The notes under the pieces are model-generated. The model was not told the origin of the DNA, searched no databases, and was given only the letters and a program-made list of their open reading frames with translations. This document shows positions 1 to 64,000 of a stretch of DNA of 64,000 nucleotides, in pieces; the first letter of the stretch is position 1, and each line of letters begins with the position of its first letter. A program made the translations under genes and the position numbers. The stretch comes from Prochloron sp. (GTDB lineage Bacteria > Cyanobacteriota > Cyanobacteriia > Cyanobacteriales > Prochloraceae), in NCBI GenBank assembly GCA_965198675.1, contig OZ240666.1, forward strand, positions 4,644,776 to 4,708,775, in the 5' to 3' direction.

Positions 1-209
1 AGGATCTGTTGAGCACCCCTCAAGTCTTGCTGGGTTTTTTTCCAGGTTTCGTAGGTGGTAACGGTTTCCTCAAGAGTTGAACGAACCTTTTGCACTTTCA
101 CCAGTTCACTTGGGTTGGTGGCAATATCTGGATCGGCAAGGCGGCGGGTTAATTCGTGATAAGTTTGCTCTACGGATTGCAGTTTGTCTAGCAGGTAAGA
201 TTCAGCCAT
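1..209 (-). CDS. prfA: peptide chain release factor 1, N-terminal part (gene continues beyond window start)
   Basis: Not in the ORF track because it is open at the window edge. Reverse translation from the ATG at 209..207 gives [41 protein letters not shown]..., an RF1-type N-terminus. It lies directly downstream of rpmE. Confidence 0.7.
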
Positions 210-284
210 GGAATTTGTCGATTTGGAGTAAAATTGGACTCCCCGGCACGAAACCATGCTGGGGGAATAGGAGGGACAAATCTG

Positions 285-527
285 CTATTTTTCTGCTGCA
301 ACCTCCGTTTCTTCGCTAGTATCCAGCATACCGTATTTGCGCAGGAAGCGATCGACCCTTCCTTCGGTGTCGATGATTTTCTGGGTTCCGGTGTAAAAAG
401 GATGGTTCCCTGACCAGACCTCAACGTTAATTTCCGGTTGAGTGGAACCGACGGTCATAATCACTTCACCGTTGCAGATGACTTTTGCTTCCGGGTACCA
501 TTGTGGATGAATTCCTTGTTTTGCCAC
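285..527 (-). CDS. rpmE: 50S ribosomal protein L31
   Basis: 80-aa [25 protein letters not shown]...[30 protein letters not shown], a canonical L31 sequence. Confidence 0.9.
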
Positions 528-546
528 GTTTATCCTCCTTGATATA

Positions 547-1377
547 TTAATTTTCCCATTTTATACTTCTTTTGCCCATCCAAACAGCAAGTATTCCGAG
601 AAATACCAATCCGGTGACTCCAGCGAGGGGATTGCCGTCTACCCCAGTAATCCAGGGTGAAATCTTGTTACTATAGGTTACTAGTTCCCCCACATTAATG
701 ATATAGTAGGCCCAGACTGAACCACCGTGAAGTCCTATGGCTATGCCTAAACGTCCGCGACGTCCCCGCTTTGCCCAAACTAAAGTTAATCCCAATAGTA
801 CTAAACTGGGAAACTGGGGTAGAGTGCGAATTACCTCCCCAATTGGTTTGAGGAAGTGCAGCAGGGCAAAAATAATAGCATTTAGCCAAGAGGATCTAGA
901 CTGAGAGTAGTCTCGTTGCAACTCGTCAAACAACCAACCTCGAAAGAGCAGTTCTTCGGCGAAAGCAACCCCCAAAGCAGTGAGCACTCCTTCCCCTATT
1001 ACTCGTACCAACCCCATAGGAGGAGACTGAAACTGCACCCATCCCACCAATGCTTCCAGGATAAATAAGCCACTGGTGAATAATAAGCCAGTACAGAGTC
1101 CATTGAGAAAATCTATCCCATTGAGTCTCGTCCACTGTAAACCATAGTGGGAAAGCAATTGGCTTTCTTCATGGACATGTTTTCCCCAAAACTGGAGTAG
1201 GAGAAGAAAGTCGGCGAAGAGCAATCCCATGGTTAAAATTGTCAAGTGATTGCTATCTCCTGGGTAATATAGGTAAATGGGTGCTGCTAATGGTAGCCAG
1301 AGCAGGAGTAAGGCTATGATAAACAACCCTAACCTCCCTGGTGCAGGGTATTGAGCGATTTGGTGAAACTTTTTCAA
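547..1377 (-). CDS. CPBP (CAAX/Abi) family intramembrane protease
   Basis: 276-aa polytopic membrane ORF carrying the EELLFRG and FALLHF motifs typical of CPBP proteases. Confidence 0.75.
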
Positions 1378-1525
1378 TAATTACCAAAATAGAGGTTAAC
1401 GACTTCTTTCCTCACCCGCCCGCGAATAAACGGTATCGCCTTACTTGCTCGTGGCAAGGCGTAGGCAATGCCCACCCTACGAACTGGTCACTGGTCACTG
1501 GTCACTGAAGAAGCTGGTAACTGTT

Positions 1526-1819
1526 TTAGTCGTCTGGTTCGATTGTGCTGGTTAAACCGTGATTTCTGAGGGTTTCGCAATAGAACTCTGCATGTTCTAA
1601 AGCACAGGTAATCACTAAAGCGATACCATTAGTGTGTGCTTCCATCATAATGTCTACTGCCTGGGGCTGAGTCAAACCCGCTACAGTTTGTATTAATACC
1701 TGAACAACATACTCCATAGGCGTAAAATCATCGTTATGGAGTAAAACGCGATAGCGAGGGGCAGGTTTACGAATAGTAGATGTAGATGCAGAGGGCTTTT
1801 CCAGAGTTTCAATAGGCAT
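1526..1819 (-). CDS. clpS: ATP-dependent Clp protease adaptor ClpS
   Basis: 97-aa ORF with the core RYRVLLHNDDFTPMEYVVQVL...AVDIMMEAHTNG, typical of ClpS. Confidence 0.9.
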   Translation of the reverse strand: MPIETLEKPSASTSTIRKPAPRYRVLLHNDDFTPMEYVVQVLIQTVAGLTQPQAVDIMMEAHTNGIALVITCALEHAEFYCETLRNHGLTSTIEPDD

Positions 1820-2060
1820 TAATTACCTCCATTACTTAAATAACATAAAAGTATGCGATAAATAATATTTAGTTGTATTACATAGTATTTGGTGGGGGAG
1901 TAGGGCCTGCACGGGAATCAATTAGTTCACCTTTGGTGGACTTCCCTTATGAGCCAGCAATTTAGATTAAGGGCAGGTGACCAGCGAAGTCCTAAACTGG
2001 TGTATAAGCTCCATTATAGACTAGAATAGAATTGTTGACATTATTTAATAAATCTTAACA

Positions 2061-3014
2061 ATGCAAGCAAGTCCAGTAATAGGAGAAGATAACATTCCCG
2101 GCGCTTATTGGCAGTGGCGGGGACATTCAATTTACTATGTTCAAGGGGGTCAGCAACATTCTGATAGACCGCCCCTATTGCTAGTTCACGGGTTTGGGGC
2201 ATCCACGGATCATTGGCGGAAGAATATTGCTCAATTGAAGGAAGATTTTAGGGTGTGGGCTATCGACTTGTTGGGGTTTGGGCGCTCCGCAAAACCCACC
2301 CCCAAGGTCCCCCTCCTGGGAGGGGGAAAGGGGGTGGGTAATTTGTGGCGGGATCAACTCCAAGATTTCATTACTACAGTCATTGGGGAACCTGTTGTCT
2401 TAGGGGGGAATTCTTTGGGGGGTTATGCTAGTTTGTGCGTCGCCGCCCAGTGCTCTCAATCCGTTGTGGGTTTGGTTTTGTTAAATAGTGCTGGTCCTTT
2501 TACAGAGTCAACAGCTCCCAAAAGTAATTTCGGCAATAAAATAGTCCGCTGGGTTTTCTTGCAACCCTGGGCGAGTTATCTCTTATTTCAGTATTTGCGA
2601 CGGAAAAAGACAATTCGCAAAACCTTAGAGAAGGTTTATTGGGACCGTACTGCTGTGACGGATAGACTGGTGGAGGAAATTTATCGTCCTTCTTGTGACA
2701 AAGGAGCATTGCAAGTCTTTGCTTCTGTTTTCCAGACTCCCCAAGGAGAAAAAGTGGATGTGTTGTTACAGCAGTTAAACTGTCCTTTGTTAATGTTGTG
2801 GGGGGAAAAAGACCCTTGGATGAATGTTACAGAAAGAAGTCCAAAGTTTCGTCACCATTATCCCAGTTTAACGGAACATTACCTGGAAGCAGGACATTGT
2901 CCCCATGACGAAGTACCTGAACAGGTGAATGGTTTGATTCGTTCCTGGGTCTTGTCTAATATAGCAGTTAGCAGTTACCAGTTACCAGTGAGCGAGTACC
3001 ATGACCAGTACTAA
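2061..3014 (+). CDS. alpha/beta-fold hydrolase
   Basis: 317 aa with an HGFGAS oxyanion region, a GNSLGG nucleophile elbow and a C-terminal GHCPHDE. The 3' end runs into heptamer repeats (SSYQLPVSEY). Confidence 0.8.
   Translation: MQASPVIGEDNIPGAYWQWRGHSIYYVQGGQQHSDRPPLLLVHGFGASTDHWRKNIAQLKEDFRVWAIDLLGFGRSAKPTPKVPLLGGGKGVGNLWRDQLQDFITTVIGEPVVLGGNSLGGYASLCVAAQCSQSVVGLVLLNSAGPFTESTAPKSNFGNKIVRWVFLQPWASYLLFQYLRRKKTIRKTLEKVYWDRTAVTDRLVEEIYRPSCDKGALQVFASVFQTPQGEKVDVLLQQLNCPLLMLWGEKDPWMNVTERSPKFRHHYPSLTEHYLEAGHCPHDEVPEQVNGLIRSWVLSNIAVSSYQLPVSEYHDQY
2294..2339. repeat. GC-rich nested palindromic module inside the hydrolase ORF
   Basis: ACCCACCCCC-AAGGT-CCCCCTCC-TGG-GAGGGGG-AAA-GGGGGTGGGT. Related modules occur inside the 256-bp element (3240-3340, 9150-9250) and at 22640-22700. 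Confidence 0.7.
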
Positions 3015-3109
3015 TTTTAGGAATCTCCTGAAAGCTTTAAATAGTTTGATTCGTTCTTAGGTTTTGTCTAATATGTAGCAAAGGCTAATCTCAAGGGAAG
3101 ATCAAACCA

Positions 3110-3638
3110 ATGACAGTGCGGCAACCTCGTTATAGTAAAGAAGAATTTGCCCAACGTGGCGATCGCATTTACGAGGTGCAAAGCGTAAAGCCCCCGTATT
3201 TTAATCGGGGGATATAAGCGCAAGCTGAATTTATTCAGCCGTAGTATAATCAAAAAGGTTGGACCCACCCCCATCCCCTCCTGGGAGGGGAGCAACCCAC
3301 CCCCCAACCCCCCTCCTGGAAGGGGGGCTACGGGGGGTGGGTGGGCTAGGCAATGTAAGACGGGGTTTCCCGAAGGGTTGCTGCTTAAATCCCGAATCCC
3401 CCGTGTTTTAACCGGGGGAGTGGATCAAGAAACTCAAGTACGTTCCCTGGTTGAAGCAGGCAATCATGGGAAAATTGTCGCGATTGATATAGAAACAGGC
3501 GCTTTTGAAGTTGCCGACATTACTATCGCAGCAACTGATGGACTTTATGAGCGATATCCCGATGCTCAACCCTGGGTGATTCGGATTGGACATCGCGCTG
3601 TCTACCGTTTTGGTTCCCGGAGTCTGAAGAAATTATGA
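3110..3638 (+). pseudogene. small conserved protein (paralog of 35287..35560) interrupted by a 256-bp insertion
   Basis: MTVRQPRYSKEEFAQRGDRIY (3110..3172) and ETQVRSLVEAGNHGKIVAIDIETG... (3429..3638) are collinear with the intact 90-aa paralog. Joining them gives exactly 90 aa in frame. Confidence 0.8.
3173..3428 (+). mobile_element. non-autonomous IS200/IS605-type element (hairpin-ended MITE), copy 1
   Basis: Inserted immediately 3' of TTAC (3169..3172) with no target duplication. It has subterminal hairpins CCCCCG-N9-CGGGGG at 3191..3211 and 3398..3418 in the same orientation. It is 255/256 identical to 9077..9332. Confidence 0.7.
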
Positions 3639-4008
3639 TGCAAGGCTTCGTTAATCAGAATTGTGAAGCCATGATTCGGATTGCGGTAGGTCATCTGATA
3701 CTCCCAAACGCATGGTTGAGGCAGTGATTGACACAGGCTTTACGGGGTTTTTGTCTCTTCCATTCTCTACCATCTCCTCTCTTGGTTTGCCCTGGATATT
3801 TCGTGACGTTGGGACATTAGGTGATGGCAGTGAAGTCATCTTTGATATGTACCGCGCAACCGTAATTTGGGATGGTCAACTCCGAGTTGTTGATGTGGCA
3901 GAATCCGATGCAGATCCACTTGTGGGGATGGGTTTGTTGTATGGATTCGAGATTGAAATTGAGGCAATCGAAGGCGGCATGGTTACGATTGAAGCCTTGG
4001 AGTCGTGA
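3635..4008 (+). pseudogene. clan AA (retropepsin-like) aspartic protease, probably 5' frameshifted
   Basis: ORF 3712..4008 contains VIDTGFTGFLSLP (DTG motif) and aligns with 35557..35922. The ATGA-coupled start at 3635 is in another frame and stops near 3727. Confidence 0.55.
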
Positions 4009-4082
4009 GAATTACTATGGTCTAACAACCTGGTTTCATAGCTCCTCATTATCCAATTGAGCAATTGGATAGCAATTAGTGT

Positions 4083-4124
4083 TAACCTAAAAGTGAGACA
4101 TTCCGTGAGCAGCTCCAAATCATG
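4083..4124. repeat. 41-bp direct repeat, left copy
   Basis: TAACCTAAAAGTGAGACATTCCGTGAGCAGCTC(C)AAA(T)CATG recurs at 5900..5941. Confidence 0.85.
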
Positions 4125-4582
4125 TCATCAGCAGCTATTGCTACCGTGGTGAAGATTAGGTCGTCTTTTCATTGAGGTACAAGACCGCATTGTGGAACAT
4201 TTGCAAGATTATATTGATGAGTTGCAAGATGAAATTAGATGGAATAATTCATTTCATCGAACCCAATTAAAACTGGTTGCTGCTGCTCAACGGGCTAAGG
4301 AAGAAATTGAAGATGGGAAAGCTACTGCAATGGACCACGATGAGCTATGAAGTCAGCTGTACTTCCTTCTCTTGTTATTGGAATCTTGTAACCATTAATG
4401 TAAAGTTTTGTTACAGGATTCAATATTTGTGCATTGGGCCTTGCCACTTGTCCCTGAGTGTGTTATACCTTATTTTTAAGTGGACGGGTGGCCTGGGGGT
4501 TGGAGGCGATCGGTTTTACCCGAAAGATGGTATCGCGCCGCCAGCCTCAAACCAAATCTCTATTAATAAGTCGAGGAACTCA

Positions 4583-5647
4583 ATGCAGTGGATAGATTTT
4601 CAGCAAACAGTTAATCAAAGGTTGAATAGAGAACAACTAGATAAGGAACAAAGTAAAGCAAAGAATTTCAAAGTAAAGGGACATTCACTCGTTCGGGGTG
4701 TTGCTGGTTCCGGCAAATCTCTGGTTCTGAGAAATCGTGTTGAAAAAATTGTAGAAGAGGGGCTCAGCCCTATTTTAGTTCTATGCTATAATCGGTTTAT
4801 GCGAGGGTGGCTTGAATCTGCTCTTAAGAAGAAGGGTTTACAAGTAGATTGTTGTAAAACTTTTCATCAATAAGTTCTAGACAGTGAGACGAATTCATTG
4901 TTCTTAGTGTATGACAATACCCAATCTGTTTACGGTCAAGCTCATCGACGCAAACGTGGATGGACATGGAAAAACCTAGGAATAGAAGTAACAGGTCGTT
5001 CACAGATTTTTGACGTAAACTACAGAAACTCCCCTGAAATTCTAGAATTGGCATGGAAGTTTATTAAACCTGCTCTAGATAAGGCTAGTATGATAACCGA
5101 CACAAGAGAGAATAGTGGTGGCGAAATTCACAAAATAATTGAACCCCGGAAACTACCTTCTAGAAGCTCTGGAGTTTCTCCAACACTCTTACAGATAAAT
5201 TATAGTGAGATGCCTTCCGAGATTGCAAAGCAAGTCAAAATGGCATTAGAAACTTATCCTGAGTCATCTATTGGTATTCTGACTCATCCAGATTGTAAAT
5301 ATAAAAGACAAAAGATTAGTAGAGAGCTTCATCAGCTAGGTATAGAAAATCATGCTCCAAACACGTCTCAAGAAAGAAACGGGAATGTAGTTGATAGACC
5401 ATATACAATCATAGACTCATGGAATGCTTTGAAGGGTGTAGAATTTGATGCTGTAATTATTGCAGGAGTTGATGATCTAGTTGTTGAGCAAAATGATAAA
5501 GATAAGGACTTTGAGGAAAAAGCTGGTCTTTATGTTGCTATGACAAGAGCTAAAGATCATTTAATCATGCTTTATCACGACAAAACACCAATAGTCGAAA
5601 TGATTGAAGATCTCTTGTCGTCGGCTCCTGTTTTATCAGAATCTTGA
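4583..5647 (+). pseudogene. UvrD/Rep-like SF1 helicase remnant (in-frame TAA, motif II region missing)
   Basis: Walker A GVAGSGKS; motif III-like LFLVYDNTQSVYG; C-terminal VAMTRAKDHL. ORFs 4277..4873 and 4898..5647 share one frame, separated by a TAA at 4871..4873. No DExx Walker B segment is present. Confidence 0.7.
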
Positions 5648-5853
5648 TAGTTATTCAAGTAAGCAAAGAAGCGGAGTACAAATTCTTCTGGTTCGCGCCT
5701 GCGTTTAAAGGCGTCGGAAATAGGGCATAGTTTATCAAATTTCGGGTCTTTTGCCAATTCCCCCAGGAGCGTCACAAAAGGTCCTGGAGATATACCTCGA
5801 CGCTTCTCCATATCATTTAGTTGGCGCTGTTGGGTTTCACCGCAGTGGAGCAC
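5575..5853 (-). pseudogene. possible fragment of a DUF262/GmrSD-like protein
   Basis: Only a short segment (EPEEFVLRFFAYLNNYQ) resembles that family, and there is no intact N- or C-terminus. Confidence 0.25.
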
Positions 5854-5899
5854 TTCCTATGATTATTTTGGTCAATGCTCATCAAGTTTCGTTACCTAA

Positions 5900-5941
5900 T
5901 AACCTAAAAGTGAGACATTCCGTGAGCAGCTCAAAGTCATG
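5900..5941. repeat. 41-bp direct repeat, right copy
   Basis: Matches 4083..4124 apart from one indel and one substitution. Confidence 0.85.
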
Positions 5942-6130
5942 ATCTTTGGTGCTGCCCCCTCTACAAAGGAACTCAAGCGTACCCTCATTATGTTTGGTCT
6001 GCCAGCCTACGAAGCTTATGGTATGTTTAAATTAATATGCTGACCTGCAATTTACCAAATACATATCGCCACAACACAGTTGGTCCTGTCTGGCCTGGGG
6101 TTGAACTAAGACGTTGGTGCAACCCGATAA
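5939..6130 (+). pseudogene. fragments of an AMP-dependent synthetase/ligase gene
   Basis: MIFGAAPSTKELKRTLIMFGLPAYEAYGM and NTVGPVWPGVELR resemble adenylate-forming enzyme motifs, but they lie in short broken frames. Confidence 0.4.
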
Positions 6131-6199
6131 ATGCAAAAAACAACCTATTACTGACGATGATGAGCTATGTTTACTGTTTGCAATCCGTGGAGGTTGATC

Positions 6200-6622
6200 A
6201 TGATTGTGCCACAATCTATCAGAGAGCAGATTATTTTACATTGCCAAGAACTGGCTCCTAATCAGGCTTGTGGCTTAGTTCTCTTTAACTCCGACGGTGT
6301 TGCTCAGTGGGTTGAGAAGGCGACTAATTACGGTGCCTGGCCTTACGGTTTCCAGATTGCTCCAAAATCGCAGTTTAATGCCTTCCGTCGAGCACAGGAG
6401 AAAGGTTGGTCCATTGGCGGTGTTTATCATTGCCATGCAGTATCAGAGGCGATTCCAACCGGTCGGGATCTCGAACGTCCAGTGCCACCTAATATCCTCT
6501 ACATTATTGTTTCACTACTATTCCCAGATCGACCTGACATTCGTGGCTTCACTTTAACCAATGGCCTATCCAATCCTATCGATCTCAACACTGGTAAATC
6601 ATTGATTCACGCTTTGGACTGA
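6200..6622 (+). CDS. JAB/MPN-domain protein with a variant JAMM motif
   Basis: From the ATG at 6200 (GGAGG upstream): ...PNQACGLVL...GGVYHCHAVSEAIPTGRD. An HxH-x7-T-x2-D pattern is present, but the usual upstream Glu is Gln. Confidence 0.5.
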   Translation: MIVPQSIREQIILHCQELAPNQACGLVLFNSDGVAQWVEKATNYGAWPYGFQIAPKSQFNAFRRAQEKGWSIGGVYHCHAVSEAIPTGRDLERPVPPNILYIIVSLLFPDRPDIRGFTLTNGLSNPIDLNTGKSLIHALD

Positions 6623-6658
6623 AGGGGAAATATAACAGGTGGTTGTTTGTTTTGGCAC

Positions 6659-7534
6659 TCACAAATCTCTAATACCATCAACTCTTTCTTGAGCTATCTC
6701 CCTTTCCCGTCGTAGGGGTTTGACAATTGATTCTGGTAATTGCTCGGCGTCTGCTAAGGCGCGATCGAAGTTCTGAACTGCTTGTTTTACTAGAAACATT
6801 GCTTTGTGTTGCTTCCCTTTTCCATGGAGAATTTGCCCTTTGAGATAGTATAGTTCTGGATTATTGGGGGTAATTTGAATAGCGCGATGAACAAACTGCA
6901 AGGCTTGGTCAAATTTTTGTAAATCTCGGTAAGCTACCGCAATACCCCGATAGACGAGATAATTGGGAGCTGCATTATCTTGGAAATTGGCGATCGCCCC
7001 TTCTATATTGGCAAAGGGAAGATTGACTGCTAAGAGCAATTCCATATATCCCTGAATCAAATTCAATTCCGGATCATCTGGATCTTGTTTTTCCGCTTGG
7101 TCGAAATAGTGGAGTACTTTTTGCAGTTTTGGTAGAGCAGCGAAAGCTCCTTCTGTTTCAAAAATGTAAGCCCCTTCCAAAAAATGGCCTACCCCTGTAT
7201 AAAGATTACCTCTTAAGGGATCTCGACCTTGCAAACTTTCTGCTGCGACTAAAGTCTTCCGAGCGTAAATTCTCAGGGTTTCTTTGTCGTTCTCAGTATA
7301 ACCGATAGCTGCCCGGAGAGCATGGGCGAGAGGATCTCTTACTTGATTATTTTCTTCCAGAACCTTCTTAGCTTGTTGGTAATTTCCTTCAGTAAACAAA
7401 ATGTTAAAAGCAGCTTCTGTCTGATCGTCAATATGGTGAGGGTTGGTGCTGCGAAAAGGATCCTCAGCAAAAGCAGCACTGCTCCAAAAACTTAAAACAA
7501 TACCTAAGAAAAGTACAGTAAATTTAGTATGCAA
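6659..7534 (-). CDS. secreted TPR-repeat protein
   Basis: 291 aa with an N-terminal signal peptide (MHTKFTVLFLGIVLSFWSSAAFA) and TPR-like helical repeats. Confidence 0.65.
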   Translation of the reverse strand: MHTKFTVLFLGIVLSFWSSAAFAEDPFRSTNPHHIDDQTEAAFNILFTEGNYQQAKKVLEENNQVRDPLAHALRAAIGYTENDKETLRIYARKTLVAAESLQGRDPLRGNLYTGVGHFLEGAYIFETEGAFAALPKLQKVLHYFDQAEKQDPDDPELNLIQGYMELLLAVNLPFANIEGAIANFQDNAAPNYLVYRGIAVAYRDLQKFDQALQFVHRAIQITPNNPELYYLKGQILHGKGKQHKAMFLVKQAVQNFDRALADAEQLPESIVKPLRREREIAQERVDGIRDL

Positions 7535-7570
7535 AAGTTTTTTTTATCTCCAGTCTTCAGTACGAGTATA

Positions 7571-7731
7571 TAGCAGTTACCAGTTACCAGTTACCAGTTA
7601 TGAGTTACCAGTTATGAGTTACCAGTTATGAGTTACCAGTTTATTCAGTCAGAGAAGCGGGTTATAACATTTCTCGCACGCCCAGGCGGTTGCTATATCT
7701 GACGACAGTAACTTTCTCCTGGTTCCATTCA
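7571..7731 (+). repeat. about 160-bp repeat unit (heptamer array plus conserved 105-bp core), copy a
   Basis: (CAGTTAC)n(CAGTTATGAGTTAC)n followed by TTTATTCAGTCAGAGAAGCGG...CTCCTGGTTCCATTCAGA. It is repeated at 7801..7955. Confidence 0.85.
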
Positions 7732-7800
7732 GATATGTACCAATGGTTATTATATTATATTTAGTGGGGGAAAATGACAAGGGTGTATCAATACTCATTA

Positions 7801-7955
7801 TAGCAGTTACCAGTTACCAGTTACCAGTTACCAGTTATGAGTTACCAGTTATGAGTTACCAGTTTATTCAGTCAGAGAAGCGGATTATAACATTTCTCGC
7901 ACGCCCAGGCGGTTGCTATATCTGACGACAGTAACTTTCTCCTGGTTCCATTCAG
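7801..7955 (+). repeat. about 160-bp repeat unit, copy b
   Basis: Same core as 7571..7731 with one substitution and a different number of heptamer units. Confidence 0.85.
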
Positions 7956-8072
7956 AATATTTGAATGATATGCTTTCGGAAGATTGCTATAATTAGTAAT
8001 TAGTACTGTTAACTGGTAACTGTTATTGCGAAGCTTTGCGTAAGCGTCCCGCCCTTGGCGTCTTGGTAACTG

Positions 8073-8717
8073 TTAACTGCTATAGGTGGTACTTGTTGAG
8101 TTCTCGCCCTTCAAGGCATAAACTAAAATTCTCAGAAGCAGATCAAGATCCTCAGGAACGCGAAAACTCTCTAATCCTTGACTGATATGTTTTGAGTGAC
8201 GATTAAGTTGGGAAAATTGCCATAGGGTACCAGTTGTGACGGCACCTAACAAATTCGAGTTATCATCATTCGGATCATCTAACCAGCGATCCAGAGTAAT
8301 TAATTCCACGGCAAGTTGAGTCATACCATTGACTAAGTCTTCCTTTTTGGCTTCAATCACTAGTAATTGTTGATTGGATCGGAGAAGGTAATCAAGGGTA
8401 CCTTGAAGTTGTTCTGAAACTTTTAAAGGATATTCAATGCGCAACTGAGCTTGGGTATAATGTACTAATTCTGTGACAACCCTAGAAATTAAAATTTCAC
8501 GGCGTGCCATTTCTGTACTAAGGTTTACGAAAGGTAAGATTTCACTAATACGAGAGCGCAACTCTTCGATCCGATCCAGTGGCTGTTGGGATTGGGGAAG
8601 GTTTAACCATTTTCGCGCGAAGGAATAACCAAAATCAGCAACCAGATCGTCAATCTCAATATTCAGTTCAAAGAATTTGCTAAAGGTATAAGATTGAGAG
8701 AAGTCAACAAAAGTCAT
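8073..8717 (-). CDS. hypothetical protein, possible PD-(D/E)xK nuclease fold
   Basis: 214-aa ORF; D...LLVIEAKKED resembles a PD-ExK core. This is a weak, motif-level call. Confidence 0.35.
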   Translation of the reverse strand: MTFVDFSQSYTFSKFFELNIEIDDLVADFGYSFARKWLNLPQSQQPLDRIEELRSRISEILPFVNLSTEMARREILISRVVTELVHYTQAQLRIEYPLKVSEQLQGTLDYLLRSNQQLLVIEAKKEDLVNGMTQLAVELITLDRWLDDPNDDNSNLLGAVTTGTLWQFSQLNRHSKHISQGLESFRVPEDLDLLLRILVYALKGENSTSTTYSS

Positions 8718-8837
8718 GGTGATTACAAAAATAAAATTTCAGAGAAGAATATGTTACTATTATATCAATGCTTAATCTACTAATTGCCATCGGTATGCTC
8801 TAAATATCTCAAATACGTTGATGACAAGGAATCAATC

Positions 8838-9092
8838 ATGTTAACTTACAAAGCAATGTACAAATTTTTGGATGAAGGGGTTCACGGGCAAGTCTTGGAT
8901 TTCCCGGGTGCCATTTCCTTCGCAGAGAACCTGGAAAAAGTGCGTCGCTCCCTTGCAAGTGCTTTGATGGACATGGCAGAAACTAACTTGCTCAAAGGTG
9001 AACCCTTACCTCTACCTAACCCTCAAATTACTGATAAGACAGCAGATCTAGAAGAACCCATTTATCTGATTCTTACGAGGTGCAAAGCGTAA
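8838..9092 (+). CDS. HicB-like antitoxin whose 3' end now reads into the 256-bp element
   Basis: MLTYKAMYKFLDEGVHGQVLDFPGAISFAENLEKVRRSLASAL... resembles the HicB N-terminal domain. The last 5 codons and the stop lie inside the inserted element. Confidence 0.5.
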   Translation: MLTYKAMYKFLDEGVHGQVLDFPGAISFAENLEKVRRSLASALMDMAETNLLKGEPLPLPNPQITDKTADLEEPIYLILTRCKA

Positions 9093-9332
9093 AGCCCCCG
9101 TATTTTAATCGGGGGATATAAGCGCAAGCTGAATTTATTCAGCCGTAGTATAATCAAAAAGGTTGGACCCACCCCCATCCCCTCCTGGGAGGGGAGCAAC
9201 CCACCCCCCAACCCCCCTCCTGGGAGGGGGGCTACGGGGGGTGGGTGGGCTAGGCAATGTAAGACGGGGTTTCCCGAAGGGTTGCTGCTTAAATCCCGAA
9301 TCCCCCGTGTTTTAACCGGGGGAGTGGATCAA
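9077..9332 (+). mobile_element. non-autonomous IS200/IS605-type element, copy 2
   Basis: 256 bp with one mismatch to 3173..3428. It is again preceded directly by TTAC (9073..9076) and has no target duplication. Confidence 0.7.
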
Positions 9333-9732
9333 CGCAGTTCCTCATATTCAAGTTTAGAGTGAGCAGCATAATGAAACGTCTCTCAATGTCAGCAGTTAGA
9401 AATTGTCCGTCCATAATGTCTAATCTCAATCAGTGACAGGGGCGCGCCCGATATGAAAGGGCGCGATGCCTTGCCCGTACTAGTCCTGCTCATGCCAACC
9501 GGGGCAGTCAGGCAGTTGTCGTTTGTCTTGGTGCGCTTTCCACCTTGAATCCCATTCAAGAAAATGCACCGCACCGCAATTTGGTGGGGGGCTCAGACCC
9601 AAAGAAGAACATTTAACTGGTAACTGCTGAACCTTCCCTTTCTAATATAGCCTTGCGTAGGGGCGTGCCCCTACACCCGCGCCATCGCGCTATATATGTT
9701 ATCTTAAGAACCAATGTTGTTTTCCCTGACTA

Positions 9733-10398
9733 ATGCTATATCTGAAAAACTTGGTCTACCATCCCCCTGCTACTCCCACCCCCATCTTAAAAGGGATTAA
9801 CTTAGAATTAGCACCGCAACAGTTAGGACTAATAATTGGTCCTTCGGGTTCTGGAAAAAGTACCCTTTTGGAAATTTTAGCAGGACTAGCAGAACCAACA
9901 AAGGGTAGTATCGCTTGGGGAAACGAAGAACTAACATACCTGGACTTGCAACAGCTAGGAGGAATTGTCTTCCAGTTTCCAGAACGGCATTTTTGCGGGA
10001 AAACAGTCTTAGAGGAACTGCGTCTCTCTCACCCAGAGTTGGGAGTAACCAGAATCAAGGAAACTCTCACTGAAGTAGGATTGGATCAGATATCCTTTGA
10101 TACAGACTGCAACCAACTCAGTGGTGGTCAACAACGTCGCCTCGCTCTCGCAGTACAGCTCATTCGCCAACCCAATCTGTTATTATTAGACGAACCAACA
10201 GCAGGACTAGATTGGTCTATGCGCCCTCGATTAGCTAAACTTTTAGGGCAATTGAAGAGCTTTTGGACTCTCTTGGTAGTTACTCATGACCCCGGTGAAT
10301 TGACGAATATTGCCGATCGCTGCTGGGCTATAGAACAAGGAGTAGTAAAACAGTTACCTCGTACCATGACAGTTACCAGTTATGAGTTTGACAGGTAG
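9733..10398 (+). CDS. ABC transporter ATP-binding protein (ECF/CbiO-like)
   Basis: Walker A GPSGSGKS, signature LSGGQQRR and Walker B LLLLDEP. The C-terminus runs into heptamer repeats (TVTSYEF). Confidence 0.85.
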   Translation: MLYLKNLVYHPPATPTPILKGINLELAPQQLGLIIGPSGSGKSTLLEILAGLAEPTKGSIAWGNEELTYLDLQQLGGIVFQFPERHFCGKTVLEELRLSHPELGVTRIKETLTEVGLDQISFDTDCNQLSGGQQRRLALAVQLIRQPNLLLLDEPTAGLDWSMRPRLAKLLGQLKSFWTLLVVTHDPGELTNIADRCWAIEQGVVKQLPRTMTVTSYEFDR

Positions 10399-10496
10399 GA
10401 TGCTTGGAAAATTGCTGAATGGTTATTTTTTTTACTTAAGTAATAAAATAGAGATAAGTATAAATAAAGTATGTTTGCGTAACATTATTTGTCTTT

Positions 10497-11156
10497 TTAC
10501 GGTGACAATCGCTCTATACGCCAGCTACCATCTTCAAGGAGGCGATAGAGGAGGCGATCGTGGAGGCGACTGGGACGTCCTTGCCAAAATTCAAATTGTT
10601 TCGGCATGACCCGGTATCCGCCCCAATGAGGGGGACGAGGTATTGTTTTACCCTCATACTGGTGCCTCACGAGCTCAAATCTCTTCTCCAGTACCTCACG
10701 AGAAGGGATAACTTGACTTTGGTTGGATACCCAAGCACCCAGTTGGGAGTTGGGGGGACGACTTTGAAAATACTGGTCCGACTCTTCTGGGGAAACTTTC
10801 TCTATGGTACCCTCAATGCGGACTTGTCTTTCTAACTCCCCCCACCAAAAGGCGATCGCCGCTTTTGGATTCTCTTCCAGTTGCTCTCCTTTGCTACTCT
10901 CATAATTGGTATAAAAGACCAAACCCCGTTGGTCAAAACCTTTCAACAACACGATTCGGGCACTGGGTTGACCACCAGCCCCTACAGTAGCAAGAGTCAT
11001 AGCATTTGGTTCTAGCAGTTGAGCCTTAACTGCCTCTGCAAACCAAATCTTAAACTGTTCTAAAGGATGAGACAGGGCATCCCCTTCTGTCAATCCAGCG
11101 CGAGTGTAGTTCTGGCGTAAATCCGCAACAGATAGGTTCATCAGCTTAATCTTCAC
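10497..11156 (-). CDS. pdxH: pyridoxamine 5'-phosphate oxidase
   Basis: 219 aa; ...[25 protein letters not shown]...[12 protein letters not shown]...ERLSP, typical of PdxH. Confidence 0.9.
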
Positions 11157-11210
11157 CCTGACTGTATCATCTACATTTAGTGTAGAAGAAATTTTCCCAG
11201 GAATCAGCTA

Positions 11211-11564
11211 ATGCGACAAGTCAATTTTACCATTATCTTTGCTTTTTGTTTGGCTCTGGCCTTATTCAGCATCGAAAATACTCAGTCTGCTCCCATTAAA
11301 ATCATTCCCGGAGTCCAAGTTCAAGCCCCCCTCTCCATTGAACTAATTGTCACCATGGGTGTTGGAGCAATTCTCGCATGGCTGTTTAGCGTCTGGACTG
11401 GACTACAGCTACAGGTAGGAGCTTTCCGGAGCAAACGGGAAATGCGCTCGAAAGAAGAACAAATTGAAGTTTTAGAGCAAGAGGTGGAACAATGGAAAGC
11501 AGAGGTAGAGAAGCAAAAACAATTACTTCCCGGATCGAACGCCGAAGTAGAAGTAATTAGCTAG
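11211..11564 (+). CDS. small membrane protein with C-terminal coiled coil (LapA/DUF1049-like)
   Basis: 117 aa with two predicted TM helices followed by a charged helical tail. Confidence 0.45.
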   Translation: MRQVNFTIIFAFCLALALFSIENTQSAPIKIIPGVQVQAPLSIELIVTMGVGAILAWLFSVWTGLQLQVGAFRSKREMRSKEEQIEVLEQEVEQWKAEVEKQKQLLPGSNAEVEVIS

Positions 11565-11819
11565 TAACCGATCCCCCCTCTAAAGAAGGTTGCTCCTCCT
11601 AGACTGTCCGCCCTTCGGGCGGACTGGGAGGCCGATAGGTTACCAGCCCACGAATCTAGTATTCGTAGCCGTTATTTGAGTCATCTCACCCTAGGGTGCT
11701 TTCCAGCTCTAGGCTCTGAGGTCAAAGGTTAAACAGTTTTAGCGGGATTAAGACAGTGCTTTTGGCGCGACAAGCTCAGATAACCGGGAGAGGAAAACAT
11801 TACCCGTTTTGGAGGACGA
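11564..11819 (+). ncRNA. putative omega-RNA of the decayed IscB element
   Basis: Lies immediately upstream of the iscB remnant. It shares sequence islands with the omega-RNA-like region upstream of the intact iscB: CCCC(C/G)CTCT(A/G)AAGA, CCCACGAAT and GTTAAACAG(C/T)TTTA. Confidence 0.45.
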
Positions 11820-12475
11820 ATGTCTAACTCTGTTTTAGTAATCGACACCAACAAACAGCCATGCAACCCGGTTAATCCGGGGATGGCCAGACGTTTGTTG
11901 AAGGAAGGGAAAGTTGCCGTATTTAGGCGCTATCCCTTCACCATTATTTTGAAAGAAGAGCGCAACAAAGAGCCCACCCCTTGCCAAGTCAAGATTGACC
12001 CCGGCTCCAAAACAACCGGTATCGTGCCCCTCGGTTTCTCAACCGGACTCGGCCCAAGGGGTGGTTGCCGCCCAGCCTTGTGCGCGAGTATCTGCTTGAA
12101 AAGTGGCATCGCACCTGTGCCTACTGTGGTGCTCAAAACACCCCGTTGGAAGTGGAGCACATTGTGCCGAAATCTACGGGGGGCAGCAATCGGGTGAGCA
12201 ACCTTGCCATAGCCTGTGTGCCGTGTAATCAGGCCAAGGGCAATCAAGCCATTGAAGACTTTCTCTCGGGCAAGCCGGATCTGCTCAAGCGGATTAAGGC
12301 CCAGACCAAGGCTCCCCTGAAGGATGCGGCGGCGGTCAACTCGACCCGGTGGGCATTGTTTGAGCAGTTGAAGGCAACGGGGTTGCCGGTGACGGTGGGC
12401 ACCATCCAGGGCATCAGCCACAAATATTGTTCTTTCGTTCATAAAAAGGATGGATATTCCTATGCATTCAGTTAG
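11820..12475 (+). pseudogene. iscB: internally deleted, frameshifted IscB
   Basis: It retains the PLMP-like N-terminus (VLVIDTNKQPCNPVNPGMARRLLKEGKVAVFRRYPFTI), RuvC-I (KIDPGSKTTG), FLNRTRPKGWLPPSL in a second frame, the HNH domain (CAYCG...EVEHIVPKS...NLAIACVPCNQAKG) and the DGYSY tail. It lacks RuvC-II/III. Confidence 0.8.
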
Positions 12476-12553
12476 ACGGCAAATAAATTTGCCCTCCTCG
12501 CGTTTCCTCCCCGCTCTAAAGAGACGGGGTTTCGACGCTACCGGATGCTCATC

Positions 12554-13714
12554 ATGAAAGCCATGATTCTGGCGGCAGGGAAGGGGACTCGCGTGCGTCC
12601 TATTACTCATACAATACCTAAACCCCTAATTCCTATCCTGGAAAAGCCAGTGATGGAGTTTTTATTAGAACTGTTACGAGAACATGGATTCAATCAGATT
12701 ATGGTGAATGTTAGTCACCTAGCAGAGGAGATCGAAAGCTATTTCCGCGACGGTCAACGCTTTGGGGTTCAAATCGGCTATTCTTTTGAAGGCAGAATTG
12801 AAGAAGGGAAGCTCATAGGAGAAGCGTTAGGTTCTGCTGGTGGACTTAAACTTATTCAGGATTTTAATCCTTTCTTTGATGATACCTTTGTGGTCCTCTG
12901 CGGCGATGCTCTCATTGACCTAAATTTGACGGAAGTGGTGAAATGGCATAAGGAAAAAGGAGCGATCGCTACGGTGGTGACCAAGTCAGTACCTCGGGAA
13001 ACTGTTTCCAGTTACGGGGTTGTGGTCGCTGACCATGACCAGAAAATTAAAAGCTTCCAGGAAAAGCCCTCTGTAGAGAGAGCGCTCAGTACCAATATAA
13101 ATACTGGCATTTACATTTTTGAACCGGAAGTAATTGACTTCATTCCTCCTGGTGTTAAATACGATATTGGCAGCGATCTATTTCCTAAGTTAGTAGAAAA
13201 GGGTGCTCCTTTCTACGCTACCTGTATGGACTTTGAATGGGTAGATATCGGCAAAGTACCGGACTACTGGCACGCAATTAGAAGCGTTTTATTGGGAGAA
13301 ATAAAAAATGTGAAAATTCCTGGCAGAGAAGTAGCACCTGGTATCTATACTGGGCTGAATGTAGCTGTAAATTGGGATAAGGTGGATATAACAGGCCCAG
13401 TTTATATCGGCAGCATGACCAAAATTGAGGATGGGGCGAAGATTATCGGTCCAGCGGCTATCGGTCCCAATTGTTGCCTTTGTAGGGACACCACGGTAGA
13501 TAATAGTGTCATATTTGAATACTCTCGCTTGGCACCTAGAATCCAATTAGTGGATAAGTTGGTCTTTGGACCCTATTGCGTTGATAAAACAGGGACGGCC
13601 ATCGACGTTAGGGACGCAGAACTGGATTGGCTGATTACCGATACTCGACAAAGTCCTCCTTCCTTAGAACCCAGGGAAAAGCAGGCTATAGATGAATTGC
13701 TCAATGGATATTGA
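12554..13714 (+). CDS. sugar-phosphate nucleotidyltransferase
   Basis: MKAMILAAGKGTRVRPITHTIPKPLIPI is a nucleotidyltransferase signature, and a hexapeptide-repeat-like C-terminal half follows. Confidence 0.8.
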   Translation: MKAMILAAGKGTRVRPITHTIPKPLIPILEKPVMEFLLELLREHGFNQIMVNVSHLAEEIESYFRDGQRFGVQIGYSFEGRIEEGKLIGEALGSAGGLKLIQDFNPFFDDTFVVLCGDALIDLNLTEVVKWHKEKGAIATVVTKSVPRETVSSYGVVVADHDQKIKSFQEKPSVERALSTNINTGIYIFEPEVIDFIPPGVKYDIGSDLFPKLVEKGAPFYATCMDFEWVDIGKVPDYWHAIRSVLLGEIKNVKIPGREVAPGIYTGLNVAVNWDKVDITGPVYIGSMTKIEDGAKIIGPAAIGPNCCLCRDTTVDNSVIFEYSRLAPRIQLVDKLVFGPYCVDKTGTAIDVRDAELDWLITDTRQSPPSLEPREKQAIDELLNGY

Positions 13715-14678
13715 GTTAGAAGTAAAAGCAGGTGAAAATGGGTTGCGTTTGGATCGGTGGCTATCTCAGCAACTGTCAGATTTATCCCCCTGTCAAGAGC
13801 ACGCTTCCCGCACCCACCTGCAAAAGCTCATTGCTCAGGGCTTAGTAAAACTCAATAATCAAGTCTGTAGGAGCAAAAAAACTCCACTCAAGATGGGGGA
13901 TCGGCTCCAAGTTACCATCCCCCCAACCCAACCCCTAAACCTGCAACCAGAACCTATCCCCCTGGATATTCTCTATGAAGACGATTCTCTCATCATTATT
14001 AATAAACCCTCTGGCTTAGTAGTTCATCCCGCTCCCGGTCACGAAACTGGCACCCTAGTGAATGCTCTATTATATCATTGCCGGGATTTAGGGGGTATTG
14101 GCGAGGTAGAACGCCCTGGTATCGTCCACCGACTAGATAAAGATACCACTGGAGCATTGGTAGTAGCCAAAACAGATTTCGCTCACCAACACCTACAAGC
14201 TCAAATTAAAGCCAAAACCGCAAGGCGAGAATATCTGGCTGTGGTTCACGGTGCTCCTTCTACTACTGAGGGTATCATTGATTTACCCATTGGGCGTCAC
14301 CCTGTTCATCGGAAGAAAATGGCTGTAGTACCCCTTCAAAAGGGGGGAAGAAACGCTCTCACTCACTGGCAAGTCTTAGAAAGACTGGGCAACTACACTT
14401 TAATCCAATACCAACTTTCTACCGGTCGCACCCATCAAATTAGGGTTCATAGTGCTCATATGGGACATCCTATTGTGGGGGATACCCTTTACAGTTCCGG
14501 TGGTTCCCTTGGGGTTAACTTATCCGGACAAAGTCTCCATGCACGAAGACTTTCTTTACAGCATCCCCTATCTGGAGAACCTATAGAGGCGATCGCTCCT
14601 CTACCTACCGACTTTACTAAGCTCCTTACATTATTACGTCAAAGAGTAGTGGGCATTGCCCACCTTGCCAGTCCGTAA
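13704..14678 (+). CDS. rluD: RluA-family 23S rRNA pseudouridine synthase
   Basis: S4-like N-terminus (LRLDRWL), catalytic HRLDKDTTG, and a C-terminal TGRTHQIRVH. Confidence 0.85.
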   Translation: MDIELEVKAGENGLRLDRWLSQQLSDLSPCQEHASRTHLQKLIAQGLVKLNNQVCRSKKTPLKMGDRLQVTIPPTQPLNLQPEPIPLDILYEDDSLIIINKPSGLVVHPAPGHETGTLVNALLYHCRDLGGIGEVERPGIVHRLDKDTTGALVVAKTDFAHQHLQAQIKAKTARREYLAVVHGAPSTTEGIIDLPIGRHPVHRKKMAVVPLQKGGRNALTHWQVLERLGNYTLIQYQLSTGRTHQIRVHSAHMGHPIVGDTLYSSGGSLGVNLSGQSLHARRLSLQHPLSGEPIEAIAPLPTDFTKLLTLLRQRVVGIAHLASP

Positions 14679-14779
14679 CATTGCCTACTAAAAGCTTTCG
14701 TAATACTAGTGGTGGGATTGGCAAAGATAAATTTTACCAATTTTCACCTATACCCCCGTGTTGGTGGGCAATGCCCACC

Positions 14780-16741
14780 CTACAAAGAGGTATTGTTTTG
14801 TAATTCATCTTCTAATTCTTTGATTAACTTTTCCATTTCTTCAGCTTCATTTTCCATTCCTGCCACTTTCTTATCCATTGCTAAGGATCTGAATTGCTGT
14901 AGTGCTTCCTCTGCCCATTCCCGTGCTCCCTCTAAATTACCCCGCCCTTTCTCTAAACGAGCAAAAGAGCGCTTATAGCGAGCTTCCCGTCGTAGATTTT
15001 TATTCTTTGCAGCTACCGTAATTCCCTCAGTTAATAGGTTGTACGCTTCCTCTAAGTCTCCCTGGATAATAGCAAGATCCGCCAACCAATTTTTGATTGA
15101 GTTAATTACTCGATACCATTTAATTCTTTTAGCACTTGCCATGATTTGGTGAAAGATTTCTTTTGACTTCTTATAGTCCTCTTCCCGAAAACATATTTCC
15201 GCCCGATGGTAAGATACAGGAATAGAATAATGAATGTGTTCTCTTTCTTCTAGTTGAGCTTCTTCCACTAACTTTAATTCTAGTTCCAGCTGTTCCCGTG
15301 CTTTGTCATATTGTTCCTTACGAATATATAATTTGGCCCTAGTTTCAGCCAACTTAGACCTTATCTGTAATTTTACATGGTTTTCCCAACCCTCAGCTTC
15401 AACCAATATTTTTTCCGCTGCTGTGAGATTTTCCTCGGACTTGAAACGAATGAGGGTCCAGCTTTGGTAAATAGTGAACTCCACGAAAGTGGACCATTCT
15501 CCACGCTTTTCCGATTCCTGTATTACCCACTCCAGCCCTTCAAGACGATCGTGCCAATAGCCATATAAACTGATGTAGTGGTATAAGAGTTGCCATAAAT
15601 CTCTAACCTTTTCATAGCTTCCTTTTCTATGACACCACCTGAGTACCTCCCGCAAGTTGTCCTCTTCTTCCTCTAGTTTGTAGTAATTGGTCCAATTGTA
15701 TAAATCTGGTCCACCATATTTCTTAGCAAACCCGATATACCAGTTCACCCAACGCTCCCGTGCTTCTTCCTGAAAATCAGGGTTACCAGCCAGCTCATCT
15801 AAGGCGTACTCCCGGGTGAGAGGGAGCATGGTATAGCGTTCTTTATTTTGACTGATAAGGGAAAGTTGCAGTAGTTGGGCTAAACCCTGACGCACTTTAG
15901 AGCCATTTTGCTGCAAATCAGCTACTTCAGCTATAGCTTCTTTCACAGGAGGCTTTGGGAAAATTGCCAAAGACATGAGCAGTAGGTGTGAGGATGTTCC
16001 CCTGAGAAGTTTCACGGAACTTTCAAAGCAATATCTTCCTACATCTTCAGGAAGGGGTACTTTCTGATCCAATAAGGTGTCTAGTGGGTAGCGACTCGCC
16101 AACTGACCCACAGCATAGATTAAAGCAACGGGAACGCCGCCAAAACGCTCATAAATCTGCTGGCATTCCTTCTCAGTCACTCGGACTCCTTTTTCCTGAG
16201 CTTGTTGCTGAATCAACTGGATACTATCCTCTTCCGGTAAAGAATCCAAATAAATTGAACTATATCCTGCTACTGTCTCCCGAGTGGTAATCACCCCTTT
16301 AGCACAACGGGGTAGTTCGTTCAGAAAACGGAGAACCTCCTCTTGATTCTCTATGGTCTCGAAATTATCCACAATCAGGAGAGTGTTTTGTTCCTCTAGC
16401 TTCTTTTTTACCCGTTCCTCTTGCTCCTCTGGCTTGGTTTGGATAATGGATTGGTCTTCAAAGGTGTTGGCAATTTCCCGGAAAATCTCCTCCAGGGTAA
16501 TCCCTACCGGCTTTACGGGGACAATTCCCTGGGGCAAAAGTTGATTTTTCTTAGCCTCCGTGAAGATAATAGCGTCAAAATAGGGGGTTTCGGAGGTTGA
16601 GACACCATGGTTAAACTCCCAACAGCGGTATGCAGCTTCCACCACCAATGCTGTTTTCCCCACTCCCCCAATACCACCAACGTTAATATAAGGAGCAGAA
16701 CTAAATCTCAGATAAGCGTCATAAAGCGATAAATTAAGCTA
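14780..16741 (-). pseudogene. STAND NTPase (NB-ARC-like plus TPR), copy A, 5' end removed at the IS607 boundary
   Basis: P-loop GGIGGVGKT, Walker B LLIVDNFE and C-terminal TPR-like repeats. The frame is open upstream only to a TAG at about 16741. There is no start codon, and the N-terminal domain seen in copy B is missing. Confidence 0.75.
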
Positions 16742-16778
16742 TAATGGTCGGGAAGCGTTTGAGGTTGTCAAAATAGGA

Positions 16779-17393
16779 AAATATGTCAAGCCAAGAGAGG
16801 CAGCGGAAAAACTCGGGGTTCATGTCAGAACTCTTGTGCGATGGCACAATGAAGGAAGAATCAAAGTCATCAAAACCCCATCTGGACAACGAAGATATGA
16901 CGTTGAATCCTACACTGTTGGAATTGAAAAAGAGTGAACCACAGTTATTTATGCCAGGGTTAGTTCCAGAAATCAACGGCCTGACCTTCAAAGACAAATT
17001 GCCGCCATCAGTAACTTGTACCCCACCGCAGAAATCATCAGCGAAATCGGGGGAGGATTTAACTTCAAAAGAAAAAAACTTACAGCCTTATTGGGGAGAG
17101 TCATGCAAGGAGATGTCGCAAGAATTATTATCGCACACAAAGACAGACTGGCAAGATTCGGGTTCGACTTCTATCAATGGTTCTGTGAGCAATTTGACTG
17201 TAAAATCTTGGTTCTCAACGAGAAAAACTTGTCTCCAGAAGCAGAAATGGTTGAAGACATCCTCGCCATCCTCCACTGCTTCAGTAGCAGACTCTATGGA
17301 CTCAGAAAGTATAAAACTAAGGTCGAGGAAGATCAAGATTTATCCAAGCTCAGAGCTAAAAAAGGAGTGGAAGAAATGGGTAGCAGCTTGTAG
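16779..17393 (+). pseudogene. tnpA: IS607-type serine recombinase transposase with an in-frame TGA
   Basis: The MerR-like HTH (KYVKPREAAEKLGVHVRTLVRWHNEGRIKVIKTPSGQRRYD) and the catalytic core (VIYARVSSRNQ...IAHKDRLARFGF) share one frame, separated by a TGA at 16935..16937. No canonical start codon is present. Confidence 0.75.
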
Positions 17394-18444
17394 ATATAGT
17401 TTTAATAAGGCCATTGCTTATCAAAAAGAAAATGGCGGGCTGGGGAAACAAAAATTACGCAATATTATCATGCAATCAGATTTACCGGAATGGGTAAAAG
17501 AAACTCCTTGCCATATAAGACAGAATGCCATTTTTGATGCACATCAAGCTTACTCTAAAAGTCAAAATTGTAAATTTAGAAGTTGTCAGGCTCCCAGACA
17601 AACAATCAAATTTAACAATAGCAACTACACAAAAGGAAAATGGTACTCAAGATTAACCAAAGGAAAAGATTTTCAAAGTAGCGAACCCATACCCACCAGC
17701 AGTGCTTATGCTACTCAAATAATAAAAACTAAGTGTGGGGATTGGTTTGCGGTTTTTTTAGAAGAAGTCAAACCAAGTGCTAATAATGTAGATGGAATAA
17801 TCGCAATAGATCCAGGAGTGAGAACATTTCTGACAGGATTTGATGGCCAATCATTTATGGAAATTGGAGTCGGGGATATAAGAAAAATAACCAGGTTATG
17901 CCAGCATTTAGACCAACTAATGAGTCTCAGAGGCTTATCTAAATCGAAAAGGCAAAGACAAGAGATGAGAAAAGCGGCAGCAAGAAGTCGAAGAAGAATC
18001 AGAAACTTAATCGATGAATGTCATCGTCAGGCAGCTTCTTGGTTGAGCAAAAATTATCAAATAATCTTCTTGCCGACATTTGAGACAAGCCAGATGACAA
18101 AAAAGAAAAAACGGAAAATAAGAAGCAAAACTGCAAGACAAATGTTAAGTTGGTCACATTATAGGTTTAAACAGGTCGATCAAAATCGAGCTGAGTTAAG
18201 TGGCTGTCAGGTAATTGATGTGACAGAAGAATTTACCAGCAAAACTTGTACCAAATGTGGCCGTATTCACACAAAACTGGGTGGCAATAAAGTGTTTAAA
18301 TGTCCAGAATGTGGACATGAAATCAATCGGGATTTTAACGGTGCTGTATTGCTTTTGCGATCAGCTTTGAGGGATACCTCCGTCACTTTTTCAAGTGATG
18401 CTATTGTCGTGCAAGGCGATATTATATCGCTTTGTACCGCATAA
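17296..18444 (+). CDS. tnpB: TnpB (RuvC-like RNA-guided nuclease, IS607-associated type)
   Basis: 383 aa from the ATG at 17296: IAIDPGVRT (RuvC-I), zinc finger CTKCG...CPECG, and NRDFNGA (RuvC-III). The upstream part of the 553-aa track ORF is out-of-frame tnpA sequence. Confidence 0.85.
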   Translation: MDSESIKLRSRKIKIYPSSELKKEWKKWVAACRYSFNKAIAYQKENGGLGKQKLRNIIMQSDLPEWVKETPCHIRQNAIFDAHQAYSKSQNCKFRSCQAPRQTIKFNNSNYTKGKWYSRLTKGKDFQSSEPIPTSSAYATQIIKTKCGDWFAVFLEEVKPSANNVDGIIAIDPGVRTFLTGFDGQSFMEIGVGDIRKITRLCQHLDQLMSLRGLSKSKRQRQEMRKAAARSRRRIRNLIDECHRQAASWLSKNYQIIFLPTFETSQMTKKKKRKIRSKTARQMLSWSHYRFKQVDQNRAELSGCQVIDVTEEFTSKTCTKCGRIHTKLGGNKVFKCPECGHEINRDFNGAVLLLRSALRDTSVTFSSDAIVVQGDIISLCTA

Positions 18445-18890
18445 ATGTATCAGCAATTTATTCATTGTGTGAAATTCTTAATTTTCTCCTTGTGTCTTGT
18501 GGGAGTTAGTTCTGCACTAATATTCACCATCGGCTTGATTCTATTCGTGATAGAATGGCCGAAGAAATAACAAGGATATAACACTCTCCGTGTCAGCTAA
18601 AGAGGCGCGTCCCAAACAAGGCTGACACTTCCCCTCCTCAAACAGTGACCAGGACGCCAAGGGCGGGACGCCAAGGGCGGTTGCTTGCGCAAAGCTTCGC
18701 AATACCAGTTACCAGTTACCAGTCCTGCTCATGCCAACCGGGGCAGTCAGGCAGTTACCAGTCCTGCTCAGGTAAACCGGGGCAGTCAGGCAGGCGTCTG
18801 GTGCGGGGTTGGACCCACCCCCCACTGCTAAAGGGTAAATTCTCTATTAACAATAATTCACATTTTAATTGTAGCACACACTACTGTATA

Positions 18891-18925
18891 TGATATGATA
18901 TGATATGATATGATATGATATGATA
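18891..18925. repeat. pentanucleotide microsatellite (TGATA)x7
   Basis: Seven perfect units lie about 110 bp upstream of the ATG at 19035. The paralogous site 22771..22785 has only two perfect units plus one imperfect unit. Confidence 0.9.
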
Positions 18926-19034
18926 GTGGATAGCAAAATTGGAAACAATCGATACAGAAATGGCTATACCAGAAGTTGAACCAAAGGCGATCGCTGACTT
19001 ACCTAGTAATAAAAAAGAAGAGAAGGAGAAAACC

Positions 19035-19316
19035 ATGACGGAATCTCACTTTGAAACATTGAGAGAATTTACTACAGCCCTAGACAAGAAAGTTGAAGTA
19101 GGTTTTGAGAAAGTGAATACCGGTTTTGAGAAAGTGAATACCGGTTTTACAGAGGTTAAAGGAGAAATAAAACTCATTCAAAAAGAAATTGTTACAGAAA
19201 AAGAGAATTTTGAAAAAAGATTTGGATATCTAGGAAAGTTAATTTATGCTGTGATGGCAATGATAGTACCTATATTATTACTGATAGTAACTATATTAAT
19301 TAAACTTTTTAATTAG
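19035..19316 (+). CDS. small tail-anchored coiled-coil protein, copy A
   Basis: The ATG at 19035 follows GAAGGAGAA. MTESHFETLREFTTALDKKVEVGFEKVNTGFEKVNTGF... ends in one C-terminal TM helix (LIYAVMAMIVPILLLIVTILI). Confidence 0.6.
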   Translation: MTESHFETLREFTTALDKKVEVGFEKVNTGFEKVNTGFTEVKGEIKLIQKEIVTEKENFEKRFGYLGKLIYAVMAMIVPILLLIVTILIKLFN

Positions 19317-19516
19317 GTTGCTGTTTTTAAACAACTAAACGTTAACTATAATAACCCAGAAGTTGCACCTAAGCAGCACATCCTAATAAAATACAAGTCT
19401 ACCCCTGATTTATTCGGTAAGAAAAAAGAATACAAAAAAGATACAGCAAGGGCTACCAGGAACGATAAGGTGGGCAATGCCCACCTACAGAATTATGAGA
19501 ATGAAGGAGATAAATA

Positions 19517-20677
19517 CTACCTCTGTGAATTTATACTTGCTGCTGAAGTACGCTTTTGTAATTCCTCCATTAAATATTCCATTTCTTCAGCTTCATTTTC
19601 ATAGCGTCCTTCTCTACGACACCACCTTAGTACCTCCCGTAAGTTTTCCTCTTCTTCCTCTAGTTGGTAGTAATTACTCCAATTGTCCAAATCTGACCCA
19701 CTATATTGCTGGGCCAACCTTAGATACCAGTTCACCCAACGCTTCCGTGCTCCTTCCTCGAAATCAGGGTTACCAGTAAGTTCATCTAAGACGTACTCCC
19801 GGGTGAGAGGGAGCATAGAATAGCGTTTATTGTTTTGACTGATAAGGGAAAATTGCAGTAGTTGAGCTAAACCTTTACCCACGGAGGAGTCATTTTGCTG
19901 TAAACCAGCTACTTCAGCTATAGCTTCTTTCACAGGAGGATTCGGGAAAATTGCCAAAGACATGAGGAGTCGGTGTGAGAGTGTTCCCCTGAGGGGTTCC
20001 ACCGAACTTGCAAAGCAATATCTCCCTAAATCTTCAGGAAAGGGTACTTTCTCATCCAATAAGACGTCTAGTGGGTAGCGACTCGCCAACTGACCCACCC
20101 CATAGATTAAAGCACCGGGAACGCCGCCAAAACGCCTATAAATCTGCTGGCATTCCTTCTCAGTCAGTGGGACTCCTTTTTCCCCAGCTTGTTGCTGAAT
20201 CAACTGGATACTATCCTCTTCAGATAAAGAATCCAAATAAATTGAACTATATCCTGCCGCTGTTTCCCGAGTGGTAATCACCCCTTTAGCACGACGGGGT
20301 AGTTCGTTCAGAAAACGGAGAACCTCTTCTTGATTCTGAATCCTCTCGAAACTATCCACAATCAGGAGGGTATTTTGTTCCCCCAGCTTCTTTTTTACCA
20401 GTTCCTCTTGCTTCTCCGGCTTGGTTTGGATAATGGATTGGTCTTTCAAGGTGTTAGCAATGTCCCGGAAAATCTCCTTCAGGGTAATCCCTACCTGTTT
20501 TCCGGGGAGGATTCCCTGGGGCAAAAGTTGATTTTTCTTAGCCTCCGTGAAGATAATAGCATCAAAATCGGGAGTTTCCTCAGTTTTCTCACCATGGTTG
20601 AACTCCCAACAGCGGTATGCAGCTTCCACCACCAATGCTGTTTTACCCACTCCCCCCATGCCACCAATGTTAATATA
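19517..20677 (-). pseudogene. STAND NTPase copy B, 3' portion (TPR region deleted)
   Basis: GGMGGVGKTALVVEAAYRCWEFNHG... is highly similar to copy A. It jumps from ...REGRYE directly to NEAEEMEYLMEEL, so the roughly 250-aa TPR region of copy A is absent. Confidence 0.8.
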
Positions 20678-21579
20678 GAACCCATTTGAGATCTTTTTAA
20701 GTAGTGGCTAGCCTTTTAAGCATCAGTCGGACAAAACATAGACTAATCTTGGTATTAGCCTGCTCAAGAGTCCTTTCAAAGTTTTTGACCAAACTCTTGC
20801 ATCTTTCCATCCACGAATTAGTTCTTTCAATCACCCACCGCGCTTTTACTGGCACAAAACCGGTTTTTCCTTCCTTTTTCTTTTGAGCTTTTGATGGTTT
20901 ACGGGAGACCTTAAATCTAATCTTAGTCATAATCGCCGGATAAATTTTATGTAATTCCTGGGTCAGTTTTTCTGGGTGATATCCATGGTCAAGCAAAATG
21001 GTAATCTTGGGGATGTTGACTGGTTTAGACTTGAAATAATCTATGTTTTTCGATAACATTTCAATCAAACCCACATCGTCAGATACCGATGCTTTGGTGC
21101 AATGACTAAAAAAAGGAAAGCCCAAAGTATCTACTGCTAGATGTCTTTTAATACCATTGGTAGACTTGTAAAAACAAAACCCTTTCGACTTTACACTGGC
21201 GTTACAGGTATTTTTTACCGCTTGGGAGTCAATGATGATTAGGGTTGTCCATTGCCCTTTTTTTTTAACTTGCTGACGGACTCTACTATGCAAGATATCT
21301 CTGATTGCTTCGATTACTCCAAGCGATCGCCACTGTTTGTAGTACCAAAATACTGTGGAATAGGGGGGCAAGTCTTTGGGTAAGTCACACCAATTACAAC
21401 CATTCTTTAATTGGTACAAGATACCATCTAAAATCTGCCTTTTACTCCATTTTGGTGGTCTTGTCTGTTTCTTTTTGGGCAACAGAGGTTCTATTATTTT
21501 CCACTCCCCGTCTGTCAAACTACTTGAGTACGGCATTTTTTCCCTATTTTACTCCACAACAGAGATCTCAAATGGGTTC
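20678..21579 (-). mobile_element. IS5-family insertion sequence
   Basis: Perfect 17-bp terminal inverted repeats GAACCCATTTGAGATCT (20678..20694 and 21563..21579) are flanked by a 4-bp TATA duplication (20674..20677 and 21580..21583). Confidence 0.85.
20697..21536 (-). CDS. IS5-family DDE transposase
   Basis: 279 aa; MPYSSSLTDGEWKIIEPLLP...ILDGILYQLKNGCNWCDLPKDLPPYSTVFWYYKQW...IDSQAVKN...DHGYH...VIERTNSW, typical of the family. Confidence 0.9.
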   Translation of the reverse strand: MPYSSSLTDGEWKIIEPLLPKKKQTRPPKWSKRQILDGILYQLKNGCNWCDLPKDLPPYSTVFWYYKQWRSLGVIEAIRDILHSRVRQQVKKKGQWTTLIIIDSQAVKNTCNASVKSKGFCFYKSTNGIKRHLAVDTLGFPFFSHCTKASVSDDVGLIEMLSKNIDYFKSKPVNIPKITILLDHGYHPEKLTQELHKIYPAIMTKIRFKVSRKPSKAQKKKEGKTGFVPVKARWVIERTNSWMERCKSLVKNFERTLEQANTKISLCFVRLMLKRLATT

Positions 21580-22180
21580 TATAGGGAGCACGGTAGTCTA
21601 GGTCCATATATTTTAGTAGTTGTTTTAGTTCTTCTTCCCTACCGATAAAGTCATTGGTTTGACTGGGTAAGTTTTGCAGGGGAAGGGAACGGAGGTAGTT
21701 GCGGTTATATTCATATACTTGGTAGGTGGAGGATTCTTTCCCAGCTTTGCGTCGTTTCCACTCCTCATCGAAATATCTCAGATTGGTCTTTTTATCCTTT
21801 GACTGTAGCTTAAGGGTAAAGTCCCAGCTCTGAGAACGCCTGGAGTTCGGGCGGTTATCTGTCAAAATACCGACAAAATTCTCCAGACGCTTGATTGCTT
21901 CTCGAATGTGCTCTTTAGTTAACTTTCCAGGTTGTGAGTCTTTGGCAGTAAGTTCTTCCAGAATCCTCAGTTTCGTGTGAACTACCAGCTGCTTATACCC
22001 TTTCCAAGTATAGACTATGTCCAGTTGCTCGCCGCCGGAAATGTCATCGTTCACATAATCCAGCAACGCTGCTAATAACCGCCTCGTCCGCGCTTGAATT
22101 GTATACCCGTAGGAAATTCGCCCCATAGCTTTACTCTTTATTTTAGGAAAAAAGTTTGGTGCTCCCAAAACTATCCCCAA
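21580..22180 (-). pseudogene. STAND NTPase copy B, 5' portion (N-terminal domain of unknown function)
   Basis: ...FIGREEELKQLLKYMDLDYRAPY joins in frame to INIGGMGGVGKT once the IS and one TATA copy are removed. Confidence 0.75.
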
Positions 22181-22899
22181 CCCTAAATCTGTTTATCTCT
22201 AAAGTACTCATTCTAAGTTTACCACACTTCCAGCGCTTTGACAAACCTGTTTGCTTTCGGTGACACCCAGAAATTTATCTTGGTGTTGTTCAATGAGATA
22301 TGAGGTATGATGAGTAAAGAGCAAGTTATCCATTCTGAGGTTAGCCCAGGACTTATCTTCCCCATCGGCTTGATTCTATTTATTAGAAAATTTCCTAAGA
22401 GAGGAAGACGATCAAACACTCTCCGTGTCAGCTAAAGAGGCGCGTCCCAAACAAGGCTGACACTTCCCCTCCTCAAACAGTGACCAGGACGCCAAGGGCG
22501 GGACGCCAAGGGCGGTTGCTTGCGCAAAGCTTCGCAATACCAGTTACCAGTTACCAGTCCTGCTCATGCCAACCGGGGCAGTCAGGCAGTTACCAGTCCT
22601 GCTCAGGCAAACCGGGGCAGTCAGGCAGGCGTCTGGTGCGGGGTTGGACCCACCCCCCGAGCCAAGCTCCCAGGAGGGGGGTTGGGGGGTGGGTTGCTGC
22701 ATAACTGCTAAAGGGTAAATTCTCTATTAACAATAATTCACATTTTAATTGTAGCACACACTACTGTATATGCTATGATATGATAGTGGATAGTAAAATA
22801 GGAAACAATCGATACAGAAATGGCTATACCAGAAGTTGCGCCAAAGGCGAATCTCCTCCTGACTTACCCGGTAATAAAAAAGAAGAGAAGGAGAAAACT

Positions 22900-23193
22900 A
22901 TGACAGACTCTAATTTTGAAACATTGAGAGAATTTACTACAGCCCTAGACAAGAACGTTGAAGTAGGTTTTGAAAAAGTTAATACCGGTTTTGCGGAGGT
23001 AAAAGGACAGATCCAACTCATTGACCAAAAAATTGAGCTGAAGATAGAAAGTATTGATTCAAAAGTAGATAGTTTGAGAGAGAATTCTGGAAAAAGATTT
23101 GGATATCTAGAAAAGTTAATTTATGCTATGATGGCCATGATAATACCTAGGTTTTTACTAACAGTAACTATTTTAATTAAACTATTCAATTAG
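22900..23193 (+). CDS. small tail-anchored coiled-coil protein, copy B
   Basis: MTDSNFETLREFTTALDKNVEVGFEKVNTGFAEVKGQ... plus a C-terminal TM helix; paralog of 19035..19316. Confidence 0.6.
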   Translation: MTDSNFETLREFTTALDKNVEVGFEKVNTGFAEVKGQIQLIDQKIELKIESIDSKVDSLRENSGKRFGYLEKLIYAMMAMIIPRFLLTVTILIKLFN

Positions 23194-23231
23194 GAGCTGT
23201 TTTTTGACAACTAAATGATTGCAAAGAGCTA

Positions 23232-23271
23232 TAAAAAAAAACCGGGTTTACCTTTTCGATGAAACCCGGTT
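23232..23271 (-). terminator. rho-independent terminator downstream of cpcG
   Basis: On the minus strand, the stem AACCGGGTTT/AAACCCGGTT is followed by a T9 run. Confidence 0.7.
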
Positions 23272-23294
23272 GATACAAGGAGTCAAACTTCTCG

Positions 23295-24065
23295 TTAAAC
23301 TTCTACTGGTTGTCCAGTCTTGCGATAAGGTACAGAGTCCATACTCACATTCATAGCTGAAACCCTGGGTACTGGATTGATCGCCGGACTGAGACTCCGT
23401 GCCATATCCAAATACAGAGCGGGATCGCCAGTTTTCGGCTGCTTGTCTTGGGGAATGTAGCGACGTACCGTAGTCTGCCAAATGATTTGGGGGAAACCCA
23501 AAACAGCGCGGTAATATCCGTCATAACGAGGAGATTTCACATTAAAGGGAATTTCACCCAGATCCCGACCGGGTAAGGACCGCCGTCGCTGATAGGGAAC
23601 GGTGTCGTAGCCAAAATTCTCCATGTACTCCTCACTGTTGAGGAGGTCGTCGATAAAAGCTTCATAGCCCTTAGAACCAATGACAACTCCCCAGGCGAGT
23701 TTTTCCCGCTCGTCGTAAATATCGCGCCCTAACACCCGCTGTACGGATTGCTCCACAAAGCGATAGTTGCTGTTAAGATTATAGAAGTTGCGCTTGTAGG
23801 TGTCGGAAAGCAAGAGTCCTCGAATAAAGTCCCGGACGGTTATTTGACCATAGCGAAGTTGGGATTCTAAAAAAGGCTCCCGATCGGACTTGAAGGCATG
23901 GAAGAAAATCTGACGATATGCAGCCTCAATCAGATTATCTATATCCCCTGAGTCCAGCAAGTTTTCTGCCGAGTAGATTACAGCCTGGTCGTCTCCGGCA
24001 ACTTCATAGCCGGATATCCGCTCGTTCTGGGTTTTCAAAGGATAGCTCAATAGAGGAATAGCCAA
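23295..24065 (-). CDS. cpcG: phycobilisome rod-core linker CpcG
   Basis: 256 aa; [22 protein letters not shown]...AAYRQIF...[19 protein letters not shown]...[18 protein letters not shown], a CpcG-type linker. Confidence 0.85.
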
Positions 24066-24334
24066 ATTAAAACCTCCGTTATTTTAGGAATTAATGAACT
24101 ACTCCCGCCCGCTTGCGCGCTCGGCGGGAGTTTCTGACGCTTCTTTTTCCCTAGTTGCTTCTTGCTATAACGCAAGCGGTAGAGCTAGTGGAATCGACGT
24201 CTAAAGAGGCTAGTTCCTAACCCCACCTCAATAATAAGGGAGCAAGGGGGTTATTTTCTCAGAAATCTTATCAATTCTTAGCGATTCAGTCCTAGGTGAA
24301 GGGCTAGAATCCAAGACCTACCTACATTCAGGCA

Positions 24335-24919
24335 TTACCAACCCCTAAGGGAGTAATTGGATAAGGGTGCCTTTTGGACAGTATCTCCATCTCCTTCCTC
24401 TTGAACCCTGATCTCCGTACAAAAGGTTGCAGAGTTGAACCCGCCAAAACGTTTCACTGTACTAGTTCTCAGCCGCAGGTTCTGGGTTGCAAACCAGAAA
24501 CGCTCCATAATGCTCATGGTTTCATATTCCGTGATTAAAATCAAACCATCCTCTTTATCCATATGATAGCTACCGGCTATGGGGACGATTTCTGCATAGC
24601 CTCTTTCCCTAAGAAGCTTACCCTGCCTAGGTTTATCAGGGTCTGGTATAAGAGCGAATACCGTGGAACCTTCGTGATTCTCATCTTCTTTATCCCAGGC
24701 CATGGAACCGTCCCAACTGACGAATGCTCCCCCAATGGTAAGAGTTGGATCCACTTCGTGCATTTGGCATATTTCTACTACTTTTGGATGATTCGCCCCC
24801 AAAGCTTCCACAAAAATATCTGAATTTCCGGTTTCCGCACGTCGGAAAGGGAGATGATGGGTGGTGCGCTGCGATCGCCACTTACCAGCACTGTGCTGGA
24901 AAAATTCCATTGCGTCCAT
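24335..24919 (-). CDS. S/U-type phycobilin lyase (CpcS/CpeS family)
   Basis: MDAMEFFQHSAGKWRSQRTTHH... followed by a beta-barrel-family pattern ending ...RLRTSTVKRFGGF. Confidence 0.8.
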   Translation of the reverse strand: MDAMEFFQHSAGKWRSQRTTHHLPFRRAETGNSDIFVEALGANHPKVVEICQMHEVDPTLTIGGAFVSWDGSMAWDKEDENHEGSTVFALIPDPDKPRQGKLLRERGYAEIVPIAGSYHMDKEDGLILITEYETMSIMERFWFATQNLRLRTSTVKRFGGFNSATFCTEIRVQEEGDGDTVQKAPLSNYSLRGW

Positions 24920-25147
24920 TACTTAGCTCAATCTAAAGTTCTCGTTTAATTGTGCTTCTTATTACGGTTTTTGGCTAGCTTCTGGGCTATCTGTGTACTG
25001 CACCAATAGCAGAGGTCATGGGGACGAATAATAATATTAAATTATGTTAATTTGATTAATTAATGCTTGACAAGGTTGACGTTTTACTATCCACGTGTTA
25101 GATTGGTGTATAACTAGACATCTAGAACGAGAATTAGGAGGTTTCCC

Positions 25148-25315
25148 ATGACAACCCCAGGAAGTCTGAGCTTGGAGCAGCAATTCAAATTGCAAGTCTT
25201 GCGACAGCAGGTAAAAAGTTTGAGCCAGGAACAAGCGCAAGAATACGTCCTTGAGCTTTTCCGTCAGACCATGGTTAAAGAAAACCTATTCAAGCATTTG
25301 CTGAAGAATGCATAG
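25148..25315 (+). CDS. nblA: phycobilisome degradation protein NblA
   Basis: A 55-aa ORF below the track cutoff, preceded by AGGAGG: MTTPGSLSLEQQFKLQVLRQQVKSLSQEQAQEYVLELFRQTMVKENLFKHLLKNA. This is an NblA-like two-helix sequence. Confidence 0.75.
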   Translation: MTTPGSLSLEQQFKLQVLRQQVKSLSQEQAQEYVLELFRQTMVKENLFKHLLKNA

Positions 25316-25468
25316 GAGATGGTACGAGCTGGGAACTAGAAAATGGCTACTCTTTCCTAGTCATTCCCAGATCGCCATTCGTTCCGGCAAGGAATGCTAA
25401 ACTAGTAATAATTCTTTTATAATGAGGATTTAAGCGCCACCGCATGAGAAGCAGTACAATAGTGGGAA

Positions 25469-26752
25469 TTGAAACCGCAGCGAGTTCTCATGGATAAACG
25501 CTTTGCCAATTTATTTAATTTGACTGAAGAACAGGCGATCGCCCTGTTGCAAACTCCTTTGGAGCAATTAGAAGATGAGTCAGATCGCTACGTAGCTGCA
25601 TCTCACTTAAGGAACTTCCCCACAGAACGCTCAATAAATGCTTTAATTGCGGCGATAGAAGATAAGGAACCAGCTCTGTATAATCGCATCGCTCGTCGCA
25701 AGGCCGTGGAAAGCTTGGGACATTTGCAAGCAAGTGTAGCATTACCCACCATTTTAGCTTGTTTGGGGGATGAGGATTGTTATACGGTAGAAAATGCTGT
25801 TTGGGCCATCGGCGAAATCGGCACTGAGGAGGATGAAATTAAGGAAGAAATTGCCCAACTGCTGGAAAAACCGGGTCAAAATCATCGCCTCATCATGCAG
25901 ACTCTAGCAAAATTCAACTATCAACAGGCTCTAGAGCGGATTGAGCCATTTATTAACTCGGAAAGCGAACCAGTTGCTAGTGCAGCCATCGCCTCAGTGT
26001 GTCGTCTCACGGGAGATTACAGCAAGATGGAACTGGTTGTGGCTTTCCTGCAACATAGCAATGTGAATGCCCGGAGAAGTTGCATTCAAGACCTCATCGA
26101 TACTCAATATTACCCAGCCATTCCCGAAATTGTCAAATGTCCCGTTTCTCTGGTCTTTCGCTTACGGGCACTGCGACTCCTAGGAGAAACAGGTAGAGAA
26201 AATGGCCAACTCACTTTTGCCCAATTAGAACCTTATTTAGATACAGTAATTAGAGATTTTCCTGCTGACTTGGAGTTGGTTCACGAATACGACCAAACAC
26301 CTAGTCTGGAATTTGTGATTAATGAATTGTACCATACTGATTTCGGGCGCTGTTACCTGGGGAGTAAGACTCTACTGTCTGAGTATGGAGAGCAAGGGGG
26401 GGAAGCCCTCATGGCTACTTATACTGCTAAAGCTAGAAGTGACTATGGCGCTCACTATCATGTGGTAAAATTGTTGGGTTGGCTCCAATATGCTCCTGGT
26501 TACGATTTGCTGGTGGAAGCGCTACATAATAGGGCACCCCAGTTTCAGAAATCTCGGGCTGGTGCGGCGATCGCCTTGGGGAATTTGGGGGATAAACGAG
26601 CCATTCCGGAATTGAAAGCTAGTTTGGAGACAAAAATTTGGGACTTGAAATATGCCTCTTTGTTAGCATTGGAGCAGTTGGGAGATACAACGGGTCGTGA
26701 TATAGCTTGTAATGATGCAGACTGGTTGGTGAAAGCGAAAGCAATGGAATAA
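25469..26752 (+). CDS. cpeY: HEAT-repeat phycoerythrobilin lyase subunit CpeY-like
   Basis: 427-aa protein with E/Z-type HEAT repeats throughout. Its size and context match CpeY. The true start may be the internal MDKRF. Confidence 0.7.
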   Translation: MKPQRVLMDKRFANLFNLTEEQAIALLQTPLEQLEDESDRYVAASHLRNFPTERSINALIAAIEDKEPALYNRIARRKAVESLGHLQASVALPTILACLGDEDCYTVENAVWAIGEIGTEEDEIKEEIAQLLEKPGQNHRLIMQTLAKFNYQQALERIEPFINSESEPVASAAIASVCRLTGDYSKMELVVAFLQHSNVNARRSCIQDLIDTQYYPAIPEIVKCPVSLVFRLRALRLLGETGRENGQLTFAQLEPYLDTVIRDFPADLELVHEYDQTPSLEFVINELYHTDFGRCYLGSKTLLSEYGEQGGEALMATYTAKARSDYGAHYHVVKLLGWLQYAPGYDLLVEALHNRAPQFQKSRAGAAIALGNLGDKRAIPELKASLETKIWDLKYASLLALEQLGDTTGRDIACNDADWLVKAKAME

Positions 26753-26844
26753 TGAACCGCAGAGGCGCAGAGGACGCCGAGGTAAGAGGGGAGTTTGTAG
26801 GGTGGGCATTGCTCACCTAATTATATATTAGCTAAGGAGAGAAA

Positions 26845-27060
26845 ATGACCTATTATCTAAAATTTTCCAAACAAATTCAAAATCGTCTTTCCTTTTTTGC
26901 AAAAGAGACGGGTTGTAAAGAAGATGAAATCATTCAGACAGCAATATTAAAACATCTCGAAGATCTAGAAGATATTCGAGATGCTAAAGAAGTATTGAAA
27001 AATCCTGGCAAACAATGGACTTTAGAAGAGGTGGAACAAGGTCTTGACCTGGAAAATTAA
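26845..27060 (+). CDS. RelB/ParD-type antitoxin
   Basis: 71 aa; ...ILKHLEDLEDIRDAKEVLKNPGKQWTLEEV. It overlaps the downstream toxin gene. Confidence 0.6.
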   Translation: MTYYLKFSKQIQNRLSFFAKETGCKEDEIIQTAILKHLEDLEDIRDAKEVLKNPGKQWTLEEVEQGLDLEN

Positions 27061-27310
27061 ATTTGAAGATAAAGCTTTAAAGCAACTGAGAAAACTTGAT
27101 AATAATTCTCAAAACATAATTTTAAAATATCTCAGATCCCGCATTGGGACGCCAGAAAACCCAAAACGGTTTGGGAAAGCTCTTATAGGCGATATGAAAG
27201 GCTTGTGGCGCTATCGTGTAGACAACTACAGAATTATTTGTCGTCTAGAGGAAGATATTTTAACTGTCCTAGTTGTGAAAATAGGACATAGGCGAAACAT
27301 TTATGACTAA
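27044..27310 (+). CDS. relE: RelE/ParE-family toxin
   Basis: 88 aa; MTWKIKFEDKALKQLRKLD...LWRYRVDNYRIICRLEEDILTVLVVKIGHRRNIY. Confidence 0.8.
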   Translation: MTWKIKFEDKALKQLRKLDNNSQNIILKYLRSRIGTPENPKRFGKALIGDMKGLWRYRVDNYRIICRLEEDILTVLVVKIGHRRNIYD

Positions 27311-27449
27311 TGTTTCAGTCCGTAGGTTGGGTTGAAGAATGAAACCCAACCTACGGAACTAATATTTCAGACATTGCTCCTCCCTCCCTCTCTTCCAACT
27401 TGGCGCTGGCGGCGTTCCTGCAGTTTATTTCTTTATATGAGGTATTATA

Positions 27450-28238
27450 ATGCGTTCTCCTTTTCCCGGAATGGACCCCTATTTAGAGCATAGCGAGTTG
27501 TGGCCAGAAGTACATCATCGTCTGATTACGGCCATCGCCAATGCTATAGCCCCTCCTATTCGTCCTAAATATCGGATTGCCATAGAAAAGCGAACCTATC
27601 TCACTCACTTTGATGATTCTATCTTAGTGGGTATTCCTGATGTATCAGTATTCTCCCCCAAGTCAACCTCAAGTTCAACCTCTTCAGGTACCGCTACTTT
27701 ACCCCGCACCCCTGAAGCAGTAACCGTCACCCTACCTATACCCATAGAAGTAAAGGAAGGTTATTTAGAAATAAGGGAAGTAGCAACATCAAGAGTTGTA
27801 ACAGTAATAGAAATTATCTCTCCCACCAATAAAAGGGCTGGAAAAGGGCGCTCCGATTATGTAACCAAGCGAGAGCAGGTTCTCGGTAGTAGTACCCATC
27901 TGGTGGAGATTGATTTACTCCGGGGTGGAAAACCAATGCCAATTTTGGGGACTACTCCAAACACAGATTATAGAATTTTAGTAGCTAGGGGCGATCGCCG
28001 TCCCAACGCTGATTTCTATGGATTTACCTTGTCACAGCAGATTCCTAAGTTCTTGCTTCCTTTGCAGTCAGTAGATACGGAACCATTAGTGGACTTACAG
28101 AGATTGTTAGTTCAAGTGTACGAGGAAGCAGGATTTGAGTTAGCGGTAGACTACAATATAGAACCTATACCACCTCTCAAGTCAGAAGACAAGAATTGGG
28201 TGGATGCACTGCTGCGAGATAAACTTAATACACATTGA
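27450..28238 (+). CDS. DUF4058-family protein (Uma2-like putative PD-(D/E)xK fold)
   Basis: MRSPFPGMDPYLEHSELWPEVHHRLI...GIPDVSVF...VIEIISPTNK. Confidence 0.7.
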   Translation: MRSPFPGMDPYLEHSELWPEVHHRLITAIANAIAPPIRPKYRIAIEKRTYLTHFDDSILVGIPDVSVFSPKSTSSSTSSGTATLPRTPEAVTVTLPIPIEVKEGYLEIREVATSRVVTVIEIISPTNKRAGKGRSDYVTKREQVLGSSTHLVEIDLLRGGKPMPILGTTPNTDYRILVARGDRRPNADFYGFTLSQQIPKFLLPLQSVDTEPLVDLQRLLVQVYEEAGFELAVDYNIEPIPPLKSEDKNWVDALLRDKLNTH

Positions 28239-28296
28239 TTAACCAGACTTGATATTACCCCAAGTACGTGGTATATAATACCAAGTCTGTTCTTTC

Positions 28297-31200
28297 CTAG
28301 GACACCACTGCAACAAGTGCCACTGGAATTGGGAGAAAATATGACTTCTTAGTAAATCCCCCAAGTTTTCTGGATTTGGTCAACCACTCAGCAATTTCTT
28401 GGCTTGCCCTTTTTGCAGCTTCAAGCACATCAGTTTTTAGGGATTCTGACCTTGGTTTGAATGCATCTGTCTCCAACAAGGAAATCAACTGATAAACTTC
28501 TTGACCTGATGCACCTTGAGGATTTATAGGTTCAGATAAGTCACTCGTGAAAGCATAAAACGTTAAATAAGAATCGGTACTGAACCCATGATTTTCTATT
28601 TCACGAAGGGGATGAGTGGCAAATAGGAGATAATGAGCATCTCCCAGTAAGGGAAACTTTTCGTATAACCGATCCTCTGAGATGGTAGTAAAATCTGCCT
28701 TACGCTGTCGAGCTAAAGAACAGGCAAGTTCTCCAATGGGATCGGCATTGCGGCGAAGTGGACGGTGCTTAATAACTCCACTTTCTTGCTGCTGTTGATA
28801 CCAAGGATAGAGACCTGCCAGTAAGATATTGTCCTTTTCCCTGCCAAACAATTTAAATTCCGGGTCAAAGGTAAATTCTCGGCTTTGAATGGTAGCAATT
28901 TTAGCTTGGGCAGTTTCCATCCCTGTACCTTCATCACGGAATACGGGACGGTTCCACTCTTGGGTGCTAAAGGTGAGTTCATGTTGCTGGTCAACAGTAG
29001 GTAATCCTAATTCCACCCATCTCTCAAGCCGTTTTGCTAATTGTTCCCGGCTAACGACCCAATTTTGGTCAAGTTTGGTTTGAAGTTCCCCTAATTTCTT
29101 TTCCATATCCTGGTGGACTTCTTTTGCCTGCCGGAGGATATTGTCAATCAATTCTTCTTTTTCAATATTATGATAGATTTTTTCTTCCTGTTCCGGGCTG
29201 AGAGAACCGAGAATTTTGAGACGTATTCTTTCATCTGTGATTCCCAATGCGTTGAAACGGTTAACTAATGCTTGTTCCCTTTTTTGTTCGTGGGTTCCAG
29301 CAATAATTAAGTAATAAGCAGTGACATCTGAAATTTGTCCTAGTCGAGCAACGCGACCGTTTCGTTGCATCAGCACTGCTGGATTGGGACTCAAATCCCA
29401 ATGAATAACACGGTTTGCAACTTGGAAATCAAATCCTTCATCTGCGGCTGAGGTGGCAACTAGAACTCTCACAGAGCTATTGACATTGCGCAATTGGGCA
29501 ACCGCATTCTCTCTTTCGGCAATATTCATGCCTCCAGTTAATTTTTTACTTTGTCCTGGAAGAACTTTGGTGATGATTTCGCAGGTTTGCAAACTCTCGG
29601 TAAAAACTAGAAATTTTGACTCAGGTTCCTTCTGCAAGATACCTTTAAGCCAGGTTAACTTAGCATTCTCCGCTCCCGTTTTATCTTCCCTGTGGAAATC
29701 GGCAAAGTGCAGGAGTTCTAGGGCAAGTTCGGTTATTTCCTTAAGCTCTTCATCATCAGGCTCCAAAGTCTTATCTTCATCTTCCTTTTTACGAAGCTTT
29801 TTGGAAAATTCGTAAATATCGACTATTTTATTACTTGGTAATGGTTGTCCTAAACGAATCGCACCGAATGAAAAATCATCGCTAGGGAAAGAAACTGTAA
29901 CGTGCTTAGATTTGTTTTGCTCATCATAGGCAGCAAGTCTTTGAGAAATTCCTTGAATGAGCTGACGAAGCTTCCCTGTACTGTCGGATTTGTCTTGTCT
30001 GTATTCCTCTTGAGTTTTCCACTCCTTATGTCGGACGCACCAACGGAACAGCCACATAGCACCAGTAATAGTACTGCTAGTCAACCTGGTTTCCAGTTGT
30101 CGAATTGCAAATCCACCAAAACTCTTACCATTATTACTATGAATTTCTTTGATTTTTTCCCGAATTTCTTCCAGCAATGCCACGTAGGCTGGGTTTGCTT
30201 GGAGATGGGGACGTTTAATGGTCAATTTTGGGAATAAGTTTTTATCAGACCAGCTACGAACATTATCTTGTTGCCGCCAGATAACTGCGGTAGATGAATT
30301 CTTTAAAGGTCCAATTAATTCCTCCTCAGCTTTCTCTTCAGGCAGTGTATATGCGTTATCAACCTCTGGGGTTTGATGGGTAAGAAGACGCAACAGGTTG
30401 ATAAATTGAGGTTTAGAGCGAAACGGAGTAGCACTCATGAAAATTACCAACTTTGGAGGAGCGGAATCCTGCCAAAATTCTCCGGTAATCATTTGGTAAG
30501 CAGCCTGATAAGCTTTTGTTGCTTTGAGCGAGATACGCTTGGGACTGGTCAGTTCATCTTCACTAGCACAGTGATGTGCTTCGTCAATAATCAAAATCTC
30601 AGGTTTAACTCCTGCAGGTAGCTTCTTCTTTTGTCCCTTTTTGACATAGAGTCTTGCCGCATCCATACTGGCGATATGAATTCCGTCAGTACGGCTACCA
30701 TATTCAACAAAAGATTTCTCAATTTGAACAATACTATCCCCATCTACACCAGGGATAACTGACTGAAGCTTTAGCTTGACATCATCTAAAAGCCCCCCCT
30801 TTGTCAGGTAAAGACAACGAAGTGGCCGGGAGCTTCCCTGAGCCACGAGCAAATCCCGTAACATCAAACCTATTTCAATGGTTTTTCCCAGACCAACCTC
30901 ATCAGCAATAAGGAGGCGTTTAATTTCTTTCTGATGCCCCTTCATGTACTGTTGCAGCGCCAACTGGTGAGGTAAAGGGTCTTTGTCACTAGCAGTAATG
31001 CGACCTGAAAAGATGTTGGCCAGTAGTTCCAGCGCACCAAGTCTCATAGCGGTATGAGCGCGAAATGCTGGATTGAAATCATTTTCCCCCAGCACACTCT
31101 CTCCAGGAAGGTATGCCTTCTCTGGGGTTAACATCTTCTCGATATCCCAGTTGTTAGACAATTGCTCCCAGTCACGAAAGGATTCAAATAGAATCCCCCG

Positions 31201-31350
31201 ACGCTGTTTTAAATCATTTGGGTTCGCCGGAGTTCCGATGGTAAAAGCATAGTGAGAGTAACTGAGTGCGTCTGGGCTATCGGGATCCGCAAGAACAATA
31301 TCCCCGTGATTACCGCTTGCAGAAGGGATCTCGAACAGATAATAGGACAT
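28297..31350 (-). CDS. SNF2-family helicase with unassigned N- and C-terminal regions
   Basis: 1017 aa; LIADEVGLGKTIEIG (motif I), LIIDEAHH (motif II), and helicase-C motifs ...VATSAADEGFDFQ...QRNGRVARLGQ. Confidence 0.85.
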   Translation of the reverse strand: MSYYLFEIPSASGNHGDIVLADPDSPDALSYSHYAFTIGTPANPNDLKQRRGILFESFRDWEQLSNNWDIEKMLTPEKAYLPGESVLGENDFNPAFRAHTAMRLGALELLANIFSGRITASDKDPLPHQLALQQYMKGHQKEIKRLLIADEVGLGKTIEIGLMLRDLLVAQGSSRPLRCLYLTKGGLLDDVKLKLQSVIPGVDGDSIVQIEKSFVEYGSRTDGIHIASMDAARLYVKKGQKKKLPAGVKPEILIIDEAHHCASEDELTSPKRISLKATKAYQAAYQMITGEFWQDSAPPKLVIFMSATPFRSKPQFINLLRLLTHQTPEVDNAYTLPEEKAEEELIGPLKNSSTAVIWRQQDNVRSWSDKNLFPKLTIKRPHLQANPAYVALLEEIREKIKEIHSNNGKSFGGFAIRQLETRLTSSTITGAMWLFRWCVRHKEWKTQEEYRQDKSDSTGKLRQLIQGISQRLAAYDEQNKSKHVTVSFPSDDFSFGAIRLGQPLPSNKIVDIYEFSKKLRKKEDEDKTLEPDDEELKEITELALELLHFADFHREDKTGAENAKLTWLKGILQKEPESKFLVFTESLQTCEIITKVLPGQSKKLTGGMNIAERENAVAQLRNVNSSVRVLVATSAADEGFDFQVANRVIHWDLSPNPAVLMQRNGRVARLGQISDVTAYYLIIAGTHEQKREQALVNRFNALGITDERIRLKILGSLSPEQEEKIYHNIEKEELIDNILRQAKEVHQDMEKKLGELQTKLDQNWVVSREQLAKRLERWVELGLPTVDQQHELTFSTQEWNRPVFRDEGTGMETAQAKIATIQSREFTFDPEFKLFGREKDNILLAGLYPWYQQQQESGVIKHRPLRRNADPIGELACSLARQRKADFTTISEDRLYEKFPLLGDAHYLLFATHPLREIENHGFSTDSYLTFYAFTSDLSEPINPQGASGQEVYQLISLLETDAFKPRSESLKTDVLEAAKRASQEIAEWLTKSRKLGGFTKKSYFLPIPVALVAVVS

Positions 31351-31485
31351 AATGGCCTCCTAAATTTTAGGTATACCTGGATAGGTACACCTATCTTAGA
31401 CTACCTATTCAGAATTGTCAAGGGGCATCACAAGAAACTCTCTCCCCTCTTCCCTCTGCGTCCTCTGCGTCTCTGCGGTTTATCC

Positions 31486-32355
31486 CTACCATTCCTCATT
31501 CCCCTCAGAAACTGACTCAATTTGGGATATAGCAATTTTGGCAATTTGTGCCATTTCCCCCCCCTCATGAGCTAACTTTGCCCGTAAATGGGTTAAAGCT
31601 TCATCAGCCCCTAATTTTCCCAAGCTCAGAATTGCAGCCCTGACTAATTCTGGATTAGGATTATCCAAAATAGGAACTAGGTGAGGTAAAGCAAACTGGG
31701 GAGGTAATCGACTCAAGGCTGTTATAGCCTCAAGGCGCACTTCCATTGCTTCATCTTCAAGTGCTTCCATGAAAACTTGCCCACAACGCTCCTTCCCATG
31801 TTCCGCCACAATATTTGCTAGAGCGCTCACCACAGTAACGCGAATATCTACTATATCTGATTTGAAGGCTTCATATAGTTGTTCCGTCGCTTCAGCCCCA
31901 ATAAAAGACACCGCCCAAGTCGCTTGACCTTTAGCTGTCTCGGAGTAATCTCCTGCAATAACCTCTAATAAGGCAGGAACAGCAGCAGCTCCCATACGAG
32001 CTAAGGCACCTGCTGCTGAACTATTCACTACTCTATCCTCATCTTTTAACAGAGCATGGATCAGAGCAGGTATTGCTTGAGGGTCATGGATTTTAGCCAT
32101 CCCTTTAGCAGCAGAGCGTCGAACCACAGGATTGGGATGGTTCCCCAGTGCTCCTAACAAAAAAGGAACTGCCGGCTGACCTATTTTCCCAAAAGCCTCC
32201 ACGAACCCTAATCGGATCATCCCTCGCTTATCTGCTAAAGCTTGTACCATTTGTTGCAATAGTTGGGAGTCTCTGAGATTGAAAGTTCCTTGAGCAAGTT
32301 CTTCGTTGATTTGTTCTAATAAATCTTCAGTTTCAAGGATATTTTTATCTACCAT
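31486..32355 (-). CDS. E/F-type HEAT-repeat bilin lyase (CpcE/CpeF-like)
   Basis: 289 aa of repeated ...VRRSAAKGMAKI.DPQAIPALI.AL.D.D..V-type HEAT units. Confidence 0.7.
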   Translation of the reverse strand: MVDKNILETEDLLEQINEELAQGTFNLRDSQLLQQMVQALADKRGMIRLGFVEAFGKIGQPAVPFLLGALGNHPNPVVRRSAAKGMAKIHDPQAIPALIHALLKDEDRVVNSSAAGALARMGAAAVPALLEVIAGDYSETAKGQATWAVSFIGAEATEQLYEAFKSDIVDIRVTVVSALANIVAEHGKERCGQVFMEALEDEAMEVRLEAITALSRLPPQFALPHLVPILDNPNPELVRAAILSLGKLGADEALTHLRAKLAHEGGEMAQIAKIAISQIESVSEGNEEW

Positions 32356-32372
32356 AGCATATATTTATGATA

Positions 32373-32948
32373 TTAAAATTTATTCGTTAAGTTAGGTAAA
32401 AAGAACTTGATAACACCGACAAAAAAGGCACTTGCCAAAGCAACTGTGATAGTACGATTGAGAAACTCTTGATTACTTATACGCTTGTCCAAACCACTAA
32501 CTTCTTTCTCCAAAGCCTTAACATCACCACTAAGTTTAGTAACATTTTCCGATAGCTTATCTACTTTGTTATCCAACTTATCTATCTTCTGATTAACCTC
32601 CTCTCTCAACTCATTTATTTTGCGATCCACATTCTGGTTCAACTCATTTATTTTGCGATCCACACTCTCGTTTAATTCATCTATCTTGCGATCCAGCTGA
32701 TCTATTTTGCGATCGACACTCTGGTTCAACTCATTTATTTTGCGATCGACACTCTGGTTCAACTCATTTATTTTGCGATCGACACTCTGGTTCAACTCAT
32801 TTATTTTGCGATCGACATTCTGGTTCAACTCATTTATTTTGCGATCCACACTCTCGTTTGCCAGATCTATCTTGCTATCCAGCTTATCTATTTTCCGATC
32901 CAGCTTGTCGAGGATTTCCTTGAGTGAGACTTCAACTGCTACCGTCAT
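32373..32948 (-). CDS. tail-anchored coiled-coil protein with 11-aa tandem repeats
   Basis: VDRKINELNQ(N/S) is repeated about 6 times (33-bp DNA repeats, about 32600..32860). There is one C-terminal TM helix. Confidence 0.6.
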   Translation of the reverse strand: MTVAVEVSLKEILDKLDRKIDKLDSKIDLANESVDRKINELNQNVDRKINELNQSVDRKINELNQSVDRKINELNQSVDRKIDQLDRKIDELNESVDRKINELNQNVDRKINELREEVNQKIDKLDNKVDKLSENVTKLSGDVKALEKEVSGLDKRISNQEFLNRTITVALASAFFVGVIKFFLPNLTNKF

Positions 32949-33141
32949 GCTATTATACTCCTAAGTGTTTTAGAGTGGTTGTCCCCCTAAGTCTTTATAG
33001 GGGGCTTATTTTTAGCTTTAACACAATTTCGAGGAATTGTCAAGTAAGTATTGGTTTGTGGGATATGCACCAGCAGATTGTGTGTCCAACCCTTACCCTG
33101 ACTAGATCTTCCGAGCCTTTTTATTGGCAACGAAATTTTGA

Positions 33142-33155
33142 TTGTAAAGTTTTGT
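33142..33155 (+). promoter_or_regulatory. candidate cis element TTGTAAAGTTTTGT upstream of cpeBA
   Basis: The identical 14-mer occurs in the same orientation relative to cpeC at 55225..55238 (minus strand). Both copies lie about 100-130 bp upstream of the ATG. Confidence 0.35.
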
Positions 33156-33270
33156 TTCTTTGTTTCTCATAAAGGAGACTTGGACAACAACCATCTCATA
33201 TGGTGGCAATTGGCTGGTCATAGGAGCAGCCCATAGCGAACACAGTCCTTGTTATCAAAAGGAGAATTAA

Positions 33271-33804
<534 letters not shown>

Positions 33805-33885
33805 TCTTGTCAAATTTCAACTTTGAATCCGCTTCATTCATTTTCAAGAAACTAATTTAACACAAACACAGGAGAGATCTAAGTT

Positions 33886-34374
33886 ATGAAATCAGTGTTA
33901 ACCACTGCTGTAGCTTCTGCTGATTTGGCTGGCCGCTTCCCCAGCAGCTCTGACCTTGAGTCCGTTCAAGGTAGCCTACAACGGGCTGCTGCTCGTATGG
34001 AAGCTGCTGACAAGCTTGCTGCTAATTATGATGCTGTTGCTCAAGAAGCAGTTGATGCTATCTACAAGAAGTTCCCCAGTGGCAGCGGTCGCGACATCGA
34101 TGCTAGCACCCAAAAGGAAAAGTGCAAGCGTGACATCGTTCACTACCTCCGTTTGATCAACTACTGCCTCGTGGTTGGCGGTACCGGTCCTTTGGATGAG
34201 TGGGGTGTTGCTGGTGCTCGGGAAGTTTACAAAGCTCTCGGTATCAGTGCAGCTACCTACATCACTGGTTTGACCTTCCTCCGCGATCGCGGTTGCGCTC
34301 CTCGCGACCTGTCTGCTCAAGCTTTGGTTGAGTACAACACCTACATCGACTATTTAATTAATTCCATGGCTTAA
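33886..34374 (+). CDS. cpeA: C-phycoerythrin alpha subunit
   Basis: [41 protein letters not shown]...[29 protein letters not shown]...RGCAPRDLS. Confidence 0.95.
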
Positions 34375-34399
34375 GAACGCTTTATAAGCATTCACAGTG

Positions 34400-34431
34400 G
34401 GGGTATAGCATTGCTGTACCCCTATTTTTTT
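34400..34431 (+). terminator. rho-independent terminator of cpeBA
   Basis: The stem GGGGTATAGCA/TGCTGTACCCC is followed by TATTTTTTT. Confidence 0.7.
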
Positions 34432-34436
34432 GTTTC

Positions 34437-35186
34437 CTAGCCGTTTTCAGCTGAACAACCCAAACTCTGGGCAGTATTGGTGCGAGTAAAGGGATTCCAA
34501 GTTGACAAATCTTTGCTAGAAAGTCCACAAAGCATAGCTCTAGTTTCATGGCTCAACCCTTGCACTAGGGTAAAATCAGCTCCGGCAATACTCTGTAGTT
34601 GCTCCAAACTAGCTCCTGTCAAATCCGCTCCTCGCAGATCTGCTCCCTGCAATTCAACATTAATCAATCGCGCATTGCGCAAATAAGCTCCTGTCAGAAA
34701 AGCGCCTTGGAGGTTAGCACCGCTTAAAGCAGCTCCCTCTAAATTAGCCCCTGTTAAATCTGCACCGCTTAAGTAAGCACCCCGCAGATTAGCACCAGTT
34801 AAATCGGCCCCCTTCAGATTAGCTGTATTGAGAAAAGCACCGCTGAAATTGGCTTTCGGTCCTATAGCCCCGGAATTCCTGTAATTATATCCTTCTGGCC
34901 AAATTGTTGCCCTATCATAGATAGCAACCTGTAGTTTGGCTCCTTCTAGTTTAGCGTCAGTGAGATTGCAACCTTGGAATTGAACTCGATGTAAATAAGC
35001 GTCTTGCAAATCAGCTCCACTGAGATTAGCTCCACGGAAGTCCGCACCTCGAAGGTCAGCTCCCTTTAGGTTAGCCCCGGAGAGGTTAGTTTCTTGTAAG
35101 TCAGCTCCAATTAGATTGGCTCCTGCAAGACTCTTTCCTTCTTTGATAGCTTGTATAATATCAGCGGGAGAGTTGGTTTGGTTCAT
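34437..35186 (-). CDS. pentapeptide-repeat protein
   Basis: 249 aa dominated by A(D/N)LxG-type pentapeptide repeats (GANLIGADLQETNLSGANLKGADLRGADF...). Confidence 0.9.
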   Translation of the reverse strand: MNQTNSPADIIQAIKEGKSLAGANLIGADLQETNLSGANLKGADLRGADFRGANLSGADLQDAYLHRVQFQGCNLTDAKLEGAKLQVAIYDRATIWPEGYNYRNSGAIGPKANFSGAFLNTANLKGADLTGANLRGAYLSGADLTGANLEGAALSGANLQGAFLTGAYLRNARLINVELQGADLRGADLTGASLEQLQSIAGADFTLVQGLSHETRAMLCGLSSKDLSTWNPFTRTNTAQSLGCSAENG

Positions 35187-35286
35187 GAGATTGGGATCTA
35201 AAATTGATAAAACCGGCTTTACAGCATTAATATATTATTTTGTTTCGCGCAAAGACGCAAAGACGCAAAGAATGTGAGGTTACACT

Positions 35287-35560
35287 AATGACAGTTAAGC
35301 AACCTCGTTATAGCAAAGAAGAATTTGCTAGATATGGGGATGAAATTTATCAAACTCAAATTCGTCCTCTGGTTGAGGCTGGCAATCATGGAAAAATCGT
35401 TGCCATCGACATCCAAACGGGAGCCTTTGAAGTTGATGCAAGCGAAATAGCTGCCTGTAATCGCCTTGAAGCGTCTCACCCAGATGCTCAAATCTGGATT
35501 GTCCGCATTGGTTCCCGTTATGTCCGACGATTCGGTGGACGTGGGAAGAAAGTTGTATGA
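35287..35560 (+). CDS. small conserved protein, partner of the aspartic protease
   Basis: 90 aa from MTVKQPRYSKEEFARYGDEIYQTQIRPLVEAGNHGKIVAIDIQTG.... It has a 4-bp ATGA overlap with the next gene. Confidence 0.6.
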
Positions 35561-35922
35561 TTACAGGAAGCGTCAATTCAGACTTTGAACCAATTATTCC
35601 AATTTCAATTTGTGAGGACAATGGGAAGGTTTACACCCACGAAGCTATCGTAGATACAGGCTTCAATGGGTGGCTTTCACTGCCGTCGGACTTGATTGGG
35701 AACCTAAATCTGAGATGGAAAAGACGAGGAAGAGCCATCCTAGGAGATGGGAGTGAATGTATTTTCGATGTCTATGAAGCGGTTGTAGTTTGGGAAGGAG
35801 TTTATCTGACTATCCCCGTTGATGAGGCTGATTCAGAACCTCTTGTTGGCATGTCATTGATGGAAAACTACCAGCTAATGGTGCAAGTGTTTGAAGGAGG
35901 TTTTCATCTATACTTCTTCTGA
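35557..35922 (+). CDS. clan AA (retropepsin-like) aspartic protease
   Basis: 121 aa with IVDTGFNGWLSLP (DTG catalytic motif) and ...PLVGMSLM. Confidence 0.7.
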   Translation: MITGSVNSDFEPIIPISICEDNGKVYTHEAIVDTGFNGWLSLPSDLIGNLNLRWKRRGRAILGDGSECIFDVYEAVVVWEGVYLTIPVDEADSEPLVGMSLMENYQLMVQVFEGGFHLYFF

Positions 35923-35987
35923 GTTAGACAAATCTAGCTTACAATATTGGGAGGTAGATATTCGTTTATTTTTCTTAAACCCAAGCA

Positions 35988-36572
35988 ATGCTGAAACCAC
36001 CAATGACCATGATGGACTTTTTCCGCAAAAGCGAAGGAACGTGGTTTTCCCAGCGAACTGTCCATCACTTTGACTCCGTTAAGAATGAGTCGGGAGAATC
36101 TAATATCATTGTTGAAGTTTTGACGGCAGATGATCCGAGAGTGATTGATGTCTGTAAAGCGCAAAATGTAGACCCTGCTCTCGCTAAGGGTGGTGCTACC
36201 TTCCAATGGCAGCATAATCTGGATGATCCCAATCCTAACCCCGATTGGGCAGCAATTCTGGTGGATATTCCCGACAGGGAAAACAGTCAGACTGGGAAAT
36301 TTCTGCGCAACCGAGGTTATGTAGAAGGCATTCCCGTGGTCTGTCATTACCATTTTGCTGCCGATGGAACCTTGACAATTCAGACGGAATATGAAAAAAA
36401 TCAAGGACAGGAACGCTGTTGGTTTGTCACGGATGATTTTCGCGTCCGGGTCAGCACTGTTAAGATGATGAATGGTGTCAACCTGATGACTTATTGCTCG
36501 GAGCGCCGCTGTATTTCTCAAGAAAAACTGCAAGAAATGATTCAACTCAATCGTGGAAGAGCCTCGGCATAA
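35988..36572 (+). CDS. S/U-type phycobilin lyase (CpeS/CpeU family)
   Basis: MMDFFRKSEGTWFSQRTVHHFD...KFLRNRGYVEG...RVRVSTVKMMNG. The real start is probably an internal Met. Confidence 0.8.
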   Translation: MLKPPMTMMDFFRKSEGTWFSQRTVHHFDSVKNESGESNIIVEVLTADDPRVIDVCKAQNVDPALAKGGATFQWQHNLDDPNPNPDWAAILVDIPDRENSQTGKFLRNRGYVEGIPVVCHYHFAADGTLTIQTEYEKNQGQERCWFVTDDFRVRVSTVKMMNGVNLMTYCSERRCISQEKLQEMIQLNRGRASA

Positions 36573-36741
36573 ATATATAGTGTTAAGCATAAACTAGTAA
36601 TTATTTATGTTGCACGCAGAGACGCAGAGGCTCAGAGAGACGGAGAAAGATTTTTCGGCTTTATCTTAAATCATCCCACAACTATGCAACGCCCAATCAA
36701 GGCACAAATTCCTTAATAATAAGATAGCGGTTCAATGAGAA

Positions 36742-37374
36742 TTGACGAATAAAAATATGGTAACTGAAGATTTATACTCACAACTAAAAAATAAAAATCC
36801 CCGACTGCGGGAAAGAGCGATGGGTCAAATTGCTGATGAGCGTACTGAGGAGACCATTCCTCAGTTAATGGCAATTCTGGATTCGGAAGATGTGGTTTAT
36901 CGACGAGCAGCAGTGCAAACCCTGGGTTTGATTGGTCTTGACTCGGTTCCTTCCTTAATAGAGCAGTTAATCAACAGTGAAAATGAGACAGTACGGGCTA
37001 GTTGTGCAAAAGCACTGGCTGCGATCGCCCTCAATTTTCCGGAAGATTCTTTTCTCCCCTCAGCTCTGGAAGCCCTGAAAGGAGCACTGACAGACGAAAA
37101 TCCGGTGGTGAAAATCTCCGCTGTGGGCGCTCTCGGTACTGTTGGCCCGCCAGCTTTCGAGATTCTTGCAGAAGCACTCAAAATGGACGATCTGGCTCTC
37201 CAAGTTGCTTTAATCAATGCTCTAGGTTCCCTGGGGGATGAGCGGGGAATGTCCGTACTAGGGGCGATCGCGGCAAATGAATCAGCAGATCCCTACCTGA
37301 TTGAATCAGCAAAAAGTGCTTTATCCCGTCTGGAGCAAGTAATTAACTATGGGAAAGCAGGTCCGAGCCACTAA
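36742..37374 (+). CDS. cpeZ: HEAT-repeat lyase subunit, CpeZ-like
   Basis: 210 aa of HEAT repeats (LRERAMGQI...VVYRRAAVQTLGLIG...ETVRASCAKALAAI). Its size and PE context fit CpeZ. Confidence 0.6.
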   Translation: MTNKNMVTEDLYSQLKNKNPRLRERAMGQIADERTEETIPQLMAILDSEDVVYRRAAVQTLGLIGLDSVPSLIEQLINSENETVRASCAKALAAIALNFPEDSFLPSALEALKGALTDENPVVKISAVGALGTVGPPAFEILAEALKMDDLALQVALINALGSLGDERGMSVLGAIAANESADPYLIESAKSALSRLEQVINYGKAGPSH

Positions 37375-37800
37375 CTGTTTATGTTGTTGGGATGAATAAT
37401 AGTAACGCCTTCCATTGCTACAAAATCTTTTGGATTTAAAGTTAGAATATGAGTAATATTATGAGTTAACATTATTGCTTGTATTCGTAGATTGTGGGCT
37501 CGCTTACCTAAAATTTTGTGACTTGCAACAAGACTCAACCACTGAGGGAATATTGCTGGTGTTTCTTCTAACCACTCAAATTGATCTCTCAACATTTGTA
37601 CTGCTTGTTGAGTTTGTTCGGCTGTCCATCCTAATCCATTGACAGTAATAGGGCGAGTGGCTACTACCCAAAATTGTAATAAAGCATTGACCATCTTGTA
37701 ATAATATTTGTGAAATGGCATTGTTGATCGGGTCGTACTCAGACGAGTAGATATCAGTAAATCTTAGAATAATATTGGTATCTAATAAATAATTTGTCAT
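37371..37800 (-). pseudogene. vapC: PIN-domain VapC toxin, frameshifted
   Basis: MTNYLLDTNIILRF... (37576..37800) and ...LLQFWVVATRPITVNGLGWT...ILTLNPKDF (37371..37721) lie in different frames and together make one PIN domain. Confidence 0.7.
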
Positions 37801-37805
37801 CTGTC

Positions 37806-38039
37806 CTAAGCATCATAAATATTTTTACGATGCAATGCTTCGGCAGGCAAGCTAACATTACTTTTAGGGAATTGAGCAACCCATTGACGAAATTTATCGG
37901 CTTTTTCCATAGGTGTTAAATGTTTACGAGTTGCTGTCTGGACTTGTCTATCATGGAGCTTGGATTGAAAGAGTTTTTGTTCTTCAGGTGGTAAGTTTAA
38001 TACCACTTCCGCTAGGAAATTGACCAGTTGTATATTCAT
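37806..38039 (-). CDS. putative VapB-type antitoxin
   Basis: A 77-aa ORF immediately upstream of the PIN gene. The call rests on position only. Confidence 0.4.
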   Translation of the reverse strand: MNIQLVNFLAEVVLNLPPEEQKLFQSKLHDRQVQTATRKHLTPMEKADKFRQWVAQFPKSNVSLPAEALHRKNIYDA

Positions 38040-38348
38040 GAGTTTATATCGGATTTACGCTAGTTACATAGAAGTACAACTCAATTTTTAATCCCACATG
38101 GGATGTAAATTCATCACCAGACAACGGGGTTCCGGTCGATAAATTTCCACTTGTCGCTGCTGTGGAAAGATTTTCCAGCCCTTCTCTTGCATAGCATCTA
38201 TCTACAGGACATTTTCGACTTGCAATCCAATATGCGCAACTCTAATAGCAGTTACCAGTTACCAGTTACCAGTTACCAGTTATCAGGGGTATGATGTTGG
38301 CTCAAACCCACCATCAACGCCAGACCCTATTTAACCAAGTGATGAGGA

Positions 38349-41300
38349 TTAGGCGTTGTTGGGAGTTAGTAATAAGTATAAGCAGGGAATTACTAACAAA
38401 GCAATCAGAGTAGAAGCTACTAAGCCAAAACCGATTGCACTAGCTAAAGGAAACCAGATAGGATCGCTTAAGGCGAGGGGAATTACGCCAACAATGGTCG
38501 TTATACTGGTAGTGAGAATCGGACGCAATCTATCTGCTGCACCTCTGGCAGCAGCTTCCCTCACCACCACACCTTTTTCCCTGTGACTGTTCATGGTTTC
38601 AATCATCACGATGGCGTCATTAACCACAATTCCCGTCAGAGCGATAATACCAATAACAGCAGGGAAAGAAATGGGAATTTGTAAGATAAAGAAGCCGAGA
38701 AATGTACCAATTAAGGCAAAGGGAATTGCCAACATAATGATAAAAGGTTGAGTAAAGGAACTAAATTGAATTACTAATACGGCAAAAACGAGAAAGAGTG
38801 CAACTATTGCCATTTGTCCTGCGGAAGTAAAAGTTTCCCCTTGGGTTTCCAACTCTCCAGCAAATTTATACTTGTAACCCTCACCCCATTGACGCTTCAT
38901 TTCAGCTAATTTTGGTTCTAAGTCAGCGACAATTTCTCCTACGGTGCGACCATCTTCATTTTTGGCCAAGACAGTAACGGTGCGTTGGGCATCTTTATGA
39001 GTGATGGATAAAGGTGCATTCCCAAATTCTACTTCTAAAACCTGACCCCCAGCAATAGTTTCTCCACTGGACGTAAAAATCGGACTGGATAACAATTCAT
39101 CCCGACGTGTTGGTCCCCCAATGCCTCCATTACGAGATGCCCACATAGTACTCAGGCGAATTTCTAAATCTTCTTCTCCACCACCAATGGGGAAATTTCC
39201 AATATCGTTATCCGTCATCAGGTAACGTCCCTGCAAAGCTAGATCGTTAGAAGATAAGCCATAGAAATTCATGGCTTCCCGACGGGGACGGAGTTTAAGA
39301 TCGGGGCGTAATGCACCCAGGTCATCCCGTACATCTATTGCCCCAGAAATTTGTCGGAGGGCTAGTTGTACTTCCCCAGAGATACGGCGCAGTTCCCCCA
39401 TATCCCTACCCACCAACTCGATTTCAATGGGGTCACCTCCTTCTCCCGTAGATTCACCATTAACCACTAAAGAAGCTCCTGGATACTGGCGCAGGGCGGT
39501 ATTTAATTCTGACCGCAGTTCGTCCACATACTCAAAAGAAGGCTTTGCCCTATCTTCTTCGGGGGTAAAAATCGCCGAAAATCCCACCAGATAACTACCA
39601 TTAGTGGGTTTGATGCCGCTTTCTTGTACTAGATTACTCCGTTGGCCCACTAATTTAATCACACTTGCTAAATAGTTTTTACTCTGCAATAGTTTTCCCA
39701 CTTCATTGGCTACTGTTTGGGAAGTATTGAGGGTGGTTGTGGGGGGTAATTCGATATTAATGCTTAACTTGCGTCTGTCCCCATCGGGGAAAAGAGTACC
39801 AGGAACAGTTCCCACTAAGATGGTTGAACTGATAAATAAGGCGATCGCACCTAATGCCCAAATCTTAGCTGTCGTTTTATTGCGGATTGTAGCAGCCAAA
39901 CTCCAATTACGGAATTTGTTGGCTACTATCTCAGTTAAGCGATCGATTCTACTTTTCTGACCTTTAGTCTTAAGATTGCCCAGGAGTAAACGTGACAAAG
40001 GAATATCCACGAACAAGGCGATGATATAACTGAGTAGCAGACAAACTATGGCACTAATGGGAATCAGGCGCACAAATTTACCCATGGTACCGCTAATTGC
40101 CATGAGGGGGGCTAAGGCCAAAATAGTAGTTAGTTGACCGGAAAAAGCAGGAACAGCGTAAGTTCTAAGAGTTTTCAGAGCAGCCTGATTAAAACTCAAA
40201 CCCTCCACAAAGATACCATCATGCATGCCTTCCATCATGAGAATGAAAACATCTACTAACAAACCTAGTGCTAGGATCATGCCCACTTGCACCATTTTGT
40301 TAAGGGTGAAACCGAGCAAGAACAGCACCGCTAAAGTTCCCAAAAAAGTGAGGGGAATGGATAGCCCAGCAATAATTGCTTCCCGCCAAGTTAGGGCAAA
40401 GAGGAGAACGATAAAAACCCCTAAAACTCCTTGCCAAGCATTATTAAATACATTGAAGAGGTCTTTGTTAATCGCTTCAGCATCGGTATTGATGACTCCA
40501 TATTCCATACCGTGAGGCCAAAGAGTAGGATTTTGTTTCGCGGATTCTATCGCTGCTAAGGAATCATTAATAACTTGGATGGTATCGGAACCGGGAACTT
40601 TAACTAGATCCACAGTAATAACTGGTTGAAACTCCCCTTGTTGCGAACTCAAGAAAGCCCGATTCTTCTCCTTCTCTAAATCTCGCCTTACTTCTGCAAC
40701 CTCTTGAAGTCTGACTACTCGACCCCCCGCCTCTCCTTCCAAACGAGCTACGGGCAAGTTGCGTAAATCTTCTAAGCTGCGAAATCGTCCGTAATACCGT
40801 AACTGGGTGCCAATTTCGTCACTTTCGATCTGATCCCAAGGTAAATCTCGATTCCCTTGTTGAATTGCATCTGCTACCTGAATTGCTGACACTCCCATAG
40901 CAATCATGCGAGAAGGGATGAGCTGAACGTGAATAACCTCTTCCCGATTACCACTCAAATCTACCTTGCGGACATTGGGAACAGTTTCTAAGATTTCTTC
41001 TATATCCTCAGCTACTTTACTCAAAATTGCCAAGTCGATATTCCCATACAACCCTACCGTGAGAACTGGGGTATCCTGGCTAGATATTTGTTCTACCTTA
41101 GGTTCATCTGCATCATTGGCAATGTCTGGTTTCGCTTCATCTACTTCTGCCCTCACCAAAGAAATTGATTCCGCAATGGGTGCTTCAGCCACGAACTCTA
41201 CCTTGATTACGGAAGAGCCGTCAAAGGAAGCACTACTTAGGTCTTTTAATCCTTTCAGGGATTTTAATTCCTTCTCAATCTTATCTGTAATTTGATTTTC

Positions 41301-41648
41301 AATGGTTTCAGGATCTGCACCACCCCAGGTAGTCTCAATATTGGCGATGGCAACATTAATGTCAGGATCGCCTTCTTTCACCATGGTCGAGGCACCCATT
41401 AGCCCTCCTACAATCAGCAGTAGAGATAGGAGAATGGCAAATACTGTCTTGAGAAAGAAGAACTTGACAACGGGGGATGCTTTACTGGGATCGGGTACAT
41501 CGTGCCCCTCTGTTGGGTGGGATGTTTCTGGTGGAAGTAATCGCTGACTCATGGGTAAAGCAATGGGAGAATTAGGAAGATAGGTGAAAGTATTTGGATT
41601 GAGAAAAAAGCCTTGAAAGTTATTTTGGTTTCGATGAGACATAGCCAC
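38349..41648 (-). CDS. RND-family efflux transporter (AcrB-like)
   Basis: 1099 aa with 12-TM/large-periplasmic-loop architecture. The true start is probably an internal Met (MSQRLL...). Confidence 0.9.
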   Translation of the reverse strand: MAMSHRNQNNFQGFFLNPNTFTYLPNSPIALPMSQRLLPPETSHPTEGHDVPDPSKASPVVKFFFLKTVFAILLSLLLIVGGLMGASTMVKEGDPDINVAIANIETTWGGADPETIENQITDKIEKELKSLKGLKDLSSASFDGSSVIKVEFVAEAPIAESISLVRAEVDEAKPDIANDADEPKVEQISSQDTPVLTVGLYGNIDLAILSKVAEDIEEILETVPNVRKVDLSGNREEVIHVQLIPSRMIAMGVSAIQVADAIQQGNRDLPWDQIESDEIGTQLRYYGRFRSLEDLRNLPVARLEGEAGGRVVRLQEVAEVRRDLEKEKNRAFLSSQQGEFQPVITVDLVKVPGSDTIQVINDSLAAIESAKQNPTLWPHGMEYGVINTDAEAINKDLFNVFNNAWQGVLGVFIVLLFALTWREAIIAGLSIPLTFLGTLAVLFLLGFTLNKMVQVGMILALGLLVDVFILMMEGMHDGIFVEGLSFNQAALKTLRTYAVPAFSGQLTTILALAPLMAISGTMGKFVRLIPISAIVCLLLSYIIALFVDIPLSRLLLGNLKTKGQKSRIDRLTEIVANKFRNWSLAATIRNKTTAKIWALGAIALFISSTILVGTVPGTLFPDGDRRKLSINIELPPTTTLNTSQTVANEVGKLLQSKNYLASVIKLVGQRSNLVQESGIKPTNGSYLVGFSAIFTPEEDRAKPSFEYVDELRSELNTALRQYPGASLVVNGESTGEGGDPIEIELVGRDMGELRRISGEVQLALRQISGAIDVRDDLGALRPDLKLRPRREAMNFYGLSSNDLALQGRYLMTDNDIGNFPIGGGEEDLEIRLSTMWASRNGGIGGPTRRDELLSSPIFTSSGETIAGGQVLEVEFGNAPLSITHKDAQRTVTVLAKNEDGRTVGEIVADLEPKLAEMKRQWGEGYKYKFAGELETQGETFTSAGQMAIVALFLVFAVLVIQFSSFTQPFIIMLAIPFALIGTFLGFFILQIPISFPAVIGIIALTGIVVNDAIVMIETMNSHREKGVVVREAAARGAADRLRPILTTSITTIVGVIPLALSDPIWFPLASAIGFGLVASTLIALLVIPCLYLLLTPNNA

Positions 41649-42291
41649 CTACCAGTATAGCAATCAAGATCGCTGGATACATCTGTCCGACAACAGCCTC
41701 TAGGTTAGTTAGCATTTTGGCTAGAGGACTAACGGGGACGATATCGTCATAACCAAAAGTAGTTAACATAAGAAAACTCGAATAGACTACTTGTCCATAA
41801 TATTGTGTTTTGATAATTGGTTGTGAAAAAGCTTGATTGTCGAAACTATCAATAATACCGTAAAGCAAAGCCCAAACGAAACCAATTAGGAAATAAACAC
41901 AAATACCACCACGAATTGTATCTGCCGTTACTCGCTGACACAATAAAATATCTCGCAAAATCTAGAAGGCAGCCACACCTAAGTAAATGGCATATACGGC
42001 TTGAATTAAGAACAGAAACGATGTGGCTTCAGGACTGTACCAGCCAAACCTGGCGATAGTCTCTAGAGCAAATGCCAATCCTGCAACACCAAGATAGAGT
42101 CGGAAGAGCTTTTGGTGGAGGGAAAACGTTCTGACAATAATAATGATGGCGTATAGGGAAATTGCAGAAGATAATAAACCGCCGATCAGGCCATGGAGAA
42201 ATGGAGCAAGTACAAAATTAGTCACTAAGATAATTAACAGTTGAGTGTACTTGTTCGGGGATAGTGCCTTTGAGTTTAAAACAGGTTTCAT
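41620..42291 (-). pseudogene. potassium-channel-like protein with an in-frame TAG
   Basis: The two ORFs (41962..42291 and 41620..41958) share one frame, separated by a TAG at 41962..41964. The second ORF carries the pore signature TTFGYDD. Confidence 0.6.
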
Positions 42292-42342
42292 GACCTTCTG
42301 TATATTAGGGAATAATTTCTAGCAGTATCGCTCCTTCTTTGC

Positions 42343-42765
42343 TCACAACTCATCAGGTATAATCAAATTAATAATTTCCTGGCGATTCTTACGATAAATC
42401 AGAAAATCACTATCAAGAGTTAAGACTCGACTGCCCTTGATTAATTCACTCATTCTGACCAAACAAGCATCAGCAAAGGACATAGGGACAGATTGATAAC
42501 GCTTCATTAATTCCCTAACTATTACGGCTTCTTCATTGAAGCGAAAGGAAAATTGAAGATAACCTTTACTGACTAAGCCCATGACGGCATCTTCACCACC
42601 ATAGAGATTTTGCAGCAGAAAACATGCCTCAGTAATCACCGCTTCACAAGTACAAAAAGGATAAGCAAGATTAGCTATCTCTGTTCTCACCCAATTGTGA
42701 AAGCGATCCCGCTTATTAATAATTGCCACCAAGGGACCAGTATCCATAATGATTTTGTTGTTCAT
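42343..42765 (-). CDS. vapC: PIN-domain toxin VapC
   Basis: 140 aa; IIMDTGPLVAIINKRD...TCEAVITEACFLL...LTLDSDF. Confidence 0.8.
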   Translation of the reverse strand: MNNKIIMDTGPLVAIINKRDRFHNWVRTEIANLAYPFCTCEAVITEACFLLQNLYGGEDAVMGLVSKGYLQFSFRFNEEAVIVRELMKRYQSVPMSFADACLVRMSELIKGSRVLTLDSDFLIYRKNRQEIINLIIPDEL

Positions 42766-43034
42766 GTCAATGGATAGCCTCGTTTTAATTCCCTTTTCTT
42801 GAGAGACAAATCGCTATTTCCTTCAACACAACCAACAAACTCTCCCGCCGCTTCCAGAAAAGAAATGGAGTTTTGATTGTCCTCTTCAATCAGAGACTGT
42901 TGTTGAGTGCGACTGCAAAGAAATTCAATAAAATCTAGTACCTTCTGTTGTTGGTGGCTACTTAAAGTGTGAAGTTTATCCAAAATGATTTGTTCTTTGC
43001 TAATAGCTTGTGTCATGGTTTTTATTCCAATCAA
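42762..43034 (-). CDS. antitoxin partner of VapC
   Basis: A small ORF with a 4-bp overlap onto the PIN gene. It contains a ...QQKVLDFIEFL... helix typical of such antitoxins. Confidence 0.55.
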   Translation of the reverse strand: MIGIKTMTQAISKEQIILDKLHTLSSHQQQKVLDFIEFLCSRTQQQSLIEEDNQNSISFLEAAGEFVGCVEGNSDLSLKKRELKRGYPLT

Positions 43035-43105
43035 TAAGTGGATCTAGTAAACAAGTCTAGTTAGTTTGGTGGACAGTTGAGAAATGGTAATCTCCCCTCT
43101 CAATT

Positions 43106-43396
43106 TTAAAACAACTTCAACTGACCAATAGAAACATTGCCTCGCGAACCTGTATGTAAAGACAAATGGCAGCCACTACATAAACAAATTAAATTTTCCG
43201 GCCTATTATCTTCCGACTGATAATTAGCATGATGCACCGTTAGAGTTCTTCTCATTCTTTCCGACCTTGTTAAGCCTGAAACATCGCTTCCAGGTTGAAT
43301 GCACTGCATCCCACATTTGCTGCACTTCCATGAAGCTGCTTGCTTGACCCCAAAAGCTATTTTATTCCAGTCTTGAGGGTAACGAGCATTAGCCAT
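43106..43396 (-). CDS. stand-alone HNH endonuclease
   Basis: 96 aa; CSKCG...LTVHHANYQSEDNRPENLICLCSGCHLSLH. Confidence 0.8.
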   Translation of the reverse strand: MANARYPQDWNKIAFGVKQAASWKCSKCGMQCIQPGSDVSGLTRSERMRRTLTVHHANYQSEDNRPENLICLCSGCHLSLHTGSRGNVSIGQLKLF

Positions 43397-43513
43397 AACA
43401 ACTTACTCACCTTTCAGTTACCAGTGACCAGTAATCACGTACCATGGTAGCAGCTCAACCTTGGGTTTGAGGCCCCCACCACTTATTTGGTGGCAAGCCA
43501 CTTATTGGTGGAA

Positions 43514-43670
43514 GGTAACTGGTAACTGCCTGACTGCCCCGGTTGGCATGAGCAGGACTGGTAACTGGTAACTGGTAACTGCCTGACTGCCCCGGTTGGC
43601 ATGAGCAGGACTGGTAACTGGTAACTGGTAACTGGTAACTGGTAACTGGTAACTGGTAACTGGTAACTGT
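43514..43670. repeat. heptamer (GGTAACT/CAGTTAC) tandem arrays interleaved with a 33-bp module
   Basis: Runs of GGTAACT (up to about 8 units) alternate with two copies of GCCTGACTGCCCCGGTTGGCATGAGCAGGACTG. The same modules occur at 9480-9520, 18700-18800 and 22540-22640. Confidence 0.9.
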
Positions 43671-43778
43671 CATGGTACAAGGTCACTGTTTTACCATTTC
43701 GCCAAGCCTCCAAACCGGACTGGATGGTCAATTAACTCCATACATCATTGCACAATAAATAATAACCCTACTCCAACG

Positions 43779-45254
43779 TTAGGGGATGATTTCTACAGGT
43801 GCGCCATTCACCAGACGATTTTTGCCCTCTGTCACTAATTTTTCTCCTGGTTGAACTCCTTCAAGAATTTCTCGTTTAGCCAATCCTTCGATTCCTTGTT
43901 TAATTGCTCTTTGTTCGACAATTCCCTTTTCTTCATTCACCACAAAGACATAGGGCTGGCGATCGCGGAAGACAAAAGCATTAAAAGGCGCAACAATAGC
44001 TCTCCTCTTCTCTTGGGTAGCTATCCAAGCGGAAACTTGCTCTCCATCCTGAAGATTGGCGGCTCCTTCATAAAGGCGAATAGTGACCCGAACCGATCGC
44101 CCACCAGGAGAAACTGAGGGACTGACGGAAAAAACCGTTCCCCTGGCACTGGCTAATTTGATTAAATCTTCCCCCGTAAAGCGCTCTGAATTTGCTGATA
44201 AGCGATTGCCATCTAAAATAACAAAAGCTCTTTGCCCTGGTTTGACTTGGGCTCCCTGAAAAGCTGGCAACTCAACATTCACTTCAAATCGATTGGGATC
44301 GATGACAATAATGGGTAGTCTTTCGATAATACGTTGGTAGTCTCCTCCTACACTGACAATTTGTGGTGTCCAATATTCTCCCTGGCGGATATTCATACGG
44401 GCAACGATCCCATCAAAAGGGGCGGTAAGGTCTGTATCTTCACTGTCTACATAGCTTTGAGTCAGTCTGGCATTGGCAGAATCAACCCCAGCTTCAGCAA
44501 TTTCTACCTGGGTTTGGGCGGCAGCCACCTCAGCTTGAGCGGAACGTACTCTTGCCTCTGCTGCGATGGTTGCTGCCTGGGCATTCTTATAATTTGTCTC
44601 TCTCACATCTACTTCTCGCCGTGCTATTGCCCCTTCTGCTGCCAGTTCTTGATATCTTTTTAAGTCCGCTCGGGAAAATGCTTCATCTGCCTTAGCCTTC
44701 TGTAAATCTGCATTAGCCTGTGCTAAAGATTCTTCTGCCTGCCTGAAACTAGCAACTGCACTGATAACTTGATTTTTGGCTTCGATTTTTTCTGCTGTTA
44801 CCACTGTAATGTCTGCGTCGTACTTGCGGCGGTCTAATCTCGCCAATAACTCCCCCTGACGTACCCAATCTCCTTCCCGTAAATCTCGCCCATCAACTTT
44901 TTTTAGGTAGTTAATTGTTCCTTCAGCCTGAAACGTTAGATGTTTTTTGATTATCGCGCTAACATTGCCATCACCATAAGTCCAAGCCTGAATTGGCTCT
45001 ACATTCGCAGGAACAGTTCTTACTGCTAATCTTGCTTGCTCAATATTATTTCTTGGTTCTTCTGAAGACGATTCAGAAATAGAAGCATAACGCCAGAGGA
45101 TTGCTCCCCCAACCAAGAGAGCGATCGTACCTATAAGCAATAGCCACTTGGATTTCTTGGTGATAGTTCTCGTAGACCTTGAAATATCGGTGGTGTCTGC
45201 CAATTCAGATGCCTGTTCGATATCGTTTTGTTGCTCAGTAGTCATAGCAATCAA
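43779..45254 (-). CDS. RND efflux periplasmic adaptor (membrane fusion protein)
   Basis: 491 aa with an N-terminal TM helix, a coiled-coil hairpin and beta-barrel regions typical of the HlyD/AcrA family. Confidence 0.85.
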   Translation of the reverse strand: MIAMTTEQQNDIEQASELADTTDISRSTRTITKKSKWLLLIGTIALLVGGAILWRYASISESSSEEPRNNIEQARLAVRTVPANVEPIQAWTYGDGNVSAIIKKHLTFQAEGTINYLKKVDGRDLREGDWVRQGELLARLDRRKYDADITVVTAEKIEAKNQVISAVASFRQAEESLAQANADLQKAKADEAFSRADLKRYQELAAEGAIARREVDVRETNYKNAQAATIAAEARVRSAQAEVAAAQTQVEIAEAGVDSANARLTQSYVDSEDTDLTAPFDGIVARMNIRQGEYWTPQIVSVGGDYQRIIERLPIIVIDPNRFEVNVELPAFQGAQVKPGQRAFVILDGNRLSANSERFTGEDLIKLASARGTVFSVSPSVSPGGRSVRVTIRLYEGAANLQDGEQVSAWIATQEKRRAIVAPFNAFVFRDRQPYVFVVNEEKGIVEQRAIKQGIEGLAKREILEGVQPGEKLVTEGKNRLVNGAPVEIIP

Positions 45255-45452
45255 ATTTTACTCAGTAGGGATATTGTGACACTCCCCCCATGGGCGTTGA
45301 TCCCTAGCTCTCATTAGTTTGGGCTGCTAAACTTAAGCAAGACGGAACTTGCCATTGTGCAACTTGACCCCCGCCATTAATCAATGCCGGGGGGCTGTCA
45401 CGACCCCTCCCTTAATTATAACTAATTATCCGAACCTAATATTACCCCTTCT

Positions 45453-46568
45453 TTAGAAATAGGTGCGATCTCGCTTCTTTAAATACATCTTGCCAAGTTC
45501 TGCTAAAGGCTTTAATCTATCAATATATGCTACCAAAGTAGCAACTCGTTCTCTTTGACTTAGTTCCTCTTGCAGCTCTACAATTAGCTCTGCTTGTTTT
45601 TGGATTTGACATTGCAACAACTGGCAATTTTGAGTCTTTTCCTCCAGGAGAGATTGCTGTGCGGTGAGTTGCTTTTGTAAATTATCTACCAGCTCTGCTT
45701 GTTCTTGAATTTGACGTTGCAACGATTCGCAATTTTGAGTCTTTTCCTCCAGGAGAGATTGCTGTGCGGTGAGCTGCTTTTGTAAGTTATCTATCAGCTC
45801 TGCTTGCTCTTGAGTTTGACGTTGCAACGATTCGCAATTTTGAGTCCTTTCCTCCAGGAGAGATTGCTGTGCGGTGAGTTGCTTTTGTAAATTATCTACC
45901 AGCTCTGCTTGTTCTTGAGTTTGACGTTGCAACGATTCGCAATTTTGAGTCCTTTCCCCCAGGAGAGATTGCTGTGCGGTGAGTTGCTTTTGTAAATTAT
46001 CTACCAGCTCTGCTTGTTCTTGAGTTTGACGTTGCAACGATTCGCAATTTTGAGTCCTTTCCTCCAGGAGAGATTTCTGTGCGATAAGCTGCTTTTGTAA
46101 GTTATCTAAGAGCTGGGTTTGCTCTTCAGCTTGCTGTTGCAGAGACTGAGAACTTTCTGCTTGAAGACTTGCAAGAGATGTTTGTTCGGCGAGGTGCTTT
46201 TCTAACTCAGTAATGCGTTTTCTCTGTGTTTCAATTTGCTCTATTGTAGAATCATTCTTTTCCTTGATTTCTTTATCCTCAGCTTCTGGTGTACCAGTTA
46301 CAATAGCAATCTTAACTTGTGTTGGGGATTCGTTGGTACCTTCTGTATCAGTTTCAATAGCAACAGTTTTCTCGGCTTCATTGCTGGCGATCGCCATTGA
46401 ACCCAAAACGAAGCGCTCGATTAATTCAGATTTAGATAATTGAGCTTTCTCAGCGATTCGATTGAGCAAATCAAATGCCTTCGACGTTAGGGAAATGCCT
46501 ACCTTTGATTTACTTTCCCCAGAATCTGAGGGTCTACGCCTTTTTCTTGCCATGGCATCTTTCTCCAA
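45453..46568 (-). CDS. ribbon-helix-helix plus long repetitive coiled-coil protein
   Basis: N-terminal CopG-like SKVGISLTSKAFDLLNRIAEKAQLSKSELIERFV, followed by about five 35-aa (105-bp) tandem repeats LQKQLTAQQSLLEERTQNCESLQRQTQEQAELVDN. Confidence 0.6.
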   Translation of the reverse strand: MEKDAMARKRRRPSDSGESKSKVGISLTSKAFDLLNRIAEKAQLSKSELIERFVLGSMAIASNEAEKTVAIETDTEGTNESPTQVKIAIVTGTPEAEDKEIKEKNDSTIEQIETQRKRITELEKHLAEQTSLASLQAESSQSLQQQAEEQTQLLDNLQKQLIAQKSLLEERTQNCESLQRQTQEQAELVDNLQKQLTAQQSLLGERTQNCESLQRQTQEQAELVDNLQKQLTAQQSLLEERTQNCESLQRQTQEQAELIDNLQKQLTAQQSLLEEKTQNCESLQRQIQEQAELVDNLQKQLTAQQSLLEEKTQNCQLLQCQIQKQAELIVELQEELSQRERVATLVAYIDRLKPLAELGKMYLKKRDRTYF

Positions 46569-46618
46569 ATAGTCTATAAATTAATAATAGTAGCGTATCA
46601 AGCAGAGGATCCCCCCCT

Positions 46619-46763
46619 CAGGGTAAGCGCAAGAATCAATAAGGGGGCTAATTCTCAATAATAATGATAATCTTCCCGACATTATTGATAATAGAGTGAG
46701 ACTATTGAGAATTAATGTGGCCATATACCACATTTTGGCACAATTTTTCTTGCGCTTGCCCTG
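46619..46763. mobile_element. MITE with CAGGG(T/C)AAGCGCAAGAA terminal inverted repeats, copy 1
   Basis: 145 bp; CAGGGTAAGCGCAAGAA...TTCTTGCGCTTGCCCTG, flanked by GATCCCCCC-like sequence on both sides. A second copy lies at 57643..57797. Confidence 0.7.
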
Positions 46764-46834
46764 GATCCCCCCTTGATCCCCCCTTAGATCGGAGGGTGCC
46801 CGATAGGACGGGGGGATCGGGGGGATCAGAGTAA

Positions 46835-48625
46835 TTAACGGTTAAAAACGCGACCACGCCATTTATTCAACCGCAGTTCTCCAATAGAAGCAACGGGACG
46901 CAAGTCGGCAATCTTTTCTCGCAAAGCAGCAATTTCCCGCTCTTGCTCTTCTGACTGCTGTTCTAAAGCCTCATAATCTCCTTCAATAGTAACACTAGCA
47001 GTGACTGGGCTGGGAACTTGCACCGTAATAGCAGTGGTACCATAAGAGGTGTTAGATTTCCACTTGTTCAACTCTGAGCTGCCAATGGTTGCCAAGGGCT
47101 GTAAATCTGCTAGCTGAGTGCGCAATTTGGCTAGTAATTCTTCCTGTTCGGCGCACTTGTTACGCATCGCTTGATAAGCTTCTTTGTGAGCTAATTCTTC
47201 CGCTGTTGGACCAATCGCTTCCGGGGGTCTGGGCTTGAGTATGGCTGCCAACAATTGATTTACATCAGTTAAATTAGTCCCTGGTGGCAATTCTCCCTCG
47301 GGAGTATTAGTCATGAGGGCTAGTTTCGTCAGAGGTTTATTCCGGGATACCAGAAGATCTTTGTCGCTACCAGAATTACCACGGAGCAGTTTGAATGTAT
47401 TGGTATAACCGAGGAGTTTCTTCCCTGTTTGGGTTTTATTACCTCGGTAATAGGGGACGATATTTTCCCCAAAAGCATCTTGATATTCGTCACTATCGAT
47501 ATAAGAATCGATTTCTGCCTCAAATCCCTCGCCGTCGAGTATTTTGCTCTGAGCGAAGGTTGAACTATAGTCGTCGGGAGCGCGACCAAGTAAATGCTTG
47601 AAATTCAACTCAATGGAGCGATAGCGGGGACAGTTTTCGAAAAAGCGAGAGCGGTATAATTCCGATTTGGCGAGTTGACGGACAAATTCCCGGACGCTAA
47701 TTTCCCCTCCTTTGAATTGGGATTCTGGGAGCACGAGTCGCTCGCTTTCCATTATGTGAGCATTGCCGAAAACTTGGCGATAGACAGCGCGAATTACCGT
47801 TTCTATTTCTTCTTCATCAGAACCCGGTACTAACTCAAAGATGGGCAAATCGCTGAATGCTTCGTATTGACTTTGAATCGAAACAGCAGTGGGGGAAAGC
47901 TTCTCCTCCTTTTTCTCCTCCTTGACACTCAGCCGAGCTAGCAGTTTCTCCGTCTCCCCCTTAAAGAGTAACTGCCAATAGGAGGGAACTCCTTCCAGGG
48001 GAACGATGGATCCGGAAGTATTGATCATCACAAACCAATTGAGACGAGAGCGATTTTGCCCCACAATGTCTTGATCGCTGCTGGAATAACCTCGCAACAA
48101 CCGGAACATATGGGGAAACCCAATGCCATTTTTCCCTGTCTGGGTTCGATATCCTCGATAATAGGGAACGATATGTTGACCGAAATTTTCCAGATATTCA
48201 TCGCTATCGATATAGGAATCTATTTCTGCCTCATAACCGAACCCGTCCAAAATGCGGGTATGAGCGATGATTTCCTCGTAGCTTTCCGGTGCGCGCCCAA
48301 GTAAATGCTTGAAATTCAATTCTACTGCCCGGTTGCGAGAGCAGTTGAGGAAAAAGCGAGAGCGGTAAAAGTCTGATTTAGCGATTTGGCGCACGAATTC
48401 CCGGACGCTAATATCCTTATTTTTCAGTTGGGATTCCGCTACAGCAAGCCTTTCGCTGTCCATGACGTGAGCATTGCCCAAAACTTGCCGATAGACGGCG
48501 CGAATGACGATGTCAATTTCTGACTCTGTTACTTTCGGGTTGAGTACGAGGGGTTCTATTTCTGCAAAGGGACTAACCCCTAATTCCGCACGACTTAAAG
48601 TAGGATTAATGAAACTCTGAACCAT
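46835..48625 (-). CDS. phycobilisome linker with two tandem linker domains and a novel repeated C-terminal tail
   Basis: 596 aa with two full linker domains (VIRAVYRQV(L/F)GNAH...LNFKHLLGRAP...EAEIDSYIDSDEY...IVPYYRG). It has no CpcD-like domain. The tail contains two ADL(Q/R)P(L/V)A(T/S)IG...LNKW(K/R) motifs. Confidence 0.85.
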   Translation of the reverse strand: MVQSFINPTLSRAELGVSPFAEIEPLVLNPKVTESEIDIVIRAVYRQVLGNAHVMDSERLAVAESQLKNKDISVREFVRQIAKSDFYRSRFFLNCSRNRAVELNFKHLLGRAPESYEEIIAHTRILDGFGYEAEIDSYIDSDEYLENFGQHIVPYYRGYRTQTGKNGIGFPHMFRLLRGYSSSDQDIVGQNRSRLNWFVMINTSGSIVPLEGVPSYWQLLFKGETEKLLARLSVKEEKKEEKLSPTAVSIQSQYEAFSDLPIFELVPGSDEEEIETVIRAVYRQVFGNAHIMESERLVLPESQFKGGEISVREFVRQLAKSELYRSRFFENCPRYRSIELNFKHLLGRAPDDYSSTFAQSKILDGEGFEAEIDSYIDSDEYQDAFGENIVPYYRGNKTQTGKKLLGYTNTFKLLRGNSGSDKDLLVSRNKPLTKLALMTNTPEGELPPGTNLTDVNQLLAAILKPRPPEAIGPTAEELAHKEAYQAMRNKCAEQEELLAKLRTQLADLQPLATIGSSELNKWKSNTSYGTTAITVQVPSPVTASVTIEGDYEALEQQSEEQEREIAALREKIADLRPVASIGELRLNKWRGRVFNR

Positions 48626-48630
48626 TTTTC

Positions 48631-48978
48631 TTATCTTCTCCTGAATGATAAATTTTCCGTTTTGTTATCAAATTTGGTATAAAAACCGCCGTATTTTAGC
48701 CAATATTGTTTTAGATCGTGATGGGGAGTATGCAAACTAGCTTTTGCTTGATATAATATCACTTGGCGATGATTTCCTATCCAAACTTTTCTGACTGGAT
48801 CTACGGAAATGAGGGTACCACCGAGACTGCGAACGCATTCTTCAAATCTCTCTACCGTAGAATATTCTAAGGTTTCAAATATATAAAAGTTTCCCGCACA
48901 AATAAGATACCTATTCCTAATCCAGCATTGCATTTTTTTGCTTGCTACTGGGGGCAACATAGTTCCTTTTTGCTCCAA
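48631..48978 (-). CDS. cpeR: phycoerythrin operon regulator CpeR
   Basis: ...MLPPVASKKMQCWIRNRYLICAGNFYIFETLEYSTVERFEECVRSLGG... resembles CpeR, and the gene lies directly after cpeT as in cpeCDESTR operons. Confidence 0.75.
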   Translation of the reverse strand: MEQKGTMLPPVASKKMQCWIRNRYLICAGNFYIFETLEYSTVERFEECVRSLGGTLISVDPVRKVWIGNHRQVILYQAKASLHTPHHDLKQYWLKYGGFYTKFDNKTENLSFRRR

Positions 48979-48987
48979 AACTAGGGT

Positions 48988-49635
48988 TTAAAAGAGCTGG
49001 TAACTGTCATGGTACGAGGTCACTGATTTTGGTACTTCGGACGCGAAACTTTGTACTTTCTCAAATCGCAATGGACCAGCAGCAGAACCCCAAACTTGCT
49101 CGTGGGTGTTAATATCCATCCCCCGATCTAAACTTACCCAAGTATTCTCAGTCAGTTCAATTTCGCTTTCAAGATATGTTGGACAACCTTTTCTTTCCAC
49201 CAGACATTTATTCCCCGGTTCAACACTTCCTCGAAACATATCTCCCTGTCTTTTAAATATCATGGAGCAGTGATAGCGTCGTTGGATACAGTCATGAGTA
49301 AGAGAGTCGAGAATTTCTCGCTCCCGACCACCACCTGCGTATAACAAACCATCTTTGAGGGCATAATTTTCAATATACACTTCCTCCCCCCTATCTATGA
49401 GACGATGTACTCCCTGACGGTAAGGACTCCAGAGGTCGTAGTCATATACTTGTTCGGAATAAAAACCGATGCTGTTGAAAAATTCCCAGGGTAAGGGACG
49501 AAAGAAAACGTGAATGTGAGCGTAGGTTTGAGGATTGGACTTTGCTTGTTTGTGATTAGAAAAATCCCCCGCCATCCAGCGAGCTAATTGCAACATTGAA
49601 TCATTGTTTTGTCTTTCTGTCTCTGGGAGAAGCAT
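48988..49635 (-). CDS. cpeT: T-type phycobilin lyase CpeT
   Basis: LQLARWMAGDFSNHKQAKSNPQTYAHIHVFFRPLP...YSEQVYDYDLWSPYRQGVH is the CpcT/CpeT signature. The C-terminus runs into heptamer-repeat sequence. Confidence 0.85.
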   Translation of the reverse strand: MLLPETERQNNDSMLQLARWMAGDFSNHKQAKSNPQTYAHIHVFFRPLPWEFFNSIGFYSEQVYDYDLWSPYRQGVHRLIDRGEEVYIENYALKDGLLYAGGGREREILDSLTHDCIQRRYHCSMIFKRQGDMFRGSVEPGNKCLVERKGCPTYLESEIELTENTWVSLDRGMDINTHEQVWGSAAGPLRFEKVQSFASEVPKSVTSYHDSYQLF

Positions 49636-49747
49636 TTTTGGGTATAAACTAGGGGTTTCTTAAATTGAACTAGTAGTGCGTCTAGACTAAAACTGTGAGT
49701 AAATAACAATCCTGTCTATTTAACTTCATATCCTGATCCCCCCGATC

Positions 49748-49911
49748 TAAGCTATCCTTGATAAGGAACTCTGAAACCCTTGATTGATAAGGGGATAGGG
49801 GGATAGGGGGATTGGGAGATAACGTGATTGGCTGATTTGGGGATTGTTTTATAGAACTTCCCCCAGCAAGACTCATAGCGTTCCTTATAAGGGTTAGCGA
49901 TCTAAGGGGGG
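49748..49911. repeat. 164-bp inverted-repeat element between cpeS and cpeT
   Basis: CCCCCCGATCTAAGCTATCCTTGATAAGGAAC (49748..49779) is nearly the reverse complement of GTTCCTTATAAGGGTTAGCGATCTAAGGGGGG (49880..49911). Confidence 0.6.
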
Positions 49912-49933
49912 TGACGGGGGGTGCCGTAAGGCA

Positions 49934-50458
49934 CTAGGTCTTCAAAGAGCGAATTTCGGAAGCAAAGGAAGCAGTGATTACCCCAGATCCAGCACTGGTT
50001 TTAATCAGGGATACGCGAAAACGTAAATTGGGGGTAGCAAACCAAATTTTCTCCTCCGCCATGGCGCGATCGTAGGGGGTTAAGAGGACAAAAACATCAT
50101 CTTCGTTAATGCGATATTCCCCCACAGAAGGCATGGTTTCCGCATAACCGCGATCGCGCAACAATTTCCCTTTTTTCGGCTCTTCCGGAACCGGCACTAA
50201 GATAGTGGTTCCTTTCAGTTCCTCATCTTCGTCCCAGTCTGACTCTCCTTCCCAGGTCATGCGAAAGGGAGAACTTGCTGCTTTTGGGTCAATTTGATGG
50301 AATTTGCACAAATCTATAACTTCCGGATCGTCGGTGGCTATAGCTTCAATCTCAAGGTTGGAAGTAACTGCTTCAAACTGCTGGAATGCCATATGATGTG
50401 CCGATCGCTGCGATCGCCAACTCCCAATTGACATTTCTACAAATTTGCTAATATCCAA
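49934..50458 (-). CDS. cpeS: S-type phycobilin lyase CpeS
   Basis: (TTG)DISKFVEMSIGSWRSQRSAHHMAF...KLLRDRGYAE...RFRVSLIKT. The N-terminal extension of the track ORF is a translated repeat. Confidence 0.75.
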   Translation of the reverse strand: MDISKFVEMSIGSWRSQRSAHHMAFQQFEAVTSNLEIEAIATDDPEVIDLCKFHQIDPKAASSPFRMTWEGESDWDEDEELKGTTILVPVPEEPKKGKLLRDRGYAETMPSVGEYRINEDDVFVLLTPYDRAMAEEKIWFATPNLRFRVSLIKTSAGSGVITASFASEIRSLKT

Positions 50459-50587
50459 GGTTTTGGGGTGTGGGGTGTAGGGTGTGGGGTGTAGTTGAAC
50501 ATCGTAGGTTGGGTTGAGGCAACGAAACCCAACAGCCAAGGAGATTTGTGTTGGGTAACGCTTGCGCTCTACCCAACCTACTATTGT

Positions 50588-50794
50588 TTATTGTAGGACT
50601 GTGACTCCAGTCACCTTACCTCCCAGGCGATGAATCTTCCGCATTTCCTGAACCATATTACTGTGAGACCCTTTAACTGTATAATCGCTCGTCCGCATTA
50701 CATCTTGACGACAGACTCCCGTTGCCTTAATCTCAACGATTCGACCGTCATAATCACTGGTCTTTATCGTCCCTGTGGTAGTCATTCCTGACAT
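50588..50794 (-). CDS. small CpcD-like linker-domain protein
   Basis: 68 aa from MSGMTTTG...: ...RIVEIKATGV...YTVKGSHSNMVQEMRKIHRLGGKVTGVTVLQ, a CpcD-type domain pattern. Confidence 0.65.
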   Translation of the reverse strand: MSGMTTTGTIKTSDYDGRIVEIKATGVCRQDVMRTSDYTVKGSHSNMVQEMRKIHRLGGKVTGVTVLQ

Positions 50795-51009
50795 AGCTTT
50801 TTCCTTAACTAATTTTGTTCTTTTCATCAATAAATAAATGGGAGTAGGAGAGTGGTGGAGTAGGGAAGTTGGGAAGTAGGGGAGATTGGGTATGATTGTC
50901 ACTTTTGCCAGCAAACTGATATACCTTTTCCACTACTGTTGGTGGGCAATGCCCACCCTACCACTTACCACTATCCCCCCATCACTCCATTATCCTATCC
51001 CCCATTGAT

Positions 51010-51589
51010 CTAAGCTACCTCAGTAATGCTGAGGATTTTGCCGCCAGTTTTGTGAATGTTTTGGATTTTCTGGGACATTTGGGCGTAACCCACCTCATAA
51101 ACCAAGTTGCTCTGCTTGTAGATTGGAGTAAGACCAGCTTTAGCAACAGCAATGCGGTAGCGCTTCCCAGTGTTGTCAGCAGCACCAGAACCAGCAGCAG
51201 GAGCGGTTACTGTCCCGGATCCATTACCTGCGGTAACCCCAATGAGCTTAGCTTGACCGCTGCGATCGCTGGTAGCATCTCCCCGCAGGAGGGTGAATCC
51301 CCGGACGTAGCTAGAGTTCTTAAACCCAAGCTGACTGCTGGTACTGCGAGCATAGGGAACCGTATTTTCCCCATAAGCACCCTGATACTCGTCGCTATCG
51401 ATATAAGAATCGATTTCTGCTTCATAACCGATAGCTTCTGCACTGACTAATCTTTGGTTGTCCAGTACGTGGATGTTGCCCAAAACCTGCTTGCTGCTTG
51501 TAAGCTGCCCGAATTACTTTCTGTACGTCTTCTTCAGTCGCCCCAGCACGCAGTTCAGTGGGTTCTGCTGACCTTACCCAGAGTGCCAT
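51010..51589 (-). pseudogene. PE rod-linker paralog, frameshifted by a 7-bp duplication and carrying an internal deletion
   Basis: MALWVRSAEPTELRAGATEEDVQKVIRAAYKQ (from the ATG at 51589) shifts frame at CAAGCAGCAAGCAG (51487..51500). About 65 aa of the linker-domain core are also absent between ...VSAEA and IGYEAEID. Confidence 0.85.
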
Positions 51590-51648
51590 TTAAATTCCTC
51601 CTTTTTTCTTATTTCCTATTTGTTATTTGTGATTTGTCAAACCCAGGG

Positions 51649-52416
51649 CTAAACTACCTCAGTAATGCTGAGAATTTTGCCCCCAGTTTTGTGAATGTTG
51701 CGCACTTGCTGGTTCAGTTGGCTGTAGTTAACCACGTATTCCAAATTGCTATATTTATTGAGAGTTGCGGGAGCAGCAGAAGTTGACACCGCAATGCGAT
51801 AGCGCTTATTGGTGTTGTCATAGGAGCCACCCCGACCCACTGCTGGTGCTTTAATGGCACTGGGTAGGTTACCTGCTACTGTAGATAACAGCTTAGTGGG
51901 CATATCCCGATCGCAGGAAGCACCACCCCGGAACAATTCAAAGGAGCGACCGTAGCTAGAATTGGGGAATCCTACCCGAGAGCTAATATTAGCGGCATAG
52001 GGAACTACATTGTCGCCGAACTTTTCCAGATACTCATCGCTACAGAGGTAGGAATCTATTTCTGCCTCAAAACCTTCCCCGTTATAGGTTTGGACGTGGG
52101 CGGAAAGTTCAGCCTGAGAGGTGGGTGCCCTCCCCAAAAGATGTTTGAAGTTCATCTCTACAAAGCGATAGGGGGGAGCGGATTGAAAAAATAAACCTTT
52201 ATACAAGGAAGACTTAGCCACCATACCCACGAAACCGCGCACGGTGATGTCTCCATTGCGCAGCATTGATTCTGCACTGGTGAGGCGATCGCTTTCCAGC
52301 ACGTGTTGGTTCCCCAAAACTTGCTTGTAAACAGCGCTAATTACTGCTTGGAGGTCTTCTTCAGTTGCACCCTCTCTTAATTCTACGGGATCTGTCTCTG
52401 TTACCCAGAATGCCAT
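51649..52416 (-). CDS. phycoerythrin-associated rod linker (linker domain plus CpcD-like C-terminus)
   Basis: 255 aa; ...VISAVYKQVLGNQHVLES...MNFKHLLGRAP...EAEIDSYLCSDEY...KRYRIAVS...VRNIHKTGGKILSITEVV. Confidence 0.85.
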   Translation of the reverse strand: MAFWVTETDPVELREGATEEDLQAVISAVYKQVLGNQHVLESDRLTSAESMLRNGDITVRGFVGMVAKSSLYKGLFFQSAPPYRFVEMNFKHLLGRAPTSQAELSAHVQTYNGEGFEAEIDSYLCSDEYLEKFGDNVVPYAANISSRVGFPNSSYGRSFELFRGGASCDRDMPTKLLSTVAGNLPSAIKAPAVGRGGSYDNTNKRYRIAVSTSAAPATLNKYSNLEYVVNYSQLNQQVRNIHKTGGKILSITEVV

Positions 52417-52513
52417 GGAAATTACTCCTGTTTTATTATTGGTTATTGGTTATTGGTTATTGGTTATTTGTTATTGATACAGCAACCAATAACAAATAAC
52501 GGGGAAGCCAGAT

Positions 52514-53315
52514 TTAGACAACCTCAGTAATAGAGAGGATTTTGCCCCCTGCTTTGTGAATTGTCTGTACTTCCTGGGACATTTGGCTATAGCTAACCAC
52601 CCGTTCCACCTTGCTATACTTATTCAGCCTTGCTGCTGCTGTTGAGGTAGAAAAAGCGATGGAGAAGCGCTTACCAGTATTGCCGTAATTTGCCCCATTC
52701 CCTACTGCTGGGGCTGCTATTGGGGTAGCCAAGTTAGCCGCGAGGGAGGTAATTAGGGTCGCCTCGTTACTATTGTCATTTGTCATTGGTTGCTGGTCCC
52801 CGAAGCAAGGAGAACATCCGATTGAAGCCCTCAGTCTTGATCCCAGTTTGGCTTTGAATGCTGCGGGGGTAAGGGACAAAATTCTCGCCAAAATTCTGGA
52901 AATACTCGTCGCTATCCAGATAAGAGTCGATTTCTGCTTCGTAGCCCCCTTCCTGATAAATTTCAACCTGTTCTATAATTTCAGCCTGATCCTGGGGAGG
53001 ACGACCCAACAAGTGCTTGCAGTTCAGCTCAATGAAACGATTCTGAGAGGAGGAGACAAAAAACAGTTTTTGATACTGTTCTGATTTTGCTACAAGACAG
53101 ACAAATCCCCGAACTGTTATATCCCCATCTCGCAGTAGGGCTTCAGCACTGTCTAGGCGATCGCATTCCATCAGGTGTTCGTTACCCAACACTTGCTTGT
53201 AAACAGCGCGAAAGACAGTTTGTAAGTCAGATTCAATTGCATGGGGGCGCAACTCCAGCGGGTCTACTTCAAAAGCATCCAGACCCAGGGTTTCGGAGCG
53301 GGCTAAAATTCCCAT
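52514..53315 (-). pseudogene. phycoerythrin-associated rod linker split by a 7-bp tandem duplication
   Basis: The linker domain (52776..53315) and the CpcD-like domain (52514..52966) are in different frames. Removing one ATGACAA unit at 52773..52786 gives a continuous 264-aa protein. Confidence 0.85.
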
Positions 53316-53405
53316 TGGTTATATCTCCTGATTAAATTGGTCTTAAAAATCTCTTTTCTAGAGACGTAAAAAAATATTACGCCTCTCTATCAGCTCTTCA
53401 GAGGC

Positions 53406-54170
53406 TTAAGCCACCTCTGTGATACTGACTATGGTCGCCCCAGTGCGATTAATCCGCTGAATTTGCGGTGTCATTTTGCCACCAGAAACGATATACTCCG
53501 TGGTGCTGCGACGGCGAGGACTGTCGAATTTAGAACCTTTAACCAGAATTTTAAAGGTTTTCTCGGTAGCATCTTGATAAGCAACGCTACGGGCCCCGGT
53601 AGCAGGGGCAATCTTGCTGCTGCTATTGGTAGCTACTTCTTGCACCAAGCGAGAAGCTTTATTACCGCTATCAATTTCTGCCACACCCCGGAACAGGGAT
53701 ACAGTGCGGGTATAACCCACCTGCTTTTGTCCCACCTGACTTACAGCACCTTGGTAATAAGGCACAGTGTTCTCCCCGAAGTTCTCCTGATACTCCAAAC
53801 TATCGATATAGGAGTCGATTTCTGCATCGTAGCCTTCTTCTACACAGGTGCAGATATGAGCGAAAACCTCACTTTGATCCGTAGGAGCGCGACCCAAGAT
53901 ATGCTTGAAGTTCAGCTCCACAAAGCGATAGGGGGCGCAGGATTCAAAATAGCGATCGCGGTAGAAGTCTGATTTAGCCACAGCCCGGACAAATTCCCGC
54001 ACTGTCAGAGTCCCCTCTAGGAACTGAGATTCCGCACTCACCAACCGCTCACTTTCCATGACGTGGGGGTTACCCAACACTTGCTTGTAAACTGCTCTAA
54101 TGGCAGCTTGTTTATCTGAAACCGTACTCGTGGACCATATTTCTACGGGTCCACCTAACACTGTGCTCAT
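53406..54170 (-). CDS. cpeD: phycoerythrin-associated rod linker (CpeD-like)
   Basis: 254 aa; ...AIRAVYKQVLGNPHVMESERL...LNFKHILGRAP...DAEIDSYIDSLEY...KTFKILV...RINRTGATIVSITEVA. Confidence 0.75.
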   Translation of the reverse strand: MSTVLGGPVEIWSTSTVSDKQAAIRAVYKQVLGNPHVMESERLVSAESQFLEGTLTVREFVRAVAKSDFYRDRYFESCAPYRFVELNFKHILGRAPTDQSEVFAHICTCVEEGYDAEIDSYIDSLEYQENFGENTVPYYQGAVSQVGQKQVGYTRTVSLFRGVAEIDSGNKASRLVQEVATNSSSKIAPATGARSVAYQDATEKTFKILVKGSKFDSPRRRSTTEYIVSGGKMTPQIQRINRTGATIVSITEVA

Positions 54171-54248
54171 GCAATTTCTCCTTAATCAAAGCTTTTCTCA
54201 AGTGGATTCAGGATAGAAGAACCGGTTTTTGACCCATTCCTCCGTCCC

Positions 54249-55127
54249 CTAAATTTCTGTAACACTGGCGATTTGACCGCCTTGTCGGTGAATCCGCTTG
54301 TATTGTTCGGAAAGCTTATCGAACGGTACAATGTACACCTTGTTAGAGCGGCGGAATTGAGATACCCGATTAACTGCACCAGGGGAAGCATAAGCTGTAA
54401 CCTCAATGCGGTAAACCTTCCCTTGATCCGAAGCACCAGTACCGTGACGAGTACGAGCACCCAGGGTGGTATCTTGGAAAGACCAGCCATTACCAGCGGT
54501 ACCAGAAGAAGGAGCAACTACAGGGAGGGGGGTTTCCTGAATCACGTGCTTATTCAACACAGGGCTCTTACCCGCCAAACTGCCTTTCAAATCGCTGGAA
54601 GAAGCACCTCGCAACATGGCAAACATATGAGTAAACCCAACCATATTTTGTCCTGGTTGGGTTTTGTAGCCTCTGTAGTAGGGAACGAAGTCTTCTCCAT
54701 AGGCATTCTGGTATTCGTTGCTATCCAGGTAGGAATCGATTTCTGCCTCAAATCCTTCACTATCCAGGATAGTGCTGTGTGTTCTCATTTCCTCCAAACC
54801 ATCGGGAGTACGCCCCAGGAGATGCTTGAAATTCAGCTCAATTGCCCGATAACGAGGAACAGAGTCGAAGAAGCGAGAGCGATACAAGTCTGATTTAGCC
54901 ACAGCGCGGATAAATTCTCTGACGCTGAGTTCTCCCCGTTTGAACTGGGATTCCGGAATAGTGGCACGTTCGCTCTCCATGACGTAAGCATTGCCCAAAA
55001 CTTGCCGATACACGGCGCGGATAATGCTTTCAACATCTTCTTCCGAGCGACCTGGAATCAGTTCTATGGGATCTGTATCTTCAAATAGGCCAACACCTAA
55101 TTGGGATGCGGGTCCAAAAACCATCAA
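54249..55127 (-). CDS. cpeC: phycoerythrin-associated rod linker CpeC
   Basis: 292 aa; ...IIRAVYRQVLGNAYVMESER...LNFKHLLGRTP...EAEIDSYLDSNEY...YRIEVTAY...YKRIHRQGGQIASVTEI. It is the first gene of the linker array. Confidence 0.8.
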   Translation of the reverse strand: MMVFGPASQLGVGLFEDTDPIELIPGRSEEDVESIIRAVYRQVLGNAYVMESERATIPESQFKRGELSVREFIRAVAKSDLYRSRFFDSVPRYRAIELNFKHLLGRTPDGLEEMRTHSTILDSEGFEAEIDSYLDSNEYQNAYGEDFVPYYRGYKTQPGQNMVGFTHMFAMLRGASSSDLKGSLAGKSPVLNKHVIQETPLPVVAPSSGTAGNGWSFQDTTLGARTRHGTGASDQGKVYRIEVTAYASPGAVNRVSQFRRSNKVYIVPFDKLSEQYKRIHRQGGQIASVTEI

Positions 55128-55224
55128 ATGTCTCCTTGACAGGAATAAAGTTTTTTTGGTAAAATTGACACTCTCCTTAAGCTACAAGTATTGCAGCTAC
55201 CTTGAAAGTGTTTTTAGTTTTTTC

Positions 55225-55238
55225 ACAAAACTTTACAA
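55225..55238 (-). promoter_or_regulatory. candidate cis element TTGTAAAGTTTTGT upstream of cpeC
   Basis: The plus strand reads ACAAAACTTTACAA, which matches 33142..33155 upstream of cpeB. A near-copy TTGTAAAGTTTGT lies at 55443..55455 (+). Confidence 0.35.
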
Positions 55239-55859
55239 GCTTTGCCTCTAAGATGAGAGATTCTCCCAATAGATATTCTGGCTTGCAAGCTGGAAAAGGC
55301 TAATGGTTATTATTACCCATGGACTGTACCCATGGCAAATTTTCCCTATCCAATCGTGGATTTCAGGGCTACCGTGGATGTTCGGTAACACCGATGACAA
55401 ATCCATTTATACTATGCTGCTAGACTCCTTATTATTAATAATTGTAAAGTTTGTTGAGCTTATATTGAGGGCGTCATTATACTTTAGATGTTTGTGTTAC
55501 ACAACGGTTTGTTCATAAAATGTAATATTTGGTTACCGAGGGCACGGCTGGGCGATTCCGAAGGTATCCGCTACGCGGCGCGCTTCGTCCTCTCCGCAAT
55601 TAGCTATGGATAGGGTGGGCTAATGAGGTCGAAAAGCTTACCTTGTTTGTAGATTCATATCCTCATTGCCCACCGTCCTCTTTTATTAAAATAAAATAAT
55701 TTGTTTAGATTAATTTATGCCTAAATAATAAATATTATATAAGGTTACCTGCAAACTTTAATATAGGTAATGAGGCATGTAAAAAATCCTAGATCTATAA
55801 ATTAGCTGTCAAGCGATCGCCATTTTCACAATAAACCATAATGTTAAGAAAAACCAACC

Positions 55860-56291
55860 ATGACATCATCCCTTTACGAGACAGATTATAACCAATGGAT
55901 ACAAGAAACTGTCCAACAACTGCAAAACCGCAACTTCGATACCATAGATTGGGAAAACTTAATCGAAGAATTAGAAAGCATGGGAAAAAACGACAAACGC
56001 GCCTTGATTAGTCTTTTAACCCGTCTTCTCGAACACCTTCTTAAATTGTCCTACTGGGAATCTGAAAAACCCAGATCTGGGAATCACTGGGCATCAGAAA
56101 TCGTTAATTTTCGCGCCCAAATTAAAACCCGCATTGAAGATAGTCCTAGTTTACGTCCTCAAATGCAAACCTTCTACGAAAAAGCCTATCCCGTCGCCAT
56201 AAAATCCGTCTCCAAACTATTTTCACTTCCTACATGCCCTCCCATTAGTCTTTCCCAAGCATTAGATGAAGACTGGTTTCCTAATGAATGA
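55860..56291 (+). CDS. DUF29-family protein
   Basis: MTSSLYETDYNQWIQETVQQLQNRNFDTIDWENLIEELESMGKNDKRAL..., a typical DUF29 N-terminus. Confidence 0.75.
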   Translation: MTSSLYETDYNQWIQETVQQLQNRNFDTIDWENLIEELESMGKNDKRALISLLTRLLEHLLKLSYWESEKPRSGNHWASEIVNFRAQIKTRIEDSPSLRPQMQTFYEKAYPVAIKSVSKLFSLPTCPPISLSQALDEDWFPNE

Positions 56292-56384
56292 AATCTTAGT
56301 TGCTTCTGTTTATAATTCCCCCAACTTGGCTGGTAGTTGCTTCTTGAATATAGAATGGAGCGAGAAAACTGGTATCCAGGTAAA

Positions 56385-56594
56385 TCAATATCTTGCCCCA
56401 TCACGTAACTGTTGCAAGGTTTCTAAACTGCTGGTATTAGCAGGAGTTTGAGTTGCTCGGAGTTGAACTAGGCTAGTTAGGGGTTGTTTTTTGGGAGTAG
56501 CGAGGGTGTTTTGGCTAGTTTCAGGATCTAAGGGGCAGAAAGATTGACTCAAGGACTGCAAAACGATGTTTTCAGGTGTCAGAGTTATTGCCAT
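56385..56594 (-). CDS. small protein P1 (deletion variant of an RHH-like family)
   Basis: MAITLTPENIVLQSLSQSFCPLDPETSQNT...; paralogs lie at 57973..58179 and 57707..57940. Confidence 0.45.
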   Translation of the reverse strand: MAITLTPENIVLQSLSQSFCPLDPETSQNTLATPKKQPLTSLVQLRATQTPANTSSLETLQQLRDGARY

Positions 56595-56680
56595 TATCTG
56601 CTCCTGGGGGTTTGCTCGACGTATTTCTAGTTTCCCTTGGCTTTGACCGAGTTGAGGTGGGCTTGAACGGTGAGGTTGTT

Positions 56681-57082
56681 CTAGACTCTTGTTCGATTAT
56701 AGCGGTAAGGCTGATGGAGCCAATCTAAATACAACTGGGACTTACGAGCCAACTGAATTGCTAAATCCATTGCTTGTTTACGATTTTTTTCTGGATCGGG
56801 GACATTAATGATGGTAACGTGAAATTTACTATCTTGAATCCCATTTAATCCTAAGTCTCTCAGATCGGCAACTGAAAAGCTGATGACTCCATAGCATTTT
56901 TTTAGTCTGCTATAGGTTGCTTCTGGGGTTAAATTTGCTGAAAGGCCACGTTCTTGAGGACGGAGCAAAAATGCTTCTGGATCAACTTCTTTAGTATCTG
57001 GATCGATCCATCCTTTTTTCCGAATTGCTCGATATAAAATCCTATCATCTGATAATTCACTCACTGTTTTATATCTATCCAA
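56681..57082 (-). CDS. hypothetical protein (downstream gene of a two-gene cassette)
   Basis: A 133-aa ORF directly abutting 57083..57577. I recognise no family. Confidence 0.5.
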   Translation of the reverse strand: MDRYKTVSELSDDRILYRAIRKKGWIDPDTKEVDPEAFLLRPQERGLSANLTPEATYSRLKKCYGVISFSVADLRDLGLNGIQDSKFHVTIINVPDPEKNRKQAMDLAIQLARKSQLYLDWLHQPYRYNRTRV

Positions 57083-57577
57083 TTAAAATGAAGGAAGCTT
57101 ATTCTCATCAGTCCCTAACCATTGCAAAAGTTGAGCTAGTTTGGTTACAGAAGGTTGTTCAATTAGACAGCTTTCTAAATTTAGTCTAAAGTATACTGAT
57201 AAATGTACATTATCGGCAGTATGAGGAAAATGTAAACGAATTTCTTTATCTTGTACTTTACATTTCCAAACCAGGTTGATACCACCCTGACTATCTACAG
57301 AGCCATAGCCAAGTGGAAAAGATTCTCCAACTAAGTGATAGAGTTTTATAAGCAGGTTTATTGAACTAGAGAAAGCGTTTTCTGTTGGACAAAATATTTC
57401 ATCACCTTCTTCTTCCTCTAAGTCTTTATCTATTTCCCTCAGTTCCCACAATCGCTCAAAAGTAGTTTTGAAGTGCTGATTATTAAATTCCTTGGAAACC
57501 ATCTCATGGATTTCTTCAAGTCTGAGTACTGGCTCAATCGTTTTAAGCATTTTGATAACTCCTAATTTAAATTCCAA
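57083..57577 (-). CDS. hypothetical acidic protein (upstream gene of a two-gene cassette)
   Basis: A 164-aa ORF with a GGAG-containing leader. I recognise no family. Confidence 0.5.
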   Translation of the reverse strand: MEFKLGVIKMLKTIEPVLRLEEIHEMVSKEFNNQHFKTTFERLWELREIDKDLEEEEGDEIFCPTENAFSSSINLLIKLYHLVGESFPLGYGSVDSQGGINLVWKCKVQDKEIRLHFPHTADNVHLSVYFRLNLESCLIEQPSVTKLAQLLQWLGTDENKLPSF

Positions 57578-57642
57578 TTGAGAATGATAACATTGCTTAA
57601 TATAACTGTCAAGCGATCGCCTAGGCAGTTACTATATCTAGA

Positions 57643-57797
57643 CAGGGTAAGCGCAAGAATCAATAAGGGGCATCTATTCTCAATTATCATGATAATGATT
57701 GCAAGATTATTGCGAATATGGCACACTATTGAGAATTAACATGGCTCTATACCACATTTTGGCACAATTTTTCTTGCGCTTGCCCTGGGTGTTTTGG
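57643..57797. mobile_element. MITE with CAGGG(T/C)AAGCGCAAGAA terminal inverted repeats, copy 2
   Basis: 155 bp with the same termini and internal similarity to 46619..46763. It truncates small gene P3 after ...ETSQNT. Confidence 0.7.
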
Positions 57798-57940
57798 CTG
57801 GTTTCAGGATCTAAGGGGCGGAAAAATTGACTCAAGGATTGCAAAACAATGCTTTCAGGGGAAACTTGCTGTTGCTTCGCTTGAACCATCATCTGCTGTT
57901 CTAATTCATCGGTAAGTTCAATTGTCAGAGTTCTTGCCAT
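57707..57940 (-). pseudogene. small RHH-like protein P3, 3' end replaced by the MITE
   Basis: MARTLTIELTDELEQQMMVQAKQQQVSPESIVLQSLSQFFRPLDPETSQNT, after which the reading frame enters the MITE. Confidence 0.55.
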
Positions 57941-57972
57941 GATTTGCTCCTGGGGGTTTGCTTGACGTATTT

Positions 57973-58179
57973 CTATCTTGCCTCGTTACGTAACTGTTGC
58001 AAGGTTTCTAAACTGCTGGTTTTAGCACGAGGTTGAGTGGCTCGGAGTTGGGTATGGCTAGTTAGGGGTTGTTTTTTGGAAGTGGCGAGGGTGTTTTGGT
58101 TGGTTTCAGGGTCTAAGGGGCAGAAAGATTGACTCAAGGACTGCAAAACGATGTTTTCAGGTGTCAGAGTTATTGCCAT
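57973..58179 (-). CDS. small protein P2
   Basis: Near-identical to P1 (MAITLTPENIVLQSLSQSFCPLDPETNQNT...), including about 80 bp of upstream sequence. Confidence 0.45.
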   Translation of the reverse strand: MAITLTPENIVLQSLSQSFCPLDPETNQNTLATSKKQPLTSHTQLRATQPRAKTSSLETLQQLRNEAR

Positions 58180-58320
58180 TATCTGCTCCTGGGGGTTTGC
58201 TCGACGTATTTCTAGTTTCCCTTGGCTTTGGCCGAGTTGCCAGACAGGGAGTTTACCTGTTATTATAGGTAATTGGGAATGTCAAAAACCCTAGATTTAT
58301 AAATAAGCTGACCTAGGTGA

Positions 58321-59628
58321 ATGTCAAAAGTACTACTGCCAACAACGATGCTTGGGGTTGCTGCTAGTATTCTTATTCTACAGCCTCAAGTTACCGCACT
58401 CTCTTCTGTTACAGTAGGGGAAATTGCCCAACAGATTACCGTCAGAATTGAAGGACCAGGTCCTTCCGGTTCCGGTATAATCATTCACAAGGAAGGTAAT
58501 ATCTACTACGTTCTCACCGCTAAACATGTGGTCAAAGATATTCATCCAGAGGAAGAGGCTGATGTTTTTACCTATGATAGCCAGGTGTATTACCTCAATA
58601 CCAAGAAAATTCACAAGTTTTCTGGGGTAGACTTGGCAGTAGTGGAGTTTGAAAGTGCACGTAATTACACTCTTGCTAAGATAGGGAACTCTGAGGAAGC
58701 CAAAAGAGGACAAAAGGTTTATGTAGCAGGGTTTCCTATTCCTGCACCGGAGCACCAGGGTTTTGATTTAAGTTTTCTTCATGGCTACATAAATGCTATT
58801 CATAATCAACCGGATCCCGATGGTTATCGTCTAGTTTATAGCAATAGCACTCGATCGGGAATGAGTGGCGGACCAGTCTTAAATGAGGAAGGGGAAGTCA
58901 TTGGAGTTCACGGTAGAGCGATTACAGAAAGGCTAGAACGCACCAACGTACCCAACGTTCATATTAAGATAGGACACAATCAAGCTATTCCCATCAAAAC
59001 CTTTCTGGATCTAGCCCCAAAAGCAGGAATTAATGTAGAAGTAGCCCTATCCCCACGAACTTTTCCCCATCCCACTCCTTTTCCTACTACTATACCATCT
59101 CCACCTTCTCAGCCCACTCCTCCCCCTCTGATTTCAAGAGCCACCAGGGTAAATTATACTCAGCTCCGTGACTTATTAGCACAAGGAAGATGGAGAGAGG
59201 CTGATGAAAAGACTTTTGCCTTAATGTTAAGAGCTGCTAATCGCCCCCAGGGAAGTGTGTTAAATCAAAATCATCTCAAATCCTTTCCCTATGAGGATTT
59301 AAAGATTCTCGATGGTTTGTGGCTGGAATATAGTCAAGGTCGTTTTGGTATCTCAATCCAAAGACAAATCTGGGAAGAAGTGAGCAGGAACGCTGAGAAT
59401 ATTCAGGATGTTTACCGTCAGTTTGGTCAAAGGGTAGGCTGGATTGAATATACCCCATCAGGAAATCCCATTATAATACAGGATGATATAGACTATAAAC
59501 TGTCTGCTCCCCCAGGACATCTTCCTGTTTTTATCTCATCCTATACTTTGGAGCATGGTTGGAGTGATTGGGGTCGTCATACCCATCGAGATGTTACCTT
59601 TTCTAGAGCTGGTCATTGCGGTATTTGA
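58321..59628 (+). CDS. secreted trypsin-like serine protease fused to a GUN4-like domain
   Basis: Signal peptide; GSGIIIHKEGNIYYVLTAKHVV...SGMSGGPVL (S1 protease His/Ser motifs); C-terminal ...GRWREADEKTFALML...FPYEDLKILDGLWLEYSQGRFGISIQRQIW (GUN4-like). Confidence 0.75.
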   Translation: MSKVLLPTTMLGVAASILILQPQVTALSSVTVGEIAQQITVRIEGPGPSGSGIIIHKEGNIYYVLTAKHVVKDIHPEEEADVFTYDSQVYYLNTKKIHKFSGVDLAVVEFESARNYTLAKIGNSEEAKRGQKVYVAGFPIPAPEHQGFDLSFLHGYINAIHNQPDPDGYRLVYSNSTRSGMSGGPVLNEEGEVIGVHGRAITERLERTNVPNVHIKIGHNQAIPIKTFLDLAPKAGINVEVALSPRTFPHPTPFPTTIPSPPSQPTPPPLISRATRVNYTQLRDLLAQGRWREADEKTFALMLRAANRPQGSVLNQNHLKSFPYEDLKILDGLWLEYSQGRFGISIQRQIWEEVSRNAENIQDVYRQFGQRVGWIEYTPSGNPIIIQDDIDYKLSAPPGHLPVFISSYTLEHGWSDWGRHTHRDVTFSRAGHCGI

Positions 59629-59888
59629 GAGGGAGGATAGGGGAATTTTTCACGATACTTCTCGGGAGAGCGGAGGAAGCTCGGCTCGGCGGATAAATCC
59701 GCCGTAAAACAGTGACCAGGACGCCAAAGGCGGTTGCTTCGCAAAGCTTCGCAATACCAGTGACCAGTTACCAGGCGTATGGTGCGGGCTTTGGTCCCGC
59801 ACCAACGCCTTCCACCAATAAGTGGTTTGCCACCACTTATTTGGTGGGGGCCTCAAACCCAAGGTTGAGCTGCTACCATGGTACGTGA

Positions 59889-61187
59889 TTACTGGTCACT
59901 GGTAACTGAAAGGTGAAATTGGTAGGAGTAGCCATCTTTTCTGTGGATGGTTTCGCAATATTTATAGCTAATTCCTGAAACCCTCCCTTTCGCAGTAGTA
60001 ATATCAAAAGAACCAGTTTTTCGAGTTGCCACTCTGCCTGTATAAGTACCGATTTTTTTACCTTTAGTTACAACAGCTCTTACAATGTCTCCTGTCTGAA
60101 AACCTTTGTGAATTTTCTTTCTGGAGTTATGGCGAATCGGAAACCCATATTTATTTGTCCCGCATATCTGACGCTTCCCATGGCCTTTAGCTGCAATTAA
60201 CAAAGGTTGATAATCTTCAATGTGCAACACATCAACCTTGCCAACATTTGCAGCATCCAGCCAATGAGTTTTTGGTATGTTTTGACGGCAACGGTTATAT
60301 TTAGTTAAACCGCCTGAACCCACTTCAACCGGGAGTCCAATTAATTTCAGTTCGTCGTGCAACTTCCACCGAGTTGCATTGACTGCCGCCGCATCTGCCA
60401 ATGGTTTTTTAGCTTGAGACCAAATACGCTTGATAATATTGGATTTACTTGACAGAAACTCTTCTATTTCTTGATTACCTTTAGCTTGATTGCAATTATG
60501 GCAAGCAATCGCTAGATTCGAGACTCTATCGGAACCTCCTTTTGATTTAGGCTTAATATGCTCAACCTCTAGTCTAGTATTTTTTACTCCGCAATAGGCA
60601 CAAGTCCTGTCCCATTTTTCTAGAAGATATTCCCGCAGTTCATAACCATATAAAGTCCCCTGTTGGTATTCAATACCAGAGACTTCAGGGTTTAGCATTT
60701 TTTGAGTATCAAACCTAACTAGCTCTTGAGAAATACCAGTTACTGGGCAAAATTTAATTAGTTTGTTGACCCAAGTTAAAATATTATGAACCCGCGACAT
60801 TAGACTAGGTGGCAACCAACCTTTGGGTCTCCTCCTATTAAGAAATCTGGGCTGACGATACCGAGTTTTACGATTACGACGAGAGCGTCTAAGCTGTCTC
60901 CTAGAGGTTAAAGCTTCTCGGATTTGAAAACCTCTATGGGTTAGTTCAGCCCCCCAAATAACCCTATCGCTTTGGACAATCGCAAATCCTGTTGTCTTAG
61001 CACCTGGGTCTATTTTTAGTTGATGGTCATGAGTTACGCAATTTTCCACCTCTAAATCTTCCATTACAATGGTGAATGGATACCGTCTTAGAACTTTTGC
61101 CCTTCCTGACTTCAGCAATTTTCTTGCTTTAGCAGGATGACATGGGTCTAGTGGTTTTCGGTTTTTATCCAAGACAAATACACGCAT
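59889..61187 (-). CDS. iscB: IscB RNA-guided nuclease (apparently intact)
   Basis: 432 aa: PLMP-type N-terminus (MRVFVLDKNRKPLDPCHPAKARKLLKSGRAKVLRRYPFTI), RuvC-I KIDPGAKTTG, Arg-rich bridge RRQLRRSRRNRKTRYRQPRF, RuvC-II SQELVRFD, HNH CAYCG...EVEHIKPKSKGGSDRVSNLAIACHNCNQAKG, RuvC-III HWLDAANVG, and a DGYSY tail. Confidence 0.85.
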   Translation of the reverse strand: MRVFVLDKNRKPLDPCHPAKARKLLKSGRAKVLRRYPFTIVMEDLEVENCVTHDHQLKIDPGAKTTGFAIVQSDRVIWGAELTHRGFQIREALTSRRQLRRSRRNRKTRYRQPRFLNRRRPKGWLPPSLMSRVHNILTWVNKLIKFCPVTGISQELVRFDTQKMLNPEVSGIEYQQGTLYGYELREYLLEKWDRTCAYCGVKNTRLEVEHIKPKSKGGSDRVSNLAIACHNCNQAKGNQEIEEFLSSKSNIIKRIWSQAKKPLADAAAVNATRWKLHDELKLIGLPVEVGSGGLTKYNRCRQNIPKTHWLDAANVGKVDVLHIEDYQPLLIAAKGHGKRQICGTNKYGFPIRHNSRKKIHKGFQTGDIVRAVVTKGKKIGTYTGRVATRKTGSFDITTAKGRVSGISYKYCETIHRKDGYSYQFHLSVTSDQ

Positions 61188-61209
61188 AATGTGAATACTC
61201 CTATTTCTA

Positions 61210-61429
61210 GGGTTAAGTTCGCTTCGTCAATGTTTTTCAAGCTTGTTGGGCTTGCTGCACTGCCTTGCCCCTCGTAAAGCTGTTTAACAACAAGCGACAG
61301 GGCCATAAACTAGCGACGCATTCGTGGGTGTCATAACTTGAAAAACGTAGCCCACTAATGGGCTTAGACTGGTCAGCTATCCTATGAGAGAGGCACGAGA
61401 GCAACGCCTCTTCAGAGCGGGGTGCTGAC
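61210..61429 (-). ncRNA. putative IscB omega-RNA scaffold
   Basis: A 220-nt non-coding segment directly 5' of iscB on the same strand. It is duplicated at 61678..61895, with substitutions concentrated in a few patches. Confidence 0.6.
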
Positions 61430-61553
61430 ATCCGGGACAATTTCTGGTTCGCTTCAATCGTGCCACATGGTCGGGGTTTTCAGCATGAGTTGGAAAGGTC
61501 AAACCAACAACAGCTAAGAGGGCGAAGGTAGTAGTCAAAGCCTGGAATTTCAT
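61430..61553 (-). pseudogene. 5' fragment of a secreted pentapeptide-repeat protein gene, cut by the IscB element
   Basis: MKFQALTTTFALLAVVGLTFPTHAENPDHVARLKRTRNCPGC is a signal peptide plus the usual CPGC lead-in to pentapeptide repeats. It ends exactly at the element boundary. Confidence 0.6.
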
Positions 61554-61559
61554 GAAAAA

Positions 61560-61895
61560 TTCTCGGGAGTTTGGAAACCACCATTTTCAAATGGTGGAGT
61601 AAAAACGACGCGGCAAATTTATTTGCCGTCCCCCACCAGGGGGGGTGGAGTATAAATTCCACAAACTCCTCTTACGAGGGTAAAGTTCGCCTCGTCAATG
61701 TTTTCCAAGCTTGTTGGGCTTGCTACACTGCCTTACCCCTCGTAAAGCTGTTTAACAACAAGCAACAGAGCCACAAACTGGCGACGCATTCGTGGGTGTT
61801 ATGACTTGAAAAACGGAGACCTCAAAGGGCTTAGACTGGTCAGCTATCTAAAGGAGAGGCACGAAGCCCCGTCACAAAGCGAGCGGGGTGCTGAC
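61560..61895 (-). mobile_element. ORF-less IscB-element derivative (omega-RNA plus RBS plus right-end hairpin)
   Basis: It contains the second omega-RNA-like copy, the AGGAGT ribosome-binding site, then directly the GGCAAATAAATTTGCC hairpin and CTCCCGAGAA. The iscB ORF is completely absent. Confidence 0.6.
61678..61895 (-). ncRNA. orphan omega-RNA-like copy
   Basis: 218 nt, collinear with 61210..61429. Confidence 0.55.
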
Positions 61896-61901
61896 CTGGC
61901 A

Positions 61902-61956
61902 GGGTAAGATTCAACGCCTGGTTAGACAAAGTTAACATTGGTTGATATAGTCAAGG
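61902..61956. repeat. 55-bp direct repeat, copy a (abuts the orphan element)
   Basis: GGGTAAGATTCAACGCCTGGTTAGACAAAGTTAACATTGGTTGATATA..GTCAAGG recurs at 62650..62707. Confidence 0.85.
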
Positions 61957-62034
61957 TACTAAGTCGGTTGACGAGTTTCTCTGAGAAGGAGGTAAAAAAG
62001 TTGCAGTATGTCCAACACATAGATTTGCTCCGTC

Positions 62035-62271
62035 ATGGCTAAAGTAGCGAAAGAAATTATCTTTTACTCAGATATTGCAGGAAACGAGCCATTTAATAAC
62101 TGGCTAAATGGTTTGCGAAATTCTCTTATAAGACGACGTATTTTCAAGGGCTTGTTTCGGATCGAGAGCGGCAATTATGGAGACAAAAGCACCCAAACCC
62201 AAGACATTAAAATTGCAAAAGCCTATTGGAAGGACTACTTAACTAATGAGAAAATACAAAACTTTACATGA
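62035..62271 (+). pseudogene. RelE/ParE-superfamily addiction-module killer with an internal deletion
   Basis: ...RRRIFKGLFRIESGNYGD joins directly to KSTQTQDIKIAKAYW. The central beta-strands expected in this family are missing. Confidence 0.5.
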
Positions 62272-62557
62272 AGCAGCCAAAGAATATTTCATGAAAAATC
62301 CTGAAGAAATTGACAATTTTATTCTCGAAATTTTTGAGGACTATGCTAAAGACGGGGATTCGGCTGCACTACTTTCTGAACTACGAGTCATTGCTAGTGT
62401 CAAAGGTATTTCTTATCTGGAAGAAGATTCCGAGATGACCCCGCAGGAATTGGAAAAAGACCTTTCTTGCCAAGAAAACCCACCCCTTGATAGTGTGAAC
62501 TCCATTATGCAGGCCATAGGTTATCAGCTTATGCCAAAACCGCTCCTAAAAACGTAA
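62246..62557 (+). CDS. HigA-like addiction-module antidote protein
   Basis: 103 aa; ...NPEEIDNFILEIFEDYAKDGDSAALLSELRVIASVKG...NPPLDSVNSIMQAIGYQL. It overlaps the killer remnant. Confidence 0.5.
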   Translation: MRKYKTLHEAAKEYFMKNPEEIDNFILEIFEDYAKDGDSAALLSELRVIASVKGISYLEEDSEMTPQELEKDLSCQENPPLDSVNSIMQAIGYQLMPKPLLKT

Positions 62558-62649
62558 TTACTACTGCTGCATGGTGAGCGATGCCCACCCTACAAACTAC
62601 TGCTGCATGGTGGGCGATGCCCACTACAAACTGAATATTTTATTGGGTC

Positions 62650-62707
62650 GGGTAAGATTCAACGCCTGGTTAGACAAAGTTAACATTGGTTGATATAATT
62701 GTCAAGG
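62650..62707. repeat. 55-bp direct repeat, copy b (unoccupied site)
   Basis: Same sequence as 61902..61956 with a 2-3-bp indel. It is not adjacent to an IscB-type end. Confidence 0.85.
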
Positions 62708-62995
62708 GATATTAGGGGGATCGCCCAAAAATACATCAAGCGTAGGGTGGGCATCGCCCACCATGCAGCCCACCGTGCAGTTGTTATATCTTACTATCCT
62801 ATGAAACAAATTGACTCTCAAGTCTAGGTGGGCAATGCTCATATTATACTATCTAGAATAGCAGTTCAGCTTTCTGCACGCATTTCCCACCCTACGAACT
62901 CAAATTGAAACCAAACCAGGGGTTTGATAAGGTAGCCCGCAATTCATTCCCGGGCGGGTCGGTGGGCAATGCCCACCCTACGAACTGGTCACTGG

Positions 62996-63550
62996 TCACT
63001 GTTTCAGTTCCACTCCAAAACCAACTAAACCCACTGTTTCCAAAGGTTGTCCTTCGGGAGGACGAAGATAATTGAGAATCTTCCGAATGCGCAAATTGGG
63101 ATTAATTAGGGTAATAGAATCCACCGATACAACCCGAGTATAATAAGTTGTCATGAGCAATTCTTGACTGTTAGTATCAAAGCGAAAATGAGATATAATG
63201 GGTTTGGCTTCTTCATAGGCTCGATCCCGCAGATAATCTCCTGCTAAAAAGGGGGCGTTTTCTGCTTTGACCACGAACAGTAAATTCAATTCCTGGGATA
63301 CCTCTTCCCCTCTTTCGGAAATGGTATGAAAACCGAGATGATATCCCGGAAGACTCTCCAGTTCTGGTTGAGCAGGATATTTATTATCTGCTAAAACCTG
63401 GGCTTTTTGCTCAACAGTCAGAGGTTTGATGTTAAATTCAGTGTGGGAGCGCTCTACCTCTTTCTGAGTGAGATAGTGATAGGTACGCTCAGTTTGCCAT
63501 TTACCCACGCAACAGGCAAAAAAATCTTGAAACTTGGCTTTATCCACCAT
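62996..63550 (-). CDS. S/U-type phycobilin lyase (CpcS/CpeU/CpcV-like)
   Basis: 184 aa; FQDFFACCVGKWQTERTYHYL...DYLRDRAYEE...NLRIRKI. Confidence 0.75.
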   Translation of the reverse strand: MVDKAKFQDFFACCVGKWQTERTYHYLTQKEVERSHTEFNIKPLTVEQKAQVLADNKYPAQPELESLPGYHLGFHTISERGEEVSQELNLLFVVKAENAPFLAGDYLRDRAYEEAKPIISHFRFDTNSQELLMTTYYTRVVSVDSITLINPNLRIRKILNYLRPPEGQPLETVGLVGFGVELKQ

Positions 63551-63995
63551 TGGTAAGTTCTATTTTGAATATAGTGTCCTTAGGTTTACCAGCAATAACT
63601 GTTTTCCAACCAATAGAGGTGAGAAATTGTGCCCCAGAAGCTGTTTCTACAACGTCTACACCCCATTCTCCCGGTTGGAGAGAGTGGGGGGATGAACTGG
63701 TAGCAGGAGTTGTCTTTTTACCTCCTAAGATAAGGATATCAGCCATGGGGACATCCTTATCTTTCTGGGTGAGACGTTTTTGTAACAAAGCTTGACCACA
63801 CATTTCCCCTACTTGAGAGGGAGACAGTTCTTCTTCAGGAAATATAAGCTCTACTATCCAATGGGGGTTATTCACCAGACCACAAGCAATATTCTGATTA
63901 TAACTCAATCCTTCCTTAAATACTTGGGTAAATTCTTCCCGACTCAGTTCGGGTAAGATTTCGGAGGATATATCGAAATTATGGGAGAGCAACAT
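63540..63995 (-). CDS. conserved hypothetical protein, translationally coupled to the S/U-type lyase
   Basis: A 151-aa ORF (MLLSHNFDISSEILPELSREEF...) that overlaps the next gene by 11 bp. I cannot assign a family with confidence. Confidence 0.5.
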   Translation of the reverse strand: MLLSHNFDISSEILPELSREEFTQVFKEGLSYNQNIACGLVNNPHWIVELIFPEEELSPSQVGEMCGQALLQKRLTQKDKDVPMADILILGGKKTTPATSSSPHSLQPGEWGVDVVETASGAQFLTSIGWKTVIAGKPKDTIFKIELTNGG

Positions 63996-64000
63996 TCTGA

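Follow-up and report, generated by a model that had tools for sequence, protein, structure and literature searches.

The segment at 59654..61429 on the minus strand of the window (the 64,000-nt stretch of Prochloron sp. DNA analyzed as a whole) is best explained, with a probability that we put at about 85%, as a transposase-less IS200/IS605-type (ISC/IscB) element whose nuclease and guide RNA are intact and which probably cannot be excised. The element would be non-autonomous and consist of a HEARO omega RNA gene, iscB, and a distal end, and the features that we assigned to it and its surroundings are collected in Table 1. It is a well-known kind of selfish element, an IscB with its guide RNA, and there is nothing new in principle about it; the slightly unusual part is confined to its recent local history. 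IscB is the ancestor of Cas9, and the family is named automatically by NCBI's models.

Table 1 Features at and around the iscB element, with positions in the window
Feature	Position	Strand	Basis
GTGAA at the adjacent-motif position (ATGAW in others)	59649..59653	-	Copy comparison
Terminal segment of the element (...CCGCTCTCCCGAGAAGTATC)	59654..59686	-	End alignment and DNA folds of seven copies
End hairpin B, CGGCGGAT TT ATCCGCCG	59687..59704	-	Homologous to the stop-codon hairpin of canonical copies
210-nt insertion of two small repeat modules	59705..59914	-	Absent from sister strain L033
iscB coding sequence, 432 aa	59889..61187	-	ORF list, profile matches, paralogue alignment
Omega RNA (HEARO) scaffold	61212..61429	-	Rfam RF02033, 152.7 bits, full model
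Predicted guide, flanking host DNA (...GAACCAGAAATTGTCCCGGAT), directly 5' of the scaffold	61430..61450	-	Position relative to the scaffold start
Host-gene remnant: start codon, signal-peptide-like N-terminus, ...NCPGC	61430..61553	-	ORF list; L033 ORF
ORF-less mini element, 342 nt	61554..61895	-	RF02033, 151.4 bits; end alignments; absent from L033
Predicted guide flank of the mini element (AATCTTACCCTGCCAG)	61896..61911	-	L033: same sequence, then GTGAA

The first-pass annotation had described the 432-aa ORF as carrying all the hallmarks of IscB, and profile searches bear this out. The ORF scored 480.7 bits against the guided_IscB equivalog NF040563 of NCBIfam ("RNA-guided endonuclease IscB," cut-off 175 bits) over profile positions 1 to 314 of 314, its residues 3 to 177 matched Pfam RRXRR at 1.2e-75, and the HNH insertion matched Pfam HNH (6.4e-13) and HNH_5 (1.5e-11). 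The family to which it belongs comprises 977 clusters (E ≤ 1e-30, clustering at 50% identity), and its closest solved relatives are TbaIscB (9k30; 1e-46) and OgeuIscB (7xht/7utn; 8e-27). PLDP occupies residues 12 to 15 in the PLMP/RRXRR N-terminus. In the alignment with OgeuIscB, the RuvC residues D60, E155, and H308/D311 correspond to D61, E193, and H340/D343, respectively; RRQLRRSRRNRKTRYRQPRFLNRRRPKGW aligns with the arginine-rich bridge helix region, and structure-relative alignments show that the HNH residues C196/C199, H210, N224, C229/C232, and N233 are kept. There are no frameshifts or internal stops, and the catalytic substitutions that the annotation had envisaged on proper alignment were not found against the solved IscBs. 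The protein is collinear with nine intact 427-aa paralogues. No alignment of the TAM-interacting C-terminal domain to solved structures was obtained, and the integrity of this domain was therefore judged solely by comparison with the paralogues, with all of which residues 316 to 425, DGYSY included, are conserved and collinear. An AGGAG ribosome-binding site can be read at 61198..61202 on the minus strand, 10 nt 5' of the iscB ATG. Judged by these alignments, the ORF is a full-length IscB with all RuvC and HNH catalytic residues present.

The annotation had also pointed to an omega-RNA-like region directly 5' of iscB and had suggested a covariance-model search, which gave a full-length match to RF02033 well above the gathering score of 83 bits (E = 3.6e-32; model positions 1 to 211 of 211, pseudoknot and every stem included). 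On the same strand, the scaffold stops at 61212 and iscB begins at 61187; the transcript probably extends to approximately 61188, right before the start codon. Compensatory changes were found in 31 of the 52 predicted pairs across 15 copies, and HEARO lay directly 5' of iscB in 14 of the 16 iscB-bearing loci scanned, with no match upstream of iscB at the other two (L015 and L029). By the position of the scaffold start, the roughly 20 nt of host DNA abutting the scaffold had been rightly assigned as the predicted guide. Its sole match within the window is itself, and a metagenome scan with the guide junction returned only four chance matches on unrelated contigs. In the sister strain, L033, GTGAT follows this guide sequence. 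The promoter scan was uninformative, finding no convincing promoter 5' of either this omega RNA or that of the mini element, and the mini element contains a terminator-like hairpin with a T-run (61611..61628) that separates the iscB-linked omega RNA from the region upstream.

If this copy acts as its family does, transcription from the host flank would yield an RNA with a 5' guide of approximately 16 to 20 nt of host sequence and a structured scaffold, IscB would bind this RNA, and RuvC and HNH would cut guide-matching DNA that has ATGAW after it, equivalent to WTCAT beside the transposon left end. In the family cycle, the cut would destroy the empty site that TnpA, acting in trans, leaves on excising the element, and recombination with the sister chromosome would restore the element. 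In this Prochloron clade, the ATGAW adjacent motif is very often the start codon of a gene, which would explain transcription of the guides from host promoters.

The element boundaries were placed using 14 Prochloron didemni P4 copies and the 96 to 99% identical sister strain. The 14 loci (84–93% identity) have a common sequence from GTCAGC... to ...C|ATGA and unrelated flanks. The annotated boundary at 61429/61430 coincides with the first base of the RF02033 match, at 61429, and with the common start of nine Prochloron copies, which all begin with GTCAGCACCCC and are preceded by unrelated DNA. Shared ends without inverted terminal repeats or target duplication are IS200/IS605-type features. 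An ATGAW/ATGAG motif adjoins the distal end in 13 of the 14 copies; in transposase orientation, the window copy has TTCAC compared with WTCAT in the other copies. Hairpin A, a subterminal structure of the left end, and its GGAAACC spacer are absent from the window copy and L033; they are kept in the copies at L007 and L008, in the mini element, and in the decayed copy at 11564..12553. The window copy, which keeps only hairpin B, is probably no longer excisable because it has GTGAA as its adjacent motif and no subterminal hairpin A; two mismatches in the first hairpin behind the right end point the same way. The missing hairpin A argues for a defective member of the IS200/IS605-type family and not for another family. 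As annotated, no tnpA lies inside the element, and tblastn with an IS608 TnpA query, a weak test, detected no TnpA in the window and the fetched loci. Elsewhere in the window, at 11564..12553, there is a decayed IscB copy with internal deletions that show 1 to 7 nt of microhomology.

Canonical copies end with ...DGYSYQFHGG and a stop codon that lies within the hairpin GGCGGATAAATCCGCC, and in the window copy 210 nt of small repeats part codon H425 from this hairpin. The insertion contains heptamer-like CAGTKAC units and 19-nt inverted termini (59755–59773 and 59886–59904), and partial copies of it occur in the window at 43409..43515, 18666..18722, 22501..22557, and 8006..8074. It exchanges the last two canonical residues, GG, for seven, LSVTSDQ, and leaves the protein canonical through H425. 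The reported overwriting of the iscB 3' end by repeats is a strain-specific insertion after codon 425. The annotation had further spoken of a displaced right-end hairpin; the displacement is correct, but the side is not. The omega RNA sits at the transposon right end (Meers et al., 10.1101/2023.03.14.532601), and by this convention the displaced hairpin belongs to the left end.

Compared with the nine intact paralogues, iscB has a dN/dS of approximately 0.09 (0.08–0.10) at dS values of 0.56 to 0.90. Against the sister strain, dN is 0.0041 and dS is 0.0035, values that reflect approximately five changes at very few sites and are compatible with relaxed selection on the window copy since the two strains split. 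A dN/dS of approximately 1 on just these changes would also be expected of a freshly dead relic that looks intact only because it is young, that no longer yields a functional RNA-protein complex, and whose gene, RNA, and ends are decaying like the copy at 11564..12553. This alternative, which we regard as unlikely but worth weighing, is favored by two substitutions derived relative to all paralogues (P258S and L261I), by two G-to-T changes, shared with L033, whose two mismatches weaken the first small omega hairpin behind the right end, by the loss of an end hairpin and the gain of the 210-nt insertion, by the lack of an obvious promoter, and by the presence of a clearly decayed copy in the same window. 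By contrast, the reading frame and the catalytic residues are undamaged, the omega RNA scores as high as those of intact Prochloron copies (143–163 bits), both derived substitutions fall in the variable linker after the HNH domain, and tails after DGYxY differ naturally among the paralogues. We prefer the reading of an element with an intact nuclease and RNA that has probably lost its mobility.

The insertion into a gene for a pentapeptide-repeat protein whose start resembles a signal peptide was corroborated by the sister strain, to which only a LapA-like protein of 117 aa and a GUN4 orthologue with 97% identity led; exact-protein look-ups with the GUN4-trypsin, PNPOx, and pseudouridine synthase proteins of the window gave no match. 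The host ORF of L033 has 139 residues, 95 more pentapeptide-repeat residues than in the window, and matches Pfam Pentapeptide at 9.5e-29. L033 carries this element too, with the distal flank unchanged, but there the junction with the gene lies 286 nt deeper. Because it retains 286 more bases of the gene beside the element, the present guide junction is secondary, and ...NCPGC, although correctly annotated as the present boundary, is not the original insertion point; by the same comparison, the host gene has been eroded further since the two strains split. Past the opposite end of the element, the remainder of the host gene was not found; the distal flank there spans 25 nt, GTGAA included, up to the stop codon of a trypsin-GUN4 gene that converges on the element. 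The two flanks therefore do not represent a target that was simply split. Searches with the 42-residue host N-terminus gave no word matches, and the 139-residue query retrieved no uninterrupted orthologue, only distant pentapeptide proteins of 86 to 244 aa with at most 65% local identity.

The mini element, which the first-pass annotation did not mention, lies 124 nt upstream of the iscB element in the same orientation. It contains a full omega scaffold (61680..61895) and a complete distal end, with hairpin B at 61611..61628 and hairpin A at 61578..61597 followed by ...CCCGAGAATTTTTC, and it abuts ATGAA, the start codon of the host gene. We considered whether it is a local duplicate of the neighboring omega RNA and rejected this because the two are only approximately 84 to 88% identical and the mini element's distal end belongs to a different subtype. 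The likeness of CGAACCAG and CTAACCAG, 5' of the two omega RNAs, was likewise rejected as a sign of a longer element, since both flanks are host DNA in the sister strain. Two full-length, co-oriented omega RNAs 124 nt apart and 5' of one intact iscB, in a copy that is seemingly immobile, might suggest that the host has recruited the locus as a two-guide module for defense or regulation. We consider this highly improbable: both guides are just adjoining host DNA, with no other match in the window, the absence of the mini element from the sister strain makes the arrangement very recent, and the IscB family has the behavior of a selfish element present in many copies.

Relative to the sister strain, 286 nt and 88 nt of host DNA have been lost, and these losses stop where the two scaffolds begin and start at GTGAW in the ancestral sequence, one base off ATGAW. 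Ordinary microhomology-mediated deletions, unrelated to the enzymes of the element, have a little under an even chance of being the explanation. The junctions show 4-nt (ATGT) and 3-nt (GGT) microhomology, the internal deletions of the decayed copy at 11564..12553 show microhomology as well, and a perfect ATGAA within the lost 286 nt went unused. However, both ends lie no more than 2 nt from an element boundary, which we estimate at approximately 1 to 2% each for a random endpoint, and GTGAW at both starts has a probability of 1.3e-5 by chance, or 7.5e-4 given GT. A different reading, which we think rather improbable, is that the losses are not accidents but guide changes driven by the element. 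The transposase might join the right end to DNA just past a nearby motif-like site; or a chance deletion might fuse the scaffold to DNA 5' of the motif and then be driven to fixation, as the new guide would let IscB cut the undeleted chromosomes of a polyploid cell and repair would copy the deletion. If so, a stranded IscB element would re-programme itself and erode host genes directionally. Still less probable, in our view, is that the differences are artefacts in which a short-read assembler collapsed tandem copies. Assemblies classically collapse at elements this long and this similar (1.8 kb, 99% identity), and the junction in the window is the product expected from a second insertion beside GTGAT, but two independent collapses inside 2.3 kb would be needed, the 4.7-Mb contig of the sister strain shows a simple single-copy layout, and the window has no other sign of misassembly.

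The pair of strains offers a rare close-up of short-term change in such an element: the guide has been replaced, an ORF-less omega RNA element has been gained, repeats have been inserted, and an end hairpin has been lost. The orthologue is compact (427–432 aa) and occurs in many near-identical copies, and its natural variation could guide engineering.

The protein has the same domain order as OgeuIscB (7utn and 7xht) and TbaIscB (9k30), from the PLMP N-terminus to the DGYxY end, and the catalytic residues match; in all of these systems, the omega RNA is 5' on the same strand with a flank-derived guide. The window IscB is shorter than OgeuIscB (432 versus 496 aa), with approximately 25 to 30% identity over the aligned parts, and in its tail seven repeat-derived residues replace the last two. 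HEARO was reportedly first seen by Weinberg et al. in 2009, in cyanobacteria. The scaffold here matches the HEARO model RF02033 over its full length and is likewise multi-copy in cyanobacteria, but differs in the first hairpin by the two G-to-T changes of the window copy and the sister strain. HEARO RNA is the omega RNA of IscB (PMC13565253; Meers et al. 2023). The adjacent motif of GstIscB has been defined experimentally as TTCAT, and tnpA lies near only approximately 1.5% of iscB genes (Meers et al., 10.1101/2023.03.14.532601). The Prochloron family motif ATGAW equals the TTCAT of GstIscB and ISGst5 from Geobacillus stearothermophilus, beside the left end, and, as in ISGst5, the element is co-oriented with the host gene upstream. 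In contrast to ISGst5, the window copy has TTCAC and is without the subterminal left-end hairpin, and no cognate TnpA was found in the window or the fetched loci. The mini element resembles PATEs, the ORF-less derivatives of IS200/IS605 elements, in that both ends are kept and the protein gene is absent. Unlike PATEs, it retains a complete omega RNA and could therefore provide IscB produced elsewhere with a second guide.

The first-pass annotation had read positions 59660-61429 as an apparently intact IscB nuclease with an upstream omega-RNA-like region, inserted into a secreted pentapeptide-repeat gene. That overall interpretation was supported, with corrections concerning the junction, the guide, a mini element, the flanks and excisability. 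Residues 3 to 177 of the ORF matched Pfam RRXRR (1.2e-75), three HNH models matched as well, and the NCBIfam equivalog "RNA-guided endonuclease IscB" scored 480.7 bits (cut-off 175) with its entire 314-position profile covered. The best matches among solved structures were IscB proteins only, namely TbaIscB (1e-46) and OgeuIscB (7xht/7utn, 8e-27). In alignments with OgeuIscB, all RuvC catalytic residues were kept (D60, E155, H308 and D311, equivalent to D61, E193, H340 and D343), as were the HNH residues (CxxC pairs C196/C199 and C229/C232, H210, N224 and N233), and the bridge helix aligned with the arginine-rich RRQLRRSRRNRKTRYRQPRFLNRRRPKGW. The dN/dS of 0.08 to 0.10 (dS 0.56–0.90) against nine intact Prochloron paralogues indicates strong purifying selection on the protein family, which held 977 clusters at E<=1e-30 among 1.84 billion representatives; the approximately 5 differences between the window iscB and that of a sister strain (dN ~ dS) are too few sites to judge present selection. 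Every sequence criterion tested places the element in the IscB/HEARO OMEGA family.

The covariance-model search proposed in the annotation returned a full-length Rfam HEARO match in the 220 nt upstream of iscB. HEARO is the RNA now recognised as IscB omega RNA (Meers et al.; review PMC13565253). In an alignment of 15 copies, 31 of the 52 pairs of the consensus fold showed compensatory double changes. Two findings had been named as contrary to the annotation's reading, substituted catalytic residues and an upstream region without an omega-RNA-like fold; neither was obtained, since the residues are unsubstituted and the region folds like an omega RNA. By homology with characterised IscB systems, transcription of the RNA would start outside the element and give it a 5′ end of flanking host sequence serving as guide (...CAGAAATTGTCCCGGAT in the window), and IscB with this RNA would cut DNA where a guide match is followed by the adjacent motif. 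A promoter scan upstream of the window omega RNA was uninformative, and a terminator-like hairpin lies upstream of it, in the mini element.

A genome scan found 14 copies at 84 to 93% identity in the Prochloron didemni P4 assembly and more distant ones in Spirulina, Nostoc, Calothrix, Moorena, Halomonas and Chloroflexi. All Prochloron copies start with GTCAGCACCCC, upstream of which the DNA is unrelated between copies; this start coincides with the proposed boundary at 61429/61430. Canonical copies encode 427 aa ending in ...DGYSYQFHGG*, carry the stop codon in the loop of the hairpin GGCGGATAAATCCGCC, and approximately 70 nt after it end in ...TTTCCCGAGAAATnnC; ATGA comes next, and the sequence beyond it is unrelated between copies. 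These shared ends define the window element.

Features of the IscB locus and its relatives (plain coordinates, window positions; L numbers, loci of relatives; L033, sister strain)
Feature	Location	Strand	Details
IscB element	61429 to 59654	minus	1776 nt; omega RNA, iscB and end only
iscB ORF	59889..61187	minus	432 aa
HEARO/omega RNA	61212..61429	minus	Rfam, 152.7 bits vs gathering score 83; model positions 1-211
ORF-less mini element	61554..61895	minus	342 nt; 124 nt upstream of IscB element
Losses of host DNA	61430 and 61896		vs L033 10906..11191 and 11316..11403
ATGAW start-codon sites	61549..61553, 12554..12558; L004 5378, L005 1859, L007 5349, L008 5350, L013 2703, L022 about 5335, L023 5449, L030 5045
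Copies with a repeat just after the iscB stop codon	L002, L005, L006, L009, L011, L012, L014

The sister strain was identified through an orthologue, 97% identical, of the neighbouring trypsin-GUN4 protein; its 4.7-Mb contig (ENA ERZ22157276) matches the window at 96 to 99% identity in the region of the locus. Phycobilisome linker and CpeS/CpeT genes mark the organism as a relative of Prochloron, not Prochloron proper. Its IscB element is that of the window (99.3% identity), and the distal flank is shared too. Window 59705..59914, 210 nt absent from the sister strain, was inserted recently and is made up of two small repeat modules, both found elsewhere in the window. The annotated overwriting of the iscB 3′ end by repeats was thus borne out; its effect on IscB is to replace the final GG by LSVTSDQ and nothing else, a change that is probably harmless because family members naturally differ in their tails after DGYxY. 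In both strains the loop of the hairpin at 59687..59704 (L033 9330..9400) reads TTT rather than TAA and no longer provides the canonical stop codon; the sister iscB therefore reads to the TGA of GTGAA just past the element end (442 aa), and the earlier stop in the window is supplied by the repeat insertion. Further copies of the modules, which resemble MITE-type repeats and have CAGTGACCAG-type termini, occur at 43409..43515, 18666..18722, 22501..22557 and 8006..8074. In many P4 copies the stop hairpin GGCGGATAAATCCGCC is itself split by another small repeat (TGGTCACTG...CGAAGTGCCG); in the window the repeats were inserted just 5′ of it. Small repeats thus seem to insert preferentially at this hairpin.

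The sister-strain host ORF matches Pfam Pentapeptide (9.5e-29) and has a signal-peptide-like start, in agreement with the annotated secreted pentapeptide-repeat host. The ORF is indeed cut after NCPGC in the window, but this is not the original insertion point: in the sister strain it runs 286 nt further to the omega scaffold junction (MMKFQALTT...NCPGC DLSGADLSRLNLSDADL...HANFVGAN|GTCAGC). The window junction is a secondary loss of these 286 nt, by which, from the aligned strains, the guide was changed. The rest of the gene is missing beyond the element in both strains, so the flanks are not two halves of one target; 25 nt of distal flank, GTGAA motif included, separate the element from the stop codon at which the converging GUN4 gene ends. 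A search with the sister-strain host protein found no intact orthologue.

A second, independent loss, of 88 nt, lies beside the mini element, and each of the two ends inside microhomology that covers an omega scaffold's first bases. Their ancestral starts are GTGAW (...CCCGGAT|GTGAT and ...CCTGCCAG|GTGAA), so each new guide matches the undeleted allele beside a motif-like pentamer; the IscB copy's own distal flank is likewise GTGAA. RTGAW would follow both junctions by chance with a probability of 1.3e-5, which rises to 7.5e-4 once the shared GT is assumed. The two losses may be ordinary microhomology deletions, a common event in a decayed copy near 11.5 kb, with the motif a coincidence. Other possible causes are a cis half-reaction of a transposase, recombination between copies after another element had inserted nearby, rare boundary-exact deletions brought to fixation because IscB cuts the undeleted chromosome copies, and assembly collapse of tandem copies. 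A simple motif-directed model is countered by a perfect ATGAA within the deleted 286 nt that went unused.

In the mini element a complete omega RNA (61680..61895, 151.4 bits) runs straight into a distal end that is also complete and has both hairpins; at this position the sister strain has native upstream region, 88 nt long. The mini element is ORF-less and PATE-like, and it could supply IscB with a second guide in trans. The 11.5-kb copy (11564..12553, plus strand) consists of a third HEARO (117 bits) and an iscB with a frameshift and several internal deletions; its sister-strain counterpart (L034 5354..8711) is longer, with an IS607-type element (serine resolvase and TnpB, ~2.1 kb) nested in it that is absent from the window. 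Divergent from the host gene are two small genes (62035..62557, plus strand), likely a toxin-antitoxin pair, the second matching the "addiction module antidote" family PF21716 (1e-7). Small repeated ORFs (56389..58239; 68–107 aa, units ~90–97% identical) form a cluster with the phycobilisome linker genes on one side and the GUN4 gene on the other; it is arranged differently in the sister strain (L033 6220..7919).

The window copy suggests a transposon that is no longer excisable. Its adjacent motif is GTGAA, two pairs are broken in the first hairpin behind the right end (GGCGTTGCT vs GGCGGGGCT), and both it and the sister copy lack the 8-bp subterminal hairpin A and GGAAACC spacer that L007, L008, the mini element and the 11.5-kb copy carry ~24 nt from their ends. 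Subterminal hairpins are what this family's transposases bind; the window copy, defective at one end, is therefore best read as stranded, with nuclease and RNA apparently intact. In characterised IscB systems the element's role would be retention and spread: a transposase excises it, the rejoined empty site combines guide match and motif, IscB cuts this site, and sister-chromosome repair restores the element. Such a cycle, like guide RNA transcription and guided cutting, is predicted for the window copy by analogy.

Beside the distal end, 13 of 14 inspected copies of the clade carry ATGAW (ATGAG once). In 10 of the 14, ATGAW is the start codon of a long same-orientation gene, compared with 15% of random ATGAW sites followed by at least 80 codons (binomial p = 4e-6). 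The elements thus separate a gene's ATG precisely from its leader, or lie at a TAATG operon junction (e.g., 11564/12554); in such positions the guide would be open to transcription from host promoters. A limited literature search found no mention of start-codon use of ATGAW by IscB elements.

The IscB element in the window is an already known kind of system, and the main interest lies rather in the strain-to-strain dynamics and the clade's start-codon habit. The noted absence of tnpA holds for the 1776-nt element and agrees with its occurrence near only ~1.5% of iscB genes (Meers et al.). The clade's ATGAW is the reverse complement of TTCAT, shown experimentally to be the motif of GstIscB and its transposase (Meers et al.).

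Follow-up and report, generated by a model that had tools for sequence, protein, structure and literature searches.

What is an IscB guide-RNA gene without an iscB gene? In the window (the whole 64-kb stretch of Prochloron DNA analysed here), two similar minus-strand segments encode guide RNAs of the IscB type, and only one of them belongs to an element that also carries iscB. An earlier note, made from the sequence alone, took the other, orphan copy for what is left of an IscB element once its ORF is gone, with the guide-RNA gene and both transposon ends retained and an iscB-bearing copy in tandem, and this core reading is supported. The orphan element at 61554-61895 (minus strand) probably belongs to the IscB (ISC) branch of the IS200/IS605 superfamily as a non-autonomous element that encodes no protein, similar in form to the palindrome-associated transposable elements (PATEs) and equipped with a complete omega-RNA gene; both its mobilisation and the use of its guide would take place in trans. 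The annotation proposed for this interval is "non-autonomous ISC/IscB element carrying an omega-RNA".

Termini, target site and neighbouring elements

The orphan element is 342 bp long and ORF-less. It opens with 5'-GTCA (GTCAGC from 61895) and closes with TTTTTC at 61554, after which ATGA follows. These limits, like those of the iscB-bearing and decayed copies in the same window, were set by the termini and target of ISC1-1_MA from Microcystis aeruginosa, an element with a 5'-GTCA terminus that inserts at N|ATGA without target duplication, as shown with real empty sites (Kapitonov et al. 2016, PMC4810608). When the orphan is aligned to gene-less relatives from other genomes, similarity begins at the G of GTCAGC and ends right before ATGA; the boundary is placed at 61895 because family members have unrelated sequences ahead of GTCAGC. 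In 8 aligned ORF-less copies, and at 52 scored ends among the matches listed, the flanks part company precisely at GTCAGC on one side and at |ATGA on the other. All 52 of these ends are followed by [A/G]TGA (45 by ATGA, 7 by GTGA), partly by construction, since the motif was sought 22-33 nt past an anchor. Differing flanks in different genomes speak for mobility of the family only, not of the orphan copy, for which two metagenome scans (one with the GUN4-protease protein, one with 23 nt of the host ORF start) returned no true empty site or syntenic locus.

The other properties of the segment fit the same assignment. As in ISC and IS200/IS605 elements, the flanks of the GTCA terminus and the N|ATGA junction are unduplicated, and imperfect palindromes lie subterminally at both ends on the same strand (61867-61888 and 61578-61597). 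As in PATEs, the 342 bp between the ends have no transposase or nuclease coding capacity and are overlapped only by mechanical ORFs. A tblastn search with IscB inside the element, 61554-61680 included, found no iscB similarity; together with the ORF list this agrees with the earlier statement that the gene is missing after the second RNA copy. The HNH/IscB ORF that accompanies HEARO RNAs is not adjacent here, the nearest iscB being part of a separate downstream element. A derivative of roughly 340 bp, reduced to the guide-RNA gene and both ends, had been proposed, and its length, Rfam score, exact termini, end hairpins and recurrence elsewhere all bear this out. The accompanying term "MITE-like" was loose: the element is small, non-autonomous and of an amplified kind, but terminal inverted repeats and target-site duplication are absent (GTCAGCACC... 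at one end is no inverted copy of ...GAGAATTTTTC at the other, and the flanking CCAG| and |ATGA show no duplication). The element is accurately described as PATE-like.

Because the target ATGA of the orphan is the start codon of a small ORF, the element sits just upstream of that ATG, at a distance of 0 nt (61553), and the same ORF is interrupted by the iscB element at 61429/61430, as had been suggested. Excision of the iscB element in silico restores an ORF of 54 codons. The tandem is a pair of independent insertions at (A/G)TGA sites 124 bp apart. The product of 59889-61187 (minus strand) is an IscB of 432 aa with Pfam RRXRR and HNH matches and 86-91% amino acid identity to the IscB of Prochloron didemni. 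The iscB-bearing copy had been described as intact, which it is not fully, because its left-end (LE) hairpin is deleted and a MITE lies in the 3' end of its iscB. It has lost about 30 nt, including the LE subterminal hairpin, relative to the orphan, the decayed copy and Prochloron elements, and its last ~9 iscB codons have given way to a 109-bp MITE (59808-59916), of which another copy lies at 43407-43515.

A third IscB element, on the plus strand, is decayed and precedes an ORF for a sugar-phosphate nucleotidyltransferase that is aligned from residue 1. The hairpin ACGGCAAATAAATTTGCC at 61612-61629(-) of the orphan is identical to 12476-12493(+), downstream of the decayed iscB, where the earlier note had placed a shared right-end hairpin. 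It had also placed CTCCCGAGAA within 12483-12530, and only a diverged equivalent is found there; the window holds exactly two copies of the motif, one at 61560-61569(-) and one at 59659-59668(-), against a chance expectation of 0.14. The second of these occurrences, with a variant hairpin at 59689-59704, confirms that end features follow the iscB-bearing copy in variant form.

Beyond the other boundary of the orphan, a sequence said to abut its left end was reported to recur at 62650 and to offer an empty-site comparison. The repeat is real and exact over 48 nt, but it begins 6 nt away from 61895. As an empty site it was rejected because of this offset, because the sequence on its other side bears no resemblance to the ATGA side, and because a plus-strand promoter-like motif lies inside it. 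That strong promoter-like motif, TAGACA-17-TATAGT/TATAAT with an upstream TG, faces a HigB/HigA-like pair, and the repeat is best read as a duplicated segment of putative promoter sequence.

Table 1. Positions of the orphan element, its parts and the surrounding features in the window
Feature	Position	Strand	Basis and remarks
Guide-equivalent flank AATCTTACCCTGCCAG	61896..61911	-	16 nt directly 5' of scaffold; putative guide if transcription starts upstream
Orphan omega-RNA scaffold (HEARO)	61680..61895	-	Rfam RF02033, 151.4 bits, model positions 1-211
First omega-RNA hairpin CCCCGCTCGCTTTGTGACGGGG, probable right-end (RE) hairpin	61867..61888	-	Holds the sequence patch singled out in the earlier note; family consensus CCCCGCTCTAAAGAGACGGGG; putative TnpA recognition
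3' GNRA-tetraloop hairpin CCUC-GUAA-GAGG, then AGU	61665..61679	-	Covarying stems in family; predicted in both copies by MFE folds
35-nt linker in place of iscB, with small hairpins, e.g. CCACCCCCCCTGGTGGGGG	61630..61664	-	Equivalent paired hairpins in ORF-less copies of other genera; no iscB similarity
Hairpin ACGGCAAATAAATTTGCCG + T-run, terminator-like	61601..61629	-	Terminator-like match; position conserved in family; seen again in L050 and L073
Left-end (LE) subterminal hairpin CCACCATTTGAAAATGGTGG	61578..61597	-	Covarying stems, same distance from end in relatives; absent from iscB-bearing copy
Terminal 24 nt TTTCCAAACTCCCGAGAATTTTTC	61554..61577	-	Last element base 61554; tail HMM matches, conserved TTTCCA.ACTCCCG.GAG.TTTT, end just before [A/G]TGA
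Target / TAM ATGA, outside element	61550..61553	-	Start codon of flanking ORF
Host small-ORF fragment between the two elements	61430..61553	-	Signal-peptide-like N-terminus; ORF list
IscB-bearing element	59654..61429	-	Omega-RNA 61212-61429, iscB 59889-61187, nested MITE 59808-59916, variant hairpin 59689-59704, target GTGA 59650-59653
Third IscB element, decayed	11564..12552	+	Rfam 117.3 bits; iscB fragments spanning 230 aa; tail HMM match; end architecture as in orphan; target ATGA at 12553
48-nt exact repeat, outside element	61902..61949 (second copy 62650-62697)	+	Promoter-like site

Structure of the omega-RNA and the element ends

The Rfam HEARO model (RF02033, gathering score 83) matches the window at 61212-61429(-) with 152.7 bits, at 61680-61895(-) with 151.4 bits and at 11564-11803(+) with 117.3 bits. 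The two minus-strand copies are 85.9% identical over 234 nt by BLASTN, and their core is collinear in pairwise alignment, with indels; the collinearity first proposed between 61678..61895 and 61210..61429 is confirmed. Differences between the copies are indeed patchy, and the patch named as an example falls within the first hairpin, where folding is nevertheless preserved (CCCCG...CGGGG around a UCGC/GUGA stem). The orphan forms 60 of the 67 Rfam consensus pairs and the iscB-linked copy 61; the comparison yields two double and two single pair-preserving changes, three pairs gained in the orphan, one lost and five with gaps. Unpaired positions carry substitutions at twice the rate of paired ones (20/77 against 16/134). 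The minimum free energy is about -71.5 kcal/mol for both copies (z -0.9 for the orphan, -1.8 for the iscB-linked copy), so that folding alone does not discriminate.

A check for compensatory substitutions between the two copies, which the earlier note had called for, gives these two double changes and, beyond the Rfam pairs, a compensatory change in the GNRA hairpin. Since a test on two sequences is underpowered, covariation was assessed across the family, with the Rfam structure mapped onto 32 ORF-less omega-RNA homologues and with slid and 500 shuffled controls. The signal is strong: paired cells make up 82.3% (33-42% in slid controls), 29 pairs show double-sided changes (7-13 in slid controls), and the covariation score is 0.215 (at most 0.082 in slid controls). 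None of the 500 shuffles matched the observed values on any of five whole-structure measures. Part of this covariation could date back to ancestors of the ORF-less copies that were still linked to iscB.

The scaffold does not stop where the Rfam model does; that the HEARO model lacks downstream elements has also been noted by Meers et al. (2023). Directly after it comes a hairpin with a GNRA loop, the 3' arm of which had been taken for an AGGAGT ribosome-binding site; the stem covaries, and gene-less copies without AGGAG keep the hairpin. The orphan's CCUC-GUAA-GAGG corresponds to CCUA-GAAA-UAGG in the iscB-linked copy, which is a compensatory change, and across the family the stems include CCUA/UAGG, CCCA/UGGG, UCCC/GGGA, CUGA/UCAG and CGGA/UCCG, closed by GAAA, GCAA or GUAA loops. 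The family layout continues from the scaffold and the GNRA hairpin to two small hairpins, an ACGGC..GCC hairpin with a T-run, a subterminal hairpin and the terminal TTTCCA.ACTCCCG.GAG.TTTT|ATGA. In the orphan, the hairpin and T-run at 61601-61629 are scored as an intrinsic terminator and could set the predicted 3' end of the RNA.

The hairpins near the two ends of these elements are related to each other. The 21-mer CCCCGCTCTAAAGAGACGGGG forms the LE hairpin of the decayed copy (12509-12529) and is present in 13 loci among the matches listed; in one of them (L015, the locus in which its position was checked) it lies at omega-RNA nt 8-28, the position of the 5' hairpin. As this common 21-mer shows, LE and RE hairpins can stand in for each other within the family. 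Judged by sequence, the first omega-RNA hairpin probably also serves as the TnpA site of the right end. The apex of this hairpin in the orphan is atypical relative to the family consensus, and this might impair TnpA recognition.

Gene-less relatives, expression and rival readings

The family was sampled with one genome per species and a 23-base omega-RNA core pattern, which gave at least 107 loci, nearly all of them cyanobacterial, and 115 omega-RNA matches among those listed; the census is shaped by the pattern, and the 8-kb chunks bias cases at locus edges. Among the matches listed, 49 copies, to which the window orphan is added, are ORF-less, with an end that can be recognised at a distance of 340-540 bp, 23 are followed by an iscB of at least 350 aa (such iscB-bearing copies measure ~1.6-1.8 kb in the sampled loci), and 12 show no iscB and no recognisable end; the remainder lie too near a locus edge or have a partial iscB only. 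The proportion of ORF-less to iscB-linked copies among these matches varies between genomes (11:1 in Microseira wollei, 7:2 in Microseira sp. BLCC-F43, 7:0 in Calothrix MO_167.B12 and ~2:4 in Prochloron). Judging from this sample, several cyanobacteria seem to have no nuclease next to the majority of their omega-RNA genes of this subfamily.

The arrangement of an omega-RNA and tail without a gene recurs in Paraprochloron, Prochloron, Lyngbya, Microseira and Calothrix. Some 50 ORF-less copies of 340-540 bp share the tail architecture among the matches listed, one of them in the window, a multiplicity of the kind required of PATEs. The closest omega-RNA to the orphan's among the matches listed (88.6%) is that of an ORF-less copy in Ca. 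Paraprochloron terpiosi (L015), and the orphan tail is 84% identical over 139 nt to gene-less copies from the same organism (L004 and L048). A distance tree of the sampled loci contains large clades made up of ORF-less copies only. One ORF-less copy occupies the same site in two Microseira species, where a single alignment of 1586 nt with 95.3% identity covers upstream flank, element and downstream gene. A Microcoleus locus (L026) considered as a second tandem of orphan and intact copies is actually a 395-bp internal tandem duplication that includes the 5' end of iscB. Gene-less guide-RNA elements of this class are common among cyanobacteria and have been recognised in outline before, and the orphan is therefore a real but ordinary find.

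How an element of this class would persist can be outlined from its relatives. The IscB omega-RNA is encoded upstream of iscB at the transposon right end and draws its guide from the neighbouring sequence; IS200/IS605 elements leave as single-stranded DNA when TnpA excises them and closes the donor, after which the joint is cleaved beside the TAM by the nuclease-RNA complex and the element is regained by recombination (Meers et al. 2023). For the orphan, a Y1 TnpA encoded elsewhere in the genome would mobilise the element as single-stranded DNA. Transcription from the upstream flank would give an omega-RNA whose 16-nt guide AATCTTACCCTGCCAG equals the vacated site before the ATGA TAM. An IscB acting in trans, for example that of the neighbouring copy (scaffold ~86% identical), would cut the empty joint AATCTTACCCTGCCAG|ATGA, and recombination after the cut would restore the orphan. 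A rough tblastn search detected no Y1 TnpA gene in the 64-kb window, so that the enzyme would have to come from elsewhere in the genome; the same probes detect TnpA in two sampled loci (L010 and L035). A simple sigma-70 scan found no minus-strand promoter just upstream of 61895. The C-terminus of the neighbouring IscB is altered by the MITE, and its activity is putative. We infer expression of the orphan omega-RNA and its use by IscB in trans from sequence features.

The most serious rival holds that the orphan is a dead relic, the decayed leftover of a once-complete IscB element that is neither transcribed, mobile nor used, and that owes its good structure to recent origin or inheritance. The lack of a predicted upstream promoter, the lack of TnpA in the window and the aberrant apex of the RE hairpin would all suit a relic, and decay is active in this genome, because the window holds both the decaying copy at 11564-12552 and the LE-defective iscB copy. 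However, the orphan retains both end hairpins and the full scaffold, with an Rfam score equal to that of the iscB-linked copy. The gene-less architecture, linker hairpins included, is moreover common to several genera and covaries, an outcome that random internal deletion would not give. A relic is accordingly judged rather unlikely, and a non-autonomous element used in trans is preferred.

The downstream side of these elements has a feature of its own. At 28 of 49 scorable element ends (57%; among the matches listed), an ORF of at least 100 codons starts at the target's own ATG or GTG, compared with 13.6% when [A/G]TGA sites are taken at random from those loci (binomial p ~1e-12). NCBIfam alignments indicate native N-termini at the docked ORFs for PsaL, PetH (ferredoxin-NADP reductase), LepA and the sugar-phosphate nucleotidyltransferase of the window; at the docked SufD ORF, whose N-terminus is putative, the model matches only from residue 172. 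The last bases of the elements are SD-like (CCCGGAGATTTTTAG|ATG). Consensus scans found no outward promoter inside three elements upstream of petH, psaL and lepA. The docking pattern may be explained by ATGA specificity together with selection against intragenic insertions.

From this docking a second rival can be built, in which the gene-less copies are domesticated 5'-UTR elements, kept as leader or translation-initiation modules of the host and not as guide-RNA genes. It can draw on the excess of long ORFs that begin at the target ATG, with psaL, petH, lepA and sufD among them, on the SD-like character of the last 12 nt and on the insertion that is orthologous in the two Microseira species. 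Yet this pattern is also expected, with no host function involved, from ATGA target specificity and purifying selection against intragenic insertions acting together, conservation extends over the whole IscB-binding scaffold and not the 3' end alone, and the window copy precedes nothing longer than a truncated ORF of 54/58 codons; domestication is thus highly improbable. An assembly or tandem-duplication artefact, to which two similar segments 468 bp apart on one strand might point, can be dismissed, because the copies are only ~86% identical (~14% divergence, with indels) and differ in their 5' flanks, 3' continuations and target sites, and the closest relative of the orphan among the matches listed is in another genus (L015), which disposes of the refutation that the earlier note had itself raised.

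A broader proposal is more tentative than the assignment of the orphan as a non-autonomous ISC element. It is possible, though on balance doubtful, that in filamentous cyanobacteria the gene-less mini-elements sustain themselves as a lineage of their own, more numerous than the relatives that encode a nuclease; they would dock via ATGA on native start codons (psaL, petH, lepA, sufD), leave transcription of the guide (from the 5' UTR) and scaffold to the host promoter, and re-supply translation initiation through their SD-like 3' end. If so, omega-RNA would be made as the leader of essential mRNAs, and IscB would be a shared and scarce factor acting in trans.

Comparison with known systems

By score and structure the orphan RNA is of the HEARO, or IscB omega-RNA, type: it matches at full length above the gathering score, has the same helices, and its guide position precedes the scaffold on the 5' side, at the right end of the transposon. 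It differs in lacking an HNH/IscB ORF and in that its scaffold runs into a GNRA hairpin outside the Rfam model. HEARO RNA and IscB omega-RNA are reportedly the subject of work by Weinberg et al. in 2009 and by Altae-Tran et al. in 2021. Outside those two papers, the literature search found nothing on an IscB-type gene-less class, its abundance in cyanobacteria or start-codon docking. The findings bear on how RNA-guided transposons are retained when guide and nuclease are unlinked, on the number of guides per IscB and on the tolerance of elements ahead of essential genes.

As a transposon, the orphan resembles ISC1-1_MA (PMC4810608) in its 5'-GTCA, its N|ATGA insertion without target duplication, its subterminal hairpins, the lack of a tnpA of its own and its cyanobacterial host. 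Unlike ISC transposons, it encodes no IscB, and its 342 bp contrast with the ~1.6-1.8 kb of the iscB-bearing copies found here. With MITEs it shares small size, non-autonomy and multiple copies (e.g., at least 11 ORF-less copies in Microseira wollei), but it is without terminal inverted repeats or target-site duplication and belongs to HUH/Y1 single-strand chemistry, not to that of DDE enzymes. The nearest likeness is to PATEs, which are said to go back to Dyall-Smith et al. in 2011. These are protein-less derivatives of IS200/IS605 elements in which omega-RNAs are frequent, with the nuclease needed in trans (Meers et al. 2023). Like them, the orphan is short and gene-less, has end hairpins of the IS200/IS605 type, carries a guide-RNA gene and is presumably mobilised in trans; unlike the described cases, which are mainly of the TnpB type with a 3' omega-RNA, it is of the IscB type with a 5' guide. 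The results extend published concepts (ISC transposons, and PATEs with omega-RNAs) and overturn none.

Host start codons at element ends

Native start codons are the exact end point of IscB-family elements in the window (61550-61553 and 12553-12556) and, among the sampled cyanobacterial omega-RNA loci (L-numbers, one genome per species), at L086, L050, L073, L045, and others. Among the matches listed for the sampled loci, the target ATG opens an open reading frame (ORF) of at least 100 codons at 57% of element ends, compared with 13.6% in the null. Genes opened at the element target ATG include psaL, petH, lepA, and sufD. The final 12 nt of IscB-family elements are Shine-Dalgarno-like, with GGAG located 8-9 nt before the ATG. 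Start codons are also found about 50-75 nt downstream of a terminator-like hairpin and T-run, and the genes concerned (petH, lepA) are ones whose expression is obligatory. An outward consensus promoter was sought inside the elements ahead of such genes, and none was found.

Repeats and terminator-like hairpins, in window positions unless a sampled locus is named
Feature	Position	Remarks
Terminator-like hairpin + T-run	L050 4001-4027; L073 721-750; window 61601-61629	
MITE-like repeat, 109 bp	59808-59916; 43407-43515	two copies, 95% identical
Exact direct repeat, 48 nt	61902-61949; 62650-62697	
Cluster of GGTGGGCGATGCCCAC-type palindromic repeats	62560-62990	five copies in direct orientation, plus several pairs in inverted orientation

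Subterminal hairpins of the decayed and iscB-bearing elements

The apparent insertion site of the decayed element is a TAATGA stop/start overlap of two co-oriented genes (window 11545-11566, 12545-12560); the upstream ORF now stops at a TAG composed of the flanking TA and the first G of the element. The 21-mer hairpin at its left end (LE; 12509-12529) is identical to the first omega-RNA hairpin in at least 13 loci (e.g., L015 of Ca. Paraprochloron terpiosi, 3352-3372, where the position within the omega-RNA was checked). Judged from this shared 21-mer, one hairpin motif appears to double as an RNA helix and as the putative site for the Y1 transposase TnpA at both ends.

The LE subterminal hairpin is present in the orphan (the gene-less element of the window), the decayed copy, and Prochloron relatives; it is missing from the iscB-bearing element (window 59654-59730), which carries a deletion of about 30 nt. 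The iscB-bearing element is probably immobile despite its open nuclease gene. The 109-bp MITE-like repeat is flanked by CAGTGACCAG-type motifs; its copy at 59808-59916 lies within the 3' part of iscB and contributes the final ~9 codons together with the stop codon.

Related loci in other genomes

Microseira sp. BLCC-F43 and M. wollei NIES-4236 carry a gene-less element at a shared position (L054 1-1586; L090, minus strand). A single 1586-nt BLAST alignment of these loci (95.3% identity) spans the element and both flanks, indicating, on sequence comparison, long-term vertical persistence. In Calothrix MO_167.B12 (L010 4-1112), a gene-less omega-RNA element is followed, after a gap of about 320 bp, by a Y1 TnpA gene with 67% identity to a probe of the IS608 type, and the two may be parts of one composite element. 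Microcoleus sp. AT8-B5 contains a perfect 395-bp tandem duplication (L026 6320-7115) of the 3' part of the omega-RNA and the first ~45 iscB codons, which may be real or an assembly artefact.

Repeats beside the orphan

Both copies of the 48-nt repeat carry a plus-strand promoter-like site of the extended -10 type. They stand on either side of a small HigB/HigA-like pair (62035-62557), in which a Pfam match exists for the antitoxin only and the toxin-like ORF is a short one. An inverted repeat of 46 nt (62602-62647 / 62724-62769) encloses the second copy in its loop. The clustered palindromic repeats of the GGTGGGCGATGCCCAC type have the typical form of short dispersed repeats in cyanobacteria.
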